DNA of 64,000 nucleotides from Escherichia phage vB_EcoM_ACG-C40. Below the pieces are notes generated by a model. That model did no database searches, had not been told where the DNA came from, and worked only from the letters and a program-made list of their open reading frames with translations. The position numbers and the translations under genes were made by a program. Location: sequence record NC_019399.1; one strand, written 5' to 3'. This document shows positions 1-64,000 of the stretch, piece by piece. How positions within the stretch are numbered: the first letter of the stretch is position 1; the number at the start of each line of letters is the position of its first letter.

Positions 1-1
1 T

Positions 2-136
2 GACATGCGATTAGCATCTGAAGTGTTTTCAAAAGAGCTTCAAGATATGGGGGATGAATACGCTCCAGTTATATTTGTCGATTCGGTTCATTCTGCTGAG
101 TATGTTCCAGTATCTCATGGTATGTCAATGGTATAA
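2..136 (+). CDS. 3' end of upstream CDS (partial); by position probably large terminase subunit gp17
   Basis: Open frame from window start to TAA at 134-136 (...VIFVDSVHSAEYVPVSHGMSMV*), directly upstream of gene 18 as in T4 order 17-18. Confidence 0.5.
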   Translation, partial: DMRLASEVFSKELQDMGDEYAPVIFVDSVHSAEYVPVSHGMSMV

Positions 137-139
137 ATA
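132..139 (+). promoter_or_regulatory. T4-type late promoter TATAAATA for gene 18
   Basis: Exact TATAAATA about 30 nt upstream of the gene 18 ATG. Confidence 0.6.
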
Positions 140-167
140 TATTAAAGCATATTAAAGAGGATTAAAA

Positions 168-2147
168 ATGACTTTATTATCTCCGGGCATTGAGCTCAAA
201 GAAACTACGGTTCAAAGCACCGTGGTTAATAACTCTACTGGTACAGCAGCTTTGGCCGGTAAATTCCAGTGGGGTCCTGCTTTTCAGATTAAACAGGTTA
301 CAAACGAAGTAGATTTAGTTAATACTTTTGGTCAACCTACAGCTGAAACTGCTGACTATTTTATGTCTGCAATGAATTTCTTACAATATGGAAATGATTT
401 GCGAGTTGTGCGCGCTGTCGATAGAGATACCGCTAAAAACTCATCTCCGATTGCTGGTAATATTGAATACACAATTTCTACCCCAGGTAGTAACTACGCG
501 GTTGGAGATAAAATCACGGTCAAATATGTTTCAGAAGATGTTGAAACAGAAGGTAAAATTACCGAAGTAGATGCTGATGGAAAAATTAAGAAAATTAATA
601 TTCCTACTGCAAAAATTATTGCTAAAGCTAAAGAAGTTGGCGAATACCCAACATTAGGTTCTAACTGGACTGCAGAAATTTCTTCATCTTCTTCCGGTTT
701 AGCTGCAGTAATAACTCTTGGAAAAATTATTACTGATTCCGGTATTTTATTAGCTGAAATTGAAAATGCTGAAGCTGCTATGACAGAGGTTGACTTTCAA
801 GCAAATCTCGAAAAATACGGAATTCCAGGAGTAGTAGCTCTCTATCCAGGCGAATTAGGCGATAAAATTGAAATTGAAATCGTATCTAAAGCTGACTATG
901 CGAAAGGCGCTTCTGCATTACTGCCAATTTATCCAGGCGGTGGTACTCGTGCATCTACTGCTAAAGCTGTATTTGGATATGGGCCGCAGACTGACTCGCA
1001 GTACGCTATTATAGTTCGTCGAAATGATGCTATTGTTCAAAGCGTTGTTCTTTCAACTAAGCGTGGTGAAAAAGATATTTACGATAGTAACATCTATATT
1101 GATGACTTTTTCGCAAAAGGTGGTTCAGAATATATTTTCGCAACTGCGCAAAACTGGCCAGAAGGCTTCTCTGGAATTTTAACTCTGTCTGGTGGATTAT
1201 CATCAAATGCTGAAGTAACAGCAGGAGATTTAATGGAAGCCTGGGACTTCTTTGCTGACCGTGAATCTGTTGACGTTCAGTTGTTTATTGCGGGTTCTTG
1301 TGCCGGTGAATCTTTAGAAACAGCATCTACTGTCCAAAAACACGTCGTTTCAATTGGGGATGCTCGCCAGGATTGCTTAGTATTGTGCTCACCACCGCGC
1401 GAAACTGTAGTTGGAATTCCTGTAACTCGTGCAGTAGATAATTTAGTTAACTGGAGAACTGCGGCAGGTTCATATACTGATAATAACTTTAATATTAGTT
1501 CAACCTACGCAGCAATTGATGGTAACTACAAATATCAGTATGACAAATATAATGATGTCAATCGCTGGGTTCCATTAGCAGCTGATATTGCCGGTTTATG
1601 TGCAAGAACCGATAACGTTTCTCAGACTTGGATGTCTCCAGCTGGTTATAATCGTGGTCAGATTCTTAACGTTATTAAACTTGCTATTGAAACTCGCCAA
1701 GCTCAGCGCGACCGTTTATATCAAGAAGCTATCAACCCAGTAACTGGTACAGGTGGTGATGGTTACGTATTGTATGGTGATAAAACAGCTACTTCTGTTC
1801 CTTCTCCATTTGATCGTATTAACGTTCGTCGTCTGTTTAATATGTTGAAAACGAATATCGGACGTAGTTCAAAATATCGTTTGTTCGAATTAAACAACGC
1901 GTTTACTCGTTCATCATTCCGCACAGAAACTGCCCAATACTTACAGGGAATTAAAGCTCTCGGTGGAATTTATGAATATCGTGTAGTTTGCGATACAACA
2001 AATAACACTCCGTCAGTAATTGATAGAAATGAGTTTGTTGCAACATTCTACATTCAACCGGCGCGCAGTATAAATTATATCCAGCTTAACTTCGTAGCAA
2101 CTGCTACTGGTGCAGATTTCGATGAGTTAACTGGTCTTGCTGGTTAA
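168..2147 (+). CDS. 18: Contractile tail sheath protein gp18
   Basis: 659-aa ORF starting MTLLSPGIELKETTVQS, matching recalled T4 gp18 sequence and length. Confidence 0.95.
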   Translation: MTLLSPGIELKETTVQSTVVNNSTGTAALAGKFQWGPAFQIKQVTNEVDLVNTFGQPTAETADYFMSAMNFLQYGNDLRVVRAVDRDTAKNSSPIAGNIEYTISTPGSNYAVGDKITVKYVSEDVETEGKITEVDADGKIKKINIPTAKIIAKAKEVGEYPTLGSNWTAEISSSSSGLAAVITLGKIITDSGILLAEIENAEAAMTEVDFQANLEKYGIPGVVALYPGELGDKIEIEIVSKADYAKGASALLPIYPGGGTRASTAKAVFGYGPQTDSQYAIIVRRNDAIVQSVVLSTKRGEKDIYDSNIYIDDFFAKGGSEYIFATAQNWPEGFSGILTLSGGLSSNAEVTAGDLMEAWDFFADRESVDVQLFIAGSCAGESLETASTVQKHVVSIGDARQDCLVLCSPPRETVVGIPVTRAVDNLVNWRTAAGSYTDNNFNISSTYAAIDGNYKYQYDKYNDVNRWVPLAADIAGLCARTDNVSQTWMSPAGYNRGQILNVIKLAIETRQAQRDRLYQEAINPVTGTGGDGYVLYGDKTATSVPSPFDRINVRRLFNMLKTNIGRSSKYRLFELNNAFTRSSFRTETAQYLQGIKALGGIYEYRVVCDTTNNTPSVIDRNEFVATFYIQPARSINYIQLNFVATATGADFDELTGLAG

Positions 2148-2241
2148 TACGGTGCATTCTAAAGGCCTGTTTCGGCAGGCCATATAAATACACTATATCC
2201 TTAATTCTTTAATTCTATATGCCCTAGGTTAAACATAGGGA

Positions 2242-2249
2242 TATAAATA
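2242..2249 (+). promoter_or_regulatory. Late promoter TATAAATA for gene 19 (second copy at 2183-2190)
   Basis: Exact TATAAATA 15 nt upstream of ATG 2264; another copy about 75 nt upstream. Confidence 0.55.
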
Positions 2250-2263
2250 CTACAGAGGCTAAT

Positions 2264-2755
2264 ATGTTTGTAGATGATGTAACACGAGCGTTTGAATCTG
2301 GTGATTTTGCTCGACCTAACTTATTCCAAGTAGAAATTTCTTATCTTGGACAAAATTTTACATTCCAATGTAAAGCCACTGCTTTACCAGCTGGTATTGT
2401 AGAAAAAATTCCAGTCGGATTTATGAACCGTAAAATTAACGTAGCAGGCGATCGTACATTCGATGACTGGACTGTTACAGTAATGAACGATGAAGCTCAT
2501 GATGCTCGCCAGAAGTTTGTTGATTGGCAAAGCATTGCTGCTGGTCAAGGAAACGAAATTACTGGTGGAAAACCTGCAGAGTATAAAAAGAGCGCTATTG
2601 TTCGTCAATATGCTCGTGATGCTAAAACAGTAACAAAAGAAATTGAAATTAAAGGTCTGTGGCCTACTAACGTGGGTGAACTTCAATTAGATTGGGATTC
2701 AAACAATGAAATCCAAACCTTTGAAGTAACTCTTGCTCTCGATTATTGGGAATAA
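2264..2755 (+). CDS. 19: Tail tube protein gp19
   Basis: 163-aa ORF, position after gene 18, length matches T4 gp19. Confidence 0.95.
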   Translation: MFVDDVTRAFESGDFARPNLFQVEISYLGQNFTFQCKATALPAGIVEKIPVGFMNRKINVAGDRTFDDWTVTVMNDEAHDARQKFVDWQSIAAGQGNEITGGKPAEYKKSAIVRQYARDAKTVTKEIEIKGLWPTNVGELQLDWDSNNEIQTFEVTLALDYWE

Positions 2756-2787
2756 AATGAATGGGGAGAAATCCCCATCCTGCTTAA

Positions 2788-4412
<1,625 letters not shown>

Positions 4413-4413
<1 letters not shown>

Positions 4414-4652
4414 TGGAAGGTTTAATTGAAGCTATTAAATCAAACGACCTCGTAGCCGCTCGTAAATTATTTGCTGAAGCCATGGCTGCAAGAACGACTG
4501 ATTTAATTAAAGAAGAAAAAATCGCTATCGCTCGTAATTTCTTAATCGAAGGTGAAGAACCTGATGACGAGGATGATGACGAAGACGAAGATAGTGATGA
4601 TAAAGACGACAAAAAAGACAAAGACTCTGACGAAGACGAGGATGATGAATAA
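4413..4652 (+). CDS. 67: Prohead core protein gp67 with acidic C-terminal tail
   Basis: 79-aa ORF ending in a long D/E run; ATGA overlap with gene 20 stop; T4 synteny. Confidence 0.8.
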
Positions 4653-5077
4653 TGCTTCTGATCCCTGAAACTCATGAATTAGTTCTCGAGAATGTCGAAG
4701 CACTTATTCCTGAAGCACAGGGTCGCTTTGACGAATTGTCTTCTGCTTTAAATAAAGACGATATAAATACAATTGTCGAGAATATGCTTGATGATGAAAC
4801 TGATTTAGCGGTTGCATTAGCTTCTATTAATGAAAATATGCCGTTAAATGAATTTATCGTTAAACATGTTTCTGCCCGTGGTGAAATTACTCGCACTAAA
4901 GATCGCAAAACCCGCGAACGTAATGCATTTCAAACTACCGGGTTGTCTAAAGCAAAACGTAGACAAATTGCTCGTAAAGCTACCAAAACGAAGATTGCCA
5001 ATCCAGCAGGTCAATCTCGTGCTCAGCGTAAGCGTAAAAAAGCTCTTAAACGCCGTAAGGCATTAGGATTAAGCTAA
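4652..5077 (+). CDS. 68: Prohead core protein gp68
   Basis: 141-aa ORF, basic C-terminus, position between 67 and 21. Confidence 0.8.
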
Positions 5078-5715
5078 TGAATGAACCCCAATTACTAATT
5101 GAAACTTGGGGTCAACCTGGCGAAATTATTGATGGCGTACCAATGCTTGAATCTCATGATGGAAAAGACTTAGGTTTAAAACCGGGTTTATACATCGAAG
5201 GAATATTCATGCAAGCGGAAGTCGTCAATAGAAATAAACGTCTTTATCCAAAACGTATATTAGAAAAAGCGGTAAAAGACTATATTAATGAGCAAGTTTT
5301 AACTAAACAAGCTCTCGGAGAATTAAATCATCCTCCACGCGCTAATGTTGACCCGATGCAAGCCGCTATCATTATAGAAGATATGTGGTGGAAAGGAAAT
5401 GACGTATACGGACGAGCTCGTGTTATTGAAGGTGACCACGGTCCTGGAGATAAATTAGCAGCTAATATTCGTGCCGGATGGATTCCAGGAGTTTCTTCTC
5501 GTGGATTAGGTTCATTGACTGACACAAATAAAGGTTATCGTATCGTAAACGAAGGATTCAAATTAACTGTAGGTGTTGATGCAGTATGGGGTCCAAGTGC
5601 TCCAGATGCATGGGTAACTCCTAAGGAAATTACCGAATCACAGACGGCGGAAGCCGATACAAGTGCCGATGACGCCTATATGGCTCTCGCAGAGGCCATG
5701 AAAAAAGCGTTATAA
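5077..5715 (+). CDS. 21: Prohead core scaffold protein and protease gp21
   Basis: 212-aa ORF, length and position match T4 gp21. Confidence 0.9.
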   Translation: MNEPQLLIETWGQPGEIIDGVPMLESHDGKDLGLKPGLYIEGIFMQAEVVNRNKRLYPKRILEKAVKDYINEQVLTKQALGELNHPPRANVDPMQAAIIIEDMWWKGNDVYGRARVIEGDHGPGDKLAANIRAGWIPGVSSRGLGSLTDTNKGYRIVNEGFKLTVGVDAVWGPSAPDAWVTPKEITESQTAEADTSADDAYMALAEAMKKAL

Positions 5716-5718
5716 ATA
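5711..5718 (+). promoter_or_regulatory. Late promoter TATAAATA for gene 22
   Basis: Exact TATAAATA about 28 nt upstream of ATG 5746. Confidence 0.55.
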
Positions 5719-5745
5719 TTATTATCTAAACAACAGGACTACAAA

Positions 5746-6555
5746 ATGCTTAAAGAACAACTGATTGCTGAAGCGCAAAAAATTGATGCTTCCGTTGCTC
5801 TTGATAGTATTTTCGAATCAGTTAATATTTCTCCGGAAGCAAAAGAAACTTTCGGCACTGTATTCGAAGCTACCGTCAAGCAGCACGCCGTTAAATTAGC
5901 TGAATCTCATATCGCTAAAATTGCTGAAAAAGCAGAAGAAGAAGTAGAAAAAAATAAAGAAGAAGCAGAAGAAAAAGCTGAGAAGAAAATCGCTGAGCAA
6001 GCTTCTAAATTCCTTGACCATCTTGCAAAAGAATGGCTCACTGAAAATAAATTAGCAGTAGATAAAGGTATCAAAGCCGAACTGTTTGAATCCATGCTTG
6101 GTGGATTGAAAGAGCTCTTCGTTGAACACAACGTTGTTGTTCCAGAAGAATCAGTTGATGTTGTAGCTGAAATGGAAGAAGAACTGCAAGAACATAAAGA
6201 AGAATCAGCTCGTCTGTTCGAAGAACTCAATAAGCGTGACGCATATATCAATTATGTGCAGCGTGAAGTGGCATTGAGCGAAAGTACTAAAGATCTGACT
6301 GAGTCTCAAAAAGAAAAAGTCTCTGCTCTGGTCGAAGGTATGGATTATTCAGATGCATTCTCAAGTAAATTGAGTGCAATCGTAGAAATGGTGAAGAAAT
6401 CTAATAAAGATGAAAGCACTATTACTGAGAGTATAAATACTCCTGATACTGAAGCAGCCGGACTGAATTTCGTCACTGAAGCTGTAGAAGATAAATCTGC
6501 ACAAGGTGCAGAAGATATTGTAAGTGTATATGCGAAAGTCGCATCTCGTTTCTAA
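5746..6555 (+). CDS. 22: Major prohead scaffolding core protein gp22
   Basis: 269-aa acidic coiled-coil-like ORF, matches T4 gp22 length and position. Confidence 0.9.
   Translation: MLKEQLIAEAQKIDASVALDSIFESVNISPEAKETFGTVFEATVKQHAVKLAESHIAKIAEKAEEEVEKNKEEAEEKAEKKIAEQASKFLDHLAKEWLTENKLAVDKGIKAELFESMLGGLKELFVEHNVVVPEESVDVVAEMEEELQEHKEESARLFEELNKRDAYINYVQREVALSESTKDLTESQKEKVSALVEGMDYSDAFSSKLSAIVEMVKKSNKDESTITESINTPDTEAAGLNFVTEAVEDKSAQGAEDIVSVYAKVASRF
6432..6439 (+). promoter_or_regulatory. Late promoter TATAAATA inside gene 22, upstream of gene 23
   Basis: Exact TATAAATA about 135 nt upstream of the gene 23 start. Confidence 0.5.
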
Positions 6556-6573
6556 TTTTAAAGGTTAACACAA

Positions 6574-8133
6574 ATGACTATCAAAACTAAAGCTGAACTT
6601 TTGAACAAATGGAAGCCATTACTGGAAGGTGAAGGTTTACCGGAAATTGCTAATAGCAAACAAGCGATTATCGCTAAAATCTTTGAAAACCAGGAAAAAG
6701 ATTTCCAGACAGCTCCGGAATATAAAGACGAAAAAATTGCTCAGGCATTCGGTTCTTTCTTAACAGAAGCTGAAATCGGTGGTGACCACGGTTACAATGC
6801 TACCAACATCGCTGCAGGTCAGACTTCTGGAGCAGTAACTCAGATTGGCCCAGCTGTTATGGGTATGGTACGTCGTGCTATTCCTAACCTGATTGCTTTC
6901 GATATTTGTGGTGTTCAGCCAATGAACAGCCCGACTGGCCAGGTATTCGCACTGCGCGCAGTATATGGTAAAGACCCAATCGCTTCCGGTGCTAAAGAAG
7001 CATTCCACCCAATGTATGGTCCAGATGCAATGTTCTCTGGTCAGGGTGCTGCTAAGAAATTCCCAGCTCTGGCTGCTAGCACACAAACCACAGTAGGTGA
7101 TATCTATACTCACTTCTTCCAGGACACTGGTACTGTGTATCTGCAAGCTTCTGCTAAAGTAACAATTAGCGCAACTGACGCAGCTAAATTAGATGCTGAA
7201 ATTAAGAAACAAATGGAAGCTGGTGTACTGGTAGAAATCGCTGAAGGTATGGCTACTTCTATCGCTGAACTCCAGGAAGGTTTCAATGGTTCTACCGATA
7301 ACCCATGGAATGAAATGGGCTTCCGTATCGATAAGCAAGTTATCGAAGCTAAATCTCGTCAGCTGAAAGCTGCTTACTCTATCGAATTAGCACAGGACCT
7401 CCGCGCTGTTCACGGTATGGATGCTGATGCTGAACTGTCTGGCATTCTGGCTACAGAAATTATGTTGGAAATCAACCGCGAAGTTGTTGATTGGATTAAC
7501 TACTCAGCTCAGGTTGGTAAATCTGGTATGACCCTGACTCCGGGTTCTAAAGCTGGTGTATTTGACTTCCAGGACCCAATCGATATTCGTGGTGCTCGCT
7601 GGGCAGGTGAATCCTTTAAAGCTCTGTTGTTCCAGATTGACAAAGAAGCAGTTGAAATTGCTCGTCAGACTGGTCGCGGCGAAGGCAACTTCATTATCGC
7701 TTCCCGTAACGTAGTTAACGTTCTGGCTTCAGTTGATACCGGCATTTCTTATGCTGCACAGGGTCTGGCTACCGGCTTTAACACTGATACTACCAAGTCA
7801 GTATTTGCCGGTGTTCTGGGCGGTAAATACCGTGTATATATCGACCAGTATGCTAAACAGGATTATTTCACTGTAGGTTATAAAGGTCCGAACGAAATGG
7901 ATGCTGGTATTTACTATGCTCCATATGTAGCTCTGACTCCGCTGCGTGGTTCCGATCCGAAGAACTTCCAACCGGTAATGGGATTCAAAACTCGTTACGG
8001 TATCGGTATCAACCCATTTGCAGAATCCGCTGCTCAGGCTCCGGCTTCTCGCATCCAGAGCGGTATGCCTTCTATTCTGAATAGCCTTGGTAAAAACGCT
8101 TACTTCCGCCGTGTATATGTTAAAGGTATCTAA
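6574..8133 (+). CDS. 23: Major capsid protein gp23
   Basis: 519-aa ORF starting MTIKTKAELLNKWKPLLEGEGLPEIANSKQ, near-identical to recalled T4 gp23 (521 aa). Confidence 0.97.
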   Translation: MTIKTKAELLNKWKPLLEGEGLPEIANSKQAIIAKIFENQEKDFQTAPEYKDEKIAQAFGSFLTEAEIGGDHGYNATNIAAGQTSGAVTQIGPAVMGMVRRAIPNLIAFDICGVQPMNSPTGQVFALRAVYGKDPIASGAKEAFHPMYGPDAMFSGQGAAKKFPALAASTQTTVGDIYTHFFQDTGTVYLQASAKVTISATDAAKLDAEIKKQMEAGVLVEIAEGMATSIAELQEGFNGSTDNPWNEMGFRIDKQVIEAKSRQLKAAYSIELAQDLRAVHGMDADAELSGILATEIMLEINREVVDWINYSAQVGKSGMTLTPGSKAGVFDFQDPIDIRGARWAGESFKALLFQIDKEAVEIARQTGRGEGNFIIASRNVVNVLASVDTGISYAAQGLATGFNTDTTKSVFAGVLGGKYRVYIDQYAKQDYFTVGYKGPNEMDAGIYYAPYVALTPLRGSDPKNFQPVMGFKTRYGIGINPFAESAAQAPASRIQSGMPSILNSLGKNAYFRRVYVKGI

Positions 8134-8148
8134 TCTTTGACGATTTAA

Positions 8149-8177
8149 GGGACCTTCGGGTCCCTTTAGTTGTTTTT
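8149..8177 (+). terminator. Rho-independent terminator after gene 23
   Basis: GGGACC-TTCG-GGTCCC hairpin followed by TTTAGTTGTTTTT. Confidence 0.75.
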
Positions 8178-8181
8178 ATGG

Positions 8182-8189
8182 TATAAATA
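8182..8189 (+). promoter_or_regulatory. Late promoter TATAAATA for gene 24
   Basis: Exact TATAAATA about 28 nt upstream of ATG 8217. Confidence 0.55.
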
Positions 8190-8216
8190 AATCATATAAA
8201 CTGAAAGGAAAGCGCA

Positions 8217-9500
8217 ATGGCTAAAATCAACGAACTTCTGCGCGAATCAACCACAACGAATAGCAACTCAATCGGTCGCCCAAATCTCGTTGCTTTGACT
8301 CGCGCTACCACTAAATTAATATATTCTGACATTGTAGCAACGCAAAGAACTAATCAACCTGTTGCTGCTTTTTATGGTATCAAATACCTTAACCCGGATA
8401 ACGAATTTACATTTAAAACTGGTGCTACTTACGCTGGCGAAGCTGGGTATGTAGACCGAGAACAAATCACAGAATTAACAGAAGAGTCTAAATTAACTCT
8501 CAATAAAGGCGATTTATTCAAATATAATAATATCGTTTATAAAGTATTAGAAGATACACCATTTGCTGATATTGAAGAAAGCGATTTAGAATTAGCTCTT
8601 CAGATTGCAATCGTTCTTTTAAAGGTTCGTCTATTTTCTGATGCTGCAGTAACAAGCAAATTTGAAAACTCTGATAGCGAAATTGCGGATGCTAGATTCC
8701 AGATTAATAAATGGCAAACCGCAGTTAAATCTCGTAAACTTAAAACTGGCATCACAGTTGAATTAGCACAAGATTTAGAAGCAAACGGATTCGATGCTCC
8801 TAATTTCTTGGAAGATTTGCTTGCAACTGAAATGGCGGATGAAATCAATAAAGATATTCTGCAGTCTTTGATTACAGTATCAAAACGCTATAAAGTTACA
8901 GGAATTACTGATACTGGATTCATTGATTTGAGTTATGCATCTGCACCTGAAGCTGGTCGTTCATTATACCGAATGGTGTGTGAAATGGTTTCACATATCC
9001 AGAAAGAATCAACTTATACAGCAACGTTCTGTGTTGCTTCAGCTCGTGCCGCTGCGATTCTTGCTGCATCAGGTTGGTTAAAACATAAACCAGAAGATGA
9101 CAAATATCTTTCACAAAATGCCTACGGGTTCTTAGCTAATGGTTTACCGCTTTATTGCGATACCAACAGTCCATTAGATTATGTAATCGTTGGCGTAGTA
9201 GAAAATATTGGTGAAAAAGAAATTGTTGGATCAATTTTCTATGCTCCGTATACAGAAGGTCTTGACTTAGATGACCCTGAACATGTAGGTGCATTTAAAG
9301 TTGTTGTTGATCCAGAAAGCTTACAACCGTCTATCGGTTTATTAGTTAGATATGCTTTATCAGCAAATCCTTATACCGTAGCAAAAGATGAAAAAGAAGC
9401 AAGAGTAATTGATGGTGGAGATATGGATAAAATGGCGGGTCGTTCAGATTTGTCTGTTTTATTAGGTGTTAAGCTACCAAAAATTATCATTGATGAATAA
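8217..9500 (+). CDS. 24: Head vertex protein gp24
   Basis: 427-aa ORF with capsid-protein-like sequence; T4 length and position. Confidence 0.95.
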   Translation: MAKINELLRESTTTNSNSIGRPNLVALTRATTKLIYSDIVATQRTNQPVAAFYGIKYLNPDNEFTFKTGATYAGEAGYVDREQITELTEESKLTLNKGDLFKYNNIVYKVLEDTPFADIEESDLELALQIAIVLLKVRLFSDAAVTSKFENSDSEIADARFQINKWQTAVKSRKLKTGITVELAQDLEANGFDAPNFLEDLLATEMADEINKDILQSLITVSKRYKVTGITDTGFIDLSYASAPEAGRSLYRMVCEMVSHIQKESTYTATFCVASARAAAILAASGWLKHKPEDDKYLSQNAYGFLANGLPLYCDTNSPLDYVIVGVVENIGEKEIVGSIFYAPYTEGLDLDDPEHVGAFKVVVDPESLQPSIGLLVRYALSANPYTVAKDEKEARVIDGGDMDKMAGRSDLSVLLGVKLPKIIIDE

Positions 9501-9506
9501 AACAAA

Positions 9507-9530
9507 GGGACCGAAAGGTCCCTTTTTTAT
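9507..9530. terminator. Bidirectional rho-independent terminator between convergent gene 24 and rnlB
   Basis: GGGACC-GAAA-GGTCCC hairpin flanked by T-runs on both strands. Confidence 0.75.
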
Positions 9531-10535
9531 TTAACTTACCAATTCAATCCAAGCCGGACGAAGTACATCTTGTACCATTTTAACTAATTCCTTCTTAATC
9601 AAAGAAGGATTATCCGCTTGAGTTAGAGTAATACCTTCACGAGAAGTTTCTTCCAAAATATCTTGAACAGTTAGCCCCATCACCTTTCCAAAATCTTTTG
9701 GACCAATTTCACCAATTTTAGAAATAACGTTATTTACTCGGTTCAGTGTAACGTAGCAAGCTAAAATTCCCACCAATTTGTTATCAGCTTCTGATAGTTC
9801 AACTTTAGCTTTAATAGGCTTATCAGACTTTTTCTTTTCACTAAATTTGGAATTCTTGCATTTGATGGCTACACGATTTCCATTATGAAGTCAAGAAGGA
9901 TAACAAGGTTTCAATACATATCCTTCAGCGGTAAATACTTCGCCTTTGGCTTCAGCTTTCCAAACACATTTGTTAGCGTCAACTAATCCAGCATGGTCTA
10001 CTGTAAAATTATAATCTTGGACGACAGAATCTAAATCATTTGGCAATTTAATAAGCTCTTCAAATTTACCGCGACCTAAAAGTGGAGCCATTTTAAATTT
10101 AAATGTATTACAAAATGATTCCATCATATAATCATCGACATAAGTCACATCACCACTTTCTGTAGTGACAATAATGTCAAATACATAAAAATCTTTATCG
10201 CCATAATCGACATTCTTCTGAATGCCAGGTCCAGCGAATTCGCCAAAGACTTGATAAGATACAACCGCTGAGGTTTCCATAATATCTTGTACTGCTTTAA
10301 TAGAATCTTCGTAATTCTTTAGAATAATTTCATACCCAAAGAAATCTTCAGCAGGAAGAATCGGTCCAGTACGTTTAGCGCAAGTTACTTTATCACGCTC
10401 AATAATCAATGAGAAATTTGTGCCGTGAATCTTTTCACGAGCTACCCACTCCCCACCAGTCAATCCCAAGCTATAAAGTTTTTCAATAAATTTAGAGTTG
10501 TAATGATTTTCAAGACTGCTATACTTTTTAAACAT
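9531..10535 (-). pseudogene. rnlB: RNA ligase 2 (rnlB) interrupted by an in-frame TGA
   Basis: ORFs 9891..10535 (214 aa, KIHGTN adenylyltransferase motif) and 9531..9776 are in the same frame; a single TGA at 9891-9893 separates them; 214+1+38+81 = 334 codons, the recalled T4 Rnl2 length. Confidence 0.8.
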
Positions 10536-10544
10536 AATTAATCC

Positions 10545-10823
10545 TCAAAATGTAATTTCTAACCAATCACCATCACGCTGATCACTATTGACTTTAAAGC
10601 TGAATCCTTCTTTTCTCAGCCAATCACCAATTTCTTCAGTAATCAATTTATCACGAGCAATACAATAATAACTAAAATGTGTTTTACCTTGTTCAGCTGC
10701 TTTATTAGCAAGTTCCGAAAAATCTTTAATAAAACACTCTAGCTTAAACTGTTTACTTTTAAGTGCTTTTTCGCGCAATTGATTAGCAAAAGATTCATTT
10801 TCATAAAGATCATACTGTTCCAT
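10545..10823 (-). CDS. Hypothetical protein (24.2-like position)
   Basis: 92-aa ORF in the rnlB-hoc operon direction; start not verified. Confidence 0.55.
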   Translation of the reverse strand: MEQYDLYENESFANQLREKALKSKQFKLECFIKDFSELANKAAEQGKTHFSYYCIARDKLITEEIGDWLRKEGFSFKVNSDQRDGDWLEITF

Positions 10824-11025
10824 TTTTCACCTTTTTATTGATATGTCTTTTTCTATAGACGACTTTTTCTCGAGTTTCAAATTTATTTTTAGCAGTCATA
10901 GCTCGAGCCCATAATACAGCCACTTCTTTTGCCTGTAAGTTTAATTCACGAGCAATTTCAATGAATGACTTTCCAGACTCATGAAGAGTAAACACCACAA
11001 CCTCAGTTCTCATAATCAATCTCAT
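10810..11025 (-). CDS. Hypothetical small protein (24.3-like position)
   Basis: 71-aa ORF; start not verified. Confidence 0.45.
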   Translation of the reverse strand: MRLIMRTEVVVFTLHESGKSFIEIARELNLQAKEVAVLWARAMTAKNKFETREKVVYRKRHINKKVKNGTV

Positions 11026-11081
11026 GTTATCGAGTTGATGCCATTATATACATCATTTTCTGAGTATGTTTTGTGTGCTTT

Positions 11082-11109
11082 CAAAATGAAGAAAGGGGCC
11101 GAAGCCCCT
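11082..11109 (-). terminator. Rho-independent terminator downstream of hoc
   Basis: On minus strand GGGGC-TTCG-GCCCC hairpin followed by TTTCTTCATTTT. Confidence 0.6.
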
Positions 11110-11126
11110 TATGATTATGATTATGA

Positions 11127-12258
11127 TTATGGATAGGTGTAGATGATACCAGTTTCTAAAGCAGTTTTATGAATGATGTATCCATTGCGTGATTCTTGAA
11201 CATCAACTTCTGGATAGTCTTTCATCATCTTCTGAAGAGTGTAACGATGCAGGTAGTATTTACTGTCTGGATCTTCAGTTTTCCAATCTTTACCTTCTTC
11301 GGTCATTTTTTGGATTTCATCCATAACCCACCAACCGCACCAGATATAAGCTGAAGTACGATGTGGAAGAGGATGAACATAAGGTAGTTCACCTTCTGGT
11401 TCTGGAGCAACTTTATCAGTTACCTGAACTTGACCTTCTGCTGTAATAGTTTTGCTATCATAATCAGTTGCAGTAACGACAGCAGTAACTTCAATAGTTT
11501 GACTTCCAACAGATGAGGTATCGACAGTATATACGTTAGTTGACCCTTCTACAGGAGAAGAATCTTTCTTCCATGAGTAAGTAATTTGTGCTTCTTCTGG
11601 AGCACCCGTAACATTAGCCGTAAATGTAGCCGAAGCATCTTGCTGAACATTAATAGAAGGAGGAGTCAATGTAACCTGTGGATTCATTGTCTTCTTATTA
11701 ACTGTCAATGATACTTCATTAGAAGTAACTTCCTTTTCATTGTAATTTTCAGCAGTTACTTGCGCTACACACTTGATTTTTTTTAACTCCACTTGTGTCA
11801 GGAGTGTAATTGAATGTAGCGTCAGTTGCTTTGTCTACAGGAGAACCGTCAACGTGCCATTGATACGTAGGGTTTGCACCTGATGGCTGTGAAGCTAAGG
11901 CAGCGGTAAATTCAATTGGAGTTCCAATCACTCCAGCATCAGGGCTACCAGGAGTTACAGCTAAAGTAGTTGTTTGTGTCTTATTTTGAACTGTGATAGT
12001 TGTACTAATTTCTGCTGTTTCAGGTTCAGATTCTGCAACTTGATTGGTTGCAACTACTTTAATAGTCTTTTGACCGGCAGGTCCTTTTAGTACATAACTA
12101 AAAGTTGCTGACGTTTCTTCCTGTGGAGCGTCGTCTACAGTCCAAGCATATGTAATAGATCCATCTCCAGTTTGACCACTGGGTGTAGCAGTAAACTGCT
12201 GAGTCTGATCTATAACTCCAGTAGGTGTTTTAGGAGTTATATCAACTGTAAAAGTCAT
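11127..12258 (-). pseudogene. hoc: Head outer capsid protein Hoc, frame broken by a +1 shift in a homopolymer
   Basis: N-terminal ORF 11749..12258 (169 aa, MTFTVDITPKTPTG...) and C-terminal ORF 11127..11792 (221 aa) overlap in different frames; the junction is a run of 8 T at 11777-11784; removing one base joins them. Confidence 0.75.
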
Positions 12259-12267
12259 AAGTTATCC

Positions 12268-12948
12268 TTATTTTAATGTTACGAAAGAAGAGTTGCGTGT
12301 TTCACGAATTAAAACTGATCCGTCACGGTTAATGTAATAAATTAAGCTAAATAAAGTTTGGTGTGCTGACGCATGTTCAAAACTAGTTGGGTGAGATTTC
12401 CAATCAGGAGTTTCAGCAATCCATTGATAAATCCACCAAGGAACAGTACAGAATCCTGGATTTTTTCCAATCAACTGAAGATTCGGGCTAAAGTTTTCCG
12501 GAAGAGTAAATACAGACGGCTTTTCAGATTCAATAATCTCAGCTACAGCCTGTTCAAATTTTTCTTCAACAAATGGAGTATCTTCAATCAAAACATCGGT
12601 ATTTTCAGGAATTTTATCTGTTTCTACTACTTCAATTTTAATGTCAGATTTAACCGGAGAATCAATCAAAAGTGCTGCTTCTGGATTGACTTCTTCATCG
12701 TCATATTTTAACCCCTCTGCAGCATCAGCAGCATCAATTAAGTCTTTAATAGATAACCCATCAGTCTCCGGCATAGGTTCACTAGCGAGCTTCTGGAGGG
12801 CTTCTTCAATATCAACAACGATATTATCAAAAGATTTATTCTTTTTGACCTTTATACCAAACTGTTCAGCATATTCAGCTAATTTAGCTTTAGCTTCTTT
12901 GTTATCATCAAGAGCCTTCAGCTCTGCAATATAATCTTTATCTATCAT
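12268..12948 (-). CDS. inh: Inh-like protein (inhibitor of prohead protease), by position
   Basis: 226-aa acidic ORF between hoc and segE; synteny-based. Confidence 0.65.
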   Translation of the reverse strand: MIDKDYIAELKALDDNKEAKAKLAEYAEQFGIKVKKNKSFDNIVVDIEEALQKLASEPMPETDGLSIKDLIDAADAAEGLKYDDEEVNPEAALLIDSPVKSDIKIEVVETDKIPENTDVLIEDTPFVEEKFEQAVAEIIESEKPSVFTLPENFSPNLQLIGKNPGFCTVPWWIYQWIAETPDWKSHPTSFEHASAHQTLFSLIYYINRDGSVLIRETRNSSFVTLK

Positions 12949-12997
12949 AATATTTCCTCAGTATAAATATAGATATATTTATTACTCGGAAAATAGT

Positions 12998-13615
12998 ATG
13001 TACCACTTTGTATATGAAACAACAAATCTAATAAATGGTAAAAAGTATATAGGAAAACACTCTACTGATGACTTGAATGATGGTTACCTTGGTTCCGGTA
13101 AGGCAATTCAGCAGGCTATAAAGAAATATGGTGAAAACAATTTCTCTAGAACAATACTAAAAGAGTTTAAAACTTCCGAAGAAGCGTACATGTATGAAGA
13201 AGAAATTATAACTCCTGAAATAATAAAAAGCAAAAATTATTATAATATGAAACCTGGCGGAATTGGTGGAATTGTTATGACTACAGAGGTTATAGCAAAG
13301 ATGAAAGAATCTTCCGCTAAGAGATTTGAAAACTCACCGGGCACGGTATTAGGTACAACTTGTTACACTAATGGAACTAAAAATATTTTTATTAAGCCTG
13401 GAGAACTTGTTCCAGAAGGATTTGTAAAAGGGATGGTTCATCCTAATAGAAAGTCCAGAAAAGGATGTAAAGTCAAACCGACTACCACAGGAACTTTTTG
13501 GGTCAATAATGGTGCAATAAATAAATTAATACAACCAGACGGTATTATTCCCGACGGATTTATTAAAGGTCGTCTCATGAAAAGAGATTCTAAAGGCAAA
13601 TTTAGTAAGGCATAA
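12998..13615 (+). CDS. segE: GIY-YIG homing endonuclease SegE-like
   Basis: 205-aa ORF with N-terminal YHFVYETTNLINGKKYIGKH (GIY-YIG motif); T4 has segE between hoc and uvsW; late promoter TATAAATA at 12962-12969. Confidence 0.8.
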   Translation: MYHFVYETTNLINGKKYIGKHSTDDLNDGYLGSGKAIQQAIKKYGENNFSRTILKEFKTSEEAYMYEEEIITPEIIKSKNYYNMKPGGIGGIVMTTEVIAKMKESSAKRFENSPGTVLGTTCYTNGTKNIFIKPGELVPEGFVKGMVHPNRKSRKGCKVKPTTTGTFWVNNGAINKLIQPDGIIPDGFIKGRLMKRDSKGKFSKA

Positions 13616-13617
13616 TT

Positions 13618-15126
13618 ATGGATATTAAAGTACATTTTCACGACTTCAGTCATGTACGCATCGATTGTGAAGAGAGCACGTTCCACGAATTAAGAGATTT
13701 CTTTTCGTTTGAGGCCGATGGATATAGATTTAACCCTCGCTTCAGATATGGCAACTGGGATGGACGAATTCGTCTTTTAGATTATAATCGCCTTCTTCCA
13801 TTCGGTTTAGTCGGGCAAATTAAAAAGTTCTGCGATAACTTTGGCTATAAAGCCTGGATTGACCCACAGATTAACGAAAAAGAAGAATTATCAAGAAAAG
13901 ATTTTGATGAATGGCTTTCTAAATTAGAAATCTATTCAGGAAATAAAAGAATTGAACCGCATTGGTATCAAAAAGATGCAGTGTTCGAAGGATTAGTTAA
14001 TCGTCGTAGAATTCTTAATCTTCCAACATCCGCAGGTAAATCTTTAATTCAAGCTTTGCTTGCTCGGTATTATTTGGAAAATTATGAAGGCAAAATTCTT
14101 ATTATTGTTCCAACAACTGCTCTGACAACTCAGATGGCTGATGACTTTGTTGACTATCGTTTATTCAGTCATGCAATGATAAAGAAAATCGGTGGTGGAG
14201 CATCAAAAGATGATAAATATAAAAATGATGCACCGGTCGTTGTTGGTACATGGCAAACTGTAGTAAAACAACCGAAAGAATGGTTCTCACAGTTTGGAAT
14301 GATGATGAATGATGAATGTCATCTTGCTACAGGAAAAAGTATTTCATCTATCATATCAGGTTTAAATAACTGCATGTTCAAATTCGGTTTGTCTGGTTCA
14401 TTACGTGATGGCAAAGCCAATATCATGCAGTATGTTGGAATGTTCGGTGAAATATTTAAGCCAGTAACGACCTCTAAATTAATGGAAGATGGACAAGTAA
14501 CTGAGTTAAAAATTAATAGTATTTTTCTTCGCTATCCCGATGAGTTCACTACTAAATTAAAGGGAAAAACTTATCAAGAAGAAATAAAAATTATTACTGG
14601 GCTTAGTAAAAGAAATAAATGGATCGCTAAATTAGCTATTAAGCTTGCGCAAAAAGATGAAAACGCTTTTGTCATGTTTAAACATGTATCGCACGGTAAA
14701 GCTATTTTCGATTTAATTAAAAATGAATACGATAAAGTTTATTACGTATCAGGGGAAGTTGATACCGAAACCCGCAATATAATGAAAACCTTAGCTGAAA
14801 ATGGTAAAGGAATAATTATAGTAGCGAGTTATGGTGTATTTTCTACTGGTATTTCAGTTAAAAATCTGCATCATGTTGTTTTAGCGCACGGTGTTAAATC
14901 TAAAATTATTGTATTGCAAACAATAGGTCGCGTATTACGTAAGCATGGTTCTAAGACAATAGCAACAGTCTGGGACCTCATAGATGACGCGGGCGTGGTT
15001 TCTAAATCAAAAACATCTTCTAAAAAATACTCGCATTTAAACTATCTTTTAAAACATGGACTTGATCGTATTCAGCGTTATGCTGATGAAAAGTTTAATT
15101 ATGTGATGAAAGAGGTTAAACTTTGA
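13618..15126 (+). CDS. uvsW: UvsW DNA/RNA helicase
   Basis: 502-aa ORF starting MDIKVHFHDFSHVRIDCEESTFHEL with helicase motifs; matches T4 UvsW. Confidence 0.95.
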   Translation: MDIKVHFHDFSHVRIDCEESTFHELRDFFSFEADGYRFNPRFRYGNWDGRIRLLDYNRLLPFGLVGQIKKFCDNFGYKAWIDPQINEKEELSRKDFDEWLSKLEIYSGNKRIEPHWYQKDAVFEGLVNRRRILNLPTSAGKSLIQALLARYYLENYEGKILIIVPTTALTTQMADDFVDYRLFSHAMIKKIGGGASKDDKYKNDAPVVVGTWQTVVKQPKEWFSQFGMMMNDECHLATGKSISSIISGLNNCMFKFGLSGSLRDGKANIMQYVGMFGEIFKPVTTSKLMEDGQVTELKINSIFLRYPDEFTTKLKGKTYQEEIKIITGLSKRNKWIAKLAIKLAQKDENAFVMFKHVSHGKAIFDLIKNEYDKVYYVSGEVDTETRNIMKTLAENGKGIIIVASYGVFSTGISVKNLHHVVLAHGVKSKIIVLQTIGRVLRKHGSKTIATVWDLIDDAGVVSKSKTSSKKYSHLNYLLKHGLDRIQRYADEKFNYVMKEVKL

Positions 15127-15815
15127 ATTATAAATTAATATATGATAATTTAATTAATAGAGCCCAGAATCGGGCTCGCCTTAATGGATACACTGAAACT
15201 CATCATATAATTCCTAGATGTATGGGTGGTACAGATGATAGGTGTAATTTAGTAGAACTAACAGCTGAAGAACATTTTATAGCCCATAAACTTTTAGCTA
15301 AAATTCATCCAAATCATTACGGTATAATTAAAGCCGTTATATGTATGGGAATGAACTCAAAGACTCATGAAAGACACGTTAATAAATCTTACGCATGGGA
15401 ACGTCGTAAAATGGCAGAACTTCAATCCGGTGAAGGTAATCCATTTTACGGAAAACACCATACGGAAGAACATAAACAATATATGTCAAAACTCATGAAA
15501 AGTCGTCCAATTACATGGGGAAATAAAATTAGTAAAACTAAAAGAATGAACCCAACAAAATGGACCGAAGAAGCTAAAAGATTACATTCAATCAATCAAT
15601 CGGGTAAAAATAATGGCATGTATGGAAGGAAACATTCCGCTAAATCTATTCAGAAAATTAAAGATAACATGCCAGATAATTCAGGAGCTAATAACCCAGC
15701 TGCTAAACCTATAGAAGTAAATGGTGTTAAATATAAATGTATGAAAGACGCTTCTAAAGCTACTGGATTATCAATGTACAAACTAAGAATACTCAGAAAA
15801 ACAGTTAATTTATAA
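15123..15815 (+). CDS. HNH homing endonuclease (free-standing), TTG start
   Basis: 230-aa ORF with HNH motif THHIIPRCMGG...N...EEHFIAH, repeated GxxN(P)xYGKxHS motifs and a C-terminal helix-turn-helix-like segment; no in-frame ATG before the HNH motif; TTG at 15123 overlaps the uvsW TGA and lies 7 nt after AGAGG. Confidence 0.8.
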   Translation: MNYKLIYDNLINRAQNRARLNGYTETHHIIPRCMGGTDDRCNLVELTAEEHFIAHKLLAKIHPNHYGIIKAVICMGMNSKTHERHVNKSYAWERRKMAELQSGEGNPFYGKHHTEEHKQYMSKLMKSRPITWGNKISKTKRMNPTKWTEEAKRLHSINQSGKNNGMYGRKHSAKSIQKIKDNMPDNSGANNPAAKPIEVNGVKYKCMKDASKATGLSMYKLRILRKTVNL

Positions 15816-15830
15816 GGGCTTCGGCCCTTT
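15816..15830 (+). terminator. Short hairpin after the HNH gene (possible terminator or processing site)
   Basis: GGGC-TTCG-GCCC followed by TTT, immediately before the uvsW.1 Shine-Dalgarno. Confidence 0.4.
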
Positions 15831-15840
15831 GGAGAAAAAG

Positions 15841-16071
15841 ATGTTACTAGAATTTAAACAATTTCTTTATGAAGCTTCTATTGATGAATTTATGGGTAAA
15901 ATTGCCTCTTGTCAAACATTAGAAGGTTTAGAAGAACTTGAAGCTTATTATAAGAAAAGAGTTAAAGAAACTGAATTAAAAGATACTGATGACATCTCAG
16001 TCAGAGATGCTTTGGCAGGAAAAAGAGCTGAATTAGAAGATTCAGACGATGAAGTAGAAGAAAGCTTTTAA
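15841..16071 (+). CDS. uvsW.1: UvsW.1 small acidic protein
   Basis: ORF-track start 15829 is TTG; ATG at 15841 gives 76 aa (MLLEFKQFLYEAS...), the recalled T4 UvsW.1 length; GGAG upstream. Confidence 0.7.
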   Translation: MLLEFKQFLYEASIDEFMGKIASCQTLEGLEELEAYYKKRVKETELKDTDDISVRDALAGKRAELEDSDDEVEESF

Positions 16072-16126
16072 ATTAAAAAAGGCCCAACCAAAAAGGAAGG
16101 GCCAAAACTATAGACTAAAGGTCACA

Positions 16127-16294
16127 CTATAGCAAAAGTTGCGTTTCATTTAATTGTTCTTCCGAACTTTCTGAAACTGGTAGTTCTTTAATGTAATTAT
16201 AGCAAGGCCCAGGATGTACAGGACCTTTGTCTGTTTCAACAACCAATGCAGAATCGATTGGAGTTTTACAGACAACACAAATCTTATCTGACAT
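16127..16294 (-). CDS. Hypothetical 55-aa Cys-containing protein
   Basis: ATG at 16294 preceded by GGAG at 7 nt; MSDKICVVCKTPIDS...; minus-strand TATAAATA at 16320-16327; hairpin plus T-run downstream at about 16075-16103. Confidence 0.4.
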   Translation of the reverse strand: MSDKICVVCKTPIDSALVVETDKGPVHPGPCYNYIKELPVSESSEEQLNETQLLL

Positions 16295-16322
16295 GATTGT
16301 CTCCTCTGAATTATATATCTAT

Positions 16323-16547
16323 TTATACAACTCTCATATGCATATCAATGCCCATATCTTTAGAATAAAAATATTCATCAAGATATCCGGCAAATTTTCC
16401 TTTAATATAAAGAACATCTTCACCGCACGGGTGGTCGGCCAGGATACGAATATCCTGACGCTTGAGATTATACTTTTTCATTAAGAATTGAATTTCCGTT
16501 TCGAATTCTTCTTCATAATTAAAAGCATCATCAATGCTATATTTCAT
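16323..16547 (-). CDS. Hypothetical protein (uvsY.-2-like position)
   Basis: 74-aa ORF downstream of uvsY, ATGA-type overlap with uvsY stop. Confidence 0.55.
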   Translation of the reverse strand: MKYSIDDAFNYEEEFETEIQFLMKKYNLKRQDIRILADHPCGEDVLYIKGKFAGYLDEYFYSKDMGIDMHMRVV

Positions 16548-16960
16548 TATTTTCCAGCCTCAAATGCTCGCATGTCTTGAATATGCTTAATAGCAAATCC
16601 GCGTGATTTAATAGCATCAAGAGCTCCGCTACAGAAATCCAATAAAATCCCCCAATACTGCAACGAGGTATCAACCTTTAAAACATCCTTATCAGCTGAT
16701 AGAACTGTCTTCATTTCTGATTTCTCGTAACGATCCATACTAAATTCATCACCATCTCCTCGTCCCGAGTAGTAGTCTAATTTAGCTTTAAGAGCAACTT
16801 TTTTCTGTGCATCAATTCTAAGCATTTCCTTTTTAATACTTGAATGCTTATTAAGCCATTTACTATATAACATCACATTATTAGCTGCTTCATACTGTAA
16901 TTTAGTCGAATCTATAAACACATCTTTCTTCAATTCTTCTTGAAGATCTTCTAATCTCAT
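16547..16960 (-). CDS. uvsY: UvsY recombination mediator
   Basis: 137-aa ORF MRLEDLQEELKKDVFIDSTKLQYEAANN..., matches T4 UvsY. Confidence 0.95.
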   Translation of the reverse strand: MRLEDLQEELKKDVFIDSTKLQYEAANNVMLYSKWLNKHSSIKKEMLRIDAQKKVALKAKLDYYSGRGDGDEFSMDRYEKSEMKTVLSADKDVLKVDTSLQYWGILLDFCSGALDAIKSRGFAIKHIQDMRAFEAGK

Positions 16961-17026
16961 ATTGTTCTCTATTCAATTGTTATTGGATGGACTTAGATTC
17001 ATTATACCACGTTTATACGTGAAGCA

Positions 17027-17425
17027 TTATACTCTATTACTGGAAGCCAGTTGTAGTTTTATCTGCTCAATATCATCAGGGTTATCGATGACTGAAAAGC
17101 GTATTTCTACTATCAAAGTATAATCATCATAAACCGGTATTACATTAACTGCTAATTTATCAATACGTGGCTCATAGTTTCTTACTGCGCTTTCGATATT
17201 ACGCTCAACCGTGTCAGCAGTAAGAGGAGTCATATTCTCAAAAAGTTGGTCAGATAAATCGCATCCAAATTCAGGGTCAAACGGTCTTGAACCTTTTCTT
17301 GTTGTAATAATTCCTAAAAGACTATTTTTAATTGACCTTAATCCAAGTGATCTTGAAACGTCTTTGTTCCAATCCATTTTCATCTCTGGGTCAATATCAG
17401 AATAAAGCTTATTAATATTTGCCAT
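17027..17425 (-). CDS. 25: Baseplate wedge protein gp25
   Basis: 132-aa ORF, lysozyme-like fold family by recalled homology; T4 length and position. Confidence 0.9.
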   Translation of the reverse strand: MANINKLYSDIDPEMKMDWNKDVSRSLGLRSIKNSLLGIITTRKGSRPFDPEFGCDLSDQLFENMTPLTADTVERNIESAVRNYEPRIDKLAVNVIPVYDDYTLIVEIRFSVIDNPDDIEQIKLQLASSNRV

Positions 17426-18051
17426 TACAATAGCTCAAAGAATTCTTTGAGTCCTCTTATTACATGAGCGTGAGTTTTTCCACACTCTGGACACTTAATT
17501 GGAACAGCCAAATAAACAGTAGGCTTTAAAAGCATATCTTTTATAGCTACAATATCTGACTCTGTGATGATAGAATATAAATCTTCTAGTTCCTTTTCAT
17601 TTAAGTCTTCAACTGGAATGCTTTCCCCGTTAGCATGAATCGTTTCTATACATGATACTATCATGTGGGCTATATTTTTATCATCAAAAATTTTAGGGTA
17701 TCGGAATTTAATTTTAATGTCACCCAGTGTATACCAAAGGTCTTCTGGTGCATCTATTTGTGTATGTAATAGATTTATATGGGTTGGTATTTCAGTTCCG
17801 CAGGTGCACTTCCAGGAGTTTTCGTGATTAACTTCTCCAAGAGAATGCGCCCATAAATGAATCAACAATAGTTCTGATTCTTGGCGATTTAAATCTTTTG
17901 CATTTGTACAGTCTTTGATTAGCTTTTTAACAATCTCTTCTACTGAACCATTCTTTTTAGCAGTAATAAGTTCTAGATATTCTTTAAGAGTAAATGCGCG
18001 ACAGTTGATTATTTTAGAACCAACTCTCACATCAAATTTGTATTCATACAT
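17425..18051 (-). CDS. 26: Baseplate hub protein gp26
   Basis: 208-aa ORF, T4 length and position. Confidence 0.85.
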
Positions 18052-18072
18052 ATTTAGCTCCTTTATTTATCA

Positions 18073-18084
18073 TATTTATAAATA
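18073..18084. promoter_or_regulatory. Overlapping divergent late promoters (palindrome TATTTATAAATA) for genes 26 and 51
   Basis: TATAAATA on plus at 18077-18084 and on minus at 18080-18073, between divergent starts 18051 and 18102. Confidence 0.55.
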
Positions 18085-18101
18085 GAATAAAAGGAGCATC
18101 T

Positions 18102-18854
18102 ATGGCAAACATTATTCGTTGTAAATTACCAGATGGTGTTCATCGTTTTAAACCATTTACGGTAGAAGATTATCGAGATTTTTTGTTAGTTCGAAACGAT
18201 ATAGAACATCGGTCACCACAAGAACAAAAAGAAATAATTACTGATTTAATTGATGATTATTTTGGAGACTATCCGAAGACTTGGCAACCATTTATATTTT
18301 TGCAGGCATTTGTAGGTTCAATAGGTAAAACTAAAGTACCAGTCACATTTGTATGTCCAAAATGTAAAAAAGAAAAGACAGTTCCATTTGAAATATATCA
18401 AAAAGAATTAAAGGAACCTATTTTTGATGTAGCTAATGTTAAAATTAAATTAAATTTTCCTTCTGAGTTTTATGAAAATAAAGCAAAGATGATTACTGAA
18501 AATATTCATTCTGTTCAAGTAGATGAAATGTGGTATGATTGGAAGGAAATTAGTGAATCGAGTCAAATAGAACTTGTTGACGCCATCGAGATAGAAACAT
18601 TAGAAAAAATTCTCGATGCAATGAATCCTATTAATTTAACATTGCACATGTCGTGTTGTGATAAGTACATTAAAAAATACACTGATATAGTAGATGTGTT
18701 TAAGCTATTAGTTAATCCAGATGAGATATTTACTTTTTATCAAATTAATCACACGCTTGTAAAAAGTAATTATAGCTTAAATTCAATAATGAAAATGATT
18801 CCTGCCGAGCGCGGATTCGTATTAAAACTGATTGAGAAGGATAAACATCAATGA
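18102..18854 (+). CDS. 51: Baseplate hub assembly protein gp51
   Basis: 250-aa ORF, Cys-rich motifs, T4 position. Confidence 0.85.
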
Positions 18855-20023
18855 GTATGTTACAACGTCCTGGATATCCAAATCTCAGCGTTAAATTATT
18901 TGAGAGTTATGACGCTTGGAGTAATAATAGATTTGTTGAATTAGCTGCTACTATTACCACATTAACTATGCGTGACTCTCTTTATGGTCGAAATGAAGGA
19001 ATGCTGCAGTTTTATGATTCTAAAAATATCCACACAAAAATGGATGGAAATGAAATAATTCAAATTTCTGTAGCTAATGCAAACGATATTAATAATGTTA
19101 AAACACGAATTTATGGATGCAAGCATTTTTCCGTGTCAGTAGATTCAAAAGGCGATAACATCATTGCTATTGAATTGGGAACTATTCATTCTATAGAAAA
19201 TCTTAAATTTGGTAGACCATTTTTCCCTGATGCAGGTGAATCTATAAAAGAAATGCTTGGTGTCATTTATCAAGACCGCACATTATTAACTCCAGCAATA
19301 AATGCTATAAATGCTTATGTTCCTGATATTCCATGGACTAGTACATTTGAAAATTATTTGTCCTATGTAAGAGAAGTTGCTCTAGCTGTAGGAAGTGACA
19401 AATTTGTATTTGTGTGGCAAGACATCATGGGAGTTAACATGATGGACTATGATATGATGATAAATCAAGAACCATATCCAATGATTGTAGGTGAGCCAAC
19501 TTTAATAGGTCAATTCGTCCAAGAATTGAAATATCCATTAGCATATGATTTTGTTTGGTTGACTAAATCAAACCCGCATAAACGTGATCCAATGAAAAAT
19601 GCTACTATCTATGCTCATTCGTTTTTAGATTCTTCACTGCCAATGATTACTACAGGAAAGGGTGAAAACTCTATTGTAGTGTCAAGGTCAGGTGCTTATT
19701 CTGAAATGACTTATAGGAATGGCTATGAAGAAGCTATTCGTCTTCAAACTATGGCGCAATATGATGGCTATGCTAAATGTTCTACTGTCGGTAATTTTAA
19801 CTTGACTCCTGGTGTTAAAATTATTTTTAATGATAGTAAAAACCAATTTAAAACAGAATTTTACGTTGATGAAGTTATCCATGAATTATCAAATAATAAT
19901 TCAGTAACTCATCTATATATGTTCACTAATGCAACGAAACTGGAAACAATAGACCCAGTTAAGGTTAAAAATGAATTTAAATCTGATACTACCACTGAAG
20001 AAAGTAGTTCTTCCAATAAGTAA
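18851..20023 (+). CDS. 27: Baseplate hub protein gp27
   Basis: 390-aa ORF starting [17 protein letters not shown], matches recalled T4 gp27. Confidence 0.9.
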
Positions 20024-20504
20024 TAAAGAAGTTTCTATTCCTAAGATGGGTCTTAAACATTATAACATTTTAAAAGATGTTAAAGGTCCTGATGAAAATT
20101 TAAAACTTCTTATTGATTCTATTTGTCCGAATTTATCACCGGCAGAAGTTGATTTCGTTTCTATTCATTTATTGGAATTTAATGGAAAGATTAAATCTCG
20201 TAAAGAAATAGATGGTTATACTTATGATATTAATGACGTTTATGTATGTCAAAGATTGGAATTTCAATACCAAGGAAATACATTTTATTTTAGACCTCCT
20301 GGAAAATTTGAACAATTTTTAACGGTGAGCGATATGTTATCTAAATGCTTGCTTAAGGTCAACGATGAAGTTAAAGAAATTAATTTTCTTGAGATGCCAG
20401 CATTCGTTTTAAAATGGGCAAATGATATTTTTACAACTTTAGCAATTCCTGGCCCTAATGGTCCAATAACTGGAATTGGCAATATTATTGGATTATTTGA
20501 ATGA
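19971..20504 (+). CDS. 28: Baseplate hub distal subunit gp28
   Basis: 177-aa ORF, T4 length and position. Confidence 0.85.
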
Positions 20505-22273
20505 AAAAGCCACAAGAAATGCAAACGATGCGTAGAAAAGTTATTTCAGATAATAAACCAGTTCAGGAAGCGGCTAAATCCGCTTCTAACACTTTATCTG
20601 GGCTTAATGACATTTCTACAAAATTGGATGATGCTCAAGCTGCTTCTGAATTAATAGCTCAAACCGTTGAAGAAAAATCGAATGAAATAATTGGAGCAAT
20701 TGACAATGTAGAAAGCGCAGTGAGTGATACTACTGCTGGTTCTGAGTTAATTGCTGAAACTGTAGAAATTGGCAACAATATTAATAAAGAAATCGGTGAA
20801 TCACTCGGAAGTAAATTAGATAAATTAACGAGTTTACTAGAACAAAAAATTCAAACAGCTGGAATTCAACAGACAGGAACCAGCTTAGCTGTAGTCGAAA
20901 GTGCTATTCCCGTTAAAGTTGTTGAGGATGATACAGCTGAATTTGTTGGTCCATTATTACCAGCTCCTGAAGCAGTTAATAATGATCCTGACGCTGATTT
21001 TTTCCCTGCCCCTCAACCAGTTGAACCTAAGCGAGAGTCACCGGAAGAAAAACAGAAAAAAGAAGCATTTAATTTAAAATTATCTCAAGCTTTAGATAAA
21101 TTAACAAAGACTGTTGATTTTGGATTTAAAAAATCCATTTCAATTACTGATAAAATATCAAGCATGCTATTTAAGTATACTGTCAGTGCTGCTATTGAAG
21201 CTGCTAAAATGGTTGCATTAATAATGGCTGTTGTTATTGGAATAGACCTACTGATGGTTCATTTTAAATATTGGTCAGATAAATTTTCAAAAGCCTGGGA
21301 TTTGTTTAGCACTGATTTTAAAACTTTTTCAAGCGAAACCGGAACTTGGGGTCCTTTATTACAGAGCATCTTTGAATCTATTGATGAAATTAAAAAGTTC
21401 TGGGAAGCGGGAGATTGGGGCGGTTTGACGGTAGCTATTGTAGAAGGGCTTGGAAAGGTTCTTTATAATTTAGGAGAACTTATTCAGCTTGGAATGGCTA
21501 AATTATCAGCAGCAATTCTTCGAGTTATTCCTGGTATGAAAGATACTGCTGACGAAGTAGAAGGAAGAGCACTGGAAAATTTCCAAAATTCTACTGGAGC
21601 ATCTCTCAATAAAGAAGACCAGGAAAAAGTTGCGAATTATCAAGATAAACGAATGAATGGAGACCTTGGTCCGATAGCAAAAGGATTAGACAAAATTGCG
21701 AACTGGAAAACTCGTGCATCTAACTGGATTCGTGGTGTTGATAATAAAGAAGCATTGACAACTGATGAAGAACGCGCAGCAGAAGAAGAAAAATTAAAGC
21801 AGCTTTCACCAGAAGAAAGAAAAAATGCTTTAATGAAGGCTAATGAAGCCCGTGCCGCGATGATTCGTTTTGAAAAATATGCTGATTCAGCTGATATGAG
21901 TAAAGACTCAACAGTTAAATCAATTGAAGCTGCTCATGAAGACCTTAAAAAACGAATGAATGATCCGGATTTAAATAATTCACCAGCAGTTAAAAAAGAA
22001 CTTGCTTCTAGATTTGCTAAAATTGATGCCACTTATCAAGAGCTCAAGAAAAATCAACCTGAAGCAAAACCTGAAACTTCTGCTAAATCACCAGAAGCAA
22101 AACAGGTCCAGGTGATTGAAAAGAACAAAGCACAACAAGCTCCTGTTCAACAAGCATCTCCTTCAATCAATAATACTAATAATGTTATTAAGAAAAATAC
22201 TGTCGTTCATAATATGACACCTGTCACAAGCACAACTGCTCCTGGTGTATTTGGTGCGACGGGAGTTAATTAA
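20501..22273 (+). CDS. 29: Tail length tape measure / baseplate hub protein gp29
   Basis: 590-aa ORF, T4 length and position. Confidence 0.9.
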   Translation: MKKPQEMQTMRRKVISDNKPVQEAAKSASNTLSGLNDISTKLDDAQAASELIAQTVEEKSNEIIGAIDNVESAVSDTTAGSELIAETVEIGNNINKEIGESLGSKLDKLTSLLEQKIQTAGIQQTGTSLAVVESAIPVKVVEDDTAEFVGPLLPAPEAVNNDPDADFFPAPQPVEPKRESPEEKQKKEAFNLKLSQALDKLTKTVDFGFKKSISITDKISSMLFKYTVSAAIEAAKMVALIMAVVIGIDLLMVHFKYWSDKFSKAWDLFSTDFKTFSSETGTWGPLLQSIFESIDEIKKFWEAGDWGGLTVAIVEGLGKVLYNLGELIQLGMAKLSAAILRVIPGMKDTADEVEGRALENFQNSTGASLNKEDQEKVANYQDKRMNGDLGPIAKGLDKIANWKTRASNWIRGVDNKEALTTDEERAAEEEKLKQLSPEERKNALMKANEARAAMIRFEKYADSADMSKDSTVKSIEAAHEDLKKRMNDPDLNNSPAVKKELASRFAKIDATYQELKKNQPEAKPETSAKSPEAKQVQVIEKNKAQQAPVQQASPSINNTNNVIKKNTVVHNMTPVTSTTAPGVFGATGVN

Positions 22274-22281
22274 GGAATAAT

Positions 22282-23376
22282 ATGGCAATTGTTAAAGAAA
22301 TAACTGCTGATTTAATTAAAAAGTCCGGTGAAACAATTTCAGCCGGACAGAGTACTAAATCAGAAGTAGGAACTAAAACATACACAGCCCAGTTTCCAAC
22401 TGGGCGTGCTAGTGGTAATGACACTACAGGGGACTTCCAGGTAACAGATCTATATAAGAATGGATTATTATTTACTGCATACAATATGTCATCTAGGGAT
22501 TCTGGAAGTCTTAGAACGATGAGATCTAACTACTCTTCTTCATCTTCGAGTATTTTACGTACAGCCAGAAACACTATCAGTAATACAGTATCAAAACTAT
22601 CAAATGGACTAATATCAGATAATAATTCAGGAACAATAAGTAAAGTTCCTGTTGCAAATATTCTTTTACCTAGATCTAAATCTGACGTCGATACGTCATC
22701 ACATAGATTTAATGATGTTCAAGATAGTCTTATTACAAAAGGTGGAGGTACTGCTACTGGTGTGCTAAGCAATATGGCTTCAACCGCAGTATTTGGAGCG
22801 CTGGAAAGTATAACACAAGGTATAATGGCTGATAATAATGAACAGATTTATACGACAGCCAGAAGCATGTACGGCGGTGCTGAAAATAGAACTAAAGTGT
22901 TCACTTGGGATTTGACTCCGCGCTCAACAGAAGATTTAATGGCTATTATTAATATCTATCAGTATTTTAACTATTTTTCTTACGGTGAAACTGGTAAATC
23001 TCAATATGCTGCTGAAATAAAAGGATATTTAGATGAGTGGTACCGTTCTACTTTTATTGAGCCGTTAACTCCAGAAGATGCAGTTAAAAATAAGACGTTA
23101 TTTGAGAAAATGACATCGAGTTTAACTAACGTTCTTGTAGTTTCAAACCCGACAATTTGGATGGTGAAAAACTTTGGTGCAACATCTAAGTTTGATGGAA
23201 AAACGGAAATATTCGGTCCATGTCAAATCCAGAGTATCAGATTTGATAAAACACCTAATGGTAACTTTAACGGATTAGCTATTGCTCCAAATCTCCCTAG
23301 TACATTTACTCTCGAGATTACTATGAGAGAAATTATCACGTTAAACCGTGCTTCTTTATATGCGGGGACTTTTTAA
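22282..23376 (+). CDS. 48: Baseplate tail tube cap gp48
   Basis: 364-aa ORF, T4 length and position. Confidence 0.9.
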   Translation: MAIVKEITADLIKKSGETISAGQSTKSEVGTKTYTAQFPTGRASGNDTTGDFQVTDLYKNGLLFTAYNMSSRDSGSLRTMRSNYSSSSSSILRTARNTISNTVSKLSNGLISDNNSGTISKVPVANILLPRSKSDVDTSSHRFNDVQDSLITKGGGTATGVLSNMASTAVFGALESITQGIMADNNEQIYTTARSMYGGAENRTKVFTWDLTPRSTEDLMAIINIYQYFNYFSYGETGKSQYAAEIKGYLDEWYRSTFIEPLTPEDAVKNKTLFEKMTSSLTNVLVVSNPTIWMVKNFGATSKFDGKTEIFGPCQIQSIRFDKTPNGNFNGLAIAPNLPSTFTLEITMREIITLNRASLYAGTF

Positions 23377-24341
23377 TGTATTCTTTAGAGGAATTTAATA
23401 ATCAAGCAATAAACGCAGATTTCCAACGTAATAATATGTTCAGCTGTGTTTTTGCTACAACTCCATCAACTAAAAGCTCTTCGTTGATAAGTTCAATTAG
23501 CAACTTTTCTTATAATAACTTGGGCCTAAATTCAGATTGGTTAGGATTAACTCAAGGCGATATTAATCAGGGAATTACTACGCTAATTACAGCTGGCACA
23601 CAAAAACTGATAAGAAAATCAGGGGTTAGTAAATATCTTATTGGTGCCATGAGTCAACGTACAGTTCAAAGTTTATTAGGCTCATTTACAGTTGGTACAT
23701 ATTTAATTGACTTCTTTAACATGGCATATAACTCATCTGGATTGATGATATACTCTGTAAAAATGCCAGAGAATAGATTATCCTATGAAACTGACTGGAA
23801 CTATAATTCTCCTAATATTCGTATAACTGGGAGAGAATTAGACCCTTTGGTTATTTCATTCAGAATGGATTCAGAAGCTTGTAACTATCGTGCAATGCAA
23901 GACTGGGTTAACGCTGTTCAAGACCCAGTAACTGGATTGCGTGCTTTGCCGCAAGATGTCGAGGCAGATATTCAGGTTAATCTTCATTCTCGCAATGGAT
24001 TACCACATACTGCGGTGATGTTCACTGGATGCATTCCAGTGTCCGTAAGCGCTCCTGAGTTATCATATGATGGAGATAACCAAATAACTACATTTGATGT
24101 TACTTTTGCGTATAGAGTGATGCAGGCTGGAGCAGTTGATAGACAAGCTGCCCTTGAATGGCTTGAATCTGCTACTATAAATGGTATTCAAAGCGTTCTC
24201 GGAAATAGTGGAGGTGTTACTGGACTATCTAATTCGCTTTCACGACTTAGTAGATTAGGGGGAACTGCAGGAAGCATTTCAAATATTAATACTATGACAG
24301 GAATTGTCAATTCGCAGAGTAAAATATTAGGAGCAATATAA
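23376..24341 (+). CDS. 54: Baseplate tail tube initiator gp54
   Basis: 321-aa ORF, tube-protein-like, T4 position. Confidence 0.9.
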   Translation: MYSLEEFNNQAINADFQRNNMFSCVFATTPSTKSSSLISSISNFSYNNLGLNSDWLGLTQGDINQGITTLITAGTQKLIRKSGVSKYLIGAMSQRTVQSLLGSFTVGTYLIDFFNMAYNSSGLMIYSVKMPENRLSYETDWNYNSPNIRITGRELDPLVISFRMDSEACNYRAMQDWVNAVQDPVTGLRALPQDVEADIQVNLHSRNGLPHTAVMFTGCIPVSVSAPELSYDGDNQITTFDVTFAYRVMQAGAVDRQAALEWLESATINGIQSVLGNSGGVTGLSNSLSRLSRLGGTAGSISNINTMTGIVNSQSKILGAI

Positions 24342-24345
24342 CAAT

Positions 24346-24374
24346 GGGGACCTTTCGGTCCCCATATTTTTATT
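24346..24374. terminator. Bidirectional rho-independent terminator between gene 54 and the convergent minus-strand ORF
   Basis: GGGGACC-TTTC-GGTCCCC hairpin with T-rich flanks. Confidence 0.7.
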
Positions 24375-24660
24375 TACGGAATGAAATGAAAGCAGAAACT
24401 GAAGCAACTAAACTGTCTTCAATATAAACTTCAATTTTTACCGGAGCTTCTGACTCAAATTTACCTGTTACTACACCTTGGAAAATACTTTCAGTCTGTT
24501 CTGGTTTTGAAAAATTTTCAGAAGGAAAAATTCCGAACTTTTTATCTGTTCCAAAAATTTTAATAAATTCATCGTAAACTGCTTCATTAAAAGCATTATC
24601 AGCAGGAATAACGCCTTCAACGACGAGCTCTTGGCCTAAAAAGCGTAAAGAAGATTTCAT
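24370..24660 (-). CDS. Hypothetical protein (alt.-3-like position)
   Basis: 96-aa ORF; GAGGAA Shine-Dalgarno inside the upstream 53-bp repeat element. Confidence 0.6.
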   Translation of the reverse strand: MKSSLRFLGQELVVEGVIPADNAFNEAVYDEFIKIFGTDKKFGIFPSENFSKPEQTESIFQGVVTGKFESEAPVKIEVYIEDSLVASVSAFISFRK

Positions 24661-24668
24661 TTTGTGTT

Positions 24669-24721
24669 CCTCATGTTATGTCAGTAAGACTACTGTAACA
24701 CAACACGAGGGACTTGTAAAC
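24669..24721 (-). promoter_or_regulatory. Early-promoter-like cassette with inverted repeat (copy 1 of a 53-bp repeat)
   Basis: Minus strand reads GTTTAC-18 nt-TACAGT, then CATGAGG Shine-Dalgarno region; 53/53 identical to 38376-38428. Confidence 0.6.
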
Positions 24722-25078
24722 TACATTTTGAACTTTTTAGTACGCGTAATAGGCATGCGTCGATTTTATACTGTTTCATTGTTTGAAGAGCAGTATCAAA
24801 AACAGCATTAATGACACCAATTGGATTTCCACCCAAGTTTTTAAGCTTAACTAATGATAGTTTCTCATTAACACCTATCATTACGATATGCATCATTTTG
24901 TCGCCTGGTTTAACGTTTTATCTGTATCACCGCCAGAGGTGTATGTACAAAATCTAAATCCAGGAAGCACGCTTTCTTCGCCGGCTTGAATAGCAAAAAT
25001 TTGTGGTATTTTATGCTTAGGATTTAAGTTAACAACCGGCGCCGAAGCGCCGTCAAATAATTATGTAATAAGTTCCAT
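24690..25078 (-). pseudogene. Degenerate duplicate of the alt 5' coding region
   Basis: Begins ATGGAACTTATTACATAA (MELIT*), continues with alt-like sequence (...NLNPKHKIPQIF...GFRFCTYTSGGDT...), 1-nt deletion, then a 68-aa ORF 24690..24896 (MMHIV...QYKIDACLLRVLKS) paralogous to Alt residues about 64-130. Confidence 0.7.
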
Positions 25079-25081
25079 GAT

Positions 25082-27133
25082 TTATCCTTGAACGAACTTG
25101 TAAGGCATGTTTGCAATATCTATGCAAGACGCAATAATTCCAAGAGATGATTCTACTTTCTGTTTAACATTTGATGAAACAAATGATGCAAAGTCAACTC
25201 TGTCTTCTATATCACCTGTCATTGTAACCAATTCACCAGTTTCCATTAAATGGTCTCCGTCATAGATTACCGATTCGGTGAGTTCTTCTGTGGTCATAAC
25301 TTCAGCTTGAATAAGCTTGTTGTTAGTTCTAACTGTTCCATCGTTGTAAGATGCATCGGTTATTTTATTAACTTTGACCATTAATCCACGTGGCAAAATG
25401 ACTTCCATTTCATTTGAAGGCGCTAAACTTCCACCGGGTAAAACAACATTAACCTTATCAGCCCCAGTAATAACCCATCCAATTCCAACTAAATTATCGC
25501 TAGAATTTACTAGTCCTTCATCAGTTTTATCAATAGAAACACTTAGACGCTTTTCGTCTGGTAAAACACCCACAGATGAATCAGTCATCCAAGTACCAAA
25601 AATATTTGGATATAATGATGTTGACACAAAGTTTCTAAAATAAAAAACTCGATTTTTTACCATTGCTTCGTATATTGAAGGTAACATTCGTTGTGAACGA
25701 TACAAAGTAATACCTTTTGGTAATCGTTCACCATTTTTAAAGGCTGAATCTAAATTATCAATGGCTTGTTCTATTTCAGGTGCTGTTAAAATACTTGTAC
25801 GCTCATCTGGATTATATAATCCCAAAAGAGCATTATTTATGTCTACATATCCTGAACCTACGTATTCACGAATTCCGCGTTTTTGTGCTGGTGTGTATTT
25901 AGATGAATCTTTATTTTCGACTATAGGATGTAATGACCATCCAGCGGTAAGAGCATATCCACGTAATTCTCTTCGAATAATCTTTGTTTTTATTGCATTC
26001 CAAGAATTTTGTACTAACTCATTTGCAGCATCTTGGTTTAAATGCGAATGTCTGTTAATATTTCTTTCAAACCAAGCACCTTTATATTTTTCTAAAGTAT
26101 CATCGACGATAGAAGCAATAGTTTCTAAAGTTTTTATTGAAGTAATAGATTCTTTTCGTAATTTTTCTAAAGCTTTATTTTTTATTTCTGCATTAATAAT
26201 GGATTCTTTATCTTCAGGAATTATAGAAGCTTCTCTGAATGCCATCCCAGCTGTAACACTGCTAAGAGCATTCTCTAGTGCAAATCCTGAAGTAGAAATT
26301 ACCGTTAATTCATTAGAATCAGAAATTAAAGGAGCGTCCGCTGGTTTATTTAATTCTGCCGCTGAAGCCTCAAATTTTTGAAACATCGGTGTTTCAAATC
26401 TAGAAGATTCCAACGACTGACTTTGTGCAATTGCTCTACGGGAAATTTTAACTTTAACGATTACAGCTTGATCAGAACGTTTATCATTTTCTTGTGCAAT
26501 AGATGCTGCAATTGCCTCATTTTTAGTTACTTGAGCTCCAGTATCTTTATTGATATAAACATCACCGACCTTCGATTCAACTTTAGTAAAGAGCTCGGTA
26601 CTAATTTCCGGAACCCCTGGAATGTCTTCTAGTGATACATTTTTGCGATGTATAAGAATATATGCATACTTTTTATCATAATCCCAGAGTTCCTTAAGAA
26701 GGACGTATCTGCCACCTGAACGACTACGGATAAGTCTATCAGCAATAACTTGAATTTGTCGAGCTTGACCAGCGGTTTTAGACTTAAGAATACGGAGCAT
26801 ACAGGCATCAATTTTATACTGACGCATCGTTTGCATTGCAACAGTAAAAACCGAATTGATATAATTAATTGGGCTTGGACCAAGACCTTTCAATTTAGCA
26901 ATTGAACCTTTAGCGGTTAATGTAAAAGGAACAATATGCATCATTTTATCGCCCATCTTTAAATCACGATTAGTATCACCTCCAGATGTATAGGTACATA
27001 AACGAAAGCCTGGTTGTTCAATTGCGTCATCAACATGAACTGAAAAAATTTGCGGTATTTTCTTCTTTGGATTTAAGTTTGTAATCGGAAGAGTAGTATC
27101 TTCGTCAAATAATTCTGTAATTAGTTCCATCAT
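25082..27133 (-). CDS. alt: Alt ADP-ribosyltransferase (virion-packaged)
   Basis: 683-aa ORF starting MMELITELFDEDTTLPITNLNPKKK, matches recalled T4 Alt. Confidence 0.9.
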   Translation of the reverse strand: MMELITELFDEDTTLPITNLNPKKKIPQIFSVHVDDAIEQPGFRLCTYTSGGDTNRDLKMGDKMMHIVPFTLTAKGSIAKLKGLGPSPINYINSVFTVAMQTMRQYKIDACMLRILKSKTAGQARQIQVIADRLIRSRSGGRYVLLKELWDYDKKYAYILIHRKNVSLEDIPGVPEISTELFTKVESKVGDVYINKDTGAQVTKNEAIAASIAQENDKRSDQAVIVKVKISRRAIAQSQSLESSRFETPMFQKFEASAAELNKPADAPLISDSNELTVISTSGFALENALSSVTAGMAFREASIIPEDKESIINAEIKNKALEKLRKESITSIKTLETIASIVDDTLEKYKGAWFERNINRHSHLNQDAANELVQNSWNAIKTKIIRRELRGYALTAGWSLHPIVENKDSSKYTPAQKRGIREYVGSGYVDINNALLGLYNPDERTSILTAPEIEQAIDNLDSAFKNGERLPKGITLYRSQRMLPSIYEAMVKNRVFYFRNFVSTSLYPNIFGTWMTDSSVGVLPDEKRLSVSIDKTDEGLVNSSDNLVGIGWVITGADKVNVVLPGGSLAPSNEMEVILPRGLMVKVNKITDASYNDGTVRTNNKLIQAEVMTTEELTESVIYDGDHLMETGELVTMTGDIEDRVDFASFVSSNVKQKVESSLGIIASCIDIANMPYKFVQG

Positions 27134-27153
27134 ATCCTCTCTAGTGTTTATTC

Positions 27154-27161
27154 TATTTATA
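27154..27161 (-). promoter_or_regulatory. Late promoter TATAAATA for alt
   Basis: Minus-strand TATAAATA about 20 nt upstream of the alt start. Confidence 0.55.
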
Positions 27162-27166
27162 AAATT

Positions 27167-27184
27167 AAAGGCCCGAAGGCCTTT
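27167..27184 (-). terminator. Terminator hairpin upstream of the alt promoter
   Basis: AAAGGCC-TTCG-GGCCTTT on minus strand followed by AATTTTAT. Confidence 0.55.
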
Positions 27185-27371
27185 AGTAATCTAGTGGTAA
27201 GAGAGTACGATATATTTCAAACTTTGGTCCTTTTTCATAGGCATCAAATGCTTCTGTGAATTTATTATAAGCGTATGCATCTACAAATTCGAGAATGACT
27301 TGTGATACAGAAGTAGAAACATCTCCACCTTCTTTTTGAGCAATGACAATTGTTTCTAAGTAAGCTTTCAT
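27183..27371 (-). CDS. Hypothetical small protein
   Basis: 62-aa ORF between ligase and alt; start overlaps ligase stop. Confidence 0.5.
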   Translation of the reverse strand: MKAYLETIVIAQKEGGDVSTSVSQVILEFVDAYAYNKFTEAFDAYEKGPKFEIYRTLLPLDY

Positions 27372-28831
27372 AAACCAGTTACCTCATGAAAATCACCAAA
27401 TACATCTTCGAACGTATTAGCTTTAGTTTTATCTTCGCGTAAACGAATCGCAATCGGAAGAAATAATTTAACGTAATCAGTGCGGCCATCAGATTTTAAC
27501 CAACCGTTGCATTCGCACTCTAGAATTTTTCCAATATAATAATTTTGGTTTTCCATAATGCGAGTACGGTCAAGTTCATGCGATTTTACACCGGCTTTAT
27601 CTTTTAAGCCTGAACCAGCATTTACTTTAATTTTTCCACACTCTGACTCAAGAATAAATCCGCCTGCTTTAGTAGGGTCTTTACGGTGAGGATAAATTCC
27701 TACAATTTTTAAATCAACATCAATTACTTCTTTAAATTTATAGAGATTTTTTGAACGGGCATTTTCCCATAACCCATCAACGTTTTTGAGAATAATACCT
27801 TCAAGACCTTGGTCAATATACTTTTTGTAAATTACCTTAGCTTCATCTAGGTTATTTACTACCTGGTTTTCAATTAAAATTACTTTATCACAGCCTGATG
27901 TCATTTGTTCTAGTTTAGAAAAACGTACATCATACTTTAAACGAAATGCAGGAAGACCATATATTTCTACTAATGGAACATAATCCCAGACCTGAAACTT
28001 CATGCATTGAGCTTCTTTTTCTGAAATAGTTCCCTTTAAAGATTTATTAGCGATTCCATTAGAAGCAGTACGTGATTCAGCTACTTCGGCGAATTCTTTA
28101 GCTTTACTAATTTCAGGATAAGCATCAAAAAGAAAATCTAGGCCTTCTGGCTCCTTTTTAACTTGCTCATGGTATACCAATTCGCCATCAATTAACACGC
28201 CTTCTGGATGAATCTGGCGGGCTTCAGCGGTCATTTTGATTAATTCTTCCTTAAGAAGATCTAATCCTAGATATTCATTACCGGCTCGTGATAAAAGACG
28301 AACATCATCTAATTCATCACCTCTGACTTCGGCAAAGCACCGAGCCCCATCAGCTTTTAACTGGGCAAAGGCTGGAAATTTGATATTCTTATTAATGCCT
28401 TTTTCATCATAAGAACTTGCAAGCATTTGAGGTTGTTCAGGAATTAAACCTGGCCAAACTTTGTTTGCAATAGATACTGAAGCACCACATTCAAGGTCTC
28501 GCATCATCACTCGACGCAAAACTTCAACATCATCTTTTTTACCGTCAGTAATATATCCAGTTAATTCCTCAATTGCTGCATTTCCAGTCAATTTCCGAGT
28601 AGCTAATGTGAATTCAATGAAGTCAAGCATATCGGTAAGAGTCAACATTCCAAAACTCTGGGTAGCAATACCAGGTTTAGGCCATTTCTTGATATAATAC
28701 TGCAGCCCACGAGAATAAGTCAGACGATATACTCGTTTAAGCAATTCATTATCTTTATTCTTTTCAAGAATTGCTTGCTTCTGCTTAGTTGAACCAATAG
28801 ATGCTATTTCGTTCAGAATTTTAAGAATCAT
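27368..28831 (-). CDS. 30: ATP-dependent DNA ligase gp30
   Basis: 487-aa ORF starting MILKILNEIASIGSTKQKQAILEKNKDNELLKRVYRLTYSRGLQYYIKKW, matches T4 DNA ligase. Confidence 0.95.
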   Translation of the reverse strand: MILKILNEIASIGSTKQKQAILEKNKDNELLKRVYRLTYSRGLQYYIKKWPKPGIATQSFGMLTLTDMLDFIEFTLATRKLTGNAAIEELTGYITDGKKDDVEVLRRVMMRDLECGASVSIANKVWPGLIPEQPQMLASSYDEKGINKNIKFPAFAQLKADGARCFAEVRGDELDDVRLLSRAGNEYLGLDLLKEELIKMTAEARQIHPEGVLIDGELVYHEQVKKEPEGLDFLFDAYPEISKAKEFAEVAESRTASNGIANKSLKGTISEKEAQCMKFQVWDYVPLVEIYGLPAFRLKYDVRFSKLEQMTSGCDKVILIENQVVNNLDEAKVIYKKYIDQGLEGIILKNVDGLWENARSKNLYKFKEVIDVDLKIVGIYPHRKDPTKAGGFILESECGKIKVNAGSGLKDKAGVKSHELDRTRIMENQNYYIGKILECECNGWLKSDGRTDYVKLFLPIAIRLREDKTKANTFEDVFGDFHEVTGL

Positions 28832-29097
28832 TGTTCATCCTTTAGAGTTTGGTTTACAGCTCTATTATAAATCAATTCATCATTAAGCTCAGTCAAAGAC
28901 TTATGATATGTGGTTCTAACTTTATTTCCTTGCATCCAGTGCTTGACGTAAATGAAACCTTGCTCTACGCATTTTTTAAAAATTCGTTCGTCTTTTTGAG
29001 CTCGGAATTCTGGATTGCATCTAAAAAATTGATTTACGTGACCGTAATCACGTGTAGTATTACCTTCATTTTCATAAATAGTGTGAACAACAAACAT
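28828..29097 (-). CDS. Hypothetical protein (30.1-like)
   Basis: 89-aa ORF, overlap-coupled to neighbours. Confidence 0.55.
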   Translation of the reverse strand: MFVVHTIYENEGNTTRDYGHVNQFFRCNPEFRAQKDERIFKKCVEQGFIYVKHWMQGNKVRTTYHKSLTELNDELIYNRAVNQTLKDEQ

Positions 29098-29933
29098 TAG
29101 AATGCTCCTTGGAAAATATTATCACCACAAGTAGGTCTATTATACAAATACTCTATGCCACCGGGTTTAATATAGTTCCATGTCTGAAACGGATGCGTCT
29201 GATATGGATGATATGGATTATAAGGATTAAATCCAGGAGTTCTCCAGGTAGTGTTCCAAGGAAAAGAATCGTTTTTAATCATCTTTTCAATTACATCTTT
29301 TATAGCTTTTTCACTATCAAAACTTTCTTTATTTTCCTTCGGTGAAAAAAGCTTATTTTCTACATCATTCCATGTATAAACTCGCTGAGCAGTTTTTGGA
29401 ATATTGTCACGCTCTCCTCGAGCCATCCAATAAACAGGAACATTTAATATTTCACTCGCATGATCGCAGTGGTGAGCGAGATCGTCAATATAACAAATTA
29501 CGTTATATTTCTCTTTTGCCTTTTTGAACAGCTCTTCTTTTGAAGAATCATGACCACACATCAGTACTTCTGAGAAGGCACCAGGAAAAAGAGCATTCAA
29601 ATTAAATTGACGATTCAGCAGAGCGTCAATAGAATCACCCAGCGCTGTAACAGCTACAAAATTATAATCTTCTTTTAATTTGTTAATTACACACAGAGCA
29701 TCTTTATATGGAGACAAGTAACGAATAAAATCTGAACGATTGTATTTTTCAATTAACTTGACACCAAGTTCTTCATCACAATTAAAAAGTTTACCAGGAG
29801 AAATAAATTTTTCATCTTGGATCATTTTTAAAATATGTTCCAACGGAAGATTATATTTCTGAGCAAAATAAGGAAGGCCTGATTGCCAGCTTAAACATAC
29901 TCCATCAATATCAGTTAAAATAGTAGGCTTCAT
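29097..29933 (-). CDS. HAD-superfamily hydrolase-like protein (30.2-like)
   Basis: 278-aa ORF with N-terminal LTDIDGV (HAD motif I DxDG) and later IDD; Pro/Tyr-rich C-terminus. Confidence 0.55.
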   Translation of the reverse strand: MKPTILTDIDGVCLSWQSGLPYFAQKYNLPLEHILKMIQDEKFISPGKLFNCDEELGVKLIEKYNRSDFIRYLSPYKDALCVINKLKEDYNFVAVTALGDSIDALLNRQFNLNALFPGAFSEVLMCGHDSSKEELFKKAKEKYNVICYIDDLAHHCDHASEILNVPVYWMARGERDNIPKTAQRVYTWNDVENKLFSPKENKESFDSEKAIKDVIEKMIKNDSFPWNTTWRTPGFNPYNPYHPYQTHPFQTWNYIKPGGIEYLYNRPTCGDNIFQGAF

Positions 29934-30394
29934 AGAGAGTCTCTTAATAGGTTTAACACATCAATAAATTCAGCTTCGGTTAGTATTGTATCATCTTTTG
30001 TTAGACCACTAGCCATGCTGTGCTTCAAAACTTTTCCTTTCGAGGCTTGTAATGCATCGCGAAAGCCCTTGTTTTGAATCGCTGCTTCAAAATATGCATT
30101 TGTGTATAATTCTTTCCACGCCGGGGAGTATCTTGAAAACGGAACTCCAAGCCAGAAGAGGGTCCCACGGTCCTGAGCTCTAGCATAAGACCTTCCAGCT
30201 TGTTGAGCGGCAAGCCCGGATAACCCAAATATACGTTTTTGTTGTTCAACGTTTTTCACCTTGCATCCTTGGAGGAATCCTTCAAGACCTCCAAATTGAA
30301 TACCATCCATAACGAAAGGCCATTGGGCGAAATTACTTAATGCACATGATGGCCACCTAAAATTGCTTCTAATCTCTAACTCAGACATTTTCAA
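29930..30394 (-). CDS. NADAR/YbiA-like domain protein (30.3-like)
   Basis: 154-aa ORF with LSNFAQWPF...DG...EGFLQGCK, resembling the FSNF...DG...EHYFQAQK signature recalled for E. coli YbiA. Confidence 0.5.
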   Translation of the reverse strand: MKMSELEIRSNFRWPSCALSNFAQWPFVMDGIQFGGLEGFLQGCKVKNVEQQKRIFGLSGLAAQQAGRSYARAQDRGTLFWLGVPFSRYSPAWKELYTNAYFEAAIQNKGFRDALQASKGKVLKHSMASGLTKDDTILTEAEFIDVLNLLRDSL

Positions 30395-30587
30395 TGCTTA
30401 TAATTTCAACATCAGCCCAATGACCATAGCAAGGAAGACGAAATTCAACTGGCCAGTTAGGGTCCTTTTCTAATATAATAGACTTAACTTGTGGTTCTTC
30501 ATGTTCATCAGTATATGGATTTTTATCTGTTACTTTATATGTGACCTTAATGTACTGAATTCCAAAAATCTTATTAATTATATTCAT
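30381..30587 (-). CDS. Hypothetical small protein
   Basis: 68-aa ORF in the 30.x cluster. Confidence 0.45.
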   Translation of the reverse strand: MNIINKIFGIQYIKVTYKVTDKNPYTDEHEEPQVKSIILEKDPNWPVEFRLPCYGHWADVEIISIENV

Positions 30588-30781
30588 ACTAGTTCCTTTA
30601 ATCCGTAAATAGGAGATAATTCATCACCCATACGAAGGTCTTCATTTCCATCTACCCAGGAAACAATATAAGCCTCTTTTATTTGAACACCACTCCATTT
30701 AAATGGAGGTAGAACCTTAGAAATTAATCCAGGTATACCAATTCCCTTTAATTCAACAGTTTGACCTAAAAAGAATTTCAT
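30584..30781 (-). CDS. Hypothetical small protein
   Basis: 65-aa ORF, overlap-coupled. Confidence 0.45.
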   Translation of the reverse strand: MKFFLGQTVELKGIGIPGLISKVLPPFKWSGVQIKEAYIVSWVDGNEDLRMGDELSPIYGLKELV

Positions 30782-31068
30782 TAGAACCTCATCTGAAAAC
30801 CGTGCGATTTAACATTACCGCCGCCAATATCAGAGATATTAATTTCGCGCGCAATTGTAGGGTCAATGTCAATTTCACGATTGAGTTTAGTGATAGCTAA
30901 AGTATCGCGCCCATTTACAGTACGAAACTCTAAAGGACAAACCACATCAACGTAGTTTTTAATCGATTCACTGGTAGGCTGCAAATGAGCAGGAAGGTCT
31001 TTAGGCGCCTTTGAGAAAACCACTTCACAGAAATTTTTGCGGGTATCAAAATAAGTAGTCATAAACAT
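30781..31068 (-). CDS. Hypothetical protein
   Basis: 95-aa ORF in the 30.x cluster. Confidence 0.5.
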   Translation of the reverse strand: MFMTTYFDTRKNFCEVVFSKAPKDLPAHLQPTSESIKNYVDVVCPLEFRTVNGRDTLAITKLNREIDIDPTIAREINISDIGGGNVKSHGFQMRF

Positions 31069-31109
31069 AGTATTTTCCTCAGTAAGGGGCCGAAGCCCCT
31101 CATTTTATT

Positions 31110-31475
31110 TTAAATATCAAATTCGTTAAGAACTACATCAAAGATTGCTTCAAGATGCTCAGGTTTAGCTCTGTTACTCAGAATATGACGAATCCAAGTT
31201 TTAACCAGAAGCTTGCGATTAACGCCATTCCAGCAAGGATGAGTCCCTAAATCGCGTTGACGAAAATCATCATCCAAAGCAATTTTGAAGTTGGAACCTT
31301 CCATTGTGATTGAAACCGTGATGCCATTTTCAAATCGCATATAAACGTAGTTAGGAGTCATATACTGTTCAATTTCGCATACTGATCCATTTTGATGTTT
31401 CCAAAGGCAAATAGTATCAATAGAACCTGCAATACCATTAGAAACATATTTACGTTCAAAGTTGATGTAGTTCAT
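31110..31475 (-). CDS. Hypothetical protein
   Basis: 121-aa ORF in the 30.x cluster. Confidence 0.5.
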   Translation of the reverse strand: MNYINFERKYVSNGIAGSIDTICLWKHQNGSVCEIEQYMTPNYVYMRFENGITVSITMEGSNFKIALDDDFRQRDLGTHPCWNGVNRKLLVKTWIRHILSNRAKPEHLEAIFDVVLNEFDI

Positions 31476-31543
31476 TTTTATTCTCCGAGATGTTTAATTG
31501 CGGTACAGGTATATAATATCATATCCTGTACCAAAGTAAACAA

Positions 31544-31876
31544 TTATTTTACTACTTTCCAGTGCTGCATGTCAAGTTTACCAACTTTTTTCATCTTCTC
31601 AATTAAGCGTTCGGCGCGTTGGCGAGCTGTAACATAATACCATTCACCTAATTCATTTTGTTCAATTTTTCCAACGATTACTGTGTTCAATTCATAAATC
31701 CAACCAGTAAAGAAATTATGAACTTGAATTGTAAAGGTGAAATCTGTTCCCATGCCTTCTGTTGTTTCTACTTCAATAATATCACCTTCAACTGCCATTA
31801 AGAACCACATAGTTTCATCATATTTACCGTTGAAGCATTTAGTTTTAACTGCAGCGTTCAGATTAATCGTTTTCAT
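31544..31876 (-). CDS. Hypothetical protein
   Basis: 110-aa ORF with an upstream early-promoter-like element. Confidence 0.5.
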   Translation of the reverse strand: MKTINLNAAVKTKCFNGKYDETMWFLMAVEGDIIEVETTEGMGTDFTFTIQVHNFFTGWIYELNTVIVGKIEQNELGEWYYVTARQRAERLIEKMKKVGKLDMQHWKVVK

Positions 31877-31884
31877 TTTATTCT

Positions 31885-31933
31885 CCTTTGTTTGTGTAAG
31901 ATAATACTATCACAAAGGAACCATACTGTAAAC
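31885..31933 (-). promoter_or_regulatory. Early-promoter-like element with -10 inside a stem-loop
   Basis: Minus strand GTTTAC (31933-31928), 18-nt spacer, TAGTAT; stem CCTTTGT/ACAAAGG (31885-31891 with 31912-31918) encloses the -10. Confidence 0.5.
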
Positions 31934-31953
31934 AACTTTGTGCAATCTTTGGA

Positions 31954-31982
31954 AAATAAAAAAGGACTCCCGAAGGAGTCCT
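31954..31982 (-). terminator. Rho-independent terminator after the 30.9-like ORF
   Basis: On minus strand GGACTCC-TTCG-GGAGTCC followed by TTTTTTATTTT. Confidence 0.7.
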
Positions 31983-31986
31983 CAAC

Positions 31987-32163
31987 TTATGCTTTCTGCT
32001 TACCAAAACGAGAAGCATCATCTCGAAGAACCGCACGTGCTCGGCGCATGATCTTCTCAACAGTTTGATTGATACGAGAGTTCGACCCACGCTTGTAGCC
32101 AGCGCGTTTAGAATCACCAACTTTCTTTTCAACTGCTTTCTTTGCTTTAGCTTGTTTTGCCAT
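31987..32163 (-). CDS. Hypothetical basic small protein (30.9-like)
   Basis: ATG at 32163 (MAKQAKAKKAVEKK...) preceded by AAGAG; the longer track ORF probably starts too far upstream. Confidence 0.5.
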   Translation of the reverse strand: MAKQAKAKKAVEKKVGDSKRAGYKRGSNSRINQTVEKIMRRARAVLRDDASRFGKQKA

Positions 32164-32205
32164 TATAAATTCTCTTTTAAATGAAAATGCAGGACTTATT
32201 GGCAT

Positions 32206-32560
32206 TGCCTGCGAAAGCCCTCAAGGGGGTACTTAGGTTTTGAGTATTTACCGACAGGATAACCATAAACCCGTCATCATACCTTATAGCTCTTATCTGT
32301 TGCACACCGTTAGCTTAAAGGTTCCGGGTTCGATTTCTCGAGGATAAGATATATACTGATGGATATATAGGCCTTGAGGCGTACTCCCGATTGGCCATCA
32401 CCTCGGGGTAGCATGCACTTGCCGCTATAAGAATAACATTCAAGAGGTACACCGTAAAACTGCCGGGGTCTTAAAACTATAATGATTCGCAAATCATTAA
32501 TCAGACAGTTCGACGGCTCCTCGATTTTAGCTCACACTAAGGCAGTGAATCTCCAATAAA
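32206..32560. other. ORF-free 355-bp gap, locally GC-rich, with inverted repeats and a tRNA T-arm-like motif
   Basis: No ORF of 60 codons or more with an ATG start; by manual count about 54 percent GC over 32371-32470; GGTTCGATT at 32327-32335; hairpin TAATGATT-CGCA-AATCATTA at 32480-32499. Confidence 0.4.
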
Positions 32561-32809
32561 TTACTTCAGTGTTACCACAAAGTGACGAACTGCTTTTCGT
32601 GCAGCAGAAGCCAGAGGCTTAGCATATTTAAGTTCATCTTTTTCCTGAAGCTCAGCAGCTAATGCAGTTTGAGCAGGATTCAGATGTTTGAAATAACGCA
32701 GGATTTCAAGAGCTTCGGCTTCAACATCAATAGATGCGCCATAGTTTTCGTGACCATTATTCCATGCGTTTCGTTGCAGTTCAAGAGCGTGTTGTAATTG
32801 TTTAATCAT
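32561..32809 (-). CDS. rIII: rIII lysis-inhibition accessory protein
   Basis: 82-aa ORF MIKQLQHALELQRNAWNNGHENYG..., matches recalled T4 rIII. Confidence 0.8.
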   Translation of the reverse strand: MIKQLQHALELQRNAWNNGHENYGASIDVEAEALEILRYFKHLNPAQTALAAELQEKDELKYAKPLASAARKAVRHFVVTLK

Positions 32810-32948
32810 TTAAAAATTCTCGTTAGAGATTAAAACTCGGTAGTCACGTTCTTCTGAATTTCATCTTCTTTCGACAGATCTCTCAGTTGTAGACTACCAC
32901 ATAGAATTGTTCGGTTAACTTATTATTCCGACACCCAATTCATATTAT

Positions 32949-32956
32949 TATTTATA
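32949..32956 (-). promoter_or_regulatory. Late promoter TATAAATA downstream of gene 31, upstream of rIII
   Basis: Minus-strand TATAAATA immediately after the gene 31 stop. Confidence 0.45.
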
Positions 32957-33292
32957 TCACTTATAAAGACACGGAATAGCTTTATAGTGACAGGTAACGA
33001 ATTTTTGTTTAATTTCTTTTGGCTGCTTAAGACCCAGAGCTACAAAAGGATGCGGAACATTTCGAATTTGACCAACTGGAAGAGAAGTCAAATCGCCAAC
33101 TTCGCAGAAACCTTCAGGAACATCAGGACCGACAGAGTGAACTACACACAGTTCAGGAACTTCACCTTGAACACGTTTACCGATAATAAGTCCTGATTCT
33201 GTAACTTCTTCATCACCGGCTTGTGCAGGTTCAGAAACTAAAATAACATATTCACCGACAGCACGAATTGGTAGCTGTTGTACTTCAGACAT
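32957..33292 (-). CDS. 31: Co-chaperonin gp31 (GroES-like)
   Basis: 111-aa ORF starting [19 protein letters not shown], matches recalled T4 gp31. Confidence 0.9.
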
Positions 33293-33348
33293 CGTTTTTC
33301 CTTTTTGTTAGCAGATGAATTAATAATAACAAATAATTCTTAAAGCAT

Positions 33349-33657
33349 TTATTTACCAATAAATTGAAGCAAATGCTCAACTTTCATACCATTAACAGAA
33401 ATCAATTTGTCAATAGAAAAACCTCGCCATGCACCAAGCTCAACATCAAATACTGGAATCATATCAGTAGATTCTTTCCGAGCAGATTCAGTCAATTTAC
33501 CAGTTTGCATGGTTGGCATAAAGTCTGCATCACGAGTACCTTTCATAACACGAATAGTACCGTCAGACTTTTCAAAAACTACGTTTGAAACACCCATGGA
33601 CAATTTAGTTTTCAAAATTTCACGAATTGCTACTTTTTGTTCAGTCGTCAGTTTCAT
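33349..33657 (-). CDS. Hypothetical protein (31.1-like)
   Basis: 102-aa ORF. Confidence 0.5.
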   Translation of the reverse strand: MKLTTEQKVAIREILKTKLSMGVSNVVFEKSDGTIRVMKGTRDADFMPTMQTGKLTESARKESTDMIPVFDVELGAWRGFSIDKLISVNGMKVEHLLQFIGK

Positions 33658-33894
33658 TTATTTACCTATTACAGTTTTAATATGAGTTGTTCCACGTTCT
33701 TTAAGAGTGGAAAGTAATTTTTGGCATTTTTCTAAATCAGATTTCCAACTATGTGGTCTATCAATACAAACCCATTCTGACTTATAATACTGTTTCCATT
33801 TAGAGAAAAAATACTTCTTATACTCTACAGCAAATGAAATGTTCTCGTTAGAATAAGAACTAATTGCTGTGAGCTGTACCAAACGAAATTTCAT
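33658..33894 (-). CDS. Hypothetical protein (31.2-like)
   Basis: 78-aa ORF. Confidence 0.5.
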   Translation of the reverse strand: MKFRLVQLTAISSYSNENISFAVEYKKYFFSKWKQYYKSEWVCIDRPHSWKSDLEKCQKLLSTLKERGTTHIKTVIGK

Positions 33895-34475
33895 TATTCA
33901 CCACAGAATTCGTTGATATTTTCCCAGTTTAACTTATTCAAGTTTTTCTTAGGAACATTAAACACTTCAATACCTGCATTTCGCAGAATATCATCCCAGC
34001 CAGGTTTATTCTTATCGTATGTTTCGCAATAAACCAGCTTTTTAATTCCAGATTGAGCTATCGCTTTTGCACAATCCGGACAAGGAGAAAGTGTTACATA
34101 CATAGTAGCACCTTCAATTGAAGAACCGTTTCGTGCAGCAAACAAAATAGCATTTAGTTCAGCATGAATTTCATTTTTAGACGACCATTCAGAGTGCGCG
34201 CTACGATGTTCTTTCGCCAATACAAAACGATCAGTTGAACCAAATGATACACATTCAGGCTTATGACCTTGAATGATAGTATGTTTAGGTTTATTCAGCA
34301 ACCAACCTTGCTCAGCAGCATAATCACAACAGTTCACACCCCCTGCAGGTGAACCATTATACCCAGTAGAAATAATACGTCCATTCTTTTCAATTACTGC
34401 TCCTACCTTCCAGGAGCAACATTTTGATTCTTGTGATACTAAATATGCAATTTGAAGTACTGTACTCGCTTTCAT
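33894..34475 (-). CDS. cd: dCMP deaminase
   Basis: 193-aa ORF with zinc-ligand motifs HAE...PCxxC (HAELNAILFAA ... SPCPDCAKAI). Confidence 0.95.
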   Translation of the reverse strand: MKASTVLQIAYLVSQESKCCSWKVGAVIEKNGRIISTGYNGSPAGGVNCCDYAAEQGWLLNKPKHTIIQGHKPECVSFGSTDRFVLAKEHRSAHSEWSSKNEIHAELNAILFAARNGSSIEGATMYVTLSPCPDCAKAIAQSGIKKLVYCETYDKNKPGWDDILRNAGIEVFNVPKKNLNKLNWENINEFCGE

Positions 34476-34810
34476 TTCATAATCACCAGATAAGCAGATT
34501 TAGCAGTTTCAACACGATAAATTTCGTGACGAAGTTTAGTTATACTTTTAATAACAGAACTAATTATATTCTGCCCATCTTTAAAGCGGTTTTTCTTATC
34601 AATAAAAATTGCGCCAACCATCTTTTTGTGAAGCTCAACTGGATACTTCGTCACAATAATAGCATCATACACAGAAGGATGAATACTATTCACTAGAGTG
34701 TCATTCATTAAAGTTATTCTAATGAACTGTGCTGTTTCAGAGTCAAGCGCTCTATGATCGCCAGTATCATTTTCAAGACAATTATCAATTATATCAGTTA
34801 AATTCATCAT
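34472..34810 (-). CDS. Hypothetical protein (cd.1-like)
   Basis: 112-aa ORF. Confidence 0.5.
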   Translation of the reverse strand: MMNLTDIIDNCLENDTGDHRALDSETAQFIRITLMNDTLVNSIHPSVYDAIIVTKYPVELHKKMVGAIFIDKKNRFKDGQNIISSVIKSITKLRHEIYRVETAKSAYLVIMK

Positions 34811-35043
34811 AGTACGCCATACACCCTTTGTGCTTCAACTAATCCATCAAAATCCAATTTGAGATGTGTTATTTGGTCACCATCACCTGGATTCACAATT
34901 ACTAATACTGAACGAGGAGTTTCGGTAATAACGCGAACCGATGTTTCCGGAAATCGTTCAGAAACCTTATTTACCAATTCCTGGGCAAATAGTTTAACTT
35001 TTTCTTGGAATTCTTTAACAGTAATTGGTTTTTCACTTAGCAT
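34807..35043 (-). CDS. Hypothetical protein (cd.2-like)
   Basis: 78-aa ORF. Confidence 0.5.
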   Translation of the reverse strand: MLSEKPITVKEFQEKVKLFAQELVNKVSERFPETSVRVITETPRSVLVIVNPGDGDQITHLKLDFDGLVEAQRVYGVL

Positions 35044-35064
35044 TTTGTTTTCCTCATTCGTTTT

Positions 35065-35103
35065 GGTAGAGCTATAATATCACAACTCTACCATAAAGTA
35101 AAC
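35065..35103 (-). promoter_or_regulatory. Early-promoter-like element with -10 inside a stem-loop
   Basis: Minus strand GTTTAC (35103-35098), 18-nt spacer, TATTAT; stem GGTAGAG/CTCTACC (35065-35071 with 35086-35092). Confidence 0.5.
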
Positions 35104-35105
35104 TG

Positions 35106-35381
35106 TTAAATTGCTTTGAATTCTGATGTCTGTGATTCAAAACGAATATCACCTTTGATGACTAGCTCAGCATCAAGACCGAATACGACAATGATATGCG
35201 CGGAACCTGGATACAACGTAATGGCAATAGAATCCACCTGGTCTGGAAGCAAAGTATTCAATACATGAGTCACTTGAGCATGAATTCGAAGCTCGGCTGC
35301 GTTATCAAGCTTTTCAAACATATTATTAGCAATAATTTGGCTAAACACTACTTCTACGATTTTAGAATAAGTCGGAAACAT
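35106..35381 (-). CDS. Hypothetical protein (cd.3-like)
   Basis: 91-aa ORF. Confidence 0.5.
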   Translation of the reverse strand: MFPTYSKIVEVVFSQIIANNMFEKLDNAAELRIHAQVTHVLNTLLPDQVDSIAITLYPGSAHIIVVFGLDAELVIKGDIRFESQTSEFKAI

Positions 35382-35383
35382 AT

Positions 35384-35584
35384 TTACCTCACATAATTTT
35401 CTTCAAGCCAATCAATAACATCCAACGCATTATCAAAAGTTGAACCATCTACTTTGTCTTCTGTTTCATAATCAAGAACATCTAAGCCTACTCTTCCATC
35501 AACAATAGGCCATAAACAAAATAGATATTTCTTTTCTTTTTCAATTTTATCACAAAGACGATAAATCTTTTCTAGGTTATTCAT
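35384..35584 (-). CDS. Hypothetical protein (cd.4-like)
   Basis: 66-aa ORF. Confidence 0.45.
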   Translation of the reverse strand: MNNLEKIYRLCDKIEKEKKYLFCLWPIVDGRVGLDVLDYETEDKVDGSTFDNALDVIDWLEENYVR

Positions 35585-35773
35585 ACGTTTTCCATGGTAA
35601 AGGCAGTTTAGTTTTCTTTACTACTAGTTCAACATCAGGATTCTTTTCTCTTAATTTAAGGCATTCCTCCCATGCTCTATTTTCACTAGTAAATACACAA
35701 AATTGCCCATTACTAGTACCAACTAAACTGCTATTTACAATAACAATAGCCCAAGTTTCATGGTGCCAAGCCA

Positions 35774-35774
<1 letters not shown>
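35577..35774 (-). CDS. Hypothetical protein (cd.5-like)
   Basis: Internal ATG at 35774 overlaps the pseT stop by 1 nt; the track start at 35804 is probably too far upstream. Confidence 0.4.
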
Positions 35775-36995
<1,221 letters not shown>

Positions 36996-36999
<4 letters not shown>

Positions 37000-37226
37000 T
37001 TATTTTTCTCAACCAATGATTGAATATAATCATGCAGGTCTTTAGATGCTTTACCCCACTTATTTTGATATTCATTTTTAAGATTAGCACGTGATTGAGC
37101 TAATAAAACATCATTAGTTGGAGGTAAAGATTCTAATCGCTGAATCTGGCGTCCATAAATCATTGCAGCCATCTCGGATTCATAAATCAATCCTTTGAGA
37201 TGTTCAAATTGATGCCATGAAATCAT
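36996..37226 (-). CDS. Hypothetical protein
   Basis: 76-aa ORF. Confidence 0.45.
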
Positions 37227-37522
37227 TTACATTTATCCTCTTTTAACTCTTGACGATAATAACATATCATAGTTTTCTGATCATGTACATATCGTTTTAC
37301 ATCATTAAGCCAAATACGAAATTCCTGGGAATCTTCGAATGGCATACCGACCCAAGCTTTACCATCAATAACTTTAACTTGCCAAGATAATTTAGCTTCG
37401 TCATATGACTTTATTTGTACAGGCCAATTAGGATGAACTGTTTCTTTCTTTACTTCTAGAGGCTTTGTCGAACAACCAACTAGAAGACCAATAGATAATA
37501 TTACTGCTGATAGTTTAATCAT
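37223..37522 (-). CDS. Outer-membrane lipoprotein, candidate o-spanin
   Basis: 99-aa ORF with signal peptide and lipobox LLVGC; overlaps and follows the candidate i-spanin. Confidence 0.7.
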   Translation of the reverse strand: MIKLSAVILSIGLLVGCSTKPLEVKKETVHPNWPVQIKSYDEAKLSWQVKVIDGKAWVGMPFEDSQEFRIWLNDVKRYVHDQKTMICYYRQELKEDKCK

Positions 37523-37872
37523 TTAGAAAGGTCCTGGATGTCTTCTGCGAACTTGTTGAAGGAGTTGTTGATTTGTTTTTCAACCAATCCTGGCTTATGA
37601 GCCACCACATCCGCCTTCTTTGCGTCTTTGCGCAGTTTTTCATTTTCACGCTCAATAGCAGCAATTGCCTCACGATTTTTATTATTCATCGCATCAATAT
37701 AATTATACTGAATTCGCAAATTATTTAATGCTAAGGCGTTTTCATTGGCCGTTTTTGTAATTTCAGTAACTGATGTTTCTAATCTTTCTACCTTATTTTT
37801 TAAAATAATAGATGTTCCGCCAAATGCTATTACAAGTAATAGCAATCCAGCTGTAAAATTACTTACATGCAT
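37519..37872 (-). CDS. Type II membrane protein with coiled coil, candidate i-spanin
   Basis: 117-aa ORF; N-terminal TM segment GLLLLVIAFGGTSIIL then heptad-rich periplasmic part. Confidence 0.7.
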   Translation of the reverse strand: MHVSNFTAGLLLLVIAFGGTSIILKNKVERLETSVTEITKTANENALALNNLRIQYNYIDAMNNKNREAIAAIERENEKLRKDAKKADVVAHKPGLVEKQINNSFNKFAEDIQDLSK

Positions 37873-38366
37873 AAAGTTTTAATAACCTCTATAATATCGT
37901 CTTGAGAAAGACCGTTAATTAAAATATGATGTTCAGCCGGAGATTTAGAAATTTTAAAGCACGCCGCAACATCTTCTGCCATATCCGATGCGCTACGATT
38001 TGGATTACTAATTCCAAGACGATGCTTTCCTGTCAAAGGATTAACGATGATATAGCATTTGCAGCTATTGATATGAACATTAGGTTGAGTCTGATTAATA
38101 AACACTTCACAATCATACTTAGCGAGTTGATTTTCTAAAAAGACTTTCATCTCCTCAACCGCATCAGGAAGCATATCACGGGCTTGCTCAAGACGACGAT
38201 TTCGATATTCTTTAATGGTTGTTTTCCGCTTTACTTGCTTAGCTAAATCTTTCTTAAGATCGGTGATATATCCAACTCGACGATTTCCTTTGAATACAGA
38301 AATCCCATCTGTAGTATCACCGTATGCTTCAACGACCATTTCAGTAGTAATGAGCTGCAAATCCAT
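37863..38366 (-). CDS. alc: Alc, inhibitor of host transcription
   Basis: 167 aa from MDLQLITTEMVVEAYGD; GAGGGA Shine-Dalgarno inside the upstream repeat; track start at 38381 is in frame 5 codons earlier. Confidence 0.85.
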   Translation of the reverse strand: MDLQLITTEMVVEAYGDTTDGISVFKGNRRVGYITDLKKDLAKQVKRKTTIKEYRNRRLEQARDMLPDAVEEMKVFLENQLAKYDCEVFINQTQPNVHINSCKCYIIVNPLTGKHRLGISNPNRSASDMAEDVAACFKISKSPAEHHILINGLSQDDIIEVIKTLCM

Positions 38367-38375
38367 CATAAAGTC

Positions 38376-38428
38376 CCTCATGTTATGTCAGTAAGACTAC
38401 TGTAACACAACACGAGGGACTTGTAAAC
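38376..38428 (-). promoter_or_regulatory. Early-promoter-like cassette with inverted repeat (copy 2 of the 53-bp repeat)
   Basis: Identical 53-mer to 24669-24721; stem GTCCCTC/GAGGGAC perfect in this copy. Confidence 0.6.
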
Positions 38429-38431
38429 AAC

Positions 38432-40019
<1,588 letters not shown>

Positions 40020-40026
40020 AATAAAA

Positions 40027-40042
40027 TGGGCCTTGCGGCCCA
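40027..40042 (-). terminator. Hairpin after nrdB (terminator-like)
   Basis: On minus strand GGGCC-GCAA-GGCCC followed by ATTTTATTAT. Confidence 0.5.
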
Positions 40043-40046
40043 CTCC

Positions 40047-41225
40047 TTAAAAGTATTTTTTAAAACTCATCATAACTTTATCATCAACATCATTATCAAT
40101 CTGTGCAACAAGATAAGATGACAGTTCTACTTCTTGTGGCGCTGATTGAACATTATCAGAATTAAGATATTCACGAATCCAAGGATATGGATGTTTAACC
40201 GGAGCATCGGTAATTGGGCATGGAAGACCACACTGTTTCATACGAGATACAGTTAAGTAATCAATAAAGCTCCACATGCTATTTGTATTTAATCCAGGAA
40301 CATCGCCATCTTTAAATAAATGAACTGCCCAATCTTTTTCTTGGCGGTTAACTTCCATGAAAATATCAACTGCTTCTTGTTCACACTCTTGAGCAATTTT
40401 AACCCATTGATCGCCATCAGTACCAGATTGAAGTTGACGAATAATATATTGGGTGCCTTTAAGGTGAAGCTGTTCATCGCGTGCAATGAACTTCATAATC
40501 TTGGCATTACCTTCCATGATTTCCATGTTCTTATGGAAGTTAAAGGTACATGCAAAAGATACATAAAAACGAATAGCTTCCAATGCGTTGATTACATGCA
40601 AACAGAGGTAAAGAGATTTCATTAGCTCACGCTTCCAATATGTCTCATGCTCAATAGCATCTTCAATAACGTCTTCGTCTGCGTTAATTTCTTTTTGGTA
40701 TTCGATATCAGCTTTAGCGTTTTCCCAATAACGAGTTTTAATCAGAACATCATCATAATAACGTCCAATGGATTCAGCACGTTTCATAATAGCTTCATCT
40801 AATACAATTTCATCAAATACCTTCGATGGATCAGTATAAAGATTTCGCATGATATGAGTATATGAACGACTGTGAATAGTTTCACTAAAAGTCCATGTAG
40901 CAGCCCATGTATCAAGACTTGGGTCTGAAATTAATGACATAAGTACAGCAGACGGCGCACGACCCTGAATGCTATCTAAAAGTGATTGATACTTCAGGTT
41001 GTTAGTAAAAATATTTTGCTGGTACTGAGGAAGCTTATTAAACTGTGCAGCATCCATCATCAAGTTTACTTCTTCAGGACGCCAGAAAAATGATAATTGC
41101 TTTTCGGTTAAATCTTCAAAAACTTTATGACGTTGAATATCATAACGCGCAATACCAAGACCTGAACCAAAAAACATAGGTTCTTTTAAAACATCAACTG
41201 GATTTGTATTAAAAACTGTGCTCAT
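40047..41225 (-). CDS. nrdB: Ribonucleotide reductase small subunit NrdB (uninterrupted)
   Basis: Continuous 392-aa ORF starting MSTVFNTNPVDVLKEPMFFGSG; no intron. Confidence 0.95.
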   Translation of the reverse strand: MSTVFNTNPVDVLKEPMFFGSGLGIARYDIQRHKVFEDLTEKQLSFFWRPEEVNLMMDAAQFNKLPQYQQNIFTNNLKYQSLLDSIQGRAPSAVLMSLISDPSLDTWAATWTFSETIHSRSYTHIMRNLYTDPSKVFDEIVLDEAIMKRAESIGRYYDDVLIKTRYWENAKADIEYQKEINADEDVIEDAIEHETYWKRELMKSLYLCLHVINALEAIRFYVSFACTFNFHKNMEIMEGNAKIMKFIARDEQLHLKGTQYIIRQLQSGTDGDQWVKIAQECEQEAVDIFMEVNRQEKDWAVHLFKDGDVPGLNTNSMWSFIDYLTVSRMKQCGLPCPITDAPVKHPYPWIREYLNSDNVQSAPQEVELSSYLVAQIDNDVDDKVMMSFKKYF

Positions 41226-41276
41226 AAATTTTCCGCTTAGTTAATAGTTGGTGACTCGTCCGTGAGTCAAATTATA

Positions 41277-43541
41277 TCATAATTTACAGGATGAACAATC
41301 TTCAGCTTTTGGAGTTTCTATTTCATAATCATCAGTACCAGAACCATCGCGGGTATTATGATAATAGAAATTTTTTCCGCCAAAATACCAAAAATACAAA
41401 AGGTCATCAATCATTATTGACATTGGAACCTTTCCTTTTGGAAAAATCTGCGGGTCATAATATGTATTCGCTGAAGCTGATTGACATACCCATTTCAGCA
41501 TAATAGCTACCTGCGTAAGATAAGGTTTATTACCTTTCTTAGCTAATTTCCATGTATAATCATATAGGTCTATGTTATGCTCAATATTGGGCACGACTTG
41601 ATTAAAGGAGCCCTCTTTTGATTCTTTAACAGAGACTGGTCCACGTGGAGGCTCGATACCGTTTGTACTGTTAGAAACTTGGGAAGATGACTCACATGGC
41701 ATAAGTGCTGATAATGTGCTATTACGGATGCCAAAGAGCTTAAGGTCTTCCCGCAGCGCCGACCAGTCACAAACGTATTTTGGAGCTGCGATTTGGTCAA
41801 TCTTTTTATTGTACCAGTCGATAGGTAATTCGCCTCGAGACCAACGAGTGTCTGAATAATATTCGCAAGGTCCTTTTTCTTTGGCGAGCTTAATGGATGC
41901 TTTAATGAGTCCATACTGTAATCTCTCAAATAGTTCATGTGTTAAATCATTAGCATCTTCATAAGAAGCAAAGTTACTTGCCAGCCAAGCTGCATAGTTG
42001 GTAACACCTACACCGAGGTTACGACGCTTTTTAGCTTTTTCTGCTTCAGGAACTGGATATCCTTGGTAATCCAACAGATTATCAAGAGCACGAACTTGAA
42101 CTTCTGCCAATTCATTAATTTTATCTTGGTCTTGCCAGTCAAAATTATCTAGTACGAATGCAGAGAGAGTACACAATCCAATTTCAGCATCAGGACTATT
42201 CACATCATTTGTTGGAATAGCAATTTCACAGCACAAGTTACTCTGACGAATAGGCGCCTTTTCACGAATAAACGGAGTATAGTTATTCGTATTATCAATG
42301 AACTGCACATAAATCCTTGCGGTTCCTGAACGTTCAGTCATGAGCAATTCAAATAGTTCACGGGCTTTAATACGCTTTTTACGAATATTAGGGTCTTTTT
42401 CTGCTGCTTCGTATAATTCACGGAAACGGTTTTGGTCTTTAAAATAAGAATAATAAAGTTCGCCACCCATTTCATGCGGACTGAACAAAGTAATGTAATC
42501 ATTCTTTCCGAATCGTTCCATCATTAGGTCATTCAGTTGAACGCCATAATCCATATGACGGATACGGTTTTCTTCTACGCCTTTGTTATTTTTCAAAACG
42601 AGAAGATTTTCAACTTCCAAATGCCAAATAGGATAATAAGCAGTAGCAGCGCCGCCACGAATTCCACCCTGTGAGCATGATTTAACTGCAGTCTGAAAAT
42701 GTTTCCAAAAAGGAATAACACCAGTATGGCGTACTTCACCCATGCCAATCTTAGAACCTTCAGCACGAATCATACCAACGTTAATACCAATTCCAGCGCG
42801 TTTAGAGATATATTCAACAATTGAAGCGGAAGCCTTGTTGATAGACTTTAATGAATCACCTGCCTCAATAACAACACATGAACTAAACTGTCGAGTCGGA
42901 GTACGACAACCAGCCATAATAGGAGTTGGTAATGAAATCTGTCGAGTAGATACTGCTTCATAAAAACGGATAACGTGTTTTAATCTATCAACAGGTTCAT
43001 CTTGATGCAATGCCATTCCAATAGTCATAAATGCAAACTGTGGAGTTTCATAAATTTGACCAGTGGTTTTATCTTTAACTAGATATTTTTCTTTTAATTG
43101 CATCGCCCCGGAATAAGTAAATTCCATATCCCGTTCGTGCTTAATTTTTGATTCTAAAAATGTAATTTCTTCTGCTGAATATTTTGACAACAGTTCAGGG
43201 TCGTATTTACCTTCATTTACACAGTAAGAAATATGGTCAATAAATGAACGCGGTTCATACTGCCCATAAACATGCTTACGAAGAGCGAACATTAGACAAC
43301 GTGCAGCTACATATTGATAATCAGGCTCTTCAACCGAAATAGAATTCGCAGCGGCCTTAATGACAATAGTCTGAATATCATCAGTTGTCATTCCATCACG
43401 GAGATAAGATTTAATATTTTCATATAATTCATAAGGATCTACTGATGTTCCCTCAGCTGCCCAAGATAAAACTTTAATAATTTTTTGTGGGTCAAAGCTC
43501 TGAGAAACACCACTACTTTTGATAACATTAATTAATTGCAT
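41277..43541 (-). CDS. nrdA: Ribonucleotide reductase large subunit NrdA
   Basis: 754-aa ORF with ATP-cone N-terminus; only 51 bp separate it from nrdB. Confidence 0.95.
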   Translation of the reverse strand: MQLINVIKSSGVSQSFDPQKIIKVLSWAAEGTSVDPYELYENIKSYLRDGMTTDDIQTIVIKAAANSISVEEPDYQYVAARCLMFALRKHVYGQYEPRSFIDHISYCVNEGKYDPELLSKYSAEEITFLESKIKHERDMEFTYSGAMQLKEKYLVKDKTTGQIYETPQFAFMTIGMALHQDEPVDRLKHVIRFYEAVSTRQISLPTPIMAGCRTPTRQFSSCVVIEAGDSLKSINKASASIVEYISKRAGIGINVGMIRAEGSKIGMGEVRHTGVIPFWKHFQTAVKSCSQGGIRGGAATAYYPIWHLEVENLLVLKNNKGVEENRIRHMDYGVQLNDLMMERFGKNDYITLFSPHEMGGELYYSYFKDQNRFRELYEAAEKDPNIRKKRIKARELFELLMTERSGTARIYVQFIDNTNNYTPFIREKAPIRQSNLCCEIAIPTNDVNSPDAEIGLCTLSAFVLDNFDWQDQDKINELAEVQVRALDNLLDYQGYPVPEAEKAKKRRNLGVGVTNYAAWLASNFASYEDANDLTHELFERLQYGLIKASIKLAKEKGPCEYYSDTRWSRGELPIDWYNKKIDQIAAPKYVCDWSALREDLKLFGIRNSTLSALMPCESSSQVSNSTNGIEPPRGPVSVKESKEGSFNQVVPNIEHNIDLYDYTWKLAKKGNKPYLTQVAIMLKWVCQSASANTYYDPQIFPKGKVPMSIMIDDLLYFWYFGGKNFYYHNTRDGSGTDDYEIETPKAEDCSSCKL

Positions 43542-43858
43542 AAGTCCTCAACTTGAAAATCGTCTTTAAACAATCGGTTAACTATATGAGCTATTATATC
43601 ACCATGACACGGCTTTGGTTTACATGTGCATCCTAGCCTCATTCCACGTAAAGGCTCTAAATGTGCTTTAGTTATTTCTCCGGATTTAATTCGACGTATA
43701 AAATCTTTTTTGAATAATTCAATGGCAGCCTCCCGGCTGCCAGCATCTTTACCGACGTAATTTCCCCAAAATGTACCACGGTGAATATTCACATCAAAGT
43801 CGGATTTGTATTTATTCACTACCCGACATAGACGGCCCGCGCGGTGATAATTCGGCAT
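43532..43858 (-). CDS. Hypothetical protein (nrdA.1-like)
   Basis: 108-aa ORF. Confidence 0.5.
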
Positions 43859-44075
43859 ATTGTTTTTCCGTTAAAACAGTAATATCGTAGTAACAGTCAG
43901 AAGAAGTTTTAACTGTGGAAATTTTATTATCAAAATACTCACGAGTCATTTTATGAGTATAATATTTTTTGCCATAAATGATAATAGGCTGATTTGGTCC
44001 TGGAACTTCTAACTCACTTGGGTTAGGAAGTGTAAAAAGAACTACACCAGAAGTATCTTTAAATCGTAAAATCAT
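43812..44075 (-). CDS. Hypothetical protein (nrdA.2-like)
   Basis: 87-aa ORF. Confidence 0.5.
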
Positions 44076-44098
44076 AAATCCTCACAATTAAATTAAAA

Positions 44099-44410
44099 TT
44101 ACACCGCCATTTTTCCTTTCAAGACGCCGTGGGACTGATAATCTTTGAGAACGAAATCTTTAGGCCTGAGTTTAAGAATGTATTCCAATTGTTCTTTAGT
44201 AGAAAGATAGCGGAATTTATAAGGCAATCCGCCTATTACCAGTTCACAAAGCTCTTTAGGTTCACGACGCAAAATTTCTTTACATTGTTCTACGTGATTC
44301 ATATAGATATGAGTATTACCACCGGAAAATATCAAATCTCCCGGAATAAGATTACACATCTTAGCTACAATATGAACTAACGTAGCATATGATGCAATAT
44401 TAAATGGAAG
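44099..44410 (-). CDS. td: Thymidylate synthase, exon 2
   Basis: LPFNIASYATLVHIVAKMCNLIPGDLIFSGGNTHIYMNHVEQ...; exon starts right after intron 3' end ...ATAATG. Confidence 0.9.
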   Translation of the reverse strand, partial: LPFNIASYATLVHIVAKMCNLIPGDLIFSGGNTHIYMNHVEQCKEILRREPKELCELVIGGLPYKFRYLSTKEQLEYILKLRPKDFVLKDYQSHGVLKGKMAV

Positions 44411-45426
44411 CATTATGTTCAGATAAGGTCGTTAATCTTACCCCGGAATTATATCCAGCTGCATGTCACCATGCAGATCAGACTATATCTCCAACTTGTT
44501 AAAGCAAGTTGTCTATCGTTTCGAGTCACTTGACCCTACTCCCCAAAGGGATAGTCGTTAGGCATTTATGTAGAACCAATTCCATTTATCAGATTTTACA
44601 CGATAAGTAACTAATCCAGACGAAATTTTAAAATGTCTAGCTGCATCTGCTGCACAATCAAAAATAACCCCATCACATGAAATCTTTTTAATATTACTAG
44701 GCTTTTTACCTTTCATCTTTTCTGATATTTTAGATTTAGTTATGTCTGAATGCTTATGATTAAAGAATGAATTATTTTCACCTGAACGATTTCTGCATTT
44801 ACTACAAGTATAAGCAGAAGTTTGTATGCGAACACCGCACTTACAAAACTTATGGGTTTCTGGATTCCAACGCCCGTTTTTACTTCCGGGTTTACTGTAA
44901 AGAGCTTTCCGACCATCAGGTCCAAGTTTAAGCATCTTAGCTTTAACAGTTTCAGAACGTTTCTTAATAATTTCTTCTTTTAATGGATGCGTAGAACATG
45001 TATCACCAAACGTTGCGTCAGCAATATTGTATCCATTAATTTTAGAATTAAGCTCTTTAATCCAAAAATTTTCTCGTTCAATAATCAAATCTTTCTCATA
45101 TGGAATTTCTTCCAAAATAGAACATTCAAACACATTACCATGTTTGTTAAAAGACCTCTGAAGCTTTATAGAAGAATGGCATCCTTTTTCTAAATCTTTA
45201 AAATGCCTCTTCCATCTCTTTTCAAAATCTTTAGCACTTCCTACATATACTTTATTGTTTAAAGTATTTTTAATCTGATAAATTCCGCTTTTCATAAATA
45301 CCTCTTTAAATATAGAAGTATTTATTAAAGGGCAGTCCTACAATTTAGCACGGGATTGTCTACTAGAGAGGTTCCCCGTTTAGATAGATTACAAGTATAA
45401 GTCACCTTATACTCAGGCCTCAATTA
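44411..45426 (-). mobile_element. Group I self-splicing intron in td, carrying I-TevI
   Basis: 1016 nt between td exons; 5' end reads TAATTGAGGCCTGAGTATAAGGTGACTTATACTTG..., as recalled for the T4 td intron; exons join in frame to 286 aa. Confidence 0.9.
44558..45295 (-). CDS. I-TevI: Intron-encoded GIY-YIG homing endonuclease I-TevI
   Basis: 245-aa ORF starting MKSGIYQIKNTLNNKVYVGSAKDFEKRWKRHF. Confidence 0.95.
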   Translation of the reverse strand: MKSGIYQIKNTLNNKVYVGSAKDFEKRWKRHFKDLEKGCHSSIKLQRSFNKHGNVFECSILEEIPYEKDLIIERENFWIKELNSKINGYNIADATFGDTCSTHPLKEEIIKKRSETVKAKMLKLGPDGRKALYSKPGSKNGRWNPETHKFCKCGVRIQTSAYTCSKCRNRSGENNSFFNHKHSDITKSKISEKMKGKKPSNIKKISCDGVIFDCAADAARHFKISSGLVTYRVKSDKWNWFYINA

Positions 45427-45974
45427 ACCCAAGAAAACATCTACTGATCGTTGATACCACTGCAAATCCAAATAGCCATTACGCACATTAAACTGATAGA
45501 ACATATGACAAGGCGGTAATGCCATCTGCTTGAGTTCAGCTGGATTCCATGCTGAAACAATTTGACGCCTATCATTTGGCAGTTTTTTAATACGATCAAT
45601 AACTTCTATAATTTGGTCTACACCACCAAAATCACGCCACTGTTTTCCATAAATTGGACCAAGTTCACCGCTATGGTATCCTAAATCTTTTGCTTGATTT
45701 TCGTAATTTTCATCCCAAACTGTTTTGCCTTGGATTAACGAATCATGTTGAATTAATCGCAAATCATTGACATTTGTGCTTCCCGATAAAAACCAAAGCA
45801 GCTCAGCAATGCAAGCTTTCCAGGCGAGCTTCTTAGTTGTTACTGCAGGAAAACCTTTAGTTAAATCCCAGCGTAATTTAGTACCGAACAAAGCAATTGT
45901 TCCTGTGCCTGTTCGGTCATCGGTTTCGTAGCCATTTTCCAGGATATCTTTAATTAAAAATTGGTATTGTTTCA

Positions 45975-45975
<1 letters not shown>
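45427..45975 (-). CDS. td: Thymidylate synthase, exon 1
   Basis: 183 codons from MKQYQFLIKDILENGYETDDRTGTG to ...SVDVFLG, then intron. Confidence 0.9.
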
Positions 45976-47004
<1,029 letters not shown>

Positions 47005-47014
47005 ATTATTTTCC

Positions 47015-47257
47015 TTAAACAGACTTTTTCACAATTTTCCAATCAGCTTTAAACTGCTCGACGTCAGAATGGTAAATCCAAAATCCTGCGCTTTCTCCGT
47101 CTTCATAAAGAGGACATCCATCACATTCATCTTCCCATCCCATGTCACGTAAAAGATGTTCAGCTTTTTCAACAAGTTCAGAATCTTTACCGATGATATT
47201 AAAATACCATTTACCTCTAACTTCCGAATCTTTAATGCTCTGACGTTGTAATCTCAT
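47015..47257 (-). CDS. Hypothetical protein (frd.2-like)
   Basis: 80-aa ORF. Confidence 0.55.
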   Translation of the reverse strand: MRLQRQSIKDSEVRGKWYFNIIGKDSELVEKAEHLLRDMGWEDECDGCPLYEDGESAGFWIYHSDVEQFKADWKIVKKSV

Positions 47258-47267
47258 TTTATTCTCC

Positions 47268-47336
47268 TTAGCAAGCTTTAATCAAAAGATATAAACAAAC
47301 CAACATAACTGCTGCCATAATATAAGGTGCTAACAT
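47268..47336 (-). CDS. Candidate 22-aa hydrophobic peptide
   Basis: ATG 47336 preceded by GGAG at 8 nt; MLAPYIMAAVMLVCLYLLIKAC; its TAA overlaps the Shine-Dalgarno of the next ORF. Confidence 0.3.
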   Translation of the reverse strand: MLAPYIMAAVMLVCLYLLIKAC

Positions 47337-47361
47337 TTTCTTTTCTCCATTAGTTTTGATA

Positions 47362-47396
47362 GGGTAATAGTATCACACTACTACCCTGCTGTAAAC
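47362..47396 (-). promoter_or_regulatory. Early-promoter-like element with -10 inside a stem-loop
   Basis: Minus strand GTTTAC (47396-47391), 18-nt spacer, TACTAT; 8-bp stem GGGTAGTA/TATTACCC at 47362-47386. Confidence 0.5.
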
Positions 47397-47797
47397 TACT
47401 TTTTGAAAGTTTTTCGCAAAAGTTCAATGATTTCATCTACATTGTTTTCGTCAACAATGCAGTGAATTTTTGTTACGCCAGAAACCTTGTCTTTGACTTC
47501 ATCTTCTTCAGAAGTTGGTTCTTTATATTCGCGGAAACAATAAAACTCTTCTTCACTAAGTTCAAAATAATCATCACCCATACCATCATCATTATAGATT
47601 TCACCATTAGCACAAATGATTTCGGTTACATAATCAAAGCCATCTAAACTTGATATTGATTTAACTTCAAACCAACCGCCATTTTCTTGAATGATGCCGA
47701 CCATACTAGCATTTGATGAACTAATATCAATGAAAGATTTAATACGGTGTGGATTTAACTCGTATTTTTTGCCGATTTCCATTTTGATTTTCCTCAT
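47396..47797 (-). CDS. Hypothetical protein (frd.3-like)
   Basis: 133-aa acidic ORF. Confidence 0.5.
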   Translation of the reverse strand: MRKIKMEIGKKYELNPHRIKSFIDISSSNASMVGIIQENGGWFEVKSISSLDGFDYVTEIICANGEIYNDDGMGDDYFELSEEEFYCFREYKEPTSEEDEVKDKVSGVTKIHCIVDENNVDEIIELLRKTFKK

Positions 47798-47827
47798 TTT
47801 AATAGGGGCTTAATAGCCCCTTGATAA

Positions 47828-48055
47828 TTATTGTTCAATCATTCCCATGTAAAATTCTGTGTCTTCAGCATCCATACCATCACAATATTCATTAGCCATA
47901 AAGCGGGTGAGGTCTTCAAGAGGACCTTCAATAACGATTTGAATACTCCAAAACTTAGAATCTTGCACGCTTGTGATACTAAGTTCAGGATAACGATTAC
48001 GAATAATTTCTTCAATATATTCAAAATCAACGATGTCAATATCAACTTTAGCCAT
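47828..48055 (-). CDS. Hypothetical protein
   Basis: 75 aa from internal Met [16 protein letters not shown]; the track ORF extends upstream to 48181. Confidence 0.45.
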
Positions 48056-48150
48056 ATTATTTTCCTCTTTAATTATCAGCAGTATTGCCGATAGTTGTAT
48101 AGTACCATGGAAGGACAAGGATGTAAACAGTTTTGTGAAAAAATTTTTGA

Positions 48151-48178
48151 AATAAAAAAAAGGGACCTCTAGGGTCCC
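48151..48178 (-). terminator. Rho-independent terminator after gene 32
   Basis: On minus strand GGGACC-loop-GGTCCC followed by TTTTTTTTTATTT. Confidence 0.75.
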
Positions 48179-48201
48179 CAATTAATTAGTAATATAATCT
48201 G

Positions 48202-49107
48202 TTAAAGGTCATTCAAAAGGTCATCTAGGTCCGTGTCATCAGCACTAGATGAACTGCCAGAGCTTGAGCTCATAAAATCATCTTCAGTTTTTGTTTTGAA
48301 GTCATCAACATTGAATGCATCCAAATCATCAGCAACTTTATCAGCTTTCTTAGCGGCAGTTGCAGCGGCACCACCCATTGCAGCAGTTCCCATAACTTGA
48401 CTGAACTTAGTGCTCAGTTCTTCAAATGATTTGAATTTATCTTTAGAAGTCATTTCAGAAAGGTCAACCATTTGTTCGAACAGTTCTTTCTGGAAAGATT
48501 CATCGTCAATGTTTGGAATCGCAGATTGATTCAGGAATTTAGATTCGTCGTAGTTACTAAATCCAGAAACCTGTTTAACTTTCAGTACAAAGTTAGCACC
48601 TTCCCACGGACAAGTTACATCAACCGGAGTTTCACCCATTTCAACATCAACTGCAATCATTGCATTGATTTTATCCCAGATTTTCTTACCGAAACGATAT
48701 TTAAATACTTTACCTTCGTTTTCTGGAGCAGCTGGGTCTTTTACAACAAGAATATTAGCCCAGTAAGAAGTTTTACGTTTAACAAGACTGTACTCTTTAT
48801 TGTCAGTGTTGTACAGATCATTTTTACTGATGTACTGACATACTGGACAAGAATCGTAATCACCATGGGTAGATGAACATGTTTCAATATACCATTTACC
48901 ATTTTTCTTGAAACCGTGATTTACAAGAATTGCGAATGGTGCTTGTTCATCATTTTTAGACGGAAGAAAACGAATTACTGCTTGACCGTTACCCGCATTA
49001 TCGAGTTTCAGTTTCCACTCGCCTTTATCTTCAGAAGAAAAACCTTTATTGCCATTCAGTTTAGCCATTTGTGCAGCAAGTTCAGCAGTAGATTTACGTT
49101 TAAACAT
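48202..49107 (-). CDS. 32: Single-stranded DNA-binding protein gp32
   Basis: 301-aa ORF starting [49 protein letters not shown], acidic Ser-rich C-terminus. Confidence 0.97.
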
Positions 49108-49190
49108 TTTATTTCCTTTTTAATTTAATTTAATTTAATTAACAGTTGGTGCTATGACACTTTACCTCATAGCTGGCATAATTCGCAATA
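49108..49190 (-). promoter_or_regulatory. Gene 32 translational operator (UUAAA repeats plus upstream structured region)
   Basis: Minus strand upstream of ATG: ...GUUAAUUAAAUUAAAUUAAAUUAAAAAGGAAAUAAA-AUG, preceded by ...AUGCCAGCUAUGAGGUAAAGUGUCAUAGCACC, the segment recalled as the gp32 autoregulatory pseudoknot. Confidence 0.7.
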
Positions 49191-49799
49191 CTCTGGGTCT
49201 TCGAGAGGTATCCAACCTGAGTTGAAATACTTTACCATCGATTTAGCAGTTGTATCAGTTATATTTATATTACCTTTAACTCTTCGCCATCCGGGAGTTT
49301 TACCGTACAGATTAGAGGATAATAATAACACATAATTCTCGTAAGCAATATGAGATAATTTCCAAGACTCTATATTAGCTCGTGATGTTTTCCAAGGTCT
49401 AAAATCGTCACGGTTCATATAATTAGCCAATCTCATATGCTCTCTAACTTCCGGGTCTTTGGCTGGATGAGTTTCACCACTCACACCAAATCCACCACCA
49501 GCATATACCAGATTAAAATAGTCTGGATTATCTCTGGCATTTACTTCAAGTTGGTATTTTCGTTCTGCTTCAATAACATCCAAGTCATCATCAATTTGAA
49601 TTATTTTAACGCTCGGTTTTTGAAGCATTAGCGCATTCAAAAATCTTTTTTGTTTACATGAGCTCCAGTATTCCTTTCCGGAAGAGTCATATATTATTCC
49701 GTTCTCAAATGAGCAATTTAATTTACTACCGATATAGTAGTATGGCGGAGTCTTATTTTTGACACGGTCTTCAAATGTAAACCAATATACTATATTCAT
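49167..49799 (-). CDS. Seg-like GIY-YIG homing endonuclease (segG position)
   Basis: 210-aa ORF between 59 and 32 with IVYWFTFEDRVKNKTPPYYYIGSK (degenerate GIY...YIG); T4 has segG here. Confidence 0.5.
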   Translation of the reverse strand: MNIVYWFTFEDRVKNKTPPYYYIGSKLNCSFENGIIYDSSGKEYWSSCKQKRFLNALMLQKPSVKIIQIDDDLDVIEAERKYQLEVNARDNPDYFNLVYAGGGFGVSGETHPAKDPEVREHMRLANYMNRDDFRPWKTSRANIESWKLSHIAYENYVLLLSSNLYGKTPGWRRVKGNINITDTTAKSMVKYFNSGWIPLEDPEYCELCQL

Positions 49800-49800
49800 A

Positions 49801-50454
49801 TCAATACTTACAAGATTTCACAGTTTCAATGAAAACATTTTTAGCTTTCTGTGAATCAATATTTAAAATTTTTCTATAAGCCTTTAACTTTATAGAATAA
49901 TTATTCCAGACTAAATTATCAGTCTGTTCATCGTGTTTATCAATTATATTTAAAAACGAATCAAGCAAGATAAACGTTTCAAACGAAATTATATTCGATT
50001 GAAGTAGTTTAAAAATATAACTTGATTGAACTTTTGGATTATACTCAAAGATTTCTTTAAAAGCAGAAACTCCAACTTTCTTACTAAAATAATAAATGTT
50101 GCGAATATCTTCTTCAAACTTAAATTTAATTTGCTTTAAGCGTCCGATATATTCACGATAAAACACAAGTGCATCAGCGTCAGAGATGTCGCCAATCCAA
50201 GCATCCTGGTTAGCAACAAGATTGCTTATAAAGATTAAAGCAAGTTCCTTTAATTTATATTTTTCTGATAACTTCTGGAAAAAATACTTATCCCTTCGCT
50301 TTTGATAAGCGGCATCAGACACCCGCATGCACCAATTATACTTAATAACATCATACTTTCCATTCATATGTTGTTTTATCATTAAGTATAATTTATAAAC
50401 TGATTTACCATCAATGTATCTTTCACCACCAGCAGGCATGCGGAGTTTAATCAT
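49801..50454 (-). CDS. 59: Helicase loader gp59
   Basis: 217-aa ORF starting MIKLRMPAGGERYIDGKSVYKLYLMIKQHMNGKYD. Confidence 0.9.
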   Translation of the reverse strand: MIKLRMPAGGERYIDGKSVYKLYLMIKQHMNGKYDVIKYNWCMRVSDAAYQKRRDKYFFQKLSEKYKLKELALIFISNLVANQDAWIGDISDADALVFYREYIGRLKQIKFKFEEDIRNIYYFSKKVGVSAFKEIFEYNPKVQSSYIFKLLQSNIISFETFILLDSFLNIIDKHDEQTDNLVWNNYSIKLKAYRKILNIDSQKAKNVFIETVKSCKY

Positions 50455-50789
50455 AGTAGAAAATCTAATGTATTAGTTTTTTCACAACGAACAACAGAAG
50501 GACGTAAAAGATTTTCGTCAATGGCTTCTGACTGAATTTTTTCAATTATACCCGAAGGAATAAATTTAGCAAATTGAGTTTCAGGAATAGAGTTTTCTTC
50601 TAAGAATGCTGTTGTAGCTTCAAGATAACTCATTCCAAACTCTTCTACCATTTTTTCAATAATAAATCCATTTTCTTGACGATCAAGAAGCTTTGCTATT
50701 TCATCCTTTTCTTTCTTGATTGAAAGTTCTTTTTCTGAAAGACCGGTCTCATCGACCGGACGAATGTCATTTAGAGAAAACTGTGTCAT
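50451..50789 (-). CDS. 33: Late transcription co-activator gp33
   Basis: 112 aa from MTQFSLNDIRPVDETGLSEKEL; track start is 3 codons upstream. Confidence 0.85.
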   Translation of the reverse strand: MTQFSLNDIRPVDETGLSEKELSIKKEKDEIAKLLDRQENGFIIEKMVEEFGMSYLEATTAFLEENSIPETQFAKFIPSGIIEKIQSEAIDENLLRPSVVRCEKTNTLDFLL

Positions 50790-51036
50790 AAAGTTCAACT
50801 ACCTCTTCAGTTTCAGCTTCAAACACATCACGGTTATCTTTATGATACAAAGCTAATAGACGATTAAACATCTTACCATCAACGCCAAGTTCATCTTTGG
50901 CACGAATTCGAATATCTTTAATCAGTTCATTATAACCGGAAATTTTCAGTTTATGGTCAGATGCTTCTTTAATAAATTTAGCCAAGTCTTCGCCATGGAT
51001 AGCTTCATCAAATTCAACCATTTCTTTTTTAGCCAT
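50767..51036 (-). CDS. dsbA: Double-stranded DNA-binding protein DsbA
   Basis: 89-aa ORF, T4 length and position. Confidence 0.8.
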   Translation of the reverse strand: MAKKEMVEFDEAIHGEDLAKFIKEASDHKLKISGYNELIKDIRIRAKDELGVDGKMFNRLLALYHKDNRDVFEAETEEVVELYDTVFSK

Positions 51037-51044
51037 TATTCACC

Positions 51045-51962
51045 TCAAAATTCATTAATGCTATTAGTTAATTTAGAAAGACCCGCTTTTACAAAATATG
51101 AATAAATTTTGCCACGCGGTGGTAATTTATATGAATTATAGTAATTCACAATGTTTGAAGCAATATTATCAGGAATATAATCAAAATCAATTAGAACTAA
51201 ATTTTCTTTATAACGATTATACTCAGATTCTGAGAGAAGCACCTTAGCTTGCTCACGATCATTAGCAATAGCTTCAACGATTGAAGTTTTCATTGAAGGA
51301 GTCCGTTCACCTTCAACTCTGGTAAACCAAAAGTCAGAACGTACTTTAACTGAAGCAACGTTATCCTTTTTGTCACCCTTAAGAATTTTAGTCATACAAT
51401 CAATTTCAGCAGAACCGCTTTTAATTTTAACCCATTTCTTGTGCATCGGTGACCATTGCTTAACATTTGGATATTTGTGAAGTTGAGTAAAGTCACCGTC
51501 CGATGAAATGATTAAAATCTTATGTCCTTCTAAAGAGAACTTTTTAACAAGAACAGCAATGTGGTCATCTGCTTCATACTTATCAATATCCATAACAATG
51601 TATGGCATATAAGCTTTCAATTCATCTATAACTTTATGACTGGATTCAAAATAACCTTCCCAGTCCCAAGTAGATTCTTCTCGTGCTTTTCCACGGTTTT
51701 TCTTATAATAATAAGCGAAATCACGACGCCAGTATCCAGATTTCGCGTTATCAATACACAGTACAATTTTAGTGTATCCAAGCGTTTTTGCTTTTTTGAC
51801 ATTAAACTTAATTGAGTTCAATATCAAATGACGAACCATTGATAAATTAATTTTTTCTTTATCTGGGAAGTTTACCAGAGCAGTTGAAAGAGCAATTTGA
51901 CTAAAGTCAATAAAGCAAATTCCTTCTTTGTAATCTTCATCCAGCATCATTTCTAAATCCAT
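51045..51962 (-). CDS. rnh: RNase H (5'-3' exonuclease, FEN-1 family)
   Basis: 305 aa from MDLEMMLDEDYKEGIC; the track start at 51977 is a TTG. Confidence 0.9.
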   Translation of the reverse strand: MDLEMMLDEDYKEGICFIDFSQIALSTALVNFPDKEKINLSMVRHLILNSIKFNVKKAKTLGYTKIVLCIDNAKSGYWRRDFAYYYKKNRGKAREESTWDWEGYFESSHKVIDELKAYMPYIVMDIDKYEADDHIAVLVKKFSLEGHKILIISSDGDFTQLHKYPNVKQWSPMHKKWVKIKSGSAEIDCMTKILKGDKKDNVASVKVRSDFWFTRVEGERTPSMKTSIVEAIANDREQAKVLLSESEYNRYKENLVLIDFDYIPDNIASNIVNYYNSYKLPPRGKIYSYFVKAGLSKLTNSINEF

Positions 51963-51991
51963 ATGAACCTCGTTCAATTAGTGAGATTTCT

Positions 51992-52021
51992 ATTATATAC
52001 TATCTAAATCTTAAAGTAAAC
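51992..52021 (-). promoter_or_regulatory. Early promoter for rnh
   Basis: Minus strand GTTTAC, 18-nt spacer, TATAAT; AGATTT/AAATCT inverted repeat around the -10. Confidence 0.6.
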
Positions 52022-52024
52022 AGG

Positions 52025-52032
52025 TATAAATA
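52025..52032 (+). promoter_or_regulatory. Late promoter TATAAATA for gene 34
   Basis: Exact TATAAATA about 35 nt upstream of ATG 52067, abutting the divergent rnh -35. Confidence 0.6.
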
Positions 52033-52066
52033 CTTATTATTGAAAACACAATAGGAGCCCGGGAGA

Positions 52067-55000
52067 ATGGCCGAGATTAAAAGAAAGTTCAGAGCAGAAG
52101 ATGGTCTGGACGCAGGTGGCGATAAAATAATCAACGTAGCTTTAGCTGATCGTACCGTAGGAACTGACGGTGTTAACGTTGATTACTTAATTCAAGAAAA
52201 CACAGTTCAGCAATATGATCCAACTCGTGGATATTTAAAAGATTTTGTAATCATTTATAATAATCGTTTTTGGGCAGCAACGGATAATATTCCAAAACCT
52301 GCTGGAAATTTTAATAGAATTCGTTGGAAAGCATTACGTACTGATGCCGTATATACAACCGTATCATCTGGACCATATCAATTAAAATCCGGAGAAGCAA
52401 TTTCAGTAGATACATCAGTTGGCAATGACATTGAGTTTACTTTACCATCTTCTCCGCTTAATGGAGAAACCGTAATAATTCAAGATATCGGTGGAAAACC
52501 TGGCATAAATCAGGTTAAAATAAATTCTTCAAATCAGAGTATTGTCAATTTTAGAGGTGAACAGGTACGTTCAGTTTTAATGACTCATCCAAAGTCACAG
52601 ATGGTATTCATTTTTAATAATCGTTTGTGGCAAATGTATATTGCTGATTATAGCAGAGAAGCTGCGATTGTTACTCCATCGACTGCGTATCAAGCACAAT
52701 CTAATGATTTTATCGTACGTAGATTTACTTCTGCTGCACCAATTAATGTTAAACTTCCGAGATTTGCTAATCATGGCGATATTATTAATTTCGTTGATTT
52801 AGATAAACTGAATCCACTTTATCATACAATTGTTACTACATACGATGAAACGACTTCAGTACAAGAAGTTGGAACTCATTCCATTGAAGGCCGTACATCG
52901 ATTAACGGTTTCTTGATGTTTGACGATAATGAGAAATTGTGGAGATTGTTTGACGGGGATAGTAAAGCACGTTTACGCATTATAACAACTAATTCAAATA
53001 TTCGTCCAAATGAAGAAGTCATGGTATTTGGCGCGAATAATAGAACAACCCAAACAATTGAACTTCAGCTTCCGACTGATATTTCTGTTGGTGATACTGT
53101 TAAAATTTCCATGAATTACATGAGAAAAGGACAAACAGTTAAAATCAAAGCTGCTGGTGAAGATAAAATTGCTTCTTCAGTTCAATTGCTGCAATTCCCA
53201 AAACGTTCAGAATATCCGCCTGAAGCTGAATGGGTAACAGTTCAAGAATTAGTTTTTAACGGTGAAACTAATTATGTTCCAGTTTTACAACTTGCTTATA
53301 TAGAAGATTCTGATGGAAAATACTGGGTTGTACAGCAAAACGTTCCAACTGTAGAAAGAGTAGACTCTTTAAATGCTTCTACTAGAGCAAGATTAGGCGT
53401 AATTGCTTTAGCTACGCAAGCTCAAGCAAATGCTGATTTAGAAAATTCTCCGCAAAAAGAATTGGCAATTACTCCAGAAACGTTAGCTAATCGTACTGCT
53501 ACAGAAACTCGCAGAGGTATCGCAAGAATAGCAACTACTGCTCAAGTAAATCAGAACACTACATTCTCTTTTGCTGATGACCTTATCATCACTCCTAAAA
53601 AGCTGAATGAAAGAACTGCTACAGAAACTCGCAGAGGTGTTGCTGAAATTGCTACGCAGCAGGAAACTAATACAGGTATCGATGATACTACAATCATCAC
53701 TCCTAAAAAGCTTCAAGCTCGTCAAGGTTCTGAATCATTATCTGGTATTGTAACTTTTGTATCTACCGCAGGAGCTACTCCAGCTTCTAGTCGTGAATTA
53801 AATGGTACGAATGTTTATAATAAAAACACTAATAATTTAGTTGTTTCACCTAAAGCTTTGGATCAGTATAAAGCTACTCCAACGCAACAAGGCGCAGTAA
53901 TTTTAGCAGTTGAAAGTGAAGTAATTGCTGGACAAAGCCAAGAAGGATGGGCAAATGCGGTTGTAACGCCAGAAACGTTACATAAAAAGACATCAACTGA
54001 TGGAAGAATTGGTTTAATTGAAATTGCTACGCAAAGTGAAGTTAATACAGGAACTGACTATACTCGTGCAGTCACTCCTAAAACTTTAAATGACCGTAGA
54101 GCAACTGAAAGTTTAAGTGGTATAGCTGAAATTGCTACGCAAGTTGAATTCGACGCAGGCGTCGACGATACTCGTATCTCTACACCATTAAAAATTAAAA
54201 CCAGATTTAATAGTACTGATCGTACTTCTGTTGTTGCTCTATCTGGATTAGTTGAATCAGGAACTCTCTGGGACCATTATACCCTTAATATTCTTGAAGC
54301 AAATGAGACACAGCGTGGTACACTTCGTGTAGCTACACAAGTTGAAGCTGCTGCAGGAACATTAGATAATGTTTTAATAACTCCTAAAAAGCTTTTAGGT
54401 ACTAAATCTACCGAATCGCAAGAAGGTGTTATTAAAGTTGCAACTCAGTCTGAAACTGTGACTGGAACGTCAGCAAATACTGCTGTATCTCCAAAAAATT
54501 TAAAATGGATTGTGCAGAGTGAACCTACTTGGGCAGCTACTACTGCGATAAGAGGTTTTGTTAAAACTTCATCTGGTTCAATTACATTCGTTGGTAATGA
54601 TACAGTCGGTTCTACACAAGATTTAGAACTGTATGAGAAAAATAGCTATGCAGTATCACCATATGAATTAAACCGTGTATTAGCAAATTATCTGCCGTTA
54701 AAAGCAAAAGCTGTAGATAGTAATTTATTGGATGGTCTAGATTCATCTCAGTTCATTCGTAGGGATATTGCACAGACGGTTAATGGTTCACTAACCTTAA
54801 CCCAACAAACGAATCTGAGTGCCCCTCTTGTATCATCTAGTACTGCTACGTTTGGTGGTTCAGTTTCGGCAAATAGTGTACTAACTATTTCTAATACTGG
54901 AACAGAAACTCATCTGATTTTTGAGAAAGGACCTCAAACTGGAACTAACCAAGCACAGACGGTGACTATTAGAGTGTGGGGTAATCAATTTAGTGGGGAA

Positions 55001-55936
55001 TCAGATACAACACGTTCTACTGTATTTGAAGTTGGTGATGAAACGTCTAATCACTTTTATTCTCAGCGCAATAAAGCTGGAAATATAACATTTAATATCA
55101 ACGGTACAGTAACACCTATAAATGTTAATGCTTCAGGAACATTGAATGCAAATGGTGTAGCAACATTTGGTAATTCAGTCACTGCAACTGGTGAAATTAT
55201 TTCTCGAAGCGCAAATGCTTTCCGTTCTATTAACGGAAATTATGGTTTCATTGTTCGCAATGATGGATCAGTAACGAATTTTATGCTTACTGCATCGGGT
55301 GATCAGACTGGCGGATTTAATGGATTGCGTCCTTTAGCTATTAATAATGCATCTGGCCAAGTAACGATTGGTGAAAGCTTAATCATTGTCAAAGGTGCTA
55401 CTATAACTTCAGGTGGTTTAACTGTTAACTCGAGAATTCGTTCTCAGGGTACTAAAACATCTGACTTATATACCCGTGCGCCAACATCTGATACTGTAGG
55501 ATTCTGGTCAATCGATATTAACGATTCAGCCACTTATAACCAGTTCCCGGGTTATTTTAAAATGGTTGAAAAAACTAATGAAGTGACTGGACTTCCATAC
55601 TTAGAACGTGGCGAAGAAGTTAAATCTCCTGGTACATTGACTCAGTTTGGTAATACACTTGATTCGCTTTACCAAGATTGGATTACTTATCCAACGACCC
55701 CAGAAGCGCGCACCACTCGCTGGACACGTACATGGCAGAAAACCAAAAACTATTGGTCAAGTTTTGTTCAGGTATTTGACGGAGGTAACCCTCCTCAACC
55801 ATCTGACATCGGTGCTTTACCATCTGATAATGCTATAATGGGTAATCTTACTATTCGCGATTTCTTACGAATTGGTAATGTTCGCATTATTCCTGACCCA
55901 GTGAATAAAACTGTTAAATTTGAATGGGTTGAATAA
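52067..55936 (+). CDS. 34: Long tail fibre proximal subunit gp34
   Basis: 1289-aa ORF, T4 length and position. Confidence 0.95.
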   Translation: MAEIKRKFRAEDGLDAGGDKIINVALADRTVGTDGVNVDYLIQENTVQQYDPTRGYLKDFVIIYNNRFWAATDNIPKPAGNFNRIRWKALRTDAVYTTVSSGPYQLKSGEAISVDTSVGNDIEFTLPSSPLNGETVIIQDIGGKPGINQVKINSSNQSIVNFRGEQVRSVLMTHPKSQMVFIFNNRLWQMYIADYSREAAIVTPSTAYQAQSNDFIVRRFTSAAPINVKLPRFANHGDIINFVDLDKLNPLYHTIVTTYDETTSVQEVGTHSIEGRTSINGFLMFDDNEKLWRLFDGDSKARLRIITTNSNIRPNEEVMVFGANNRTTQTIELQLPTDISVGDTVKISMNYMRKGQTVKIKAAGEDKIASSVQLLQFPKRSEYPPEAEWVTVQELVFNGETNYVPVLQLAYIEDSDGKYWVVQQNVPTVERVDSLNASTRARLGVIALATQAQANADLENSPQKELAITPETLANRTATETRRGIARIATTAQVNQNTTFSFADDLIITPKKLNERTATETRRGVAEIATQQETNTGIDDTTIITPKKLQARQGSESLSGIVTFVSTAGATPASSRELNGTNVYNKNTNNLVVSPKALDQYKATPTQQGAVILAVESEVIAGQSQEGWANAVVTPETLHKKTSTDGRIGLIEIATQSEVNTGTDYTRAVTPKTLNDRRATESLSGIAEIATQVEFDAGVDDTRISTPLKIKTRFNSTDRTSVVALSGLVESGTLWDHYTLNILEANETQRGTLRVATQVEAAAGTLDNVLITPKKLLGTKSTESQEGVIKVATQSETVTGTSANTAVSPKNLKWIVQSEPTWAATTAIRGFVKTSSGSITFVGNDTVGSTQDLELYEKNSYAVSPYELNRVLANYLPLKAKAVDSNLLDGLDSSQFIRRDIAQTVNGSLTLTQQTNLSAPLVSSSTATFGGSVSANSVLTISNTGTETHLIFEKGPQTGTNQAQTVTIRVWGNQFSGESDTTRSTVFEVGDETSNHFYSQRNKAGNITFNINGTVTPINVNASGTLNANGVATFGNSVTATGEIISRSANAFRSINGNYGFIVRNDGSVTNFMLTASGDQTGGFNGLRPLAINNASGQVTIGESLIIVKGATITSGGLTVNSRIRSQGTKTSDLYTRAPTSDTVGFWSIDINDSATYNQFPGYFKMVEKTNEVTGLPYLERGEEVKSPGTLTQFGNTLDSLYQDWITYPTTPEARTTRWTRTWQKTKNYWSSFVQVFDGGNPPQPSDIGALPSDNAIMGNLTIRDFLRIGNVRIIPDPVNKTVKFEWVE
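53384..54500 (+). repeat. In-frame tandem protein repeats inside gene 34
   Basis: About 7 units of a roughly 40-aa motif (e.g. TATETRRGIARIATTAQVN...TPKKL / TATETRRGVAEIATQQETNTG...TPKKL). Confidence 0.6.
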
Positions 55937-55944
55937 GAGGTATT

Positions 55945-57060
55945 ATGGAAAAATTTATGGCAGAGTTTGGACAAGGATATGTCCAAACGCCATTTTTATC
56001 GGAAAGTAATTCAGTAAGATACAAAATAAGTATAGCGGGTTCTTGCCCGCTTTCTACTGCAGGACCATACGTTAAATTTCAGGATAATCCTGTAGGAAGT
56101 CAAACATTTAGCGCAGGCCTTCATTTAAGAGTTTTTGACCCTTCTACGGGAGCATTAGTTGATAGTAAGTCATATGCTTTTTCTGCTTCAAACAATACAA
56201 CATCTGCCGCTTTTGTCAGTTTCATGAATTCTTTGTCAAACAATAGACTTGTTGCTATATTAACTAGCGGAAAGGTTAATTTTCCTCCTGAAGTGGTATC
56301 TTGGTTAAGGGGAGCAGGAACTTCAGTTTTTCCATCAGATTCAGTATTGTCAAGATTTGACGTGTCATATGCTGCTTTTTATACTTCTTCTAAAAGAGCT
56401 ATTGCATTAGAGCATGTTAAACTAAGTAATAGAAAAAGCACAGATGATTATCAAACTATTTTAGATGTTGTATTTGATAGTTTAGAAGACGTCGGAGCTA
56501 CAGGATTTCCTAAAAGAACATACGAAAGCGTTGAGCAATTTATGTCTGCGGTTGGAGGAACTAATAATGAAATTGCGCGATTGCCAACTTCAGCTGCTAT
56601 AAGTAAACTTTCTGACTATAATTTAATTCCTGGTGATGTTCTTTATCTTAAAGCACAACTATATGCTGATGCTGATTTACTTGATCTTGGAACTACAAAT
56701 ATATCTATTCGTTTTTATGATGCATCAAATGGATATATTTCCTCGACCCAAGCTGAGTTTACTGGGCAAGCTGGGTCTTGGGAATTAAAAGAAGATTATG
56801 TAGTTGTTCCTGAAAATGCAGTAGGATTTACGATATATGCACAAAGAACTGCTCAAGCAGGTCAAGGCGGCATGAGAAATTTAAGTTTTTCTGAAGTATC
56901 AAGAAATGGCGGCATTTCAAAACCTGCCGAATTTGGCGTCAACGGTATTCGCGTTAATTATGTCTGTGAATCGGCTTCACCTCCAGATATAATGGTACTT
57001 CCTACACAAGCCTCTTCTAAAACTGGCAAAGTGTTTGGACAGGAATTTAGAGAAGTTTAA
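55945..57060 (+). CDS. 35: Long tail fibre hinge protein gp35
   Basis: 371-aa ORF, T4 position. Confidence 0.9.
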   Translation: MEKFMAEFGQGYVQTPFLSESNSVRYKISIAGSCPLSTAGPYVKFQDNPVGSQTFSAGLHLRVFDPSTGALVDSKSYAFSASNNTTSAAFVSFMNSLSNNRLVAILTSGKVNFPPEVVSWLRGAGTSVFPSDSVLSRFDVSYAAFYTSSKRAIALEHVKLSNRKSTDDYQTILDVVFDSLEDVGATGFPKRTYESVEQFMSAVGGTNNEIARLPTSAAISKLSDYNLIPGDVLYLKAQLYADADLLDLGTTNISIRFYDASNGYISSTQAEFTGQAGSWELKEDYVVVPENAVGFTIYAQRTAQAGQGGMRNLSFSEVSRNGGISKPAEFGVNGIRVNYVCESASPPDIMVLPTQASSKTGKVFGQEFREV

Positions 57061-57065
57061 ACTGA

Positions 57066-57092
57066 GGGAGCCTTCGGGTTCCCTTTTTCTTT
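57066..57092 (+). terminator. Rho-independent terminator after gene 35
   Basis: GGGAGCC-TTCG-GGTTCCC followed by TTTTTCTTTAT. Confidence 0.7.
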
Positions 57093-57099
57093 ATAAATA
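57092..57099 (+). promoter_or_regulatory. Late promoter TATAAATA for gene 36
   Basis: Exact TATAAATA about 24 nt upstream of ATG 57123. Confidence 0.55.
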
Positions 57100-57122
57100 A
57101 TATTAAAATAAAGGGGCATATA

Positions 57123-57773
57123 ATGGCTGATTTAAAAGTAGGTTCAACTGTGGGTGGATCTGTCATTTGGCATCAAGGAAATTTTCCATTGAATTCAGCC
57201 GGTGACGATGTACTCTACAAATCATTTAAAATATATTCAGAATATAATAAACCGCAGGCAGCTGATAACGATTTCGTTTCTAAAGCTAATGGTGGTACTT
57301 ACGCCGGTCCAATTACTATTAATTACGGGGTAAATAGTTATCTTCAATTAAGTAATAATGAAACCCCTATCCGAATTCGTTCTGGTGGCGGCACTGGTAA
57401 TACTCTTGTAGTTGGTGGCTCTTCTGGCGGTATTAGTTTTAGACCAGCAGGTAGTGAAATCACTACTGGACAAATTACTATTACGCCAGAAGGTTTGACA
57501 ACATTTACCAAAGCTGTAACGGCTCCATCTGTAACTGTTACATCTACTCCTTCCGCAGCATCTGATGTTACTCGTAAAGATTATGTTGATGGAGCAATAA
57601 ATACTGTTACAGCAAATGCAAACTCTAGGGTATTACGCTCTGGAGACACTATGACAGGAAATTTAACTGCGCCAAACCTTTTTTCACAGAATCCTGCATC
57701 TCAACCTTCACACGTTCCACGATTTGACCAAATCGTAATTAAGGATTCTGTTCAAGATTTCGGCTATTATTAA
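57123..57773 (+). CDS. 36: Long tail fibre distal connector gp36
   Basis: 216-aa ORF, T4 position. Confidence 0.9.
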
Positions 57774-57781
57774 GAGGACTT

Positions 57782-60700
57782 ATGGCTACTTTAAAACAAA
57801 TACAATTTAAAAGAAGCAAAACTGCAGGTCAACGTCCTGCTGCTTCAGTATTAGCCGAAGGTGAATTGGCTATAAACTTAAAAGATAAAACAATTTTCAC
57901 AAAAGATGACTCAGGTAGTGTTATAGAATTAGGTTTAAAATATGGAGGAACTATAAATGGGTCTTTAGAGGTTACAGAAAATATAACTGGAACTTTAATT
58001 GGAAATTCTAGCACAGCTACTAAATTGCAAACACCTAGGAAAATTAATGGTATATCTTTTGATGGGTCAAAGGACATTACCTTAACTCCATCTGACATAA
58101 ATGTCAATAGCACAACATTTATAAAAAATAATGGCGAATTACCTACTGATGCTAATTTAGATACGTATGGGCCCATTGAAGAATATCTTGGTGTTTGGTC
58201 GAAATCTACTTCAACAAATGCGCAACCAGCAAATAAATTCCCAGAAGAAAATGCCGTAGGTGTACTAGAAGTATTTGTGGCCGGCCAATTTGCTGGCACT
58301 CAGCGTTATACTGTAAGATCTGGTAACGTCTATATTCGTTCCTTATCTGCTAAATGGAATGGCGTCGATGGTCCATGGGGTGTGTGGCGTAATGTTCAAG
58401 CGTCAACTCGTCCACTTTCACAAACGATTGACCTTGATAGCTTGGGAGAATTAGAACATTGTGGCTTATGGAGAAACAGTTCAAGCGCAATCGCATCATT
58501 TGATCGCCATTATCCAGAAGAAGGATCAGCCGCACAAGGATTTTTAGAAATATTTGAAGGTGGTTTATACACAAGAACGCAGCGTTATACTACCCGCATG
58601 GGTATGGTTTATACTCGTTGTCTCGCTGCTGCATGGGATGCTAGTGCACCTAAGTGGGAGGAATGGAAGCAGGTTGGTCATGGCACACCAGCGACTTTCT
58701 ATGATGGAGATCTGAATGATTTTAAAACTCCTGGGTTATATAACATTTTAGGCACTGATGCCGTTATTAACTGTCCTACTGGTGAAGGTTTACCAGCCGT
58801 TATTGTTGGTTTGCTGGAAGTTAAACAGCGTGCTTCTGGTGGTGCTATTTTCCAAAAATTTACTACTGCCGGAACGGGTGCAACTACTCGCGATCGTATT
58901 TTTGAGCGTGCATATACTGGTGGTGCGTGGGGTGCATGGAACGAAGTATATACATCTTATTCTCTTCCAATTACTTTGGGTATGGGTGGTATTAAAGCTC
59001 AATTAGCGGAGTTAGATTGGCAAACCTTTGATTTTGTTCCTGGTAGTATGTTTAGCGTTCCTTTGAACAAAATAAAGAACATGCCAGCAAATATGGATTG
59101 GGGGACGATTGACGGAAACCTGGTTATGTTTTCCGTTGGTCCTAGTGAACACACTAGCACAGGGCGTACTGTTCAGGTTTGGCGCGGTACTGTATCCCAG
59201 ACAAACTACCGTTATTTTGTCGTTCGTGTGTTCGGTAATTCTGGAAATAGAACTTGCACAGTCCGCCGTGTTGTTCTTGAAGATGGTCGCCACACATGGA
59301 CAGATCAACAAGATTTTAATGGTGCTGTTAACTTCGGTGCTCCTACCAATTTTAACTCTACTGTTAACCTTAATAACACTACCACATTTAAAACAGAAGT
59401 TAAATTCCGCTCATCTAATGCATTCCGTATGTATAGCGGAAAATTTGGTACAATTTTCCGTAATGATGGAGAGAGTCTTTATATTCTTTCCACCGACGAA
59501 AATGATCAAGATGGAAACTTTAATACAAATAGACCTTTCCGTTATGAATTAAGAACTGGTGATGTTACTTTGGGTGGTACTAGTGGTGCTAACGTTTTAA
59601 AATTAAAACGCGATTCTCTCACCGCATTTTTTGGTGGTGATATTAATATAAAAGGCTTGATGACTTTTGATGCCGGACGTTTAGGATCACGAGATTATTT
59701 TAAATTTAACCATTGGGGTGATAGTAATAATGCGCGCGATAACATTATTCAGTTAGAAGACAGCAAAGGCGTTCATTTTTCCACTGAACGTACTTTAGCG
59801 ACTGGTGCAATTAAAACTCGTTTCTTTGGCGAAACATTCACTGATGGTACATTATACCTAAATCAGATGAATAATAGCTCTGAACGATTCCATATCAATA
59901 ATTGGGGAAATTCAGAAGTTGGTCGCGCGGCAGTGATGGAAATCGGTGATTCCAAAGGTTATCACTTCTATACTGAACGCAGGACAGATAACAGTTTGGC
60001 GTTTGATGTTGCTGGCGCTTTTACTGTGCATGGACCTAACGGAATAACCATCAAAAACTCAGCGGGTGCACGCCATATCTGGTTTAAAGATGATAGCGAT
60101 ACAGAAAAGGCTGTTATTTGGGCGACCGATGATGGCATGTTACATATACGAAATAATAACGAGGGTTCATTTAGTCATCACTTCCAGGGCGCAATGATTA
60201 GACTGGAAGGGCGTGTTCCTTATGGTGCAGCAAAGGGGCTTCTCCGTGGTGAAGTTGATGGTGGTGCATATGTTGCATGGAGAGACCGCCCTGCTGGTTT
60301 GTTGGTTGACTGCCAGAAAAGTATTGACAGTGCTCATGCTGTTTGGAAAGCGGTTGATTGGGGGCGTCAATATATCGCTGCGATGGACGTTCATTGTCCG
60401 GGTGATGGTAATAATACCGCAGCCGCTGTTCTTCATGTTCAGGCTGCTGATTATCAATTCCACGCAAGCGGAGAATTTCATGCCACTGGTAACGGAAACT
60501 TTAACGATGTGTATATTCGTTCTGATCGTCGTCTTAAAGACAATATAGAAGATTATACCGGAAATGCGTTAAGTTTGATTGGTAAGCTGAAAGTGAAAAC
60601 TTACGATAAAGTTAAATCTCTTAAGGACCGTGAAATTATCGGTCATGAGATTGGCATTATCGCACAGGATTTACAAGAAATATTACCGGAAGCTGTGAAA

Positions 60701-60874
60701 TCTTCAAAAGTTGGCAATCTTGATAATCCAGACGATGTTCTGACAATTTCTAACTCGGCAGTGAATGCTCTTTTAATTAAGGCTATTCAGGAAATGAGTG
60801 AAGAAATTAAAGAATTGAAAACTCCTTTCTTTACTAAAATTGCTCGCAAAATTAGTAAATATTTTAAATTCTAA
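57782..60874 (+). CDS. 37: Long tail fibre distal subunit gp37 with C-terminal intramolecular chaperone domain
   Basis: 1030-aa ORF; C-terminal ...[26 protein letters not shown]...[15 protein letters not shown]... resembles the endosialidase-type autoproteolytic chaperone (S-D-x-R-x-K-x-N-I). Confidence 0.9.
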
Positions 60875-60910
60875 CAACAAGGGGGAAATGCCCCCTTTGG
60901 AGTATAAATT

Positions 60911-61711
60911 ATGGCAGTAGTTGGTGTTCCTGGTTGGATTGGAAGTTCAGCCGCAAATGAAACAGGACAGCGCTGGATGAGTCAAGCGGCTGGTCAATTA
61001 AGATTGGGTGTTCCTTGCTGGATGAGTCAATTTGCAGGTCGCTCACGAGAAATTATTCACACGCTTGGAGCAGACCATAACTTCAATGGTCAATGGTTCC
61101 GAGATAGATGTTTTGAGGCAGGTAGTGCACCTATAGTATTTAATATTACAGGTGATTTAGTATCATATTCTAAAGATGTACCGCTTTTCTTTATGTATGG
61201 TGACACTCCTAACGAATACGTTGTCCTTAATATTCATGGTGGTGTCCATATGTGGGGTCGAGGTGGTAATGGTGGATACACTCACTCAGGTGGAGATGGT
61301 AACGGTACACAAGGCGGTCATGTTATTCAAAATGATATCGGTGGACGGCTTCGTATTTGGAACTACGGTGTTATAGCTGCTGGCGGTGGTGGCGGTGGTG
61401 GTATTGCATATCGTCCACACTCAGGGGCAAACTGGCAAGATATCGGTGGCGGTGGCGGTCGACCTTTCGGTGGTGCAGGTGGTGGTGGTTATTCCGGTGG
61501 CGCTGCTTCTTATGAAGGTCCGGGTGGTGGTTATGACTATGGTAACGCACACTCCGGCGCAGGTGGTAATGCTGGTGCTGCTGGTCAGAATGCATGGTCT
61601 GACGGCGGTAAAGTTCTTAAAGTTGGTGTTGGTGGTGCGTCTGGTCATGCAGTGTTTGGGTCTTCTCCAACTTGGGGTGCTGTTGGAACAATTTACGGAC
61701 CAAGAGTATAA
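60911..61711 (+). CDS. 38: T2-type gp38 tail fibre adhesin with glycine-rich motifs
   Basis: 266-aa ORF with several poly-Gly stretches separated by short variable segments ([40 protein letters not shown]...); unlike the 183-aa T4 gp38 chaperone. Confidence 0.85.
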
Positions 61712-61741
61712 TTTGAATAAATATCCTTAAAAGGAGGGTCT

Positions 61742-62398
61742 ATGGCAGCACCTAGAATATCATTTTCGCCCTCTGATATTCTATTTGGTGTTCTAGATCG
61801 CTTGTTCAAAGATAATGCTACCGGGAAAGTTCTTGCTTCCCGGGTAGCTGTTGTAATTCTTTTGTTTATAATGGCGATTGTTTGGTATAGGGGAGATAGT
61901 TTCTTTGAGTACTATAAGCAATCAAAGTATGAAACATACAGCGAAATTATTGAAAAGGAAAGAAATGCACGCTTTGAATCTGTCGCCCTGGAACAACTCC
62001 AGATAGTTCATATATCATCTGAGGCAGACTTTAGTGCGGTATATTCTTTCCGCCCTAAAAACTTAAACTATTTTGTTGATATTATAGCATACGAAGGAAA
62101 ATTACCTTCAACAATAAGCGAAAAATCACTTGGAGGATATCCTGTTGATAAAACTATGGATGAATATGCAGTTCATTTAAATGGACGTCATTATTATTCC
62201 GACTCAAAATTTGCTTTTTTACCAACTAAAAAGCCTACTCCCGAAATAAACTACATGTACAGTTGTCCATATTTTAATTTGGATAATATCTATGCTGGAA
62301 CGATAACCATGTACTGGTATAGAAATGATCATATAAGTAATGACCGCCTTGAATCAATATGTGCTCAGGCGGCCAGAATATTAGGAAGGGCTAAATAA
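61742..62398 (+). CDS. t: Holin T
   Basis: 218-aa ORF starting MAAPRISFSPSDILFGVLDRLFKDNATGKVLASRVAVVILLFIMAIVWY, single N-terminal TM segment. Confidence 0.95.
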   Translation: MAAPRISFSPSDILFGVLDRLFKDNATGKVLASRVAVVILLFIMAIVWYRGDSFFEYYKQSKYETYSEIIEKERNARFESVALEQLQIVHISSEADFSAVYSFRPKNLNYFVDIIAYEGKLPSTISEKSLGGYPVDKTMDEYAVHLNGRHYYSDSKFAFLPTKKPTPEINYMYSCPYFNLDNIYAGTITMYWYRNDHISNDRLESICAQAARILGRAK

Positions 62399-62671
62399 TT
62401 ATTTGTTCGTATACATTTCTAGATATCGATATACACCCTCAAAACCCTCGTTGAATTCATCGATGAGGGTTTTCTTATCTTCTTGAGTTAATTCAGAAAC
62501 AATTTTACGAAATGAATTCTGATTTAACTTTCTACCTTCATGCGTTACTCCAATCTCATTAAGAAATGCAATAAAATTAGCACGATTCTCAACAATATCT
62601 TCTCTGGAAAATTTAATCAAAATAGATGCAACAGTAATAATTTCACGAACTGTATCAATGTTTTTATTCAT
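62399..62671 (-). CDS. asiA: Anti-sigma-70 factor AsiA
   Basis: 90-aa ORF MNKNIDTVREIITVASILIKFSREDIVENRANFIAFLNEIG... Confidence 0.95.
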   Translation of the reverse strand: MNKNIDTVREIITVASILIKFSREDIVENRANFIAFLNEIGVTHEGRKLNQNSFRKIVSELTQEDKKTLIDEFNEGFEGVYRYLEMYTNK

Positions 62672-62683
62672 TAACTATACCAC

Positions 62684-62836
62684 TCAATTAGTTGACTTTG
62701 TTATAATATCATCAGACGCTTGATTTGTAAACTGGTCTGTGTTATTTTCTTCAAAAATTTTTTCTACGAATTCCTTGAACGACTCGCGTTCCTGAGCTAC
62801 ATTATGCTCGATTACCATTTCAAGATTATGACTCAT
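62684..62836 (-). CDS. Hypothetical 50-aa acidic protein (asiA.1 position)
   Basis: ATG 62836 overlaps the arn stop as ATGA; MSHNLEMVIEHNVAQERESFKEF... Confidence 0.4.
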   Translation of the reverse strand: MSHNLEMVIEHNVAQERESFKEFVEKIFEENNTDQFTNQASDDIITKSTN

Positions 62837-63111
62837 TCGAAATAATCTTCAATTTCGTAATCATGGACATAAATCATTATAGTTTTTAATACATCATCAA
62901 TACTTTTTCCTGGAGCTGGAATTACGTAAAAATATCCTGCTTTTGAGAGGTCTTTATAAGTTCCAATCAAGAAATCATTATTCTCAAGATGTAACTCTTC
63001 AACTAATTCATTGACAATTGAATGGTATAGGTTTGGTAGAAACTTATATAGCTTTTCTAGAATATCAATTTTGATTGTGTATTGAACCACGGACTGAGAA
63101 TCAATAATCAT
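62833..63111 (-). CDS. arn: Arn-like protein (anti-restriction nuclease, inhibitor of McrBC in T4)
   Basis: 92-aa ORF at the T4 arn position downstream of asiA. Confidence 0.7.
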   Translation of the reverse strand: MIIDSQSVVQYTIKIDILEKLYKFLPNLYHSIVNELVEELHLENNDFLIGTYKDLSKAGYFYVIPAPGKSIDDVLKTIMIYVHDYEIEDYFE

Positions 63112-63194
63112 AGACCTTCCCCTTATGTTTCTGTTTGCGATTAGATTCTTTAAACGCTTTCTTCTTATCCTTATGAACAGAAGCTTTATTAAAA

Positions 63195-63413
63195 TTATGT
63201 TTTGCGACTAAATTGTTCATAGTGCTGAATTACCTCTCTTAAACATTTGCATGTGAATGAAAACTTTTTAGCTACACCACATTCAAATATATGTTCTCTT
63301 AAATCACGTGTATCAGTATATCCCATCTCAACAATAAAATGCCTTATTAGATTTTTATCTTTATCATTGAGAGAATTAAAATAATCAGATTTTGAATTAA
63401 TTTCCCTGGCCAA
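63195..63413 (-). CDS. Hypothetical protein (arn.x-like)
   Basis: 72-aa ORF. Confidence 0.45.
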   Translation of the reverse strand: MAREINSKSDYFNSLNDKDKNLIRHFIVEMGYTDTRDLREHIFECGVAKKFSFTCKCLREVIQHYEQFSRKT

Positions 63414-63693
63414 ATTGAATCACCTTCAGTTGACGTTTTAGTTCTTTTATCATTTCTTCGTTCATCGCAATATAAAGATCGCGTAAAGCAGGTTTTAACA
63501 TTCCATTTACTGGAGAACTAAATGGACATACATAATCTTTTCCTACGAGCTTTTTGGTGAATTCCATATCACAGAACTGAAATGCCGGTTCATTGGCATA
63601 AATTCCCCAATTAGTTGACATCATTTTATTGGCATATTCCAACGCCTGGATTTGATTCTTAATTCCATCAATTTGAAACTTTTTAATATTCAT
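63397..63693 (-). CDS. Hypothetical protein (arn.x-like)
   Basis: 98-aa ORF. Confidence 0.45.
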   Translation of the reverse strand: MNIKKFQIDGIKNQIQALEYANKMMSTNWGIYANEPAFQFCDMEFTKKLVGKDYVCPFSSPVNGMLKPALRDLYIAMNEEMIKELKRQLKVIQFGQGN

Positions 63694-63988
63694 TAGTAAA
63701 GGTCCTCAGAGTAAAGTTCTTTTTCACTACCACCACGTTCAATACGCACTTGTCCAGCGTAAGTTGCAATAATCATTGCTTCTTCACGTGTCCAGTAATT
63801 GCTATACTGGTCAATAAATCCTTGGTCTTCACCACAAACATGGTCTGATACAAGTTTATCACTTACCTGGTCAAGAACTTCAGCCATATCTTTAGAATAA
63901 TGACGAGCACCAGGAATAACCAGAGTCCCACCATCTTTTAACTTAAAGCGGTTGGCTGCACACACAATTCGACGTTGATATTTTTCAT
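63693..63988 (-). CDS. Hypothetical protein
   Basis: Track start 63965 is TTG; in-frame ATG at 63988 gives [16 protein letters not shown]... (98 aa); start uncertain near window edge. Confidence 0.4.
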
Positions 63989-64000
63989 TATTGTTCCAAT

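What the first reader, a model, noticed from the sequence alone, without database searches (positions are those of the whole stretch)
9531..10535. rnlB (RNA ligase 2) carries a single in-frame UGA at codon 215, in a UGA-C context
The two rnlB pieces are in the same frame and separated only by TGA at 9891-9893; the total is 334 codons, the recalled T4 Rnl2 length. From memory T4 has Trp (TGG) here, so this is a nonsense change that would remove the C-terminal domain. The stop is followed by C, a context known to be leaky for UGA in E. coli, so low-level readthrough by tRNA-Trp is possible. Alternatively it is a sequencing error or a genuine loss of a non-essential gene, while pseT and rnlA remain intact.
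Basis: partly seen in the sequence, partly recalled or inferred. Interest (0 to 1): 0.55.

Follow-up and report, generated by a model that had tools for sequence, protein, structure and literature searches.

The report
Opal stop mutation in phage rnlB
A T4-like phage (vB_EcoM_ACG-C40) carries a single G-to-A change that turns a conserved tryptophan codon of its RNA ligase 2 gene into a UGA stop; this is most likely an ordinary, recent knock-out (or strong knock-down) of a dispensable gene, not a new recoding mechanism.

Summary
rnlB lies on the minus strand at 10535..9531 and is one 334-codon frame broken only by TGA at 9891-9893 (codon 215), with C as the next base. T4, T2 and every close relative checked have TGG (Trp) there. 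Apart from this codon, the protein is identical to an intact Rnl2 of a related phage. The window is Escherichia phage vB_EcoM_ACG-C40, genome 96,001-160,000. Its 2012 annotation already lists the two RnlB pieces. The allele is private: I found it in 0 of 449 phage records, in no IMG/VR contig and in no metagenome contig. The 214-aa product lacks motif V (K225/K227) and the whole C-terminal domain, so it should be inactive. UGA followed by C is a documented weak terminator, and Trp-tRNA misreading would restore the wild-type residue. A little normal enzyme, about 0.1-1%, is therefore plausible but untested. Nothing indicates programmed recoding. A sequencing error is unlikely, because this is a length-preserving substitution in 454 data at 195-930x coverage. 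rnlB is broken independently in T2, HY03, DalCa and several metagenomic contigs, which fits a dispensable gene. Interest is low.

The parts
9891..10535 (-). rnlB 5' piece: 214 sense codons plus the premature TGA. It holds most of the nucleotidyltransferase domain, including motif I Lys35 (codon at 10431-10433). It is annotated in GenBank as AFH20137.1 / orf173.
   Evidence: Pfam PF09414 covers residues 29-211 but only profile positions 2-158 of 171; exact protein match to ACG-C40; Table S1 coordinates 105891..106535
9891..9893 (-). Premature opal codon TGA (codon 215). Relatives have TGG (Trp215), so this is a G-to-A transition on the coding strand (C-to-T at window 9891 on the + strand).
   Evidence: no identical 61-mer in 449 phage records
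9890..9890 (-). The +4 base C after the stop (UGA-C), a weak termination context in E. coli.
   Evidence: literature PMC5289835
9855..9863 (-). Motif V codons K225-C226-K227 (aaa tgc aag). They lie downstream of the stop and are therefore missing from the 214-aa product.
   Evidence: for the sequence; K225/K227 contact the AMP phosphate (PMC3149579)
9531..9890 (-). rnlB 3' piece in the same frame: 119 sense codons plus TAA. It holds motif V and the T4_Rnl2_C domain. It is translated only after readthrough. GenBank annotates an 80-aa ORF within it (orf172, AFH20136.1).
   Evidence: (PF18043, E 7.9e-25)
9504..9525 (.). Bidirectional intrinsic terminator hairpin between rnlB and gene 24. rnlB is the last gene of its transcription unit, so the premature stop has no downstream gene on which to exert polarity.
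   Evidence: the same element is annotated in DalCa

Best explanation
A genuine and evolutionarily recent TGG-to-TGA (Trp215-to-opal) transition is present in the sequenced stock of phage vB_EcoM_ACG-C40. The main product is a 214-aa N-terminal fragment of RNA ligase 2. It keeps the AMP-accepting Lys35 but lacks motif V (K225/K227) and the whole C-terminal domain, so it is expected to be inactive in nick sealing (inferred). Because UGA-C is a weak terminator and the near-cognate reader of UGA is Trp-tRNA(Trp), rare readthrough would put back the original residue. That would give a small amount, roughly 0.1-1% (inferred, not measured), of fully wild-type Rnl2. The phage tolerates this because rnlB is dispensable under laboratory growth, as the independent rnlB lesions in other T-even phages show. 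The stop is not a programmed recoding signal.
For: Shown:
- The stop and its context are in the sequence.
- The ancestral state is TGG in T4 and all close relatives checked. No identical 61-mer occurs in 449 matching phage records, of which 79 differ by exactly one base.
- The rest of the protein is identical to an intact relative. All 5 other nucleotide differences from L003 lie at third codon positions and are silent, so there is no further decay and the lesion is recent.
- The product loses the end of PF09414 and all of PF18043.
- The intact form matches PDB 2HVQ (T4 Rnl2) at E 5.8e-225.
- Motif V K225/K227 contact the AMP phosphate (PMC3149579). [quoted passage not shown]
- The genome was sequenced by 454 at 195-930x coverage (PMC3347319). 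A length-preserving GG-to-GA change is not the homopolymer-type error of that chemistry.
- Independent rnlB lesions exist elsewhere: DalCa G283* and HY03 -1 frameshift; T2 with two 2-bp deletions; a Logan contig with E246* and ENA/Logan contigs with -1 in an A-run; IMG/VR L035 and L039 frameshifts.
- UGA+4C is inefficient at termination and tRNA-Trp misreads UGA (PMC5289835). Readthrough frequency is 1e-3 to 1e-2 (PMC10570021).
Against: - No raw reads are available, so the base call cannot be verified.
- The allele is private to this one assembly.
- A second gene 1.2 kb away (hoc) is also broken in this assembly, at the only coding homopolymer of 8 or more bases. This shows the record may contain at least one 454 artefact.
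- The inactivity of the 214-aa fragment and the readthrough level are inferred from T4 Rnl2 biochemistry and E. coli reporter data. They were not measured for this context or this host.
- From my own knowledge: natural E. coli isolates carry a more efficient RF2 than K-12, which would lower readthrough.
Confidence: 0.75

Rival explanations
1. Sequencing or assembly error: the phage really has TGG and an intact rnlB.
For: The allele occurs in no other record or contig. The same 454 assembly has a likely homopolymer artefact in nearby hoc, A7 to A8. The rest of the gene shows no decay.
Against: The change is a substitution that preserves length. Under 454 flow chemistry it would need an undercall of GG plus a spurious A at the same site, and it would have to carry the consensus at 195-930x coverage. 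Among about 85 T4 gene homologues compared across the window, only three carry a lesion: rnlB, hoc and alt.-1, the last a remnant of an old duplication that is itself stop-interrupted in T4. The assembly is therefore not generally error-ridden.
Confidence: 0.13
2. Programmed or selected readthrough: the UGA is kept as a device that sets Rnl2 to a low level or makes two products, a 214-aa fragment and the full-length enzyme.
For: The UGA-C context is the weakest E. coli terminator. Readthrough by tRNA-Trp would restore the native residue. The downstream 119 codons are undamaged.
Against: The stop is not conserved: all relatives have TGG. There is no Rfam match to a SECIS or other recoding element. 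The 71 nt from the stop onward fold no better than 13 of 200 shuffles (z -1.67). The window encodes no tRNA, and the closest relative's 10 phage tRNAs include no Trp or suppressor tRNA. An intact downstream sequence is equally expected from a very recent mutation.
Confidence: 0.04
3. Frameshift-mediated or split-gene rescue. Either a prfB-like +1 shift at UCU UGA C restores the protein, or reinitiation yields a C-terminal fragment that complements the N-terminal piece in trans.
For: The sequence resembles the prfB shift site CUU UGA C. An 81-aa ORF starting at TTG 9776 covers the C-terminal domain and was gene-called in other broken alleles.
Against: The +1 frame after the stop (GAC UUC AUA AUG GAA AUC GUG UAG) ends after 7 codons, and there is no Shine-Dalgarno-like element upstream. 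Motif V (codons 225-227) lies between the stop and the TTG at codon 254, so it would be in neither fragment.
Confidence: 0.02

Closest known systems
T4 RNA ligase 2 (Rnl2, gene rnlB / 24.1; PDB 2HVQ, 2HVR, 2HVS, 1S68)
   Same: It sits in the same locus, between gene 24 and 24.2/24.3/hoc. It has 334 codons and is 98.5% identical to T4 Rnl2 in protein sequence. The domain set is the same, PF09414 plus PF18043. The intact relative matches 2HVQ at E 5.8e-225.
   Different: Codon 215 is TGA instead of TGG, so the primary product stops at residue 214.
Rnl2(1-249), the engineered 'T4 Rnl2 truncated' enzyme
   Same: Both are N-terminal truncations that lack the C-terminal domain.
   Different: Rnl2(1-249) keeps motif V (K225/K227) and can still self-adenylylate and join pre-adenylylated donors. 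The 214-aa natural fragment ends before motif V, so it is not expected to keep these activities.
Classical leaky opal (UGA) mutants of T-even phages and E. coli, read by normal tRNA-Trp
   Same: A TGG-to-TGA transition, a UGA in a weak +4 context, and readthrough that would reinsert Trp.
   Different: This one arose spontaneously in an environmental isolate, in a gene of unknown role during infection. Its leakiness has not been measured.
Other disrupted rnlB alleles: T2 (MH751506), HY03 (KR269718), DalCa (MH992510), and contigs from ERR15324756, ERZ28615363 and ERR2241743
   Same: Each is an independent inactivating lesion in the same dispensable gene of a Tequatrovirus or close relative.
   Different: Each lesion is at a different position and of a different type: G283*, E246*, 1-bp and 2-bp deletions. 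None shares the W215* change.

Membership tests
Rnl2-family RNA ligase (T4 Rnl2) | N-terminal nucleotidyltransferase domain with the motif I lysine (K35 in KIHGTN) | tested here: met
   PF09414 E 2.5e-22 on the 214-aa piece. The sequence EKIHGTNF is present and aligns identically with PDB 2HVQ in the intact relative.
Rnl2-family RNA ligase (T4 Rnl2) | Motif V (K225-x-K227) inside the translated product | tested here: not met
   The codons at 9855-9863 lie downstream of the TGA. The Pfam match of the 214-aa product stops at profile position 158 of 171, against 170 of 171 in the intact protein.
Rnl2-family RNA ligase (T4 Rnl2) | Rnl2-specific C-terminal domain (PF18043) joined to the catalytic domain in one polypeptide | tested here: not met
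   PF18043 is encoded (E 7.9e-25) but only downstream of the stop. It is joined to the catalytic domain only if the UGA is read through.
Rnl2-family RNA ligase (T4 Rnl2) | Nick-sealing activity on duplex RNA | not testable with these tools
   This needs purified protein. Loss of activity is inferred from published structure-function work.
Programmed stop-codon readthrough / selenocysteine recoding | The stop codon is conserved at the site among relatives | tested here: not met
   All close relatives checked have TGG. No identical 61-mer occurs in 449 records. IMG/VR has 0 hits, and the 7 metagenome hits are all chance matches.
Programmed stop-codon readthrough / selenocysteine recoding | A stimulatory RNA element (SECIS or other structure) just downstream | tested here: not met
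   No relevant Rfam match even at E up to 10. The fold has z -1.67, and 13 of 200 shuffles fold at least as well.
Programmed stop-codon readthrough / selenocysteine recoding | Full-length product made at a defined, substantial level | not testable with these tools
   This requires a Western blot, mass spectrometry or a reporter assay.
prfB-type +1 frameshift site | Slippery CUU UGA C with an upstream Shine-Dalgarno-like element and a productive +1 frame | tested here: not met
   The site is UCU UGA C. There is no SD-like sequence upstream, and the +1 frame stops after 7 codons.

The most novel reading that the evidence does not exclude
Loss or attenuation of Rnl2 may be positively selected rather than merely tolerated. 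rnlB is knocked out independently in ACG-C40, T2, HY03, DalCa and several metagenomic T4-like contigs, so the enzyme might be a liability on some hosts, for example as a trigger or target of a host defence. On that reading, the ACG-C40 opal allele in a leaky UGA-C context would be a hypomorph that keeps a trace of wild-type enzyme. I did not compare the lesion rate of rnlB with that of other non-essential T4 genes, so relaxed selection alone remains the simpler reading.
Probability: 0.08. Interest if true: 0.5.

Novelty: already known. Interest (0 to 1): 0.12.

Why it matters
It matters little on its own. It is a point mutation in a known, dispensable phage gene, and the public annotation of this genome already shows it as two 'RNA ligase 2 RnlB' ORFs (GenBank AFH20137.1 and AFH20136.1; Table S1 of PMC3347319). 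It has two practical uses. First, annotators should mark rnlB of ACG-C40 as an interrupted gene rather than as two genes. Second, ACG-C40 is a natural Rnl2-deficient or hypomorphic T4-like phage. [quoted passage not shown]

Tried and rejected
- I searched for the same allele elsewhere. A 61-mer BLAST against 50,697 phage records gave no identical match. Exact 32-mer and 19-mer scans of IMG/VR gave 0 hits.
- A 19-mer scan of metagenome contigs gave 7 hits. All were chance matches of 20-24 nt in contigs of 41-56% GC with no rnlB homology.
- I tried to fetch the source record (NC_019399, JN986846) to inspect its tRNA cluster. It is not in the collection, so I used the closest relative instead.
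- The look-up of encoding contigs has no entry for the exact 214-aa protein.
- SECIS or other recoding RNA: nothing in Rfam and no significant local structure.
- A prfB-like +1 frameshift and reinitiation at TTG 9776 are both rejected from the sequence, as explained under the rival explanations.
- A paper search for 'Rnl2' with 'Lys227' found nothing. The motif V evidence comes from PMC3149579 instead.
- I did not predict a structure, because solved structures of a near-identical protein already exist.

Full report
**Observation.** On the minus strand, an ORF runs from ATG at 10535 to TGA at 9891-9893 (214 aa). The same frame then continues for 119 sense codons to TAA at 9531-9533. The stop is codon 215 and the next base is C, giving the context CCU UCU UGA CUU CAU. 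Read through, the frame gives 334 residues. The coordinates, the frame and the count in the finding are all correct.

**Identity of the gene and of the window.**
- The translated frame is T4 RNA ligase 2. It is 98.5% identical to T4 RnlB over residues 1-334, with one internal stop.
- The intact homologue from phage 232Ecol030PP, which differs from the window's protein only at residue 215, matches PDB 2HVQ/2HVR/2HVS (T4 Rnl2) at E 5.8e-225 and 1S68 (Rnl2 1-249) at E 3e-166.
- Pfam places RNA_ligase (PF09414) at residues 29-226 and T4_Rnl2_C (PF18043) at 246-322 of the intact protein.
- Gene order around it is that of T4: 23, 24, rnlB, 24.2, 24.3, hoc, inh, segE, uvsW.
- The exact 214-aa protein is GenBank AFH20137.1 / YP_006986729.1, 'RNA ligase 2 [Escherichia phage vB_EcoM_ACG-C40]'.
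- Supplementary Table S1 of the phage's description lists orf173 'RNA ligase 2 RnlB' at 105891..106535 and orf172 at 105531..105773. The window is therefore ACG-C40 genome 96,001-160,000.
- The split has been in the public annotation since 2012, but no passage on the ligase turned up in that paper's main text ('ligase' 0 occurrences).

**Ancestral state and age of the change.**
- T4, T4 'wild', T2, DalCa, HY03, 232Ecol030PP and the closest IMG/VR genomes all have TGG at this codon. More distant T4-like phages have Trp or Phe.
- A 61-base query centred on the stop found 449 phage records. None was identical, and 79 differed by exactly one base.
- Exact-pattern scans of IMG/VR found nothing. The 7 metagenome hits to a 19-mer are chance matches in unrelated DNA. 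The allele is private to this genome.
- Against 232Ecol030PP, the gene differs at 6 nucleotides. One makes the stop, and the other five are silent third-position changes. The part of the gene after the stop has not started to decay, so the mutation is recent on the scale of divergence among these phages.

**Consequence for the protein.**
- The 214-aa product keeps motif I, with Lys35 in KIHGTN. It ends before motif V (K225-C-K227, window 9855-9863) and before the C-terminal domain.
- Its Pfam match stops at profile position 158 of 171, against 170 of 171 in the intact protein.
- K225 and K227 contact the AMP phosphate and are key residues for enzyme adenylylation (PMC3149579).
This fragment is shorter than the useful Rnl2(1-249) truncation and should be catalytically dead. 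That conclusion is inferred, not measured.
- rnlB is followed directly by a bidirectional terminator hairpin at 9504-9525. No gene downstream could suffer polarity.

**Could the stop be read through?**
Inefficient termination with +4C, especially at UGA, is 'well-documented' in bacteria, and UGA is misread by tRNA-Trp in E. coli (PMC5289835).
- UGA readthrough reflects competition between Trp-tRNA(Trp) and RF2, and stop-codon readthrough runs at 1e-3 to 1e-2 (PMC10570021).
- The ancestral codon was Trp, so each readthrough event would produce wild-type Rnl2. A trace of normal enzyme is therefore plausible.
- Nothing suggests more than passive leakiness. The stop is not conserved. No SECIS or other Rfam element is present. 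The downstream 71 nt fold no better than 13 of 200 shuffles. The window has no tRNA gene. The ten phage tRNAs of the closest relative are Arg, Asn, Tyr, Met, Thr, Ser, Pro, Gly, Leu and Gln, with no Trp or suppressor tRNA. ACG-C40's own tRNA cluster lies outside the window and I could not read it.
- The resemblance to the prfB shift site (CUU UGA C) is superficial. Here the site is UCU UGA C, there is no upstream Shine-Dalgarno-like element, and the +1 frame ends after seven codons.

**Real mutation or sequencing error?**
- The genome was determined by 454 pyrosequencing at 195-930x coverage (PMC3347319). The characteristic 454 error is a miscounted homopolymer.
- TGG to TGA preserves length. 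It would need an undercalled GG and a spurious A at the same place in most reads, so a consensus error of this kind is unlikely.
- The assembly is not perfect, however. hoc, 1.2 kb away, is frameshifted by an eighth A in an A-run (window 11777-11784) where relatives have seven. This is the only homopolymer of 8 or more bases inside a coding region of the window, which is exactly where a 454 artefact is expected. The original authors instead suggested translational frameshifting for Hoc.
- Of about 85 T4 gene homologues compared across the window, only rnlB, hoc and alt.-1 show lesions, and alt.-1 is a remnant of an old duplication that carries a stop in T4 as well.
- I put the probability of a sequencing error at rnlB at about 0.13.

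**Is loss of rnlB plausible?** Independent lesions occur in several other genomes:
- DalCa: G283* (GGA to TGA), annotated as 'RNA ligase 3' plus 'RNA ligase 2'.
- HY03: a 1-bp deletion near nucleotide 338.
- Classical T2: two 2-bp deletions.
- A Logan assembly of ERR15324756: E246*.
- ENA ERZ28615363 and Logan ERR2241743: a 1-bp deletion in an A-run.
- Two IMG/VR genomes, L035 and L039: frameshifts.
- Short RnlB fragments are also recorded for SV76 and ECO4.

Most genomes, roughly 95% of those sampled, keep the gene intact. The biological role of Rnl2 in infection is still unknown (PMC3884662). The tRNA-repair pair pseT and rnlA is intact here. This is the pattern of a conserved but dispensable accessory gene that is occasionally lost.

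**Verdict.** The feature is real and correctly described, and its most likely meaning is mundane. It is a recent opal mutation in a non-essential gene, giving an inactive fragment and perhaps a trace of wild-type enzyme through ordinary UGA leakiness. Both the gene and the split are already in the public record. The only mildly interesting thread is the recurrent independent inactivation of rnlB across T-even phages. It could reflect selection against the enzyme on some hosts, but I did not compare it with a baseline for other accessory genes.

Noticed in passing
window 11127-12258 (-), A-run at 11777-11784: hoc is split into a 169-aa and a 221-aa ORF by one extra A in an A-run: 8 here against 7 in relatives, whose gene is 1131 nt against 1132 here. 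This is the only coding homopolymer of 8 or more bases in the window, and the genome was sequenced by 454. A homopolymer artefact is therefore at least as likely as the translational frameshifting that the original authors proposed.
   Followed up: partly
window 13618-16071 (+): A 230-aa homing-endonuclease-like ORF (15123-15815; two NUMOD3 motifs; 50% identical to T4 MobE over 105 aa) sits exactly between uvsW (502 aa, 13618-15126) and the UvsW.1-domain ORF (15829-16071). In the current T4 RefSeq record these two are one 587-aa gene. Here the helicase and its C-terminal module are separated by a mobile element.
   Followed up: partly
window 36679-36999 (-): There is an extra 106-aa ORF between pseT and pseT.1 that has no counterpart at this position in T4. 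Its function is unknown and I did not search for homologues.
   Followed up: no
window 24896-25078 (-): The alt.-1 homologue carries an in-frame stop. In T4 the alt.-1/alt.-2 pair is already described as a decayed duplication of the start of alt.
   Followed up: no
window 57123-61700 (+): The distal tail-fibre region differs from T4. gp36 is only 67% identical, gp37 matches only over its first 64 residues, and there is no T4-type gp38. This suggests a T2/T6-type adhesin module, in keeping with mosaic host-range cassettes.
   Followed up: no
window 8131-8216, 40044-41279 and 44561-45295: The content of mobile endonuclease genes differs from T4. segD, mobE and nrdB.1 are absent, while I-TevI (in the td intron) and segG are present at 100% and segE at 98.5% protein identity to T4.
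   Followed up: no
loci L045 (T2, MH751506.1), L042-L044, L001, L002, L035, L039: rnlB is independently inactivated in several other T-even genomes and metagenomic contigs, including classical T2, which has two 2-bp deletions. I did not test whether this exceeds the rate for other accessory genes.
   Followed up: partly

Follow-up and report, generated by a model that had tools for sequence, protein, structure and literature searches.

Four in-frame stop codons behind hoc in a T4-like phage as a probable by-product of slippage in a hexanucleotide repeat

Length polymorphism of simple sequence repeats (SSR or VNTR loci) through slipped-strand mispairing, the mechanism associated with Streisinger, is a classic phenomenon and was first worked out on phage T4. 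The hexanucleotide repeat described here, which lies behind the hoc gene of a T4-like phage, resembles such loci in its perfect head-to-tail arrangement of a short unit, in its changes by whole units and in its invariant flanks. As in those systems, copy number has changed repeatedly on near-identical backgrounds, and the short direct repeat TAA..TAA provides a seed. It differs from the usual SSR or VNTR locus in being very short, with at most four units seen, and from the on/off repeats of coding and promoter regions in its position within the 3' untranslated spacer of a lytic phage. The polymorphism is therefore of a known kind, and no published mention or description of the hoc-end case was found in the literature searched.

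Other described systems close to this locus concern the stop codons and the terminator that accompany the repeat. Li et al. (NAR 2016; PMC4824070) studied the lambda tR2 terminator with an engineered reporter in uninfected E. coli and saw almost full repression at 8-9 bp from the stop codon, maximal termination beyond ~30 bp and a strong influence of sequence at 17-18 bp. The hoc-end terminator likewise stands close to the stop of a translated gene, at 4-22 nt, a range in which ribosome occlusion altered termination efficiency in the reporter, but it is a predicted terminator of a T4-like phage. Tandem stops maintained by selection, as documented for yeasts and ciliates (PMC1088959, PMC6879139), share with the hoc end the close placement of further in-frame stops, at most a few codons from the primary one. 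Unlike these, the extra stops of hoc vary across relatives, a single extra stop occurs at the level expected from composition, and the further copies represent one expansion. A further counterpart is T4 itself, where the predicted terminator after hoc has the same hairpin (GGGGCUUCGGCCCC), the same U-rich tail and the same place after the gene, although its stem base lies 4 nt past the stop rather than 16 nt as seen here.

The window analyzed, a stretch of 64,000 nucleotides, belongs by similarity to a T4-like phage of the genus Tequatrovirus. A 701-nt query around the feature matched 677 phage records, most of them from phages of Escherichia, Shigella and Yersinia, and the matched segment carries a hoc annotation. 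As the region is 94-99% identical to the annotated hoc of T4-like phages, including T4 (NC_000866), the gene at 11127..12258 on the minus strand is identified as hoc, which encodes the head outer capsid decoration protein. Read directly on the minus strand, its end is ATC TAC ACC TAT CCA, then TAA TCA TAA TCA TAA TCA TAA, followed by GGGGCTTCGGCCCC TTTCTTCATTTTG. The first TAA (11129..11127) closes the ORF at 11127..11792 and is homologous to the T4 hoc stop. Three more TAA codons in the same frame, with TCA between them, occupy 11123..11121, 11117..11115 and 11111..11109, corresponding to codons +2, +4 and +6 after the stop; T4 has one of them. The initial annotation had described this run as three TAATCA units plus TAA, created by a TTATGA tandem repeat on the plus strand and followed directly by a terminator hairpin and a T-run, and each of these elements was recovered at the positions it gave. 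Tandem Repeats Finder places TTATGA at 11109-11131 with a period of 6, 3.8 copies and 100% matches, which on the minus strand is a perfect repeat of CATAAT x3.8. With this span the tract reaches 2 nt into the last sense codon of hoc (CCA), while its other end lies in the base of the hairpin stem. Because the 6-nt unit holds a TAA in the hoc frame, every added unit automatically supplies one more in-frame stop, and the four TAA codons are one repeat rather than four independent events.

The repeat is far beyond what chance would produce, as no other perfect tandem repeat of period 4-9 in the 64 kb window reaches 23 nt and 60 first-order Markov simulations of this DNA yielded none. The second perfect short tandem repeat, next in length, is TTTAA x4.4 at 49119-49140. 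One additional in-frame stop shortly after the end of a gene, on the other hand, is unremarkable in this AT-rich genome (64% A+T). At least one such stop occurs within the next three codons of 13 of the 60 long ORFs (22%), or ~7-13% per position, and at least two occur within six codons in 4 of the 60. Only hoc has three, and these are explained by the single repeat, so that no excess of extra stops over composition was found. A 51-aa plus-strand ORF across the repeat (10981..11136, including YDYDYDYG) was rejected as a gene; it is antisense to the 3' end of hoc, and the portion encoded by the repeat grows or shrinks with the unit count.

The hairpin was located by the terminator scan at 11110..11093 (minus strand) and consists of seven pairs, AAGGGGC with GCCCCUU, around a C(UUCG)G tetraloop. 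The first two bases of the hairpin AAGGGGCUUCGGCCCCUU are the AA of the last TAA, giving a 2-nt overlap, and a U-rich tract, UCUUCAUUUU, lies directly 3' of it on the same strand (11083..11092). RNA folding gives the hairpin -12.3 kcal/mol (z = -2.6), with no shuffled sequence as stable, and the predicted fold is unchanged between one unit and three units. The repeat RNA itself is predicted to be unpaired and without interaction with its surroundings. Every Tequatrovirus and Mosigvirus locus sampled has the same hairpin sequence, even Mosigvirus with diverged flanks, and since the hairpin never varies there is no covariation to support it. Several Tequatrovirus records in GenBank annotate it as a terminator predicted by ARNold or TransTerm. 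Together, the hairpin and the U-rich tract 3' of hoc on the same strand form a predicted intrinsic (Rho-independent) terminator; the literature searched yielded no experimental 3'-end mapping at T4 hoc, and no Rfam family matched between 10700 and 11500.

Hairpins abutting a stop codon are common elsewhere in the window, where 7 of the 11 predicted terminator hairpins start 0-4 nt past a stop. The ORF ends concerned are at 9500 (+), 24341 (+), 24370 (-), 27183 (-), 31987 (-), 40047 (-) and 57060 (+), and their hairpins carry UUCG, GAAA or GCAA tetraloops. The pair at 24341 and 24370 looks like one bidirectional hairpin common to convergent genes. Stop-abutting tetraloop hairpins thus seem to belong to the general design of this genome.

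The number of repeat units differs widely among relatives. For a census, a query of 121 nt with the repeat at its centre was matched to 544 phage records, in which alleles were told apart by match length and identity band. Taken mostly from BLAST match lengths rather than sequence reads, and with RefSeq/GenBank duplicates counted, the census gives four units in a single record (D5505, 127-nt match), three units in 16 records (121-nt match), two units in about 60-66 (115-nt match) and one unit or fewer in about 457 (~84%), the last group falling in a band of 80-90% identity with a 12-nt gap or other spacers. A synthetic six-unit query returned no record with more than four units and again gave 16 with three. 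In addition to the window, 44 loci from GenBank, IMG/VR and metagenomes were read directly. A pattern scan of IMG/VR contributed only 3 loci and a metagenome scan 25, with 13 discarded as unrelated chance matches in which other genes ending TATCCATAA lie near the same common hairpin.

In these direct reads the spacer between the hoc TAA and the hairpin core falls into nine types. One TCATAA is found in T4 (NC_000866, reading CCA TAA TCA TAA GGGG), T2, RB7, ime09, teqhad, Elenatom and several metagenome contigs. Two are found in HP3, HY03, Sf21, PYPS2T, U115, Killian, ZCEC15, L018 and L021, three in the window, fFiEco06, fPS-65, G10400, YUEEL01, UTI-E4, ES19, REP2, KMB26, sb3 and L019, and four in D5505. 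The remaining spacers are TCGTAA (ST0, L024, L025), TCGTA (Aplg8), TCAA (WFK), TCTCA (PP01, L001) and TCGAAA (L023, L027), and with the last three no second in-frame stop is found nearby. Across the loci read, the count of in-frame stops after hoc ranges from 1 to 5. Differences in copy number are always whole 6-nt units between invariant flanks.

Comparison of the 330 nt on either side of the spacer places these changes on near-identical backgrounds. The flanks of HP3, with two units, are identical over the 660 nt to those of YUEEL01, fPS-65, KMB26 and UTI-E4, with three. One site in 660 nt separates D5505 (four units) from HY03 (two units), and one site separates the window (three units) from U115 (two units). 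These three pairs or groups imply at least three separate copy-number changes accompanied by 0-1 substitutions, and copy-number turnover in them outpaces substitution in the flanks. In a neighbour-joining tree of the flanks the copy-number classes are interleaved and not monophyletic, and the phages in which three units follow hoc are assigned to different species and have hoc genes that range in length from 1116 to 1707 nt. A downstream haplotype (…AAAACATACTCAG…) is common to all alleles with at least two units except sb3 and is also carried by the one-unit contig L002. This sharing indicates that common descent and recombination, and not independent slippage, account for part of the distribution. 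To judge from the sequences compared, expansion probably began in one lineage and was followed by repeated change and by spread through recombination. The hoc gene itself varies in length among phages with the same 3' end (1116, 1131, 1137, 1416, 1419, 1425 and 1707 nt), a spread consistent with gain or loss of whole Ig-like domains, and the GenBank record of RB30 (AY101183) describes an intragenic repeat that added a domain to hoc.

The feature is very likely a slippage-made hexanucleotide microsatellite in the spacer between the hoc stop and the terminator, with the extra stops as a by-product. In the commonest state, which is that of T4, the two TAA codons of TAA TCA TAA form a 3-nt direct repeat 6 nt apart, and replication slippage across this microhomology would duplicate one 6-nt unit. 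A two-unit tract would then slip more readily, and whole units could be gained or lost to give the alleles of 1, 2, 3 and 4 units. As every unit brings its in-frame TAA along, the extra stops would not represent a selected device, and selection most likely acts on the expansion little or not at all. In physical terms the expansion only shifts the hairpin from 4 nt past the stop in T4 to 16 nt in the window, a spacing that results from the two extra repeat units. The initial annotation had offered a microsatellite remnant as one of two readings, and this one is upheld by the finding of 1 to 4 units in Tequatrovirus that change between identical or near-identical flanks. The comparison of hoc 3' ends across T4-like phages that it proposed as a check went against conservation, as the number of units varies without pattern in close relatives, and this refutes a conserved functional repeat. 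The feature is real and non-random, yet it is an ordinary length polymorphism and not a conserved safeguard.

A more functional role for the spacer length is conceivable, if improbable. Copy number could determine how far the hairpin lies from the terminating ribosome and thereby tune termination after hoc versus continuation into 24.3, 24.2 and rnlB. In a variant of this idea, the spacing might also adjust the protection that the hairpin gives to the 3' end of the hoc mRNA, and a slippery repeat would render such tuning heritable and reversible. Positioned after the stop and with a length that is a multiple of 3, the hexamer cannot shift the hoc frame. It would instead be a phage contingency locus that grades termination via transcription-translation coupling and not via frame or promoter spacing, which we consider equally doubtful. 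Depending on the allele, the stem base lies 4, 10, 16 or 22 nt past the stop, inside the range to which tR2 is sensitive (PMC4824070). The first gene past the terminator on the same strand is a homologue of T4 gene 24.3 (DUF2774; 10810..11025, minus strand), recognized from the ORF list and the annotations of T4 and relatives. In the interval leading to it, a consensus scan found only weak sigma-70-type matches (9 of 12), inspection found no MotA box or late promoter motif, and a TATAAT at 11048..11043 has no usable -35, extended -10 or MotA box. With promoter signals this scarce, downstream expression may depend on readthrough. The promoter scan gave 4 hits, fewer than the 5.8 in shuffled sequences. 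The -10-like CATAAT motifs made by the repeat itself were rejected as promoters, the match being weak (9 of 12) and the terminator immediately next to them.

Nonetheless, tight spacing is evidently tolerated, and the 0-4 nt seen at 7 of 11 hairpins makes it the usual arrangement in this phage. One unit or fewer is retained in about 84% of records, none of the other features examined is associated with copy number, and late transcription in T4 may not be coupled to translation as it was in the reporter system. If spacing did act in this way, it would grade readthrough into 24.3-24.2-rnlB or the stability of the hoc mRNA.

The other reading of the initial annotation, a guard against readthrough, is very unlikely and is not supported by the comparison with relatives. 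The tandem TAA codons would here be kept by selection to catch ribosomes reading through the hoc stop and so prevent a C-terminally extended Hoc on the capsid. Hoc is an abundant late protein of T4, which counts in favor of such a guard. A second in-frame stop is indeed found two codons on in most sampled Tequatrovirus, as TAA in T4, T2, RB7 and others and as TAG in Aplg8, where it is formed by a different spacer (TCGTA). The selected tandem stops of yeasts and ciliates would be a precedent (PMC1088959, PMC6879139). However, WFK, PP01, L001, L023 and L027 manage without a nearby second stop, the unit count shifts freely between near-identical phages, and no conservation of the extra stop above that of neutral sequence was found in relatives. 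Composition alone yields an extra stop within three codons after 22% of long ORFs, and a third and fourth stop would bring essentially no gain once a second exists. The primary hoc stop is a TAA with T as the next base, a context that ranks with the most efficient for termination in E. coli and speaks against the need for a guard. Moreover, hoc in the window is frameshifted upstream of the stops.

This frameshift (+1) divides the gene into ORFs 11749..12258 and 11127..11792. Aligned to hoc of fFiEco06 and T4, the window's gene has 1132 nt versus 1131 nt, and the site of the change is an A8 homopolymer at 11777..11784 (T8 on the plus strand), where intact relatives have A7. An A7 run and an intact hoc with the same local sequence are present in teqhad, PYPS2T, ST0, L003, L019, L023 and L027. 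The run is A6 in T2 (AP018813) and PM107, while PM105 has a different one-base change in an A-run, and in all three hoc is annotated as a split CDS. Either the A-run is a natural site at which this dispensable decoration protein is recurrently switched on or off, or sequencing errors recur at the homopolymer. A genuine extra A would end translation ~620 nt upstream, so that ribosomes would not arrive at the four TAA codons; a sequencing error would leave the argument for slippage unaffected. A second disruption occurs in rnlB (RNA ligase 2; 9531..10535, minus strand), which has an in-frame TGA at 9893..9891 within an otherwise intact frame of 334 codons. The codon at this site is Trp215 (TGG) in fFiEco06 and D5505, and we take it to be Trp215 in T4 as well. 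The TGA is best read as a recent nonsense mutation, a miscalled base or a leaky opal codon. In HY03, UTI-E4 and T2, rnlB is also annotated as truncated or split.

While these two apparent gene-breaking changes nearby could indicate an imperfect sequence, an assembly or sequencing artefact that miscounted the repeat in the window can be dismissed, as 16 independent database records that stem from different laboratories, and also the metagenome contig L019, have the same three-unit allele, and a 23-nt hexamer repeat is far below any read length and not a homopolymer.

The striking run of four stops carries little biological weight, being the by-product of a six-base slippage polymorphism. The locus is nevertheless a small, fast-changing length marker among near-identical T4-like phages and could help to type therapeutic stocks. 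The natural alleles of 1-4 units also provide a ready test set for whether the distance from stop to terminator affects termination in a phage.

Follow-up and report, generated by a model that had tools for sequence, protein, structure and literature searches.

Runs of A in the rIIB and lysozyme genes of phage T4 are classical frameshift hot spots of the Streisinger model. Homopolymers of at least 6 nt in the phages T2, T4, and T6 have been shown experimentally to be hypermutable, reversible contingency loci, with reversion at the A9 tract of T2 agt and at the tract of T4 rIIA about 1,000-fold more frequent than in a point mutant (Gomez, Barrick & Waters, bioRxiv 10.1101/2025.10.21.683753). 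The hoc gene is not discussed in the text of that preprint; its supplement lists the T2 hoc tract as A6, with 0 variant reads out of 2,238 (bioRxiv 10.1101/2025.10.21.683753). The hoc locus described here resembles agt and rIIA in that a run of A lies inside the ORF of a dispensable T-even gene and shows indels of one base, in both directions and as the sole lesion. However, experiments on agt and rIIA measured an elevated rate that was reversible, as well as a selective benefit, whereas the evidence for hoc is its pattern across genomes.

The phase-variable surface genes of Neisseria, Haemophilus, and Campylobacter (PMC5084427) provide a second parallel. As in hoc, an intragenic mononucleotide repeat differs in length between close relatives and sets the frame, and the proteins concerned are, like Hoc, surface exposed, immunogenic, and dispensable. 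In the bacteria, where switching has been measured, most tracts consist of G/C and the usual length is greater; in contrast, the hoc tract is short (7 nt) and its variation is read from sequences only. A third parallel is found in the "pseudo-pseudogenes" (Baranov et al. 2005, PMC1088944), in which, as in hoc, an ORF is broken at an A/T run and RNA polymerase slippage could rescue some of the transcripts. Such transcriptional rescue is documented for runs of 8 to 9 A, and selection against slippage-prone runs is evident at 9 nt in a large share of bacterial genomes (PMC1088944), so that the hoc run of 8 is marginal with respect to the 9-nt threshold.

Hoc consists of three N-terminal Ig-like domains followed by a C-terminal capsid-binding domain (PMC10385173). 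In the T4 mutant HAP1, hoc carries C496T, which creates an ochre codon at position 166, and the capsids are without functional Hoc (PMC10580926). HAP1 and the allele described here both cut Hoc at ∼43 to 44% of its length, before Ig domain 3 and the capsid-binding domain, but the HAP1 lesion is a laboratory-selected point nonsense mutation that has no easy route back by slippage.

The split hoc of Escherichia phage vB_EcoM_ACG-C40 is already published, as two CDSs and a comment by the depositors in 2012, and homopolymer hot spots and contingency loci in T-even phages are a known class. What appears to be unreported in the searchable literature is the cross-phage pattern at the hoc tract, with breakage in both directions, on many backgrounds, and in T2 as well as T6. 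No statement that T2 or T6 lack Hoc owing to the tract was found in that literature. Early electron-microscopy work reportedly depicted T2 capsids without accessory proteins; this is not counted as evidence here.

Division of hoc between Two Reading Frames in the ACG-C40 Record

The window analysed is a 64,000-nt stretch of the ACG-C40 genome (record NC_019399.1), in which hoc lies on the minus strand at its conserved position between inh and the genes 24.3/24.2/rnlB. The features of the locus are as follows:

11127..12258, minus strand: whole hoc gene, 1,132 nt (1,131 nt in intact relatives)
12265..12270, minus strand: Shine-Dalgarno-like TAAGGA 5′ of the hoc ATG, read from the sequence
11749..12258, minus strand: hoc N-terminal ORF, 169 aa, ending in ...TSGVKKNQVCSASNC and a stop
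11777..11784, minus strand: A8 tract (T8 on the plus strand), spanning hoc codons 159 to 161
11127..11792, minus strand: hoc C-terminal reading frame, +1 relative to the N-terminal ORF and open from a GTG at 11792
11095..11108, minus strand: GC-rich stem-loop GGGGC TTCG GCCCC, then a T-rich stretch, 3′ of the hoc stop

An earlier note on this DNA had reported a run of eight T at which a +1 shift breaks hoc, and direct reading of the plus strand at 11777-11784 confirms T8, within GATTTTTTTTAAC. The coding strand reads GGA GTT AAA AAA AAT CAA GTG TGT at the tract. As the note had also stated, the gene is split into two frames that overlap at the run; in the ORF list this overlap extends over 11749-11792. 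The N-terminal ORF spans Ig-like domain 1 and the greater part of domain 2, is without the capsid-binding domain, and includes among its 169 residues a tail of nine that are out of frame (NQVCSASNC). In the C-terminal frame, homology to Hoc begins right past the tract; this part comprises what remains of Ig domain 2 together with Ig domain 3 and the capsid-binding domain. The deposited N-terminal product is AFH20141.1 / YP_006986733.1 and the deposited C-terminal product, AFH20140.1, has 186 aa counted from an internal ATG (MNPQ...); AFH20141.1 and AFH20140.1 both bear the name "head outer capsid protein."

The tract insertion is the sole lesion in the ACG-C40 hoc. Deletion of one A gives a single ORF that ends in ...TALETGIIYTYP and has 376 aa, the length that the note had anticipated, and phages UKE3-1 and teqhad have an intact Hoc that is 97.6% identical to this repaired one. 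The Shine-Dalgarno-like TAAGGA before the ATG indicates that the translation signals of the gene are intact. The stem-loop 3′ of hoc is, from its sequence, probably a terminator, and a "terminator" feature is annotated under a 1,201-nt match to the hoc region in five related records. Directly past the hoc stop, at 11110-11130, lies a hexamer repeat, TAATCA on the minus strand, with a TAA in each unit; its copy number varies, and the window is 12 nt longer here than T6 and 6 nt longer than UKE3-1.

Alleles of the Tract in Related Phages

The hoc genes of UKE3-1 (97.9% DNA identity) and teqhad (96.3%), the closest in the phage collection, are intact and have A7 at the tract, encoding GVKKIKC. 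Intact relatives in general carry A7, read as GTT AAA AAA ATC (V K K I), and T4-type alleles carry AAAAGAA (K-R). Besides these intact forms, we found alleles that are one base too long or one base too short. An A8 tract is present in IME537, in the Logan assembly ERR3531242, in the ENA/Logan "GUPT19" contigs, and in Logan SRR34396944, and NHEP10 has A8 in a second copy of the tract. The 8-nt form AAAAAGAA occurs in two independent T6 records and in PM105. A megablast search with a tract-specific 38-mer found A6 in GenBank in six T2 records and the RefSeq copy, SV76, UPWr_E2, 101117BS1, and PM107/PM108, and A6 is also present in the assemblies ENA ERZ15186015 and Logan SRR29423813. The off alleles occur both in contigs labelled as metagenome assemblies and in cultured isolates, and they lie on several flank haplotypes and domain architectures.

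As sequenced, two of the three classic T-even phages are broken at the hoc tract, in opposite directions, T6 by +1 and T2 by −1. The T6 gene, entered in the records as two CDSs or left unannotated, resembles that of ACG-C40 in its +1 shift at the same tract, its length of 1,132 nt, and a gapless alignment between the two. The T6 reading past the tract, GTT AAA AAG AAT TAA, is one base too long and runs into the stop; however, the tract is interrupted by a G, leaving a run of A5, and for this reason it should be less prone to revert, and its flanks belong to another haplotype. The gapless alignment had raised the possibility that the T6 and ACG-C40 frameshifts descend from a common ancestor; this was rejected as the simplest reading, since the immediate flanks of the ACG-C40 tract are those of the A7 alleles in UKE3-1 and teqhad and differ from T6. 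The ACG-C40 allele as a whole has a UKE3-1/teqhad-like background, unlike both T6 and T2. The T2 hoc is broken at the same tract as well, but by −1 (A6), and it has two further frameshifts. With three frameshifts in hoc, T2 looks like the carrier of an old, decayed pseudogene.

T2 is the exception in this respect. In 10 alleles (ACG-C40, T6, IME537, ERR3531242, GUPT19, SRR29423813, UPWr_E2, 101117BS1, PM107, and NHEP10) a one-base repair of the tract gives a full-length ORF, of 376 aa or, in five-domain forms, of ∼470 aa. The A8 allele of ERR3531242 and the A6 allele of 101117BS1 differ by 4 substitutions in 1,420 nt and by the 2-nt difference in the tract; the occurrence of A8 and A6 on backgrounds that are 0.3% diverged implies at least two slippage steps. 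The protein collection, searched with the 169-aa fragment, gave the same picture: 11 of 14 clusters of truncated Hoc N-terminal fragments end at the tract, five in the +1 frame (..GVKKN and a stop, or ..GVKKNQVCS..) and six in the −1 frame (..GVKKSSV or ..GVKKLSV and a stop), and only three clusters are truncated elsewhere in hoc.

The tract was broken in 4/44 full-length rows of an evenly spaced sample of all matching records and in 4/48 records of one haplotype group. Roughly 8 to 9% of the sampled records are thus broken at the hoc tract by sequence, an estimate from two samples, each with some duplicate records, out of ∼600 to 700 records in total. Broken alleles shared by recombination could inflate the count of independent events. 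Three JGI metagenome contigs with the tract were found, all A7, too few for a frequency in nature. A pattern scan of IMG/VR gave 80 loci, nearly all of them chance matches to the short degenerate pattern; three carried hoc. A 168-kb ENA scaffold with an identical 186-aa C-terminal ORF was considered as a second broken allele and was rejected: it carries A7 at the tract, and a stretch of scaffold Ns interrupts its hoc.

Hoc also varies in length and in its number of Ig-like domains (283, 376, and ∼470 aa), and in-frame deletion forms of 164 and 182 aa occur. The five-domain form has a second copy of the tract, usually AAAAGAA. PM105 (MZ234041.1) carries AAAAAGAA in the first copy of the tract (hoc nt 471-485) and A6 in the second (nt 760-772). 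The two lesions cancel in length, so the gene is as long as that of its intact sibling PM123, and misaligned gene conversion between the repeated domains is a possible origin of the pair.

Homopolymers of the Window and a Possible Base-Calling Error

The ACG-C40 genome was obtained by 454 pyrosequencing at 195 to 930× coverage, and its authors state that they proof-read the file of the annotated genome (depositors' 2012 publication). Since 454 pyrosequencing miscalls long homopolymers, the true tract might be A7 and hoc intact, with the consensus over-calling the run by one base. The nearest relatives do have A7, and the exact ACG-C40 N-terminal product was found on one contig only, the GenBank record itself. 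We examined the run in the context of the other homopolymers of the window.

Dinucleotide-preserving shuffles of the window predict 30.6 ± 8.0 A/T 8-mers, and two are observed. With 8-base A/T runs so strongly depleted, the hoc run is not a chance product of an AT-rich genome. Only four runs of at least 7 nt occur in the 64 kb. The other 8-mer (48154-48161) is noncoding and adjoins a GC-rich inverted repeat 3′ of the gene-32 ORF, so the hoc run is the sole coding 8-mer in the window and its longest coding homopolymer. Alignment with the syntenic region of T6 (MH550421) was possible over ∼60 kb of the window. Both coding A7 runs (5948-5954 and 39496-39502) agree with T6, and among ∼370 coding runs of at least 5 nt, a count taken from a crude gene model, no other frame-broken coding homopolymer was found in the aligned ∼60 kb. 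The absence of a frame-breaking indel from all these runs speaks against a 454 error in hoc, but as the hoc tract is the longest coding run, clean shorter runs do not fully clear it.

The alignment revealed seven 1-nt differences from T6 in T runs of 4 to 6 nt, all intergenic (9523, 31103, 31475, 32525, 47797, 49107, and 57084), which adjoin GC-rich inverted repeats or fall in the spacers between Shine-Dalgarno-like sequences and start codons. The sole coding 1-nt difference in run length from T6 lies at ∼14680 in uvsW, which in the window (13618..15126) is an intact gene of 502 aa and in T6 is interrupted by a 1-nt deletion relative to the window (TTTAAAC to TTTAAC), giving uvsW and uvsW-B. 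Between inh and uvsW both the window and T6 have a GIY-YIG homing-endonuclease gene (12998..13615; segE in T6), which is absent from UKE3-1, otherwise the closest relative.

The window contains two other inactivating lesions. The rnlB gene (RNA ligase 2, minus strand) has an in-frame TGA at codon 215 (9891-9893), where T6 has TGG (Trp). Its ORF pieces lie at 9891..10535 and 9531..9776 on the minus strand, and it is otherwise collinear with the 334-aa T6 protein, with four amino acid differences. Decoding of this UGA by tRNA-Trp would give back the wild-type residue. Near 63217, a 2-nt (GA) deletion relative to T6 cuts an ORF of the arn region (63195..63413, minus strand) to 72 aa; its T6 homolog, RB32ORF249c, has 104 aa. 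A substitution and a 2-nt deletion are not errors of the 454 type. Judged by these sequences, ACG-C40 carries real lesions in genes other than hoc, rnlB included, and its record is not generally unreliable, points that also count against an over-called hoc run.

The deep coverage and the proof-read file argue in the same direction. The +1 state of the tract is also seen in other phages and in assemblies that come from different laboratories and sequencing runs, and breakage at the tract affects roughly 8 to 9% of the sampled relatives. A 454 consensus miscall of a 7-mer at such depth is probably no commoner than this breakage frequency. Taken together, an over-called A7 in ACG-C40 is unlikely, and A8 is likely to be real. 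The earlier note had named an artefact, a real hoc-null variant, and a slippage-prone switch as the alternatives; this was the correct set, and real slippage at a recurrent hot spot now ranks as the most likely among them, as many relatives, sequenced independently, have A6, A7, or A8 at this tract.

Suggested Recoding at the Run

The depositors of ACG-C40 (2012) suggested programmed recoding, that is, a functional split in which +1 ribosomal frameshifting or transcriptional slippage yields short and long forms of Hoc in a set ratio. Several features of the site are compatible with such an event: the sequence A AAA AAA A would allow perfect re-pairing of tRNA-Lys after a +1 slip, a Shine-Dalgarno-like GGAG lies 2 nt 5′ of the run, and in other systems runs of 8 A are known to support productive transcriptional slippage (PMC1088944). 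However, the GGAG is formed by conserved Gly-Val codons and is present in all the in-frame alleles too, and the 0-frame A-site codon, AAT, is neither slow nor a stop.

The comparison between phages provides further arguments against recoding. The split arrangement is not conserved, most homologs being in frame with A7 or AAAAGAA, and the length of the run is not fixed, ranging from 6 to 8 among relatives where it is not interrupted. A varying run length was proposed as the mark of replication slippage as opposed to purposeful slippage (Baranov et al. 2005, PMC1088944). Typical runs for programmed slippage have a conserved length of at least 9 A/T and stand at the ORF junction in all homologs, whereas the hoc run has 8. 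In addition, A6 alleles, which need the opposite shift, are as common as +1 alleles, and the HAP1 protein of T4, truncated six codons further on, leaves a capsid without Hoc. Programmed frameshifting is therefore not supported by the sequences, and we consider a functional split highly improbable. The tract instead emerges from the sequence comparison as a recurrent hot spot for indels of one base across Tequatrovirus, not a designed frameshift.

Proposed Loss of Hoc by Replication Slippage

The indels do not extend beyond the run, are found repeatedly and in both directions, and, T2 excepted, are the only lesion, which is the pattern of slippage. We propose that a slipped-strand insertion during replication converted A7 to A8 and so produced the hoc-off allele of ACG-C40. 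The slippage would be that of DNA polymerase according to the Streisinger model, for which measurements have been made at other T2 and T4 homopolymers. In the recorded sequence, translation that begins at the usual start ends after 169 residues, ∼43% of the protein, with loss of Ig domain 3 and the capsid-binding domain. A product that ends its Hoc sequence at residue 160 and continues for nine out-of-frame residues would not be expected to bind the capsid, and by analogy with HAP1 the ACG-C40 virions would have no Hoc or almost none. That replication slippage gave rise both to the hoc-off allele and to capsids devoid of Hoc is, in our judgment, a probable account.

We also considered whether a capsid-binding fragment might be made by internal initiation at the MNPQ ATG. 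This is unlikely: the Shine-Dalgarno-like sequence there (TAAGAAG) is weak, a late-promoter-like site is not present, and HAP1 is without Hoc. Slippage of RNA polymerase at the A8/T8 run may put a small fraction of the transcripts back in frame. As the repeat indel is the only lesion, the off state could revert, and it would in principle be reversible. The comparative data fit a "switch" in the limited sense of a hypermutable, potentially reversible tract.

Neutral Hot Spot or Selected Switch

A stronger version of the slippage explanation, rather than an alternative to a real lesion, is that the tract is a selected contingency locus. Here A7 would be kept as a switch of capsid decoration that hedges between Hoc+ virions, which might be favored for instance in adherence to mucus or other surfaces or in aggregation, and Hoc− virions. 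Several observations are consistent with this idea. The two off states, A6 and A8, are each seen again and again, on many backgrounds and with no second lesion, and they are found both in metagenome-labelled assemblies and in cultured isolates; long A/T runs have otherwise been eliminated from the genome; and contingency loci have been demonstrated in phages for agt and rIIA.

A neutral hot spot in a dispensable gene accounts for all that was observed. AAA is the usual Lys codon in these AT-rich genomes, and so the sequence V-K-K-I yields A7 without any selection. T4-type alleles, with AAAAGAA (K-R), do without the run, and T2 went on to three frameshifts, which is decay and not switching. The sole read-level datum for the tract, from one T2 population, likewise counts against the idea: all 2,238 reads at the A6 form were free of variants, and variation there is not elevated. 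We regard selection for a switch as quite unlikely.

If the tract were truly phase variable, it would toggle frequently, and every population would contain a mixture of Hoc+ and Hoc− virions differing in mucus or surface adherence, aggregation, and antigenicity, a mixture kept by bet-hedging; we give this little credence. The corollary that T2 and T6 are laboratory lineages caught in the off state, with T2 fixed in it, appears similarly doubtful. Replication slippage at a hot spot remains the preferred reading of the ACG-C40 allele.

Implications

For the ACG-C40 record on its own, the finding is a minor matter, as it concerns a known and published split gene. Its wider meaning lies in the roles of Hoc, which is the main display scaffold of T4, a dominant antigen, and the proposed tether of T4-like phages to mucus and other surfaces. 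Should about one in ten of the sequenced Tequatroviruses, T2 and T6 included, lack Hoc owing to a single slippery run, comparative and therapeutic work that assumes Hoc would need to check the tract. Annotation pipelines should, if the present reading is true, flag the tract rather than call two "capsid and scaffold" genes, and phase variation of surface decoration in a phage would be directly testable at a defined 7-nt site.

Follow-up and report, generated by a model that had tools for sequence, protein, structure and literature searches.

In the genome of Escherichia phage vB_EcoM_ACG-C40, an open reading frame (ORF) of 230 codons separates uvsW from uvsW.1, two genes that adjoin each other in T4, and the locus raises the question of what this gene encodes, how it came to lie there and how it is expressed. 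The window analysed here is a stretch of 64 000 nucleotides from sequence record NC_019399.1. In T4, T2 and LH2, uvsW is followed by uvsW.1 after a gap of only 25 nt, and T4, T2 and most of their relatives lack the intervening gene. The ORF is very likely a free-standing, Mob-like HNH homing endonuclease gene with an N-terminal HNH nuclease, a NUMOD3 linker and an I-TevI-type helix-turn-helix (HTH), promoter-less, coupled to uvsW and homing at the 3′ end of uvsW; the nuclease activity and the target site in uvsW are predicted. As such it is unremarkable within a well-known class. It is already annotated in GenBank as a homing endonuclease, and no paper characterising this nuclease was found in the literature.

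Reading frame, start codon and protein domains

According to the ORF list and the sequence, the nuclease ORF extends from 15123 to 15815 on the plus strand, with a TTG start and a TAA stop. The first canonical start past the preceding stop is the TTG at 15123–15125, which overlaps the uvsW stop codon TGA (15124–15126) as TTGA (context cTTTGA). A spacer of 7 nt separates it from AGAGG (15111–15115), and a wider SD match, AAAGAGGT, is found at 15109–15116 within the last uvsW codons. Neither ATG nor GTG occurs among the in-frame codons ahead of the two histidines at residues 27–28, and the first methionine is residue 34, inside the HNH motif. The start signals that had been described from the letters alone (no ATG before the HNH motif, and a TTG overlapping the uvsW stop 7 nt past AGAGG) were thus borne out, and the choice of TTG as the start was supported by the orthologues. 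In the diverged orthologues the start lies at exactly the same position, is followed by the same N-terminal pattern (M/L-N-Y) and overlaps the uvsW stop in every case. TTG is used in seven carriers (the window, T6, UP19, ESCO10, SP18, Bp7 and one metagenomic contig) and ATG in four (Roth77, Rgz1, P479 and another metagenomic contig). All seven TTG carriers have an SD-like run, AAAGAGGT in six and CAGGTGGA in SP18, and the four ATG carriers have no strong SD. The arrangement AAAGAGGT-N5-TTTGA is also present in UP19, ESCO10, Bp7 and SRR280, which are carriers from other genera. In at least one record, that of SP18, the nuclease start is miscalled.

Domain and profile searches recovered all three elements that had been claimed for the protein: the HNH motif, the NUMOD3 repeats and the C-terminal HTH. 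The HNH nuclease core (residues 23–55, YTETHHIIPRCMGGTDDRCNLVELTAEEHFIAH; 15189–15287, plus strand) was delimited by invariant residues and profile alignment. The catalytic residues, the possible absence of which had been considered, are conserved: H28, N42, H51 and H55 do not vary in an alignment of 48 homologues, and with H27 included the set is at least nearly invariant; the profile places this stretch on the HNH motifs of McrA (6ghc) and Cas8f-HNH. The AF2 model of the core comprises strands 25–28 and 43–46 and helix 48–61 (pLDDT >94). With Pfam HNH (PF01844) the ORF scored 16.0 bits (E 0.014), which is below the gathering score of 21.4; the Bp7-type nuclease at the same junction passes this cut-off with 26.7 bits. 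PHROG 655 (“homing endonuclease”) was matched with E 2e-60.

Downstream of the core, the region at 15402–15671 (plus strand) contains two NUMOD3 repeats (GEGNPFYGKHHTEEHK... and GKNNGMYGRKHSAKS...), which Pfam recognised as two segments (E 7.5e-14; score 51.8 bits, cut-off 20.4; best segment, residues 94–122); the second repeat aligns with I-TevI residues 39–60. The I-TevI-like DNA-binding HTH at the C terminus (15699–15809, plus strand) was recognised by phmmer, profile search, Foldseek and the structural model. The I-TevI DNA-binding domain 1i3j was matched by phmmer (E 0.006) and by the profile (E 1.5e-5) and was the best Foldseek match (prob 1.00, but with a weak E of 0.05); the AF2 model has strands at 197–204 and helices at 207–214 and 218–229 in this region, and Pfam I-TevI_DNA-bd gave 14.7 bits, below the cut-off of 27. 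The NUMOD3 score together with the similarity to 1i3j assigns the C-terminal module, as a prediction from sequence, to the I-TevI type (NUMOD3 plus HTH).

An Rfam search across 12500–16500 returned no RNA family match, and hence no group I intron, so the nuclease gene is free-standing. It has an ORF to itself, and where it is absent uvsW and uvsW.1 each form an ORF of their own.

Insertion in the last codons of uvsW

The helicase gene uvsW, which hosts the insertion and is presumably also the target, extends from 13618 to 15126 (plus strand; Pfam UvsW_N, ResIII, DEAD and Helicase_C), and the downstream neighbour uvsW.1 (76 codons; Pfam UvsW-1, 1.7e-30) from 15841 to 16071 (plus strand), with its ATG at 15841 preceded by GGAG. 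The gene order of the initial annotation was confirmed, but the insertion is not intergenic: the insertion point lies inside the last five uvsW codons. In phages lacking the gene, uvsW ends with AAA ACA GTT AAT TTA TAA (KTVNL*). At the same position, the window has the recoded tail AAA GAG GTT AAA CTT TGA (KEVKL*; 15109–15126, plus strand, by comparison), which holds the SD AAAGAGGT and overlaps the TTG. The native tail and stop are found at the right insertion boundary (15798–15815, plus strand, by comparison with phages lacking the gene), where they now encode the five C-terminal residues of the nuclease and terminate its ORF. The sequence matches the uninterrupted junction exactly from 15798 onward, and no difference is fixed downstream. 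The cassette was inserted within the last five uvsW codons, its left end swapping in a recoded tail. Because the left end supplies KEVKL* and the nuclease ends on the original tail and stop, uvsW, the nuclease gene and uvsW.1 are all intact. A hairpin with a UUCG loop, GGGCTTCGGCCC (15816–15827, plus strand; fold of 15790–15860), follows the nuclease stop and precedes the SD of uvsW.1; it is unchanged in T4, T2, LH2, RB9 and others that lack the gene, and is thus native and outside the insert.

The duplicated-tail architecture recurs in Dhakavirus and Gaprivervirus. In Dhakavirus, the final 21 nt of the UP19/ESCO10 nuclease ORF are those of the JS98 uvsW tail, and in SP18, which also has a duplicated tail, the copies agree at 23 of their final 27 positions, 19 of which form an unbroken run. 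In both genera the right copy of the tail also holds the uvsW.1 SD and overlapping ATG.

The comparison of the junction across related genomes, suggested with the initial annotation, was carried out on GenBank loci as the population sample, since exact-pattern junction scans of IMG/VR yielded too few (two carrier and two non-carrier loci). The insert is a clean presence/absence difference of 689 bp with exact boundaries. Among 700 phage records that matched, 47 contain it; some 500 of the 700 are Tequatrovirus-like, so that carriers, among them T6, PST and PYPS2T, make up ca. 9% of Tequatrovirus (47/~500 records). The ORF is accordingly not shared by T4 and most relatives. The nuclease protein in T6, PST and PYPS2T is 98–99% identical to that of the window. 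Orthologues with 54–70% identity are present in Dhakavirus, Gaprivervirus, Klebsiella and Morganella phages and two metagenomic contigs, all at the uvsW|uvsW.1 junction. Protein matches fell into bands of 47 records at ≥95% identity, 22 at 60–80% (Roth77, the one inspected from this band, has the gene at the uvsW site) and a further 1036 at <60%. In Dhakavirus and Gaprivervirus, seven records cover at least 80% of a UP19 query containing the gene; JS98, VR5 and many other records match this query only without the insert. Two HNH lineages with unrelated C-terminal regions, the window type and the Bp7/P479 type, share the junction. The nuclease gene and the neighbouring segE vary independently, all four combinations being found.

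The cassette is also linked to a diverged tract at the 3′ end of uvsW (15039–15125, plus strand). When seven carrier and nine non-carrier loci were aligned, 16 fixed differences were found, all of them in the last 88 bp of uvsW (15039–15125) and none elsewhere in the gene; the first nine are synonymous third-position changes. With a 100-nt query of the tract, 47 records reached ≥98% identity and the best of the others 82.5%, and the recoded tail is strictly associated with the nuclease gene. Further upstream, a haplotype block at 14990–15035 is shared by 51 records, of which 47 are carriers and about four are non-carriers. Counting against the preferred reading, UP19 retains the TACGTA of phages lacking the gene at the two positions where most other carriers have changed. 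No donor of the recoded 88-bp tract was identified in the database, since the top matches from non-carriers and from other genera are uniformly ca. 80–82% identical. The linked tract at 15039–15125 and the upstream haplotype are, as population data, consistent with biased inheritance and co-conversion of flanks in mixed infection. The mobile insertion that had been proposed for this locus thus receives indirect support from the clean polymorphism, the same site across genera and the linked diverged uvsW tract.

Probable expression, proposed homing and alternative readings

On this strand, the sole exact T4 late-promoter consensus upstream of the gene is TATAAATA at 12962–12969 (plus strand), and the pattern search found no copy in 12970–15815. 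This element is the likely source of a segE–uvsW–HNH–uvsW.1 late transcript; the segE-like gene lies at 12998–13615 (ORF list, Pfam). A promoter of the nuclease gene's own was rejected, no exact late consensus being present inside uvsW or, within the interval searched, upstream of the ORF. The sequence TATAAATT (15129–15136) was likewise discarded as a promoter; it is situated 3′ of the start, and neither UP19 nor Roth77 conserves it. Sigma-70-like and terminator-like matches showed no excess over shuffled expectation. A hairpin that could mask the SD and the TTG is possible at 15095–15138 (−7.4 kcal mol−1, z −2.1) and was set aside as a control element owing to its weakness. The nuclease gene, which lacks its own promoter, is probably carried on the uvsW message, as part of the late transcript from TATAAATA; ribosomes ending uvsW probably re-initiate at the TTG in TTGA, aided by the AAAGAGGT of the cassette, and low, late expression would be the outcome.

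By analogy with other members of the family, during co-infection with a relative lacking the gene the enzyme would recognise an extended site in the conserved 3′ end of that relative's uvsW and would nick or cut it there; recombinational repair on the carrier template would then transfer the cassette along with ca. 90–135 bp of the adjoining uvsW end. The carrier's own allele would escape, its site being split by the insertion and 16 substitutions lying in the adjacent 88 bp. A wider proposal, to which we give slightly less than an even chance, is that the locus represents a conserved “tail-swap” cassette for a coupled junction: the uvsW tail is duplicated, the left copy carrying ribosome binding site and start and the right copy providing the nuclease with its own C terminus and stop; initiation is kept low by TTG with a strong SD or by ATG without one; the junction is a multi-genus hot spot; and the 88-bp recoding (e.g. 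TACGTA→TATGTN) is selected target immunity. It is the presence of two HNH lineages with unrelated DNA-binding regions at uvsW|uvsW.1 that would make the junction such a hot spot. The linked 88-bp tract could instead reflect passive hitch-hiking from a divergent donor, not target immunity.

Tequatrovirus copies of the gene have a dN/dS of 0.03–0.07, and no frameshift or stop was found in 13/13 copies. Purifying selection of this strength, and an ORF intact in every carrier examined, would also be expected of a domesticated, non-homing protein kept for the benefit of the phage, such as a regulator that binds DNA or a nuclease directed against competing phages or host DNA. We consider this improbable, since a gene of general use should be fixed more widely than in ca. 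9% of near-identical genomes; the sporadic distribution, the occupation of the same site in several genera and the tight linkage to a diverged flanking tract form the signature of a site-specific mobile element. The same low dN/dS, far below 1, together with the uninterrupted copies and the conserved catalytic residues, makes it very improbable that the gene is an inactive relic, a dead homing endonuclease gene persisting by linkage alone. The weak TTG start could be taken as a sign of decay, and many T4 mob and seg genes are without demonstrated activity (PMC2988022), but the TTG is always paired with a good SD and looks tuned rather than decayed.

That the HNH protein is made as a UvsW–HNH fusion by ribosomal frameshifting at the uvsW stop, with no initiation at TTG, is barely credible. 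The frames do overlap by one nucleotide step at TTGA, and Roth77 happens to have A-AAT-TTA ahead of its stop; the reading was rejected because there is no conserved slippery site, the window and T6 both having T-AAA-CTT instead of a slippery heptamer. Moreover, a plain ATG stands at the same position in four lineages, and the N terminus M/L-N-Y-x-x-I-Y fits that of the whole family. The separation of uvsW and uvsW.1 was also considered as the scar of an ancient endonuclease insertion and found unsupported: the 75 UvsW.1 homologues are stand-alone proteins of 52–96 aa, with no UvsW.1–helicase fusion among them in a search reaching fairly close relatives only.

Significance and comparison with known systems

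The correct annotation of the gene is homing endonuclease, HNH/Mob-like, with a TTG start. The label mobD/MobE in the PST record was rejected, being an annotation by similarity only; T4 has no gene at this locus. The gene adds an uncharacterised, putative endonuclease/target pair at a core recombination gene of the T-even phages. In the present phage, an independent selfish nuclease gene flanks uvsW at either end, segE at the 5′ end and the HNH gene at the 3′ end. The duplicated and recoded uvsW tail makes plain how such a gene can enter a coding region and a coupled translation unit with the host unharmed. Whether a nicking-type HNH enzyme drives homing was an open question in a 2010 review of T4 (PMC2988022).

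One close comparison is with the T4 Mob family (MobA–MobE, of which MobE has been studied in T4 and Aeh1), with which the protein shares the HNH motif E-x-HHIIP...GG-D...N-L-V-x-L-T...EH...AH and the combination of an N-terminal HNH core with a variable C-terminal DNA-binding region. Among the seg and mob genes of T4, several are cassettes that lack a promoter and depend on one further upstream. Like the mob genes, the present gene is a promoter-less cassette amid conserved DNA-metabolism genes, sporadic in T-even phages (PMC2988022). Unlike them, it is the orthologue of none, phage matches outside the uvsW-site lineage all being <60% identical; the uvsW|uvsW.1 insertion site is missing from the T4 mob list, T4 being without any gene at this locus, and the only T4 DNA match to the nuclease gene is 91 nt of the mobB HNH motif.

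I-TevI of the td intron (1i3j) offers a second parallel, the C-terminal NUMOD3 helix and HTH of the nuclease aligning to I-TevI residues 35–108; both proteins have an N-terminal nuclease, a long linker and a C-terminal DNA-binding module. I-TevI is, however, a GIY-YIG enzyme encoded in an intron, and the nuclease described here is HNH and free-standing. T4 SegE, also GIY-YIG, is inserted between inh and uvsW and cleaves uvsW (PMC2988022). The present gene resembles segE as a free-standing homing endonuclease gene attached to uvsW, but it belongs to another nuclease family and flanks uvsW on the other side, and its presence or absence does not depend on that of segE.

In replacements of the Hef/SegH type, homing endonuclease genes swap at one site, and the alternation of two HNH lineages at the uvsW|uvsW.1 junction is similar. 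In Aeh1, mobE sits inside nrdA without inactivating it; here, too, the insertion lies inside host coding sequence and the host function is still encoded. Unlike in Aeh1 mobE/nrdA, only the last five uvsW codons are displaced and then replaced by the cassette, and the host protein is not split.

Open reading frame and domain build

In the ORF list and the raw sequence, a putative homing endonuclease gene (HEG) of the HNH type, 230 codons long, was located at 15123..15815 (+), where it overlaps the end of the complete uvsW gene (13618..15126, +) and precedes uvsW.1 (15841..16071, +; ATG start). The observation made in the initial annotation is confirmed and its interpretation is supported. An open frame of this length in A+T-rich DNA, with a match to PHROG 655 ("homing endonuclease"; E 2e-60), is not a chance ORF. 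No Rfam family, group I introns included, was matched across 12500-16500, and the gene is therefore free-standing.

Two NUMOD3 motifs were found above the Pfam cut-off; the HNH and I-TevI DNA-binding-domain models gave sub-threshold matches. The catalytic residues of the claimed HNH motif were sought on an alignment of 48 homologues, in which H28, N42, H51 and H55 were invariant and H27 nearly so. In a profile built from this alignment, residues 20-52 aligned with the HNH motifs of McrA (6ghc) and Cas8f-HNH, and residues ~152-241 with the I-TevI DNA-binding domain of known structure (1i3j; E 1.5e-5), which was also matched by the single protein sequence. The AlphaFold model (pLDDT 87) places a putative beta-beta-alpha unit over residues 25-61 and ends in a beta-hairpin and two helices. 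From these results the predicted build is an HNH nuclease, a NUMOD3 linker and an I-TevI-type helix-turn-helix (HTH), and the NUMOD3 repeats and C-terminal HTH noticed initially were recovered.

Elsewhere in the window, td (thymidylate synthase; 44099..45987, -) is split by an intron-like gap into exons 45424..45987 and 44099..44413. The gap encloses a 245-aa I-TevI-type GIY-YIG ORF (44558..45295, -; MKSGIYQIKNTLNNKVYVGSAKDFEKRW...), with a DNA-binding domain similar to the C-terminal end of the HNH protein (tblastn E 1e-5).

Start codon and expression

The earliest possible start is TTG 15123-15125, which shares TTGA with the uvsW stop TGA (15124-15126) and is preceded at 7 nt by AGAGG (15111-15115), part of a wider anti-Shine-Dalgarno match, AAAGAGGT (15109-15116). 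No in-frame ATG or GTG was found in the raw sequence upstream of the HNH His-His pair (residues 27-28), so that the start proposed in the initial annotation was seen in all its elements. It is supported by an identical start position, (M/L)-N-Y, in 11 carriers of several lineages. Seven of these use TTG, each after a Shine-Dalgarno (SD)-like run: AAAGAGGT in the window, T6, UP19, ESCO10, Bp7 and SRR280, and instead CAGGTGGA in SP18. The other four (Roth77, Rgz1, SRR234 and P479) use ATG without a strong SD, and the alternation suggests that weak initiation is maintained by alternative means. Translation would be coupled to uvsW termination, given the universal 4-nt overlap with uvsW; a UvsW-HNH frameshift fusion was rejected, as no slippery site is conserved. 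In the SP18 record (NC_014595, locus L030 in its own coordinates) the homing endonuclease CDS is annotated from 785; TTG at 689, overlapping the uvsW stop, opens a full-length 231-aa orthologue (689..1384), and the annotated start is therefore probably wrong.

A weak A/U-rich hairpin at 15095-15138 (-7.4 kcal/mol, z -2.1), in which the SD and TTG could be paired, is reminiscent of the hairpins that mask the RBS in other T4 endonuclease genes; such masking could occur, and the hairpin is too weak to be relied on. The only exact late-promoter consensus upstream of the gene is TATAAATA at 12962-12969, so the HNH gene is probably a promoter-less passenger on the uvsW message, as is reported for several T4 seg and mob genes (PMC2988022). 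Inside the ORF, 6 nt past the TTG, TATAAATT (15129-15136) has one mismatch to the T4 late-promoter consensus; its conservation does not extend to UP19 or Roth77, and a transcript starting there would be without the start codon.

Distribution and insertion at the uvsW 3' end

A 1.7-kb query spanning the locus matched 700 phage records, ~500 of them at Tequatrovirus-level identity. The insert is present in only 47, including T6, PST, PYPS2T (99.1%) and UFV-AREG1; the others align in two pieces, 689 bp shorter. T4, T2, RB9, ime09 and LH2 lack it; the ORF is thus absent from T4, in line with the initial annotation, and from most of its relatives. Orthologues of 54-70% identity occupy the same position, overlapping the uvsW stop in all cases, in Dhakavirus (UP19, ESCO10), Gaprivervirus (SP18), Klebsiella phage Roth77, Morganella phage Rgz1 and two metagenomic contigs; within Dhakavirus and Gaprivervirus their presence is likewise sporadic. 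A second HNH lineage (~260 aa) occurs at this junction in Bp7 (locus L007, 2088..2870) and P479 (locus L026, 1588..2373). It has only the first 64 residues in common with the window protein (49% identity) and an unrelated C-terminal region, which suggests that domains were swapped or that one endonuclease took the place of another at a single site.

The non-carrier junction reads ...AAT TAC GTA ATG AAA ACA GTT AAT TTA TAA GGGCTTCGGCCC (UvsW tail KTVNL*). In the window, uvsW ends ...AAT TAT GTG ATG AAA GAG GTT AAA CTT TGA (KEVKL*) and the nuclease ORF ends ...AGA AAA ACA GTT AAT TTA TAA GGGCTTCGGCCC. These junctions place the insertion point within the final five uvsW codons, as read from the aligned sequences. 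At its left end the cassette (HEG plus recoded uvsW tail) brings a substitute tail, where the T→E codon makes the SD and the Leu-stop codons make TTGA; the native tail is read by the nuclease ORF in its native frame, and the native stop is used. The arrangement recurs in Dhakavirus: the JS98 tail, ATGAAACAGGTGGATTTATGA, is identical to the last 21 nt of the UP19 and ESCO10 nuclease ORFs, and the ATGA overlap with uvsW.1 is thus preserved. In SP18, 23 of the last 27 positions agree between the uvsW and HEG ends, 19 of them in one unbroken run, and this HEG may have been inserted recently. The window's recoded left tail (AAAGAGGTTAAACTTTGA) is closer to those of the Dhakavirus carriers than to the native Tequatrovirus tail, which suggests that it travels with the cassette. 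A hairpin with a UUCG tetraloop (GGGCUUCGGCCC, 15816-15827) separates the stop of uvsW (or of the HNH gene) from the SD of uvsW.1 and is conserved in carriers and non-carriers (loop variant CUCCGG in RPN226); with just three T residues after it, a terminator role is unlikely.

An alignment of seven carriers and nine non-carriers gave 16 fixed differences, all within 15039-15125 (nine synonymous third-position changes, the remainder the recoded tail), and none elsewhere in the 1.5-kb uvsW or right of 15798. With a 100-nt query of this tract, the records matching at >=98% identity numbered exactly 47, and no other match exceeded 82.5%. Near the UvsW C-terminus, a hypervariable block (14990-15035) has two haplotypes, VVSKSKTSSKKYS in the window and VKPKSANTKKKYV in T4. 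The former occurs in 51 records, of which 47 are HNH carriers; the recombinants (non-carriers with this haplotype) number about four and include LH2, with its breakpoint between 14997 and 15039. The claim of a mobile insertion thus agrees with sporadic, site-specific presence and a linked tract, a pattern that fits a cassette which takes a short stretch of co-converted flank along as it moves. Judged by the asymmetry of the fixed differences, the putative recognition and cleavage region would be the conserved 3' end of uvsW; GA(A/G)AAATTTAA(T/C)TACGTAATGAAA is common to HEG-minus alleles of three genera. TAT GTN replaces TAC GTA in most carriers, an association that is suggestive only (the carrier UP19 lacks the change; the non-carrier RB69 has TAT). 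The HEG is under strong purifying selection (dN/dS 0.03-0.07 within Tequatrovirus; 0.10 for UP19 versus ESCO10).

A segE-like GIY-YIG homing endonuclease gene (12998..13615, +) lies directly upstream of uvsW, which is thus bracketed by two selfish nuclease genes; its presence is independent of the HNH gene, all four presence/absence combinations being found among relatives. The reading of the uvsW/uvsW.1 split as an endonuclease scar was unsupported, each of the 75 UvsW.1 homologues found being a stand-alone protein. Several public records carry odd labels in this region: the segE-like ORF is "tail tape measure protein" in the T6 record AP018814, and uvsW is "U3 small nucleolar RNA-associated SSU processome protein 25" in Klebsiella phages Roth77/Roth19 (L006/L009) and "tail completion protein" in ESCO10 (L025). 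In the T4 mutant clone record MZ375356 (L002), uvsW.1 is unannotated.

Relation to known homing endonucleases

Many GenBank records already annotate the HNH gene as "homing endonuclease"; a full-text literature search found no paper describing it, and a review's table of T4 endonucleases gives segE alone beside uvsW (PMC2988022). The features possibly noteworthy to a specialist are solely the duplication and recoding of the uvsW tail and the alternation of TTG plus SD with ATG without SD.

Single-strand nicking and over-inheritance are described for MobA, MobE and I-HmuI (PMC2988022). By analogy, during co-infection the HNH enzyme would nick or cut the uvsW 3' end of phages without the HEG, and recombinational repair would then copy the cassette into the nicked or cut genome; with the site split and the 16 substitutions in place, the carrier allele would itself be resistant. 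Proteins beyond the uvsW-site lineage match at <60% identity. T4 has no gene at uvsW/uvsW.1, and none of the T4 mob genes is an orthologue of the window gene; the "mobD"/"MobE" label in the PST record is similarity-based. In its predicted mode of action the gene nevertheless resembles a free-standing HNH homing endonuclease of the T4 Mob type, one that carries an I-TevI-like DNA-binding module, and the T4 Mob family has its modular plan (HNH, NUMOD3 linker and I-TevI-type HTH) in common with the window protein.

Follow-up and report, generated by a model that had tools for sequence, protein, structure and literature searches.

Two copies of a T4-type early-promoter cassette upstream of alt.-3 and alc: a hairpin over the Shine-Dalgarno and a possible early-only translation gate in Tequatrovirus

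The 64,000-nucleotide stretch of Escherichia phage vB_EcoM_ACG-C40 that we analyzed (the window; NC_019399.1) comes from a Tequatrovirus and carries on its minus strand a homologue of alt.-3 (24370-24660; 96 aa, Pfam DUF5498) and alc, the inhibitor of host transcription (37863-38366; Pfam ALC, 1.5e-91, and T4 annotation). The gene alt.-3 is preceded by the remnant of a second Alt paralog (24690-25081, minus strand; T4 alt.-1/alt.-2), which was identified by blastn against the full-length KRT47 paralog and from the T4 annotation, and alc is preceded by rnlA, encoding RNA ligase 1 (38432-39556, minus strand). Between each gene and its upstream neighbor lies the same minus-strand 53-mer, GTTTACAAGTCCCTCGTGTTGTGTTACAGTAGTCTTACTGACATAACATGAGG. 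Copy 1 (24669-24721) has the Alt paralog remnant on one side and alt.-3 on the other, ending 8 nt from the ATG of alt.-3, and copy 2 (38376-38428) occupies the rnlA/alc intergenic region, ending 6-9 nt from the ATGATG of alc. The stop codon of the upstream gene is no more than 3 nt from either copy. The presence of one 53-mer at two loci, reported from a sequence-only reading of this DNA, was borne out with 0 mismatches, and the similarity reaches 59 nt at 97% identity once the flanks of both cassettes are added. A window search found no third match with up to 3 mismatches, and the chance expectation from 100 shuffles was 0. Compared from the -35 to the ATG, this pair is 90% identical, whereas identities among the remaining early-promoter cassettes of the window range from 54 to 76%.

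We further analyzed the DNA from which RNA might enter the two copies. The Alt remnant has lost 1.69 kb internally between 9-bp repeats (CTAAAAAGT) and is further interrupted by a nonsense codon and a frameshift; in KRT47, T2 and DalCa, the paralog is full-length and its TAG stop codon shares a base with copy 1, namely the first G. Three arrangements of the alt.-3 locus occur, with two alt genes, with alt and the remnant, or with a single alt, and its sole mappable structural change is the deletion that made alt.-1/alt.-2. The junction of that deletion is the 9-bp microhomology, which lies 11 nt upstream of the cassette and outside it, and the earlier suggestion that the cassette drives module shuffling finds no backing in this only mapped junction. 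A late-promoter motif, TATAAATA (27154-27161, minus strand), is located just upstream of alt (25082-27133) and probably supplies late RNA that reads through into copy 1. From 25545 to copy 1, the scan reported no terminator-like site on this strand, and the next downstream site is a bidirectional terminator-like hairpin in the alt.-3/gene 54 intergenic region (24344-24365). At the second locus, rnlA ends in a TAA stop codon 3 nt ahead of copy 2, which makes rnlA a source of read-through RNA.

Both copies harbor the elements of a T4 early promoter. In copy 1, the -35 hexamer TTTACA (24715-24720, minus strand; GTTTAC itself at 24716-24721) fits the T4 early consensus and is followed, after a 17-bp spacer, by an extended -10 (24692-24700, minus strand) composed of TGT, the TGn element, and TACAGT. 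Copy 2 has the same arrangement, with TTTACA at 38422-38427 and TGT plus TACAGT at 38399-38407 (both minus strand). A spacing of 18 nt between GTTTAC and TACAGT had been given before; the motifs stand, and with the -35 read as TTTACA and aligned to TTGACA the spacer becomes the canonical 17 bp. By the position rule for sigma-70 promoters, transcription is predicted to start at 24685 in copy 1 (minus strand; an A, 7 nt past the -10; T4 equivalent 123057, minus strand) and at 38392 in copy 2 (minus strand; T4 equivalent 136300, minus strand). The cassette agrees at all upper-case positions with the T4 early consensus GTTTAC(N14)gtggTAttaT, as the annotation of MZ726795 quotes it from Miller et al. 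(2003), and the independent annotator of that GenBank record labelled the same element a T4 early promoter. Like the cassette, T4 early promoters have GTTTAC, a 14-nt gap and a GTGnTAnnnT-type extended -10 directly upstream of early genes; unlike this pair (100% over 53 nt), no other two in the window are so alike (54-76%). The UP/-35/TGn/-10 architecture of T4 early promoters has been described (Hinton 2010, PMC2988021), and a T4 dRNA-seq dataset is available (GSE255091, bioRxiv 10.1101/2024.04.04.588121). The DNA upstream of the -35 (-40 to -60) is A/T-rich in copy 1, aaaaagttcaaaatgta, and less so in copy 2, cccagaaggatactaagtt. The Shine-Dalgarno of alt.-3, GAGG, is at 24669-24672 (minus strand), 8 nt before the ATG at 24660, and that of alc, GAGGG, is at 38375-38379 (minus strand); the additional G at 38375 is absent from 20 other alc copies. 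The consensus elements in both copies uphold the previous description of a T4 early-promoter-type element ending in the Shine-Dalgarno of the downstream gene, and from these motifs we infer that each copy supplies its downstream gene, alt.-3 or alc, with a putative host sigma-70 early promoter, the entire 5' leader and a Shine-Dalgarno.

The cassette itself is an ordinary, largely known element present in T4. We recovered 995 copies in 498 phage records, about two per genome. Copy 1 is found at the equivalent position in T4, KRT47, T2, T6, PST and others, and both copies are found in T4, T2, T6 and PST. The two copies of T4 differ by 1 nt. The T4 version of copy 2 departs from that of the window at one base, its -10 reading TATAGT. 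An assembly artefact, once raised as a possible source of the identity, is excluded because hundreds of independently sequenced genomes share the pair. Scans of IMG/VR and metagenome contigs yielded about 20 loci only, and the comparative survey was therefore based on about 20 GenBank genomes.

The perfect identity of the two copies had been taken as a sign of recent copying, and we evaluated the possibility that the cassette was recently copied or recombined in this genome and acts as a mobile hot spot of recombination by which modules are shuffled. Polymorphisms at positions 15, 16, 27, 29, 32 and 40 are common to both loci, and the two copies are identical in 3 of 17 genomes, including UFV10, in which both carry the TATAATAAT variant. 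The cassette type has also crossed between loci, the direction in Tequatrovirus apparently being the reverse of that in F2, and the three layouts of the alt.-3 locus could be read in the same way. However, the pair is fixed across the genus, being present in essentially all 498 Tequatrovirus records, and the two copies within a genome (0-6 nt differences) are not significantly more alike than copies from different genomes (mean differences of 2.65 within and 2.96 between genomes; p = 0.089 when concerted evolution was tested by permutation in 17 genomes that were not randomly sampled). The one deletion that was mapped has its junction at a 9-bp repeat that is not part of the cassette, and a crossover between the direct copies would remove 13.7 kb including DNA ligase and gene 31. 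We consider recent copying in this genome improbable. The two 53-mers are probably paralogous copies of one T4-type early-promoter cassette of the promoter-early stem-loop (PeSL) type, a judgment that we make jointly with the regulatory reading developed below.

Each copy is an imperfect palindrome and, in RNA reading in from upstream, folds in silico into a hairpin with a stem of 18-23 bp. The hairpin of copy 1 spans 24666-24713 (minus strand; MFE -24.3 kcal/mol, z -5.4) and that of copy 2 spans 38371-38422 (minus strand; 18 + 5 bp, MFE -31.4 kcal/mol, z -7.7), with z scores calculated against dinucleotide shuffles. Folding of the two copies had been proposed as a check of the cassette, and both gave hairpins. 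The promoter spacer forms the 5' arm, which begins CCCTCGTG; the -10 and the predicted start are in the loop; and the 3' arm consists of the leader and the Shine-Dalgarno. The 7-bp inverted repeat GTCCCTC/GAGGGAC reported earlier holds for the alc copy only, the alt.-3 copy reading GAGGAAC, and in both copies it is merely the base of the far longer imperfect palindrome. The long RNA hairpin that covers the Shine-Dalgarno had been overlooked in that reading.

All four bases of the alt.-3 Shine-Dalgarno are paired in the read-through fold. The calculated cost of opening the Shine-Dalgarno is 11.2 kcal/mol in read-through RNA compared to 2.7 in the own transcript for copy 1, and 14.9 compared to 1.0 kcal/mol for copy 2. 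The predicted +1 of each copy (24685, 38392) falls 3' of the entire 5' arm, and the own transcripts of the cassettes fold at 0 to -1.5 kcal/mol only. Upstream of the -35, no significant stem-loop was found at either copy (z -0.8 and 0.0). The -10 lies in a hairpin loop at seven of the eight early promoters of the window, but hairpins over the -10 at other early promoters stop short of the Shine-Dalgarno; hairpins of this kind may therefore have a different general role, for example attenuation, as the PeSL authors have proposed. Two other candidates were considered and rejected. A small ORF from the leader AUG (ACAUGAGG) was rejected because no Shine-Dalgarno serves it and because one genome has AUAAGG in place of the AUG, with a compensating change in the stem. 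Cleavage by RegB was rejected because the cassette has GAGG, which is not the GGAG target (PMC3014915).

We also weighed the proposal that the hairpin serves mainly as a terminator or attenuator of upstream RNA, as in a PeSL composite promoter-terminator, the burial of the Shine-Dalgarno being incidental. The PeSL authors showed for one RB49 stem-loop that it lowers the expression of lacZ placed after it to an extent similar to that seen with the rrnB T1 terminator (PMC2839356), the alt.-3 copy was called a rho-independent terminator by WebGeSTer in MZ726795, and seven of the window's eight early promoters have such hairpins, irrespective of whether these take in the Shine-Dalgarno. The G+C-rich stem followed by a U-tract that marks an intrinsic terminator was nevertheless not found here, the tails being AACACAAAA and ACUUUAUGA; the alt.-3 copy runs on as AACACAAAAUG, and Karam- and Moonvirus cassettes run on as AAACAAAAUG. 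Neither copy was among the 16 terminator-like sites of our scan. In predicted folds, the 3' arm covers the Shine-Dalgarno with four of four bases paired in 13 of 13 alc-type cassettes from 7 genera, and termination needs no such cover. We regard this explanation as unlikely; it is compatible with a translation gate and could add to it. An element for RNA processing or stability, such as an RNase III site at which polycistronic RNA is cut at the gene boundary, is in our view very improbable. The Tequatrovirus stem is a 23-bp near-continuous duplex, a sufficient length for RNase III, but the stems of other genera have just 9-17 pairs, Rfam returned no match to any family anywhere in the window, and nothing in the analysis pointed to cleavage.

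The hairpin is retained within the genus and in related genera. Among 22 distinct Tequatrovirus 53-mers, 97.7% of pair cells are standard pairs and pairing is kept in eight of nine transition types. Pairs 15-50 and 27-40 each occur as C-G, U-G and U-A; the variants that break pairs are G29A (which gives TATAAT), C12A, C13A and G40T. Covariation within the genus is not significant in this set of 22 distinct 53-mers, since values as high as those observed arise in 78-98 of 500 column shuffles. In Karam-, Moon-, Jiaoda-, Dhaka-, Kanagawa- and Winklervirus, the rnlA-alc spacer is 59-64 bp long and keeps the order TTTACA, anti-Shine-Dalgarno arm, -10 and complementary arm with the Shine-Dalgarno. 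The arm sequences vary among the six genera with many two-sided changes (offset 7, for example, is CG, GC, AU or UA), and their alc hairpins score z = -3.9 to -8.1. These cross-genus pairs were taken from separate per-sequence MFE folds anchored on the -35 and not from an independent alignment; with MAFFT and RNAalifold on the cross-genus alc cassettes, the 3' arms were misaligned and no structure was found. We lean towards a structure shared across genera, which the per-sequence, -35-anchored folds favor. The alc cassette of the Mosigvirus-like phage F2 has no hairpin covering the Shine-Dalgarno (z -1.1), and a gate is thus not indispensable for alc.

The same comparisons bear on the possibility that the inverted repeat acts as DNA, through a cruciform or through easier melting that exposes the -10, rather than as RNA. 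The -10 lies within the loop at seven of eight early promoters, and the DNA fold of the alc copy is significant on both strands (z -6.8 and -5.5). On the other hand, G-U pairs occur and the sense strand folds more stably than the antisense strand in 10 of 13 cassettes, the antisense fold being slightly better in the other three. Substitutions take the RNA wobble path from C-G through U-G to U-A, loops of 12-23 nt would be poor for cruciform extrusion, and a role as DNA leaves the inclusion of the Shine-Dalgarno unexplained. We find a DNA-level function hardly credible.

The cassette closely resembles PeSLs, in which the stop codon of the gene upstream is followed by a promoter (-35 and -10) with a stem-loop over its -10, and then by a Shine-Dalgarno and a start codon (PMC2839356; PMC4122927), with stem-loops in five positional subclasses, mostly between the -35 and -10 or overlapping the -10 (PMC2839356). 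The resemblance to PeSLs, noted in the sequence-only reading, agrees with the published sequence features: both copies have the stop codon followed by the promoter and then by the Shine-Dalgarno and ATG, and both have a stable stem-loop in or beside the promoter (z -5.4 and -7.7). As in PeSLs (Arbiol et al. 2010, PMC2839356; Comeau et al. 2014, PMC4122927), the stem contains G-T pairs, the promoter agrees save one base with the T4/PST form TTTACW-N17-TAYWAT, and a single type recurs at different loci, as would be expected of exchange through conserved ends. Unlike PeSLs, the cassette has an unusually long stem (18-23 bp) that reaches the Shine-Dalgarno and is followed by no U-tract; both copies adjoin conserved genes and not ORFans; and the pair is fixed across the genus without marking a recent indel, the single mapped indel junction falling outside the cassette.

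A second likeness is to T4 e, soc, 49 and I-TevI, in which a late promoter lies inside a hairpin that sequesters the Shine-Dalgarno (PMC3014915); alc and alt.-3 are absent from the examples in that paper. In those genes, a long transcript initiated upstream folds a helix over the Shine-Dalgarno, and a promoter in the DNA of the 5' strand yields a short, translatable transcript without the 5' strand. The cassette has the same layout in silico, with a Shine-Dalgarno that is paired in the long transcript (opening cost 11-15 kcal/mol) and a promoter within the 5'-strand DNA, the predicted +1 lying beyond the 5' arm. The difference is in the timing of the internal promoter, which is late in e, soc, 49 and I-TevI, delaying translation, and early in the cassette, inside which no TATAAATA motif is found; the predicted effect is therefore the confinement of translation to the early period.

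We propose that the two copies act as an early-only translation gate. In RNA reading in from upstream, the promoter-spacer sequence would pair with the leader and the Shine-Dalgarno in the 18-23 bp hairpin, so that the ribosome-binding site would be buried. Such RNA would enter alc from the rnlA message, and would enter alt.-3 in message that covers alt and the alt.-1/-2 remnant, among it transcripts of the late promoter before alt. RNA from the cassette's own promoter would start inside the hairpin, without the 5' arm, and would leave the Shine-Dalgarno free. With the own RNA open and the read-through RNA closed, the gene would therefore be translated only while its own early promoter fires, an effect that the predicted folds suggest.

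The history of the alt.-3 copy may be read from the clustering of cassettes. The alc cassettes of six genera form one cluster, and the alt.-3 cassettes of Karam-, Mosig- and Gaprivervirus form a cluster of their own with a different mini-hairpin restricted to the spacer; the Tequatrovirus alt.-3 cassette falls with the alc type and not with the other alt.-3 cassettes. The alt.-3 copy thus looks like an ancient replacement, in which the alc copy would be the older and an alc-type cassette would have displaced the resident alt.-3 promoter in a Tequatrovirus ancestor. Both copies may since have been kept nearly unchanged by selection, perhaps with occasional exchange. The clustering suggests swaps that placed the alc type at both loci in Tequatrovirus and the alt.-3 type at both loci in Mosigvirus-like phages. 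The two F2 cassettes are 76% identical, a value that equals the upper limit of the background found among unrelated early-promoter cassettes (54-76%), and identity alone is therefore not decisive; exchange in F2 is suggested by the shared spacer mini-hairpin together with nearest-neighbor clustering. At the T-even internal-protein (IP) loci, exchange from locus to locus has been proposed to proceed through elements based on the T4 early promoter and carrying AT-rich stem-loops (Repoila et al. 1994, as cited in PMC2839356 and PMC4122927). That exchange swaps genes, whereas in the present case the genes have kept their places and it is the promoter cassette that seems to have moved between loci.

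Taken together, a T4-type cassette, an early-only gate and an alc-type replacement at alt.-3 form what we judge to be the probable explanation of the pair, and the best of those considered. In the literature examined, we found no description of a stem-loop of this cassette covering the ribosome-binding site, no mention of the alc arrangement being kept across at least 7 genera with differing arms, and no account of the Tequatrovirus alt.-3 promoter as a copy of an alc-type cassette. We raise tentatively, as a possibility that we would not yet favor, the broader idea that early-promoter hairpins over the Shine-Dalgarno are a conserved early-only gate of the Tevenvirinae and that alc and alt.-3 came to be gated by swapping a cassette between two loci. 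If so, this would hint that Alt.-3 is co-regulated with Alc and perhaps acts together with it in host takeover. T4 is the reference system for timed phage gene expression, and a working gate would account for the confinement of Alc synthesis to the first minutes of T4 infection. It would also give a concrete function to PeSL stem-loops that reach the Shine-Dalgarno, that of insulating translation from upstream transcription, and would highlight the cassette as a compact, portable module for expression from its own promoter only.

We found the identical 53-mer that the sequence-only reading had placed at two minus-strand loci as exact matches at 24669-24721 (the alt.-3 copy) and 38376-38428 (the alc copy). 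No other match occurred in the window at up to three mismatches (none expected in shuffled sequence), and with their flanks the copies showed 97% similarity over 59 nt. The alt.-3 copy precedes an ORF of 96 aa at 24370-24660 (Pfam DUF5498, the T4 alt.-3 family), and the alc copy precedes alc (37863-38366; Pfam ALC), which encodes an inhibitor of host transcription. The 7-bp inverted repeat GTCCCTC/GAGGGAC, also described in that reading, is complete in the alc copy and incomplete in the alt.-3 copy. The window carries an additional G at 38375 behind GAGG in the alc copy (GAGGGAC), which none of the 20 further alc copies that we examined has. This G adds one C-G pair to the cassette hairpin (MFE about -32 kcal/mol, against -24 in T4) and puts the AUG at 38381, in the leader, into the reading frame of alc, giving the 172-aa ORF of the ORF list. 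Elsewhere, diverged direct repeats at 53468-54393 (29-68 nt, 65-79% identity, spaced 108-681 nt apart in multiples of 3) look like a repeated peptide motif of a structural gene.

On the minus strand the cassette reads G-TTTACA (-35), a 17-bp spacer, TGT (TGn) and TACAGT as the -10, which is TATAGT in T4. T4 early promoters have a UP/-35/TGn/-10 make-up (Hinton 2010, PMC2988021). We infer transcription to start at the A seven bases past the -10, at 24685 in the alt.-3 copy and 38392 in the alc copy; a leader of ~25 nt, GAGG and, after 5-8 nt, the start codon follow. A simple sigma-70 scan listed the alc copy (17-bp spacer, TG present), and a scan of the window for TTTACW-N16-18-TAnnnT returned nine minus-strand sites, eight of them with a Shine-Dalgarno and start codon behind, and one plus-strand site. 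The annotators of phage ASO78A labelled the same alt.-3 element 'similar to phage T4 early promoter GTTTAC(N14)gtggTAttaT (Miller et al. 2003)'. Promoter early stem-loop (PeSL) cassettes consist of an upstream stop codon, an A/T-rich stretch, -35, -10, stem-loop, Shine-Dalgarno and start codon, the stem-loop taking any of five positions, mostly between the boxes or overlapping the -10, with G-T pairs included (Arbiol et al. 2010); they were extended to PST/T4 with the promoter form TTTACW-N17-TAYWAT (Comeau et al. 2014). The suspected resemblance to PeSLs held, both copies fitting the definition with a -10 one mismatch from that form. We class the element as a T4 early promoter/PeSL cassette, found in T4 itself, and its promoter activity is predicted from sequence.

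Both flanks are 95-99% identical to hundreds of Tequatrovirus (T4-like) genomes, and T4 (NC_000866) carries the cassette before alt.-3 and before alc, its two copies being 1 nt apart, and 1-2 nt apart from those of the window. A word-11 BLAST with the 53-mer gave 995 places in 498 records, about two per genome and all at 90% identity or more, so the pair is fixed in the genus and is neither an assembly artefact nor a recent event; the proposed recent copying or recent shuffling is not supported. Among 17 genomes with both copies recovered, a sample picked for diversity rather than at random, the copies differed by 0-6 nt and were identical in three (the window, UFV10 and one IMG contig); the within-genome distance (mean 2.65) was not significantly smaller than the between-genome distance (2.96; permutation p = 0.089). 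Polymorphisms at positions 15, 16, 27, 29, 32 and 40 are common to both loci, which is compatible with occasional ectopic exchange between the copies without proving it. Escherichia phage vB_EcoM-UFV10 (OP555981) has the rare variant TATAATAATC, which combines a perfect -10 with a changed loop, in both of its copies (53 nt identical); since this variant is otherwise confined to the alt.-3 locus in our sample, UFV10 is a candidate for inter-locus conversion. Its alc start region is ATAATG, not ATGATG.

RNA started upstream of the cassette (read-through RNA) was computed to fold into a long hairpin. The promoter spacer right after the -35, AAGUCCCUCGUGUUGUGU, forms the 5' arm, the -10 and start site lie at the apex with a 5-bp inner stem (CAGUA/UACUG), and the leader up to the Shine-Dalgarno (ACAUAACAUGAGG...) forms the 3' arm. 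The alt.-3 copy has an MFE of -24.3 kcal/mol (z -5.4), the alc copy one of -31.4 kcal/mol (z -7.7). RNA from the predicted start has none of the 5' arm, and its folding energy is 0 to -1.5 kcal/mol. Freeing the Shine-Dalgarno costs, over the ensemble, 11.2 kcal/mol in read-through RNA compared to 2.7 in the cassette's own transcript for alt.-3, and 14.9 compared to 1.0 for alc. The stem includes G-U pairs, and the sense fold was stabler than the antisense in 10 of 13 cassettes. Such hairpins occur at seven of eight early-promoter sites in the window (z -2.3 to -7.7), and the stem includes the Shine-Dalgarno at 38427, 24720 and 31932. Apart from the two copies, these are five T4-type early promoters on the minus strand (-35 starts 48127, 47395, 35102, 31932 and 31540; z -2.3 to -6.4), each with the promoter spacer as 5' arm and the -10 in the loop, a layout in line with the 'stem-loop overlapping the -10' of the PeSL description. 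The Shine-Dalgarno lies within the stem CCUUUGU/ACAAAGG at 31932 and is reached partly, by the outermost pairs, at 48127.

Upstream genes could supply read-through RNA at both loci. The stop codon of rnlA (RNA ligase 1) is 3 nt upstream of the alc copy. At the other locus, the product of alt is a protein packaged in the phage head, and the gene is closely preceded by a late-promoter motif, TATAAATA, at 27161. Between 25545 and the cassette the scan listed no terminator-like site on this strand, so a late alt message should run into alt.-3. The first terminator-like hairpin downstream of the alt.-3 copy is bidirectional and follows alt.-3 (24344-24365); it is G+C-rich with a 9-bp stem, and lies between the convergent alt.-3 and gene 54 with its T-run on the gene-54 side. 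We propose that the cassette would tie the downstream gene to its own early promoter: the ribosome-binding site would be locked within the hairpin in RNA initiated upstream and open in RNA initiated inside the hairpin, and the early internal promoter would then predict early-only translation of alc and alt.-3. In T4 e, soc, 49 and I-TevI, the 5' strand of an inhibitory helix contains a late promoter (Uzan and Miller 2010, PMC3014915); the hairpin logic is the same, but the promoter of the cassette is early and theirs are late, and neither alc nor alt.-3 is listed as an example there. In addition to or instead of gating translation, the hairpin could act as a transcriptional attenuator, an effect that the PeSL authors demonstrated on one stem-loop of RB49 (Arbiol et al. 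2010); one GenBank record has a WebGeSTer terminator call on the cassette, but no U-tract follows the stem and our terminator scan of the window called neither copy.

Tequatrovirus cassettes vary little (22 distinct 53-mers), with standard pairs in 97.7% of pair cells. Pairs 15-50 and 27-40 each show the series C-G, U-G, U-A, and both differences between the T4 alt.-3 copy and the window fall on pair 27-40, one per side, changing C-G to U-A. Eight of nine stem transition types keep pairing, the exception (G29A) creating a perfect TATAAT. The pairing conservation of these 22 sequences was not significant against shuffle controls. Alc homologues were found throughout Tevenvirinae, and we compared rnlA-alc in Karamvirus CkP1, Moonvirus CF1, Jiaodavirus UTI-K4, Dhakavirus JS98, Kanagawavirus 305 and Winklervirus X20. 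In all six the spacer is 59-64 bp, ordered as TTTACA, an anti-Shine-Dalgarno arm, TGTG-TAnnAT and a complementary arm with the Shine-Dalgarno, the arms being for example UCUCCGUUUUUG/CAAAAACGGAGA, UCCUCAUCAG/CUGAUGAGGA and CUCCAUUUCGUU/AACGAAAUGGAG. These hairpins have z -3.9 to -8.1 with two-sided changes at many stem positions, the pairs being taken from -35-anchored MFE folds of the single sequences rather than from a common alignment; a MAFFT/RNAalifold alignment of the cross-genus alc cassettes misplaced the 3' arms and gave no structure. The Shine-Dalgarno was wholly paired in 13 of 13 cassettes. The other genera offer stronger evidence for selection on the hairpin than Tequatrovirus itself. 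In Shigella phage SP18 (Gaprivervirus, GQ981382 137827-138827), alcb, a partial duplicate of alc (N-terminal part), lies directly before alca with a 13-nt spacer, and the promoter/hairpin cassette is missing from its usual place before the full-length alc.

The alt.-3 locus comes in three layouts: alt with a full-length second Alt paralog (KRT47, T2, T6, wV7, DalCa, EP01), alt with a remnant (T4, the window) and a single alt (PST); in each of them the cassette comes after the last alt-like gene. The window's remnant (24690-25081) is a second Alt paralog in decay (T4 alt.-1/alt.-2), and its start repeats that of alt (25051-25081 and 27103-27133; 31 nt, 90%). Relative to the intact 2058-nt gene of KRT47, it carries a GAA-to-TAA nonsense change at codon 6 and a 1-nt deletion (frameshift), and has lost 1.69 kb internally between 9-bp direct repeats (CTAAAAAGT), with the junction 11 nt upstream of the cassette. 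As these repeats lie outside the cassette, the deletion was not cassette-mediated. Yersinia phage PST (NC_027404 120979-123039) has a single alt-like gene before the cassette and alt.-3, where most relatives have two tandem Alt paralogs and T4 has one plus the remnant; the single gene may be a fusion or a deletion between tandem paralogs.

In other genera the alt-alt.-3 spacer is 58-63 bp, with the early promoter directly after the stop codon and a small, spacer-only hairpin (CAC-N6-GTG) that leaves the Shine-Dalgarno free. Across genera, cassettes from one locus group together, and there are two exceptions: Tequatrovirus has a cassette of the alc type at alt.-3, and Escherichia phage F2 (NC_054913) has one of the alt.-3 type at alc. 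F2 is recorded as Tequatrovirus, its Alc is only 52% identical to that of the window, and at alt.-3 its cassette shares 98% identity with the one of Mosigvirus ChristianSchoenbein. The nearest neighbours of its alc cassette are the alt.-3 cassettes of F2, CkP1, ChristianSchoenbein and VR20, and it has the spacer mini-hairpin without the Shine-Dalgarno-covering one. Our reading of the first exception is that, long ago in the ancestor of Tequatrovirus, an alc-type cassette took the place of the alt.-3 promoter; the second may reflect the opposite swap in the lineage of F2. The evidence from F2 is weaker, since its two cassettes are 76% identical, no more than the highest value among unrelated early-promoter cassettes (54-76%). 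The end motifs common to both loci, GTTTACA and AUGAGGA, would be the route of such exchange. Parts of this picture may have been published in the older T4 literature. The analysis adds a conserved hairpin covering the Shine-Dalgarno, a predicted and testable early-only gate, and evidence that one cassette type moved between the alc and alt.-3 loci.
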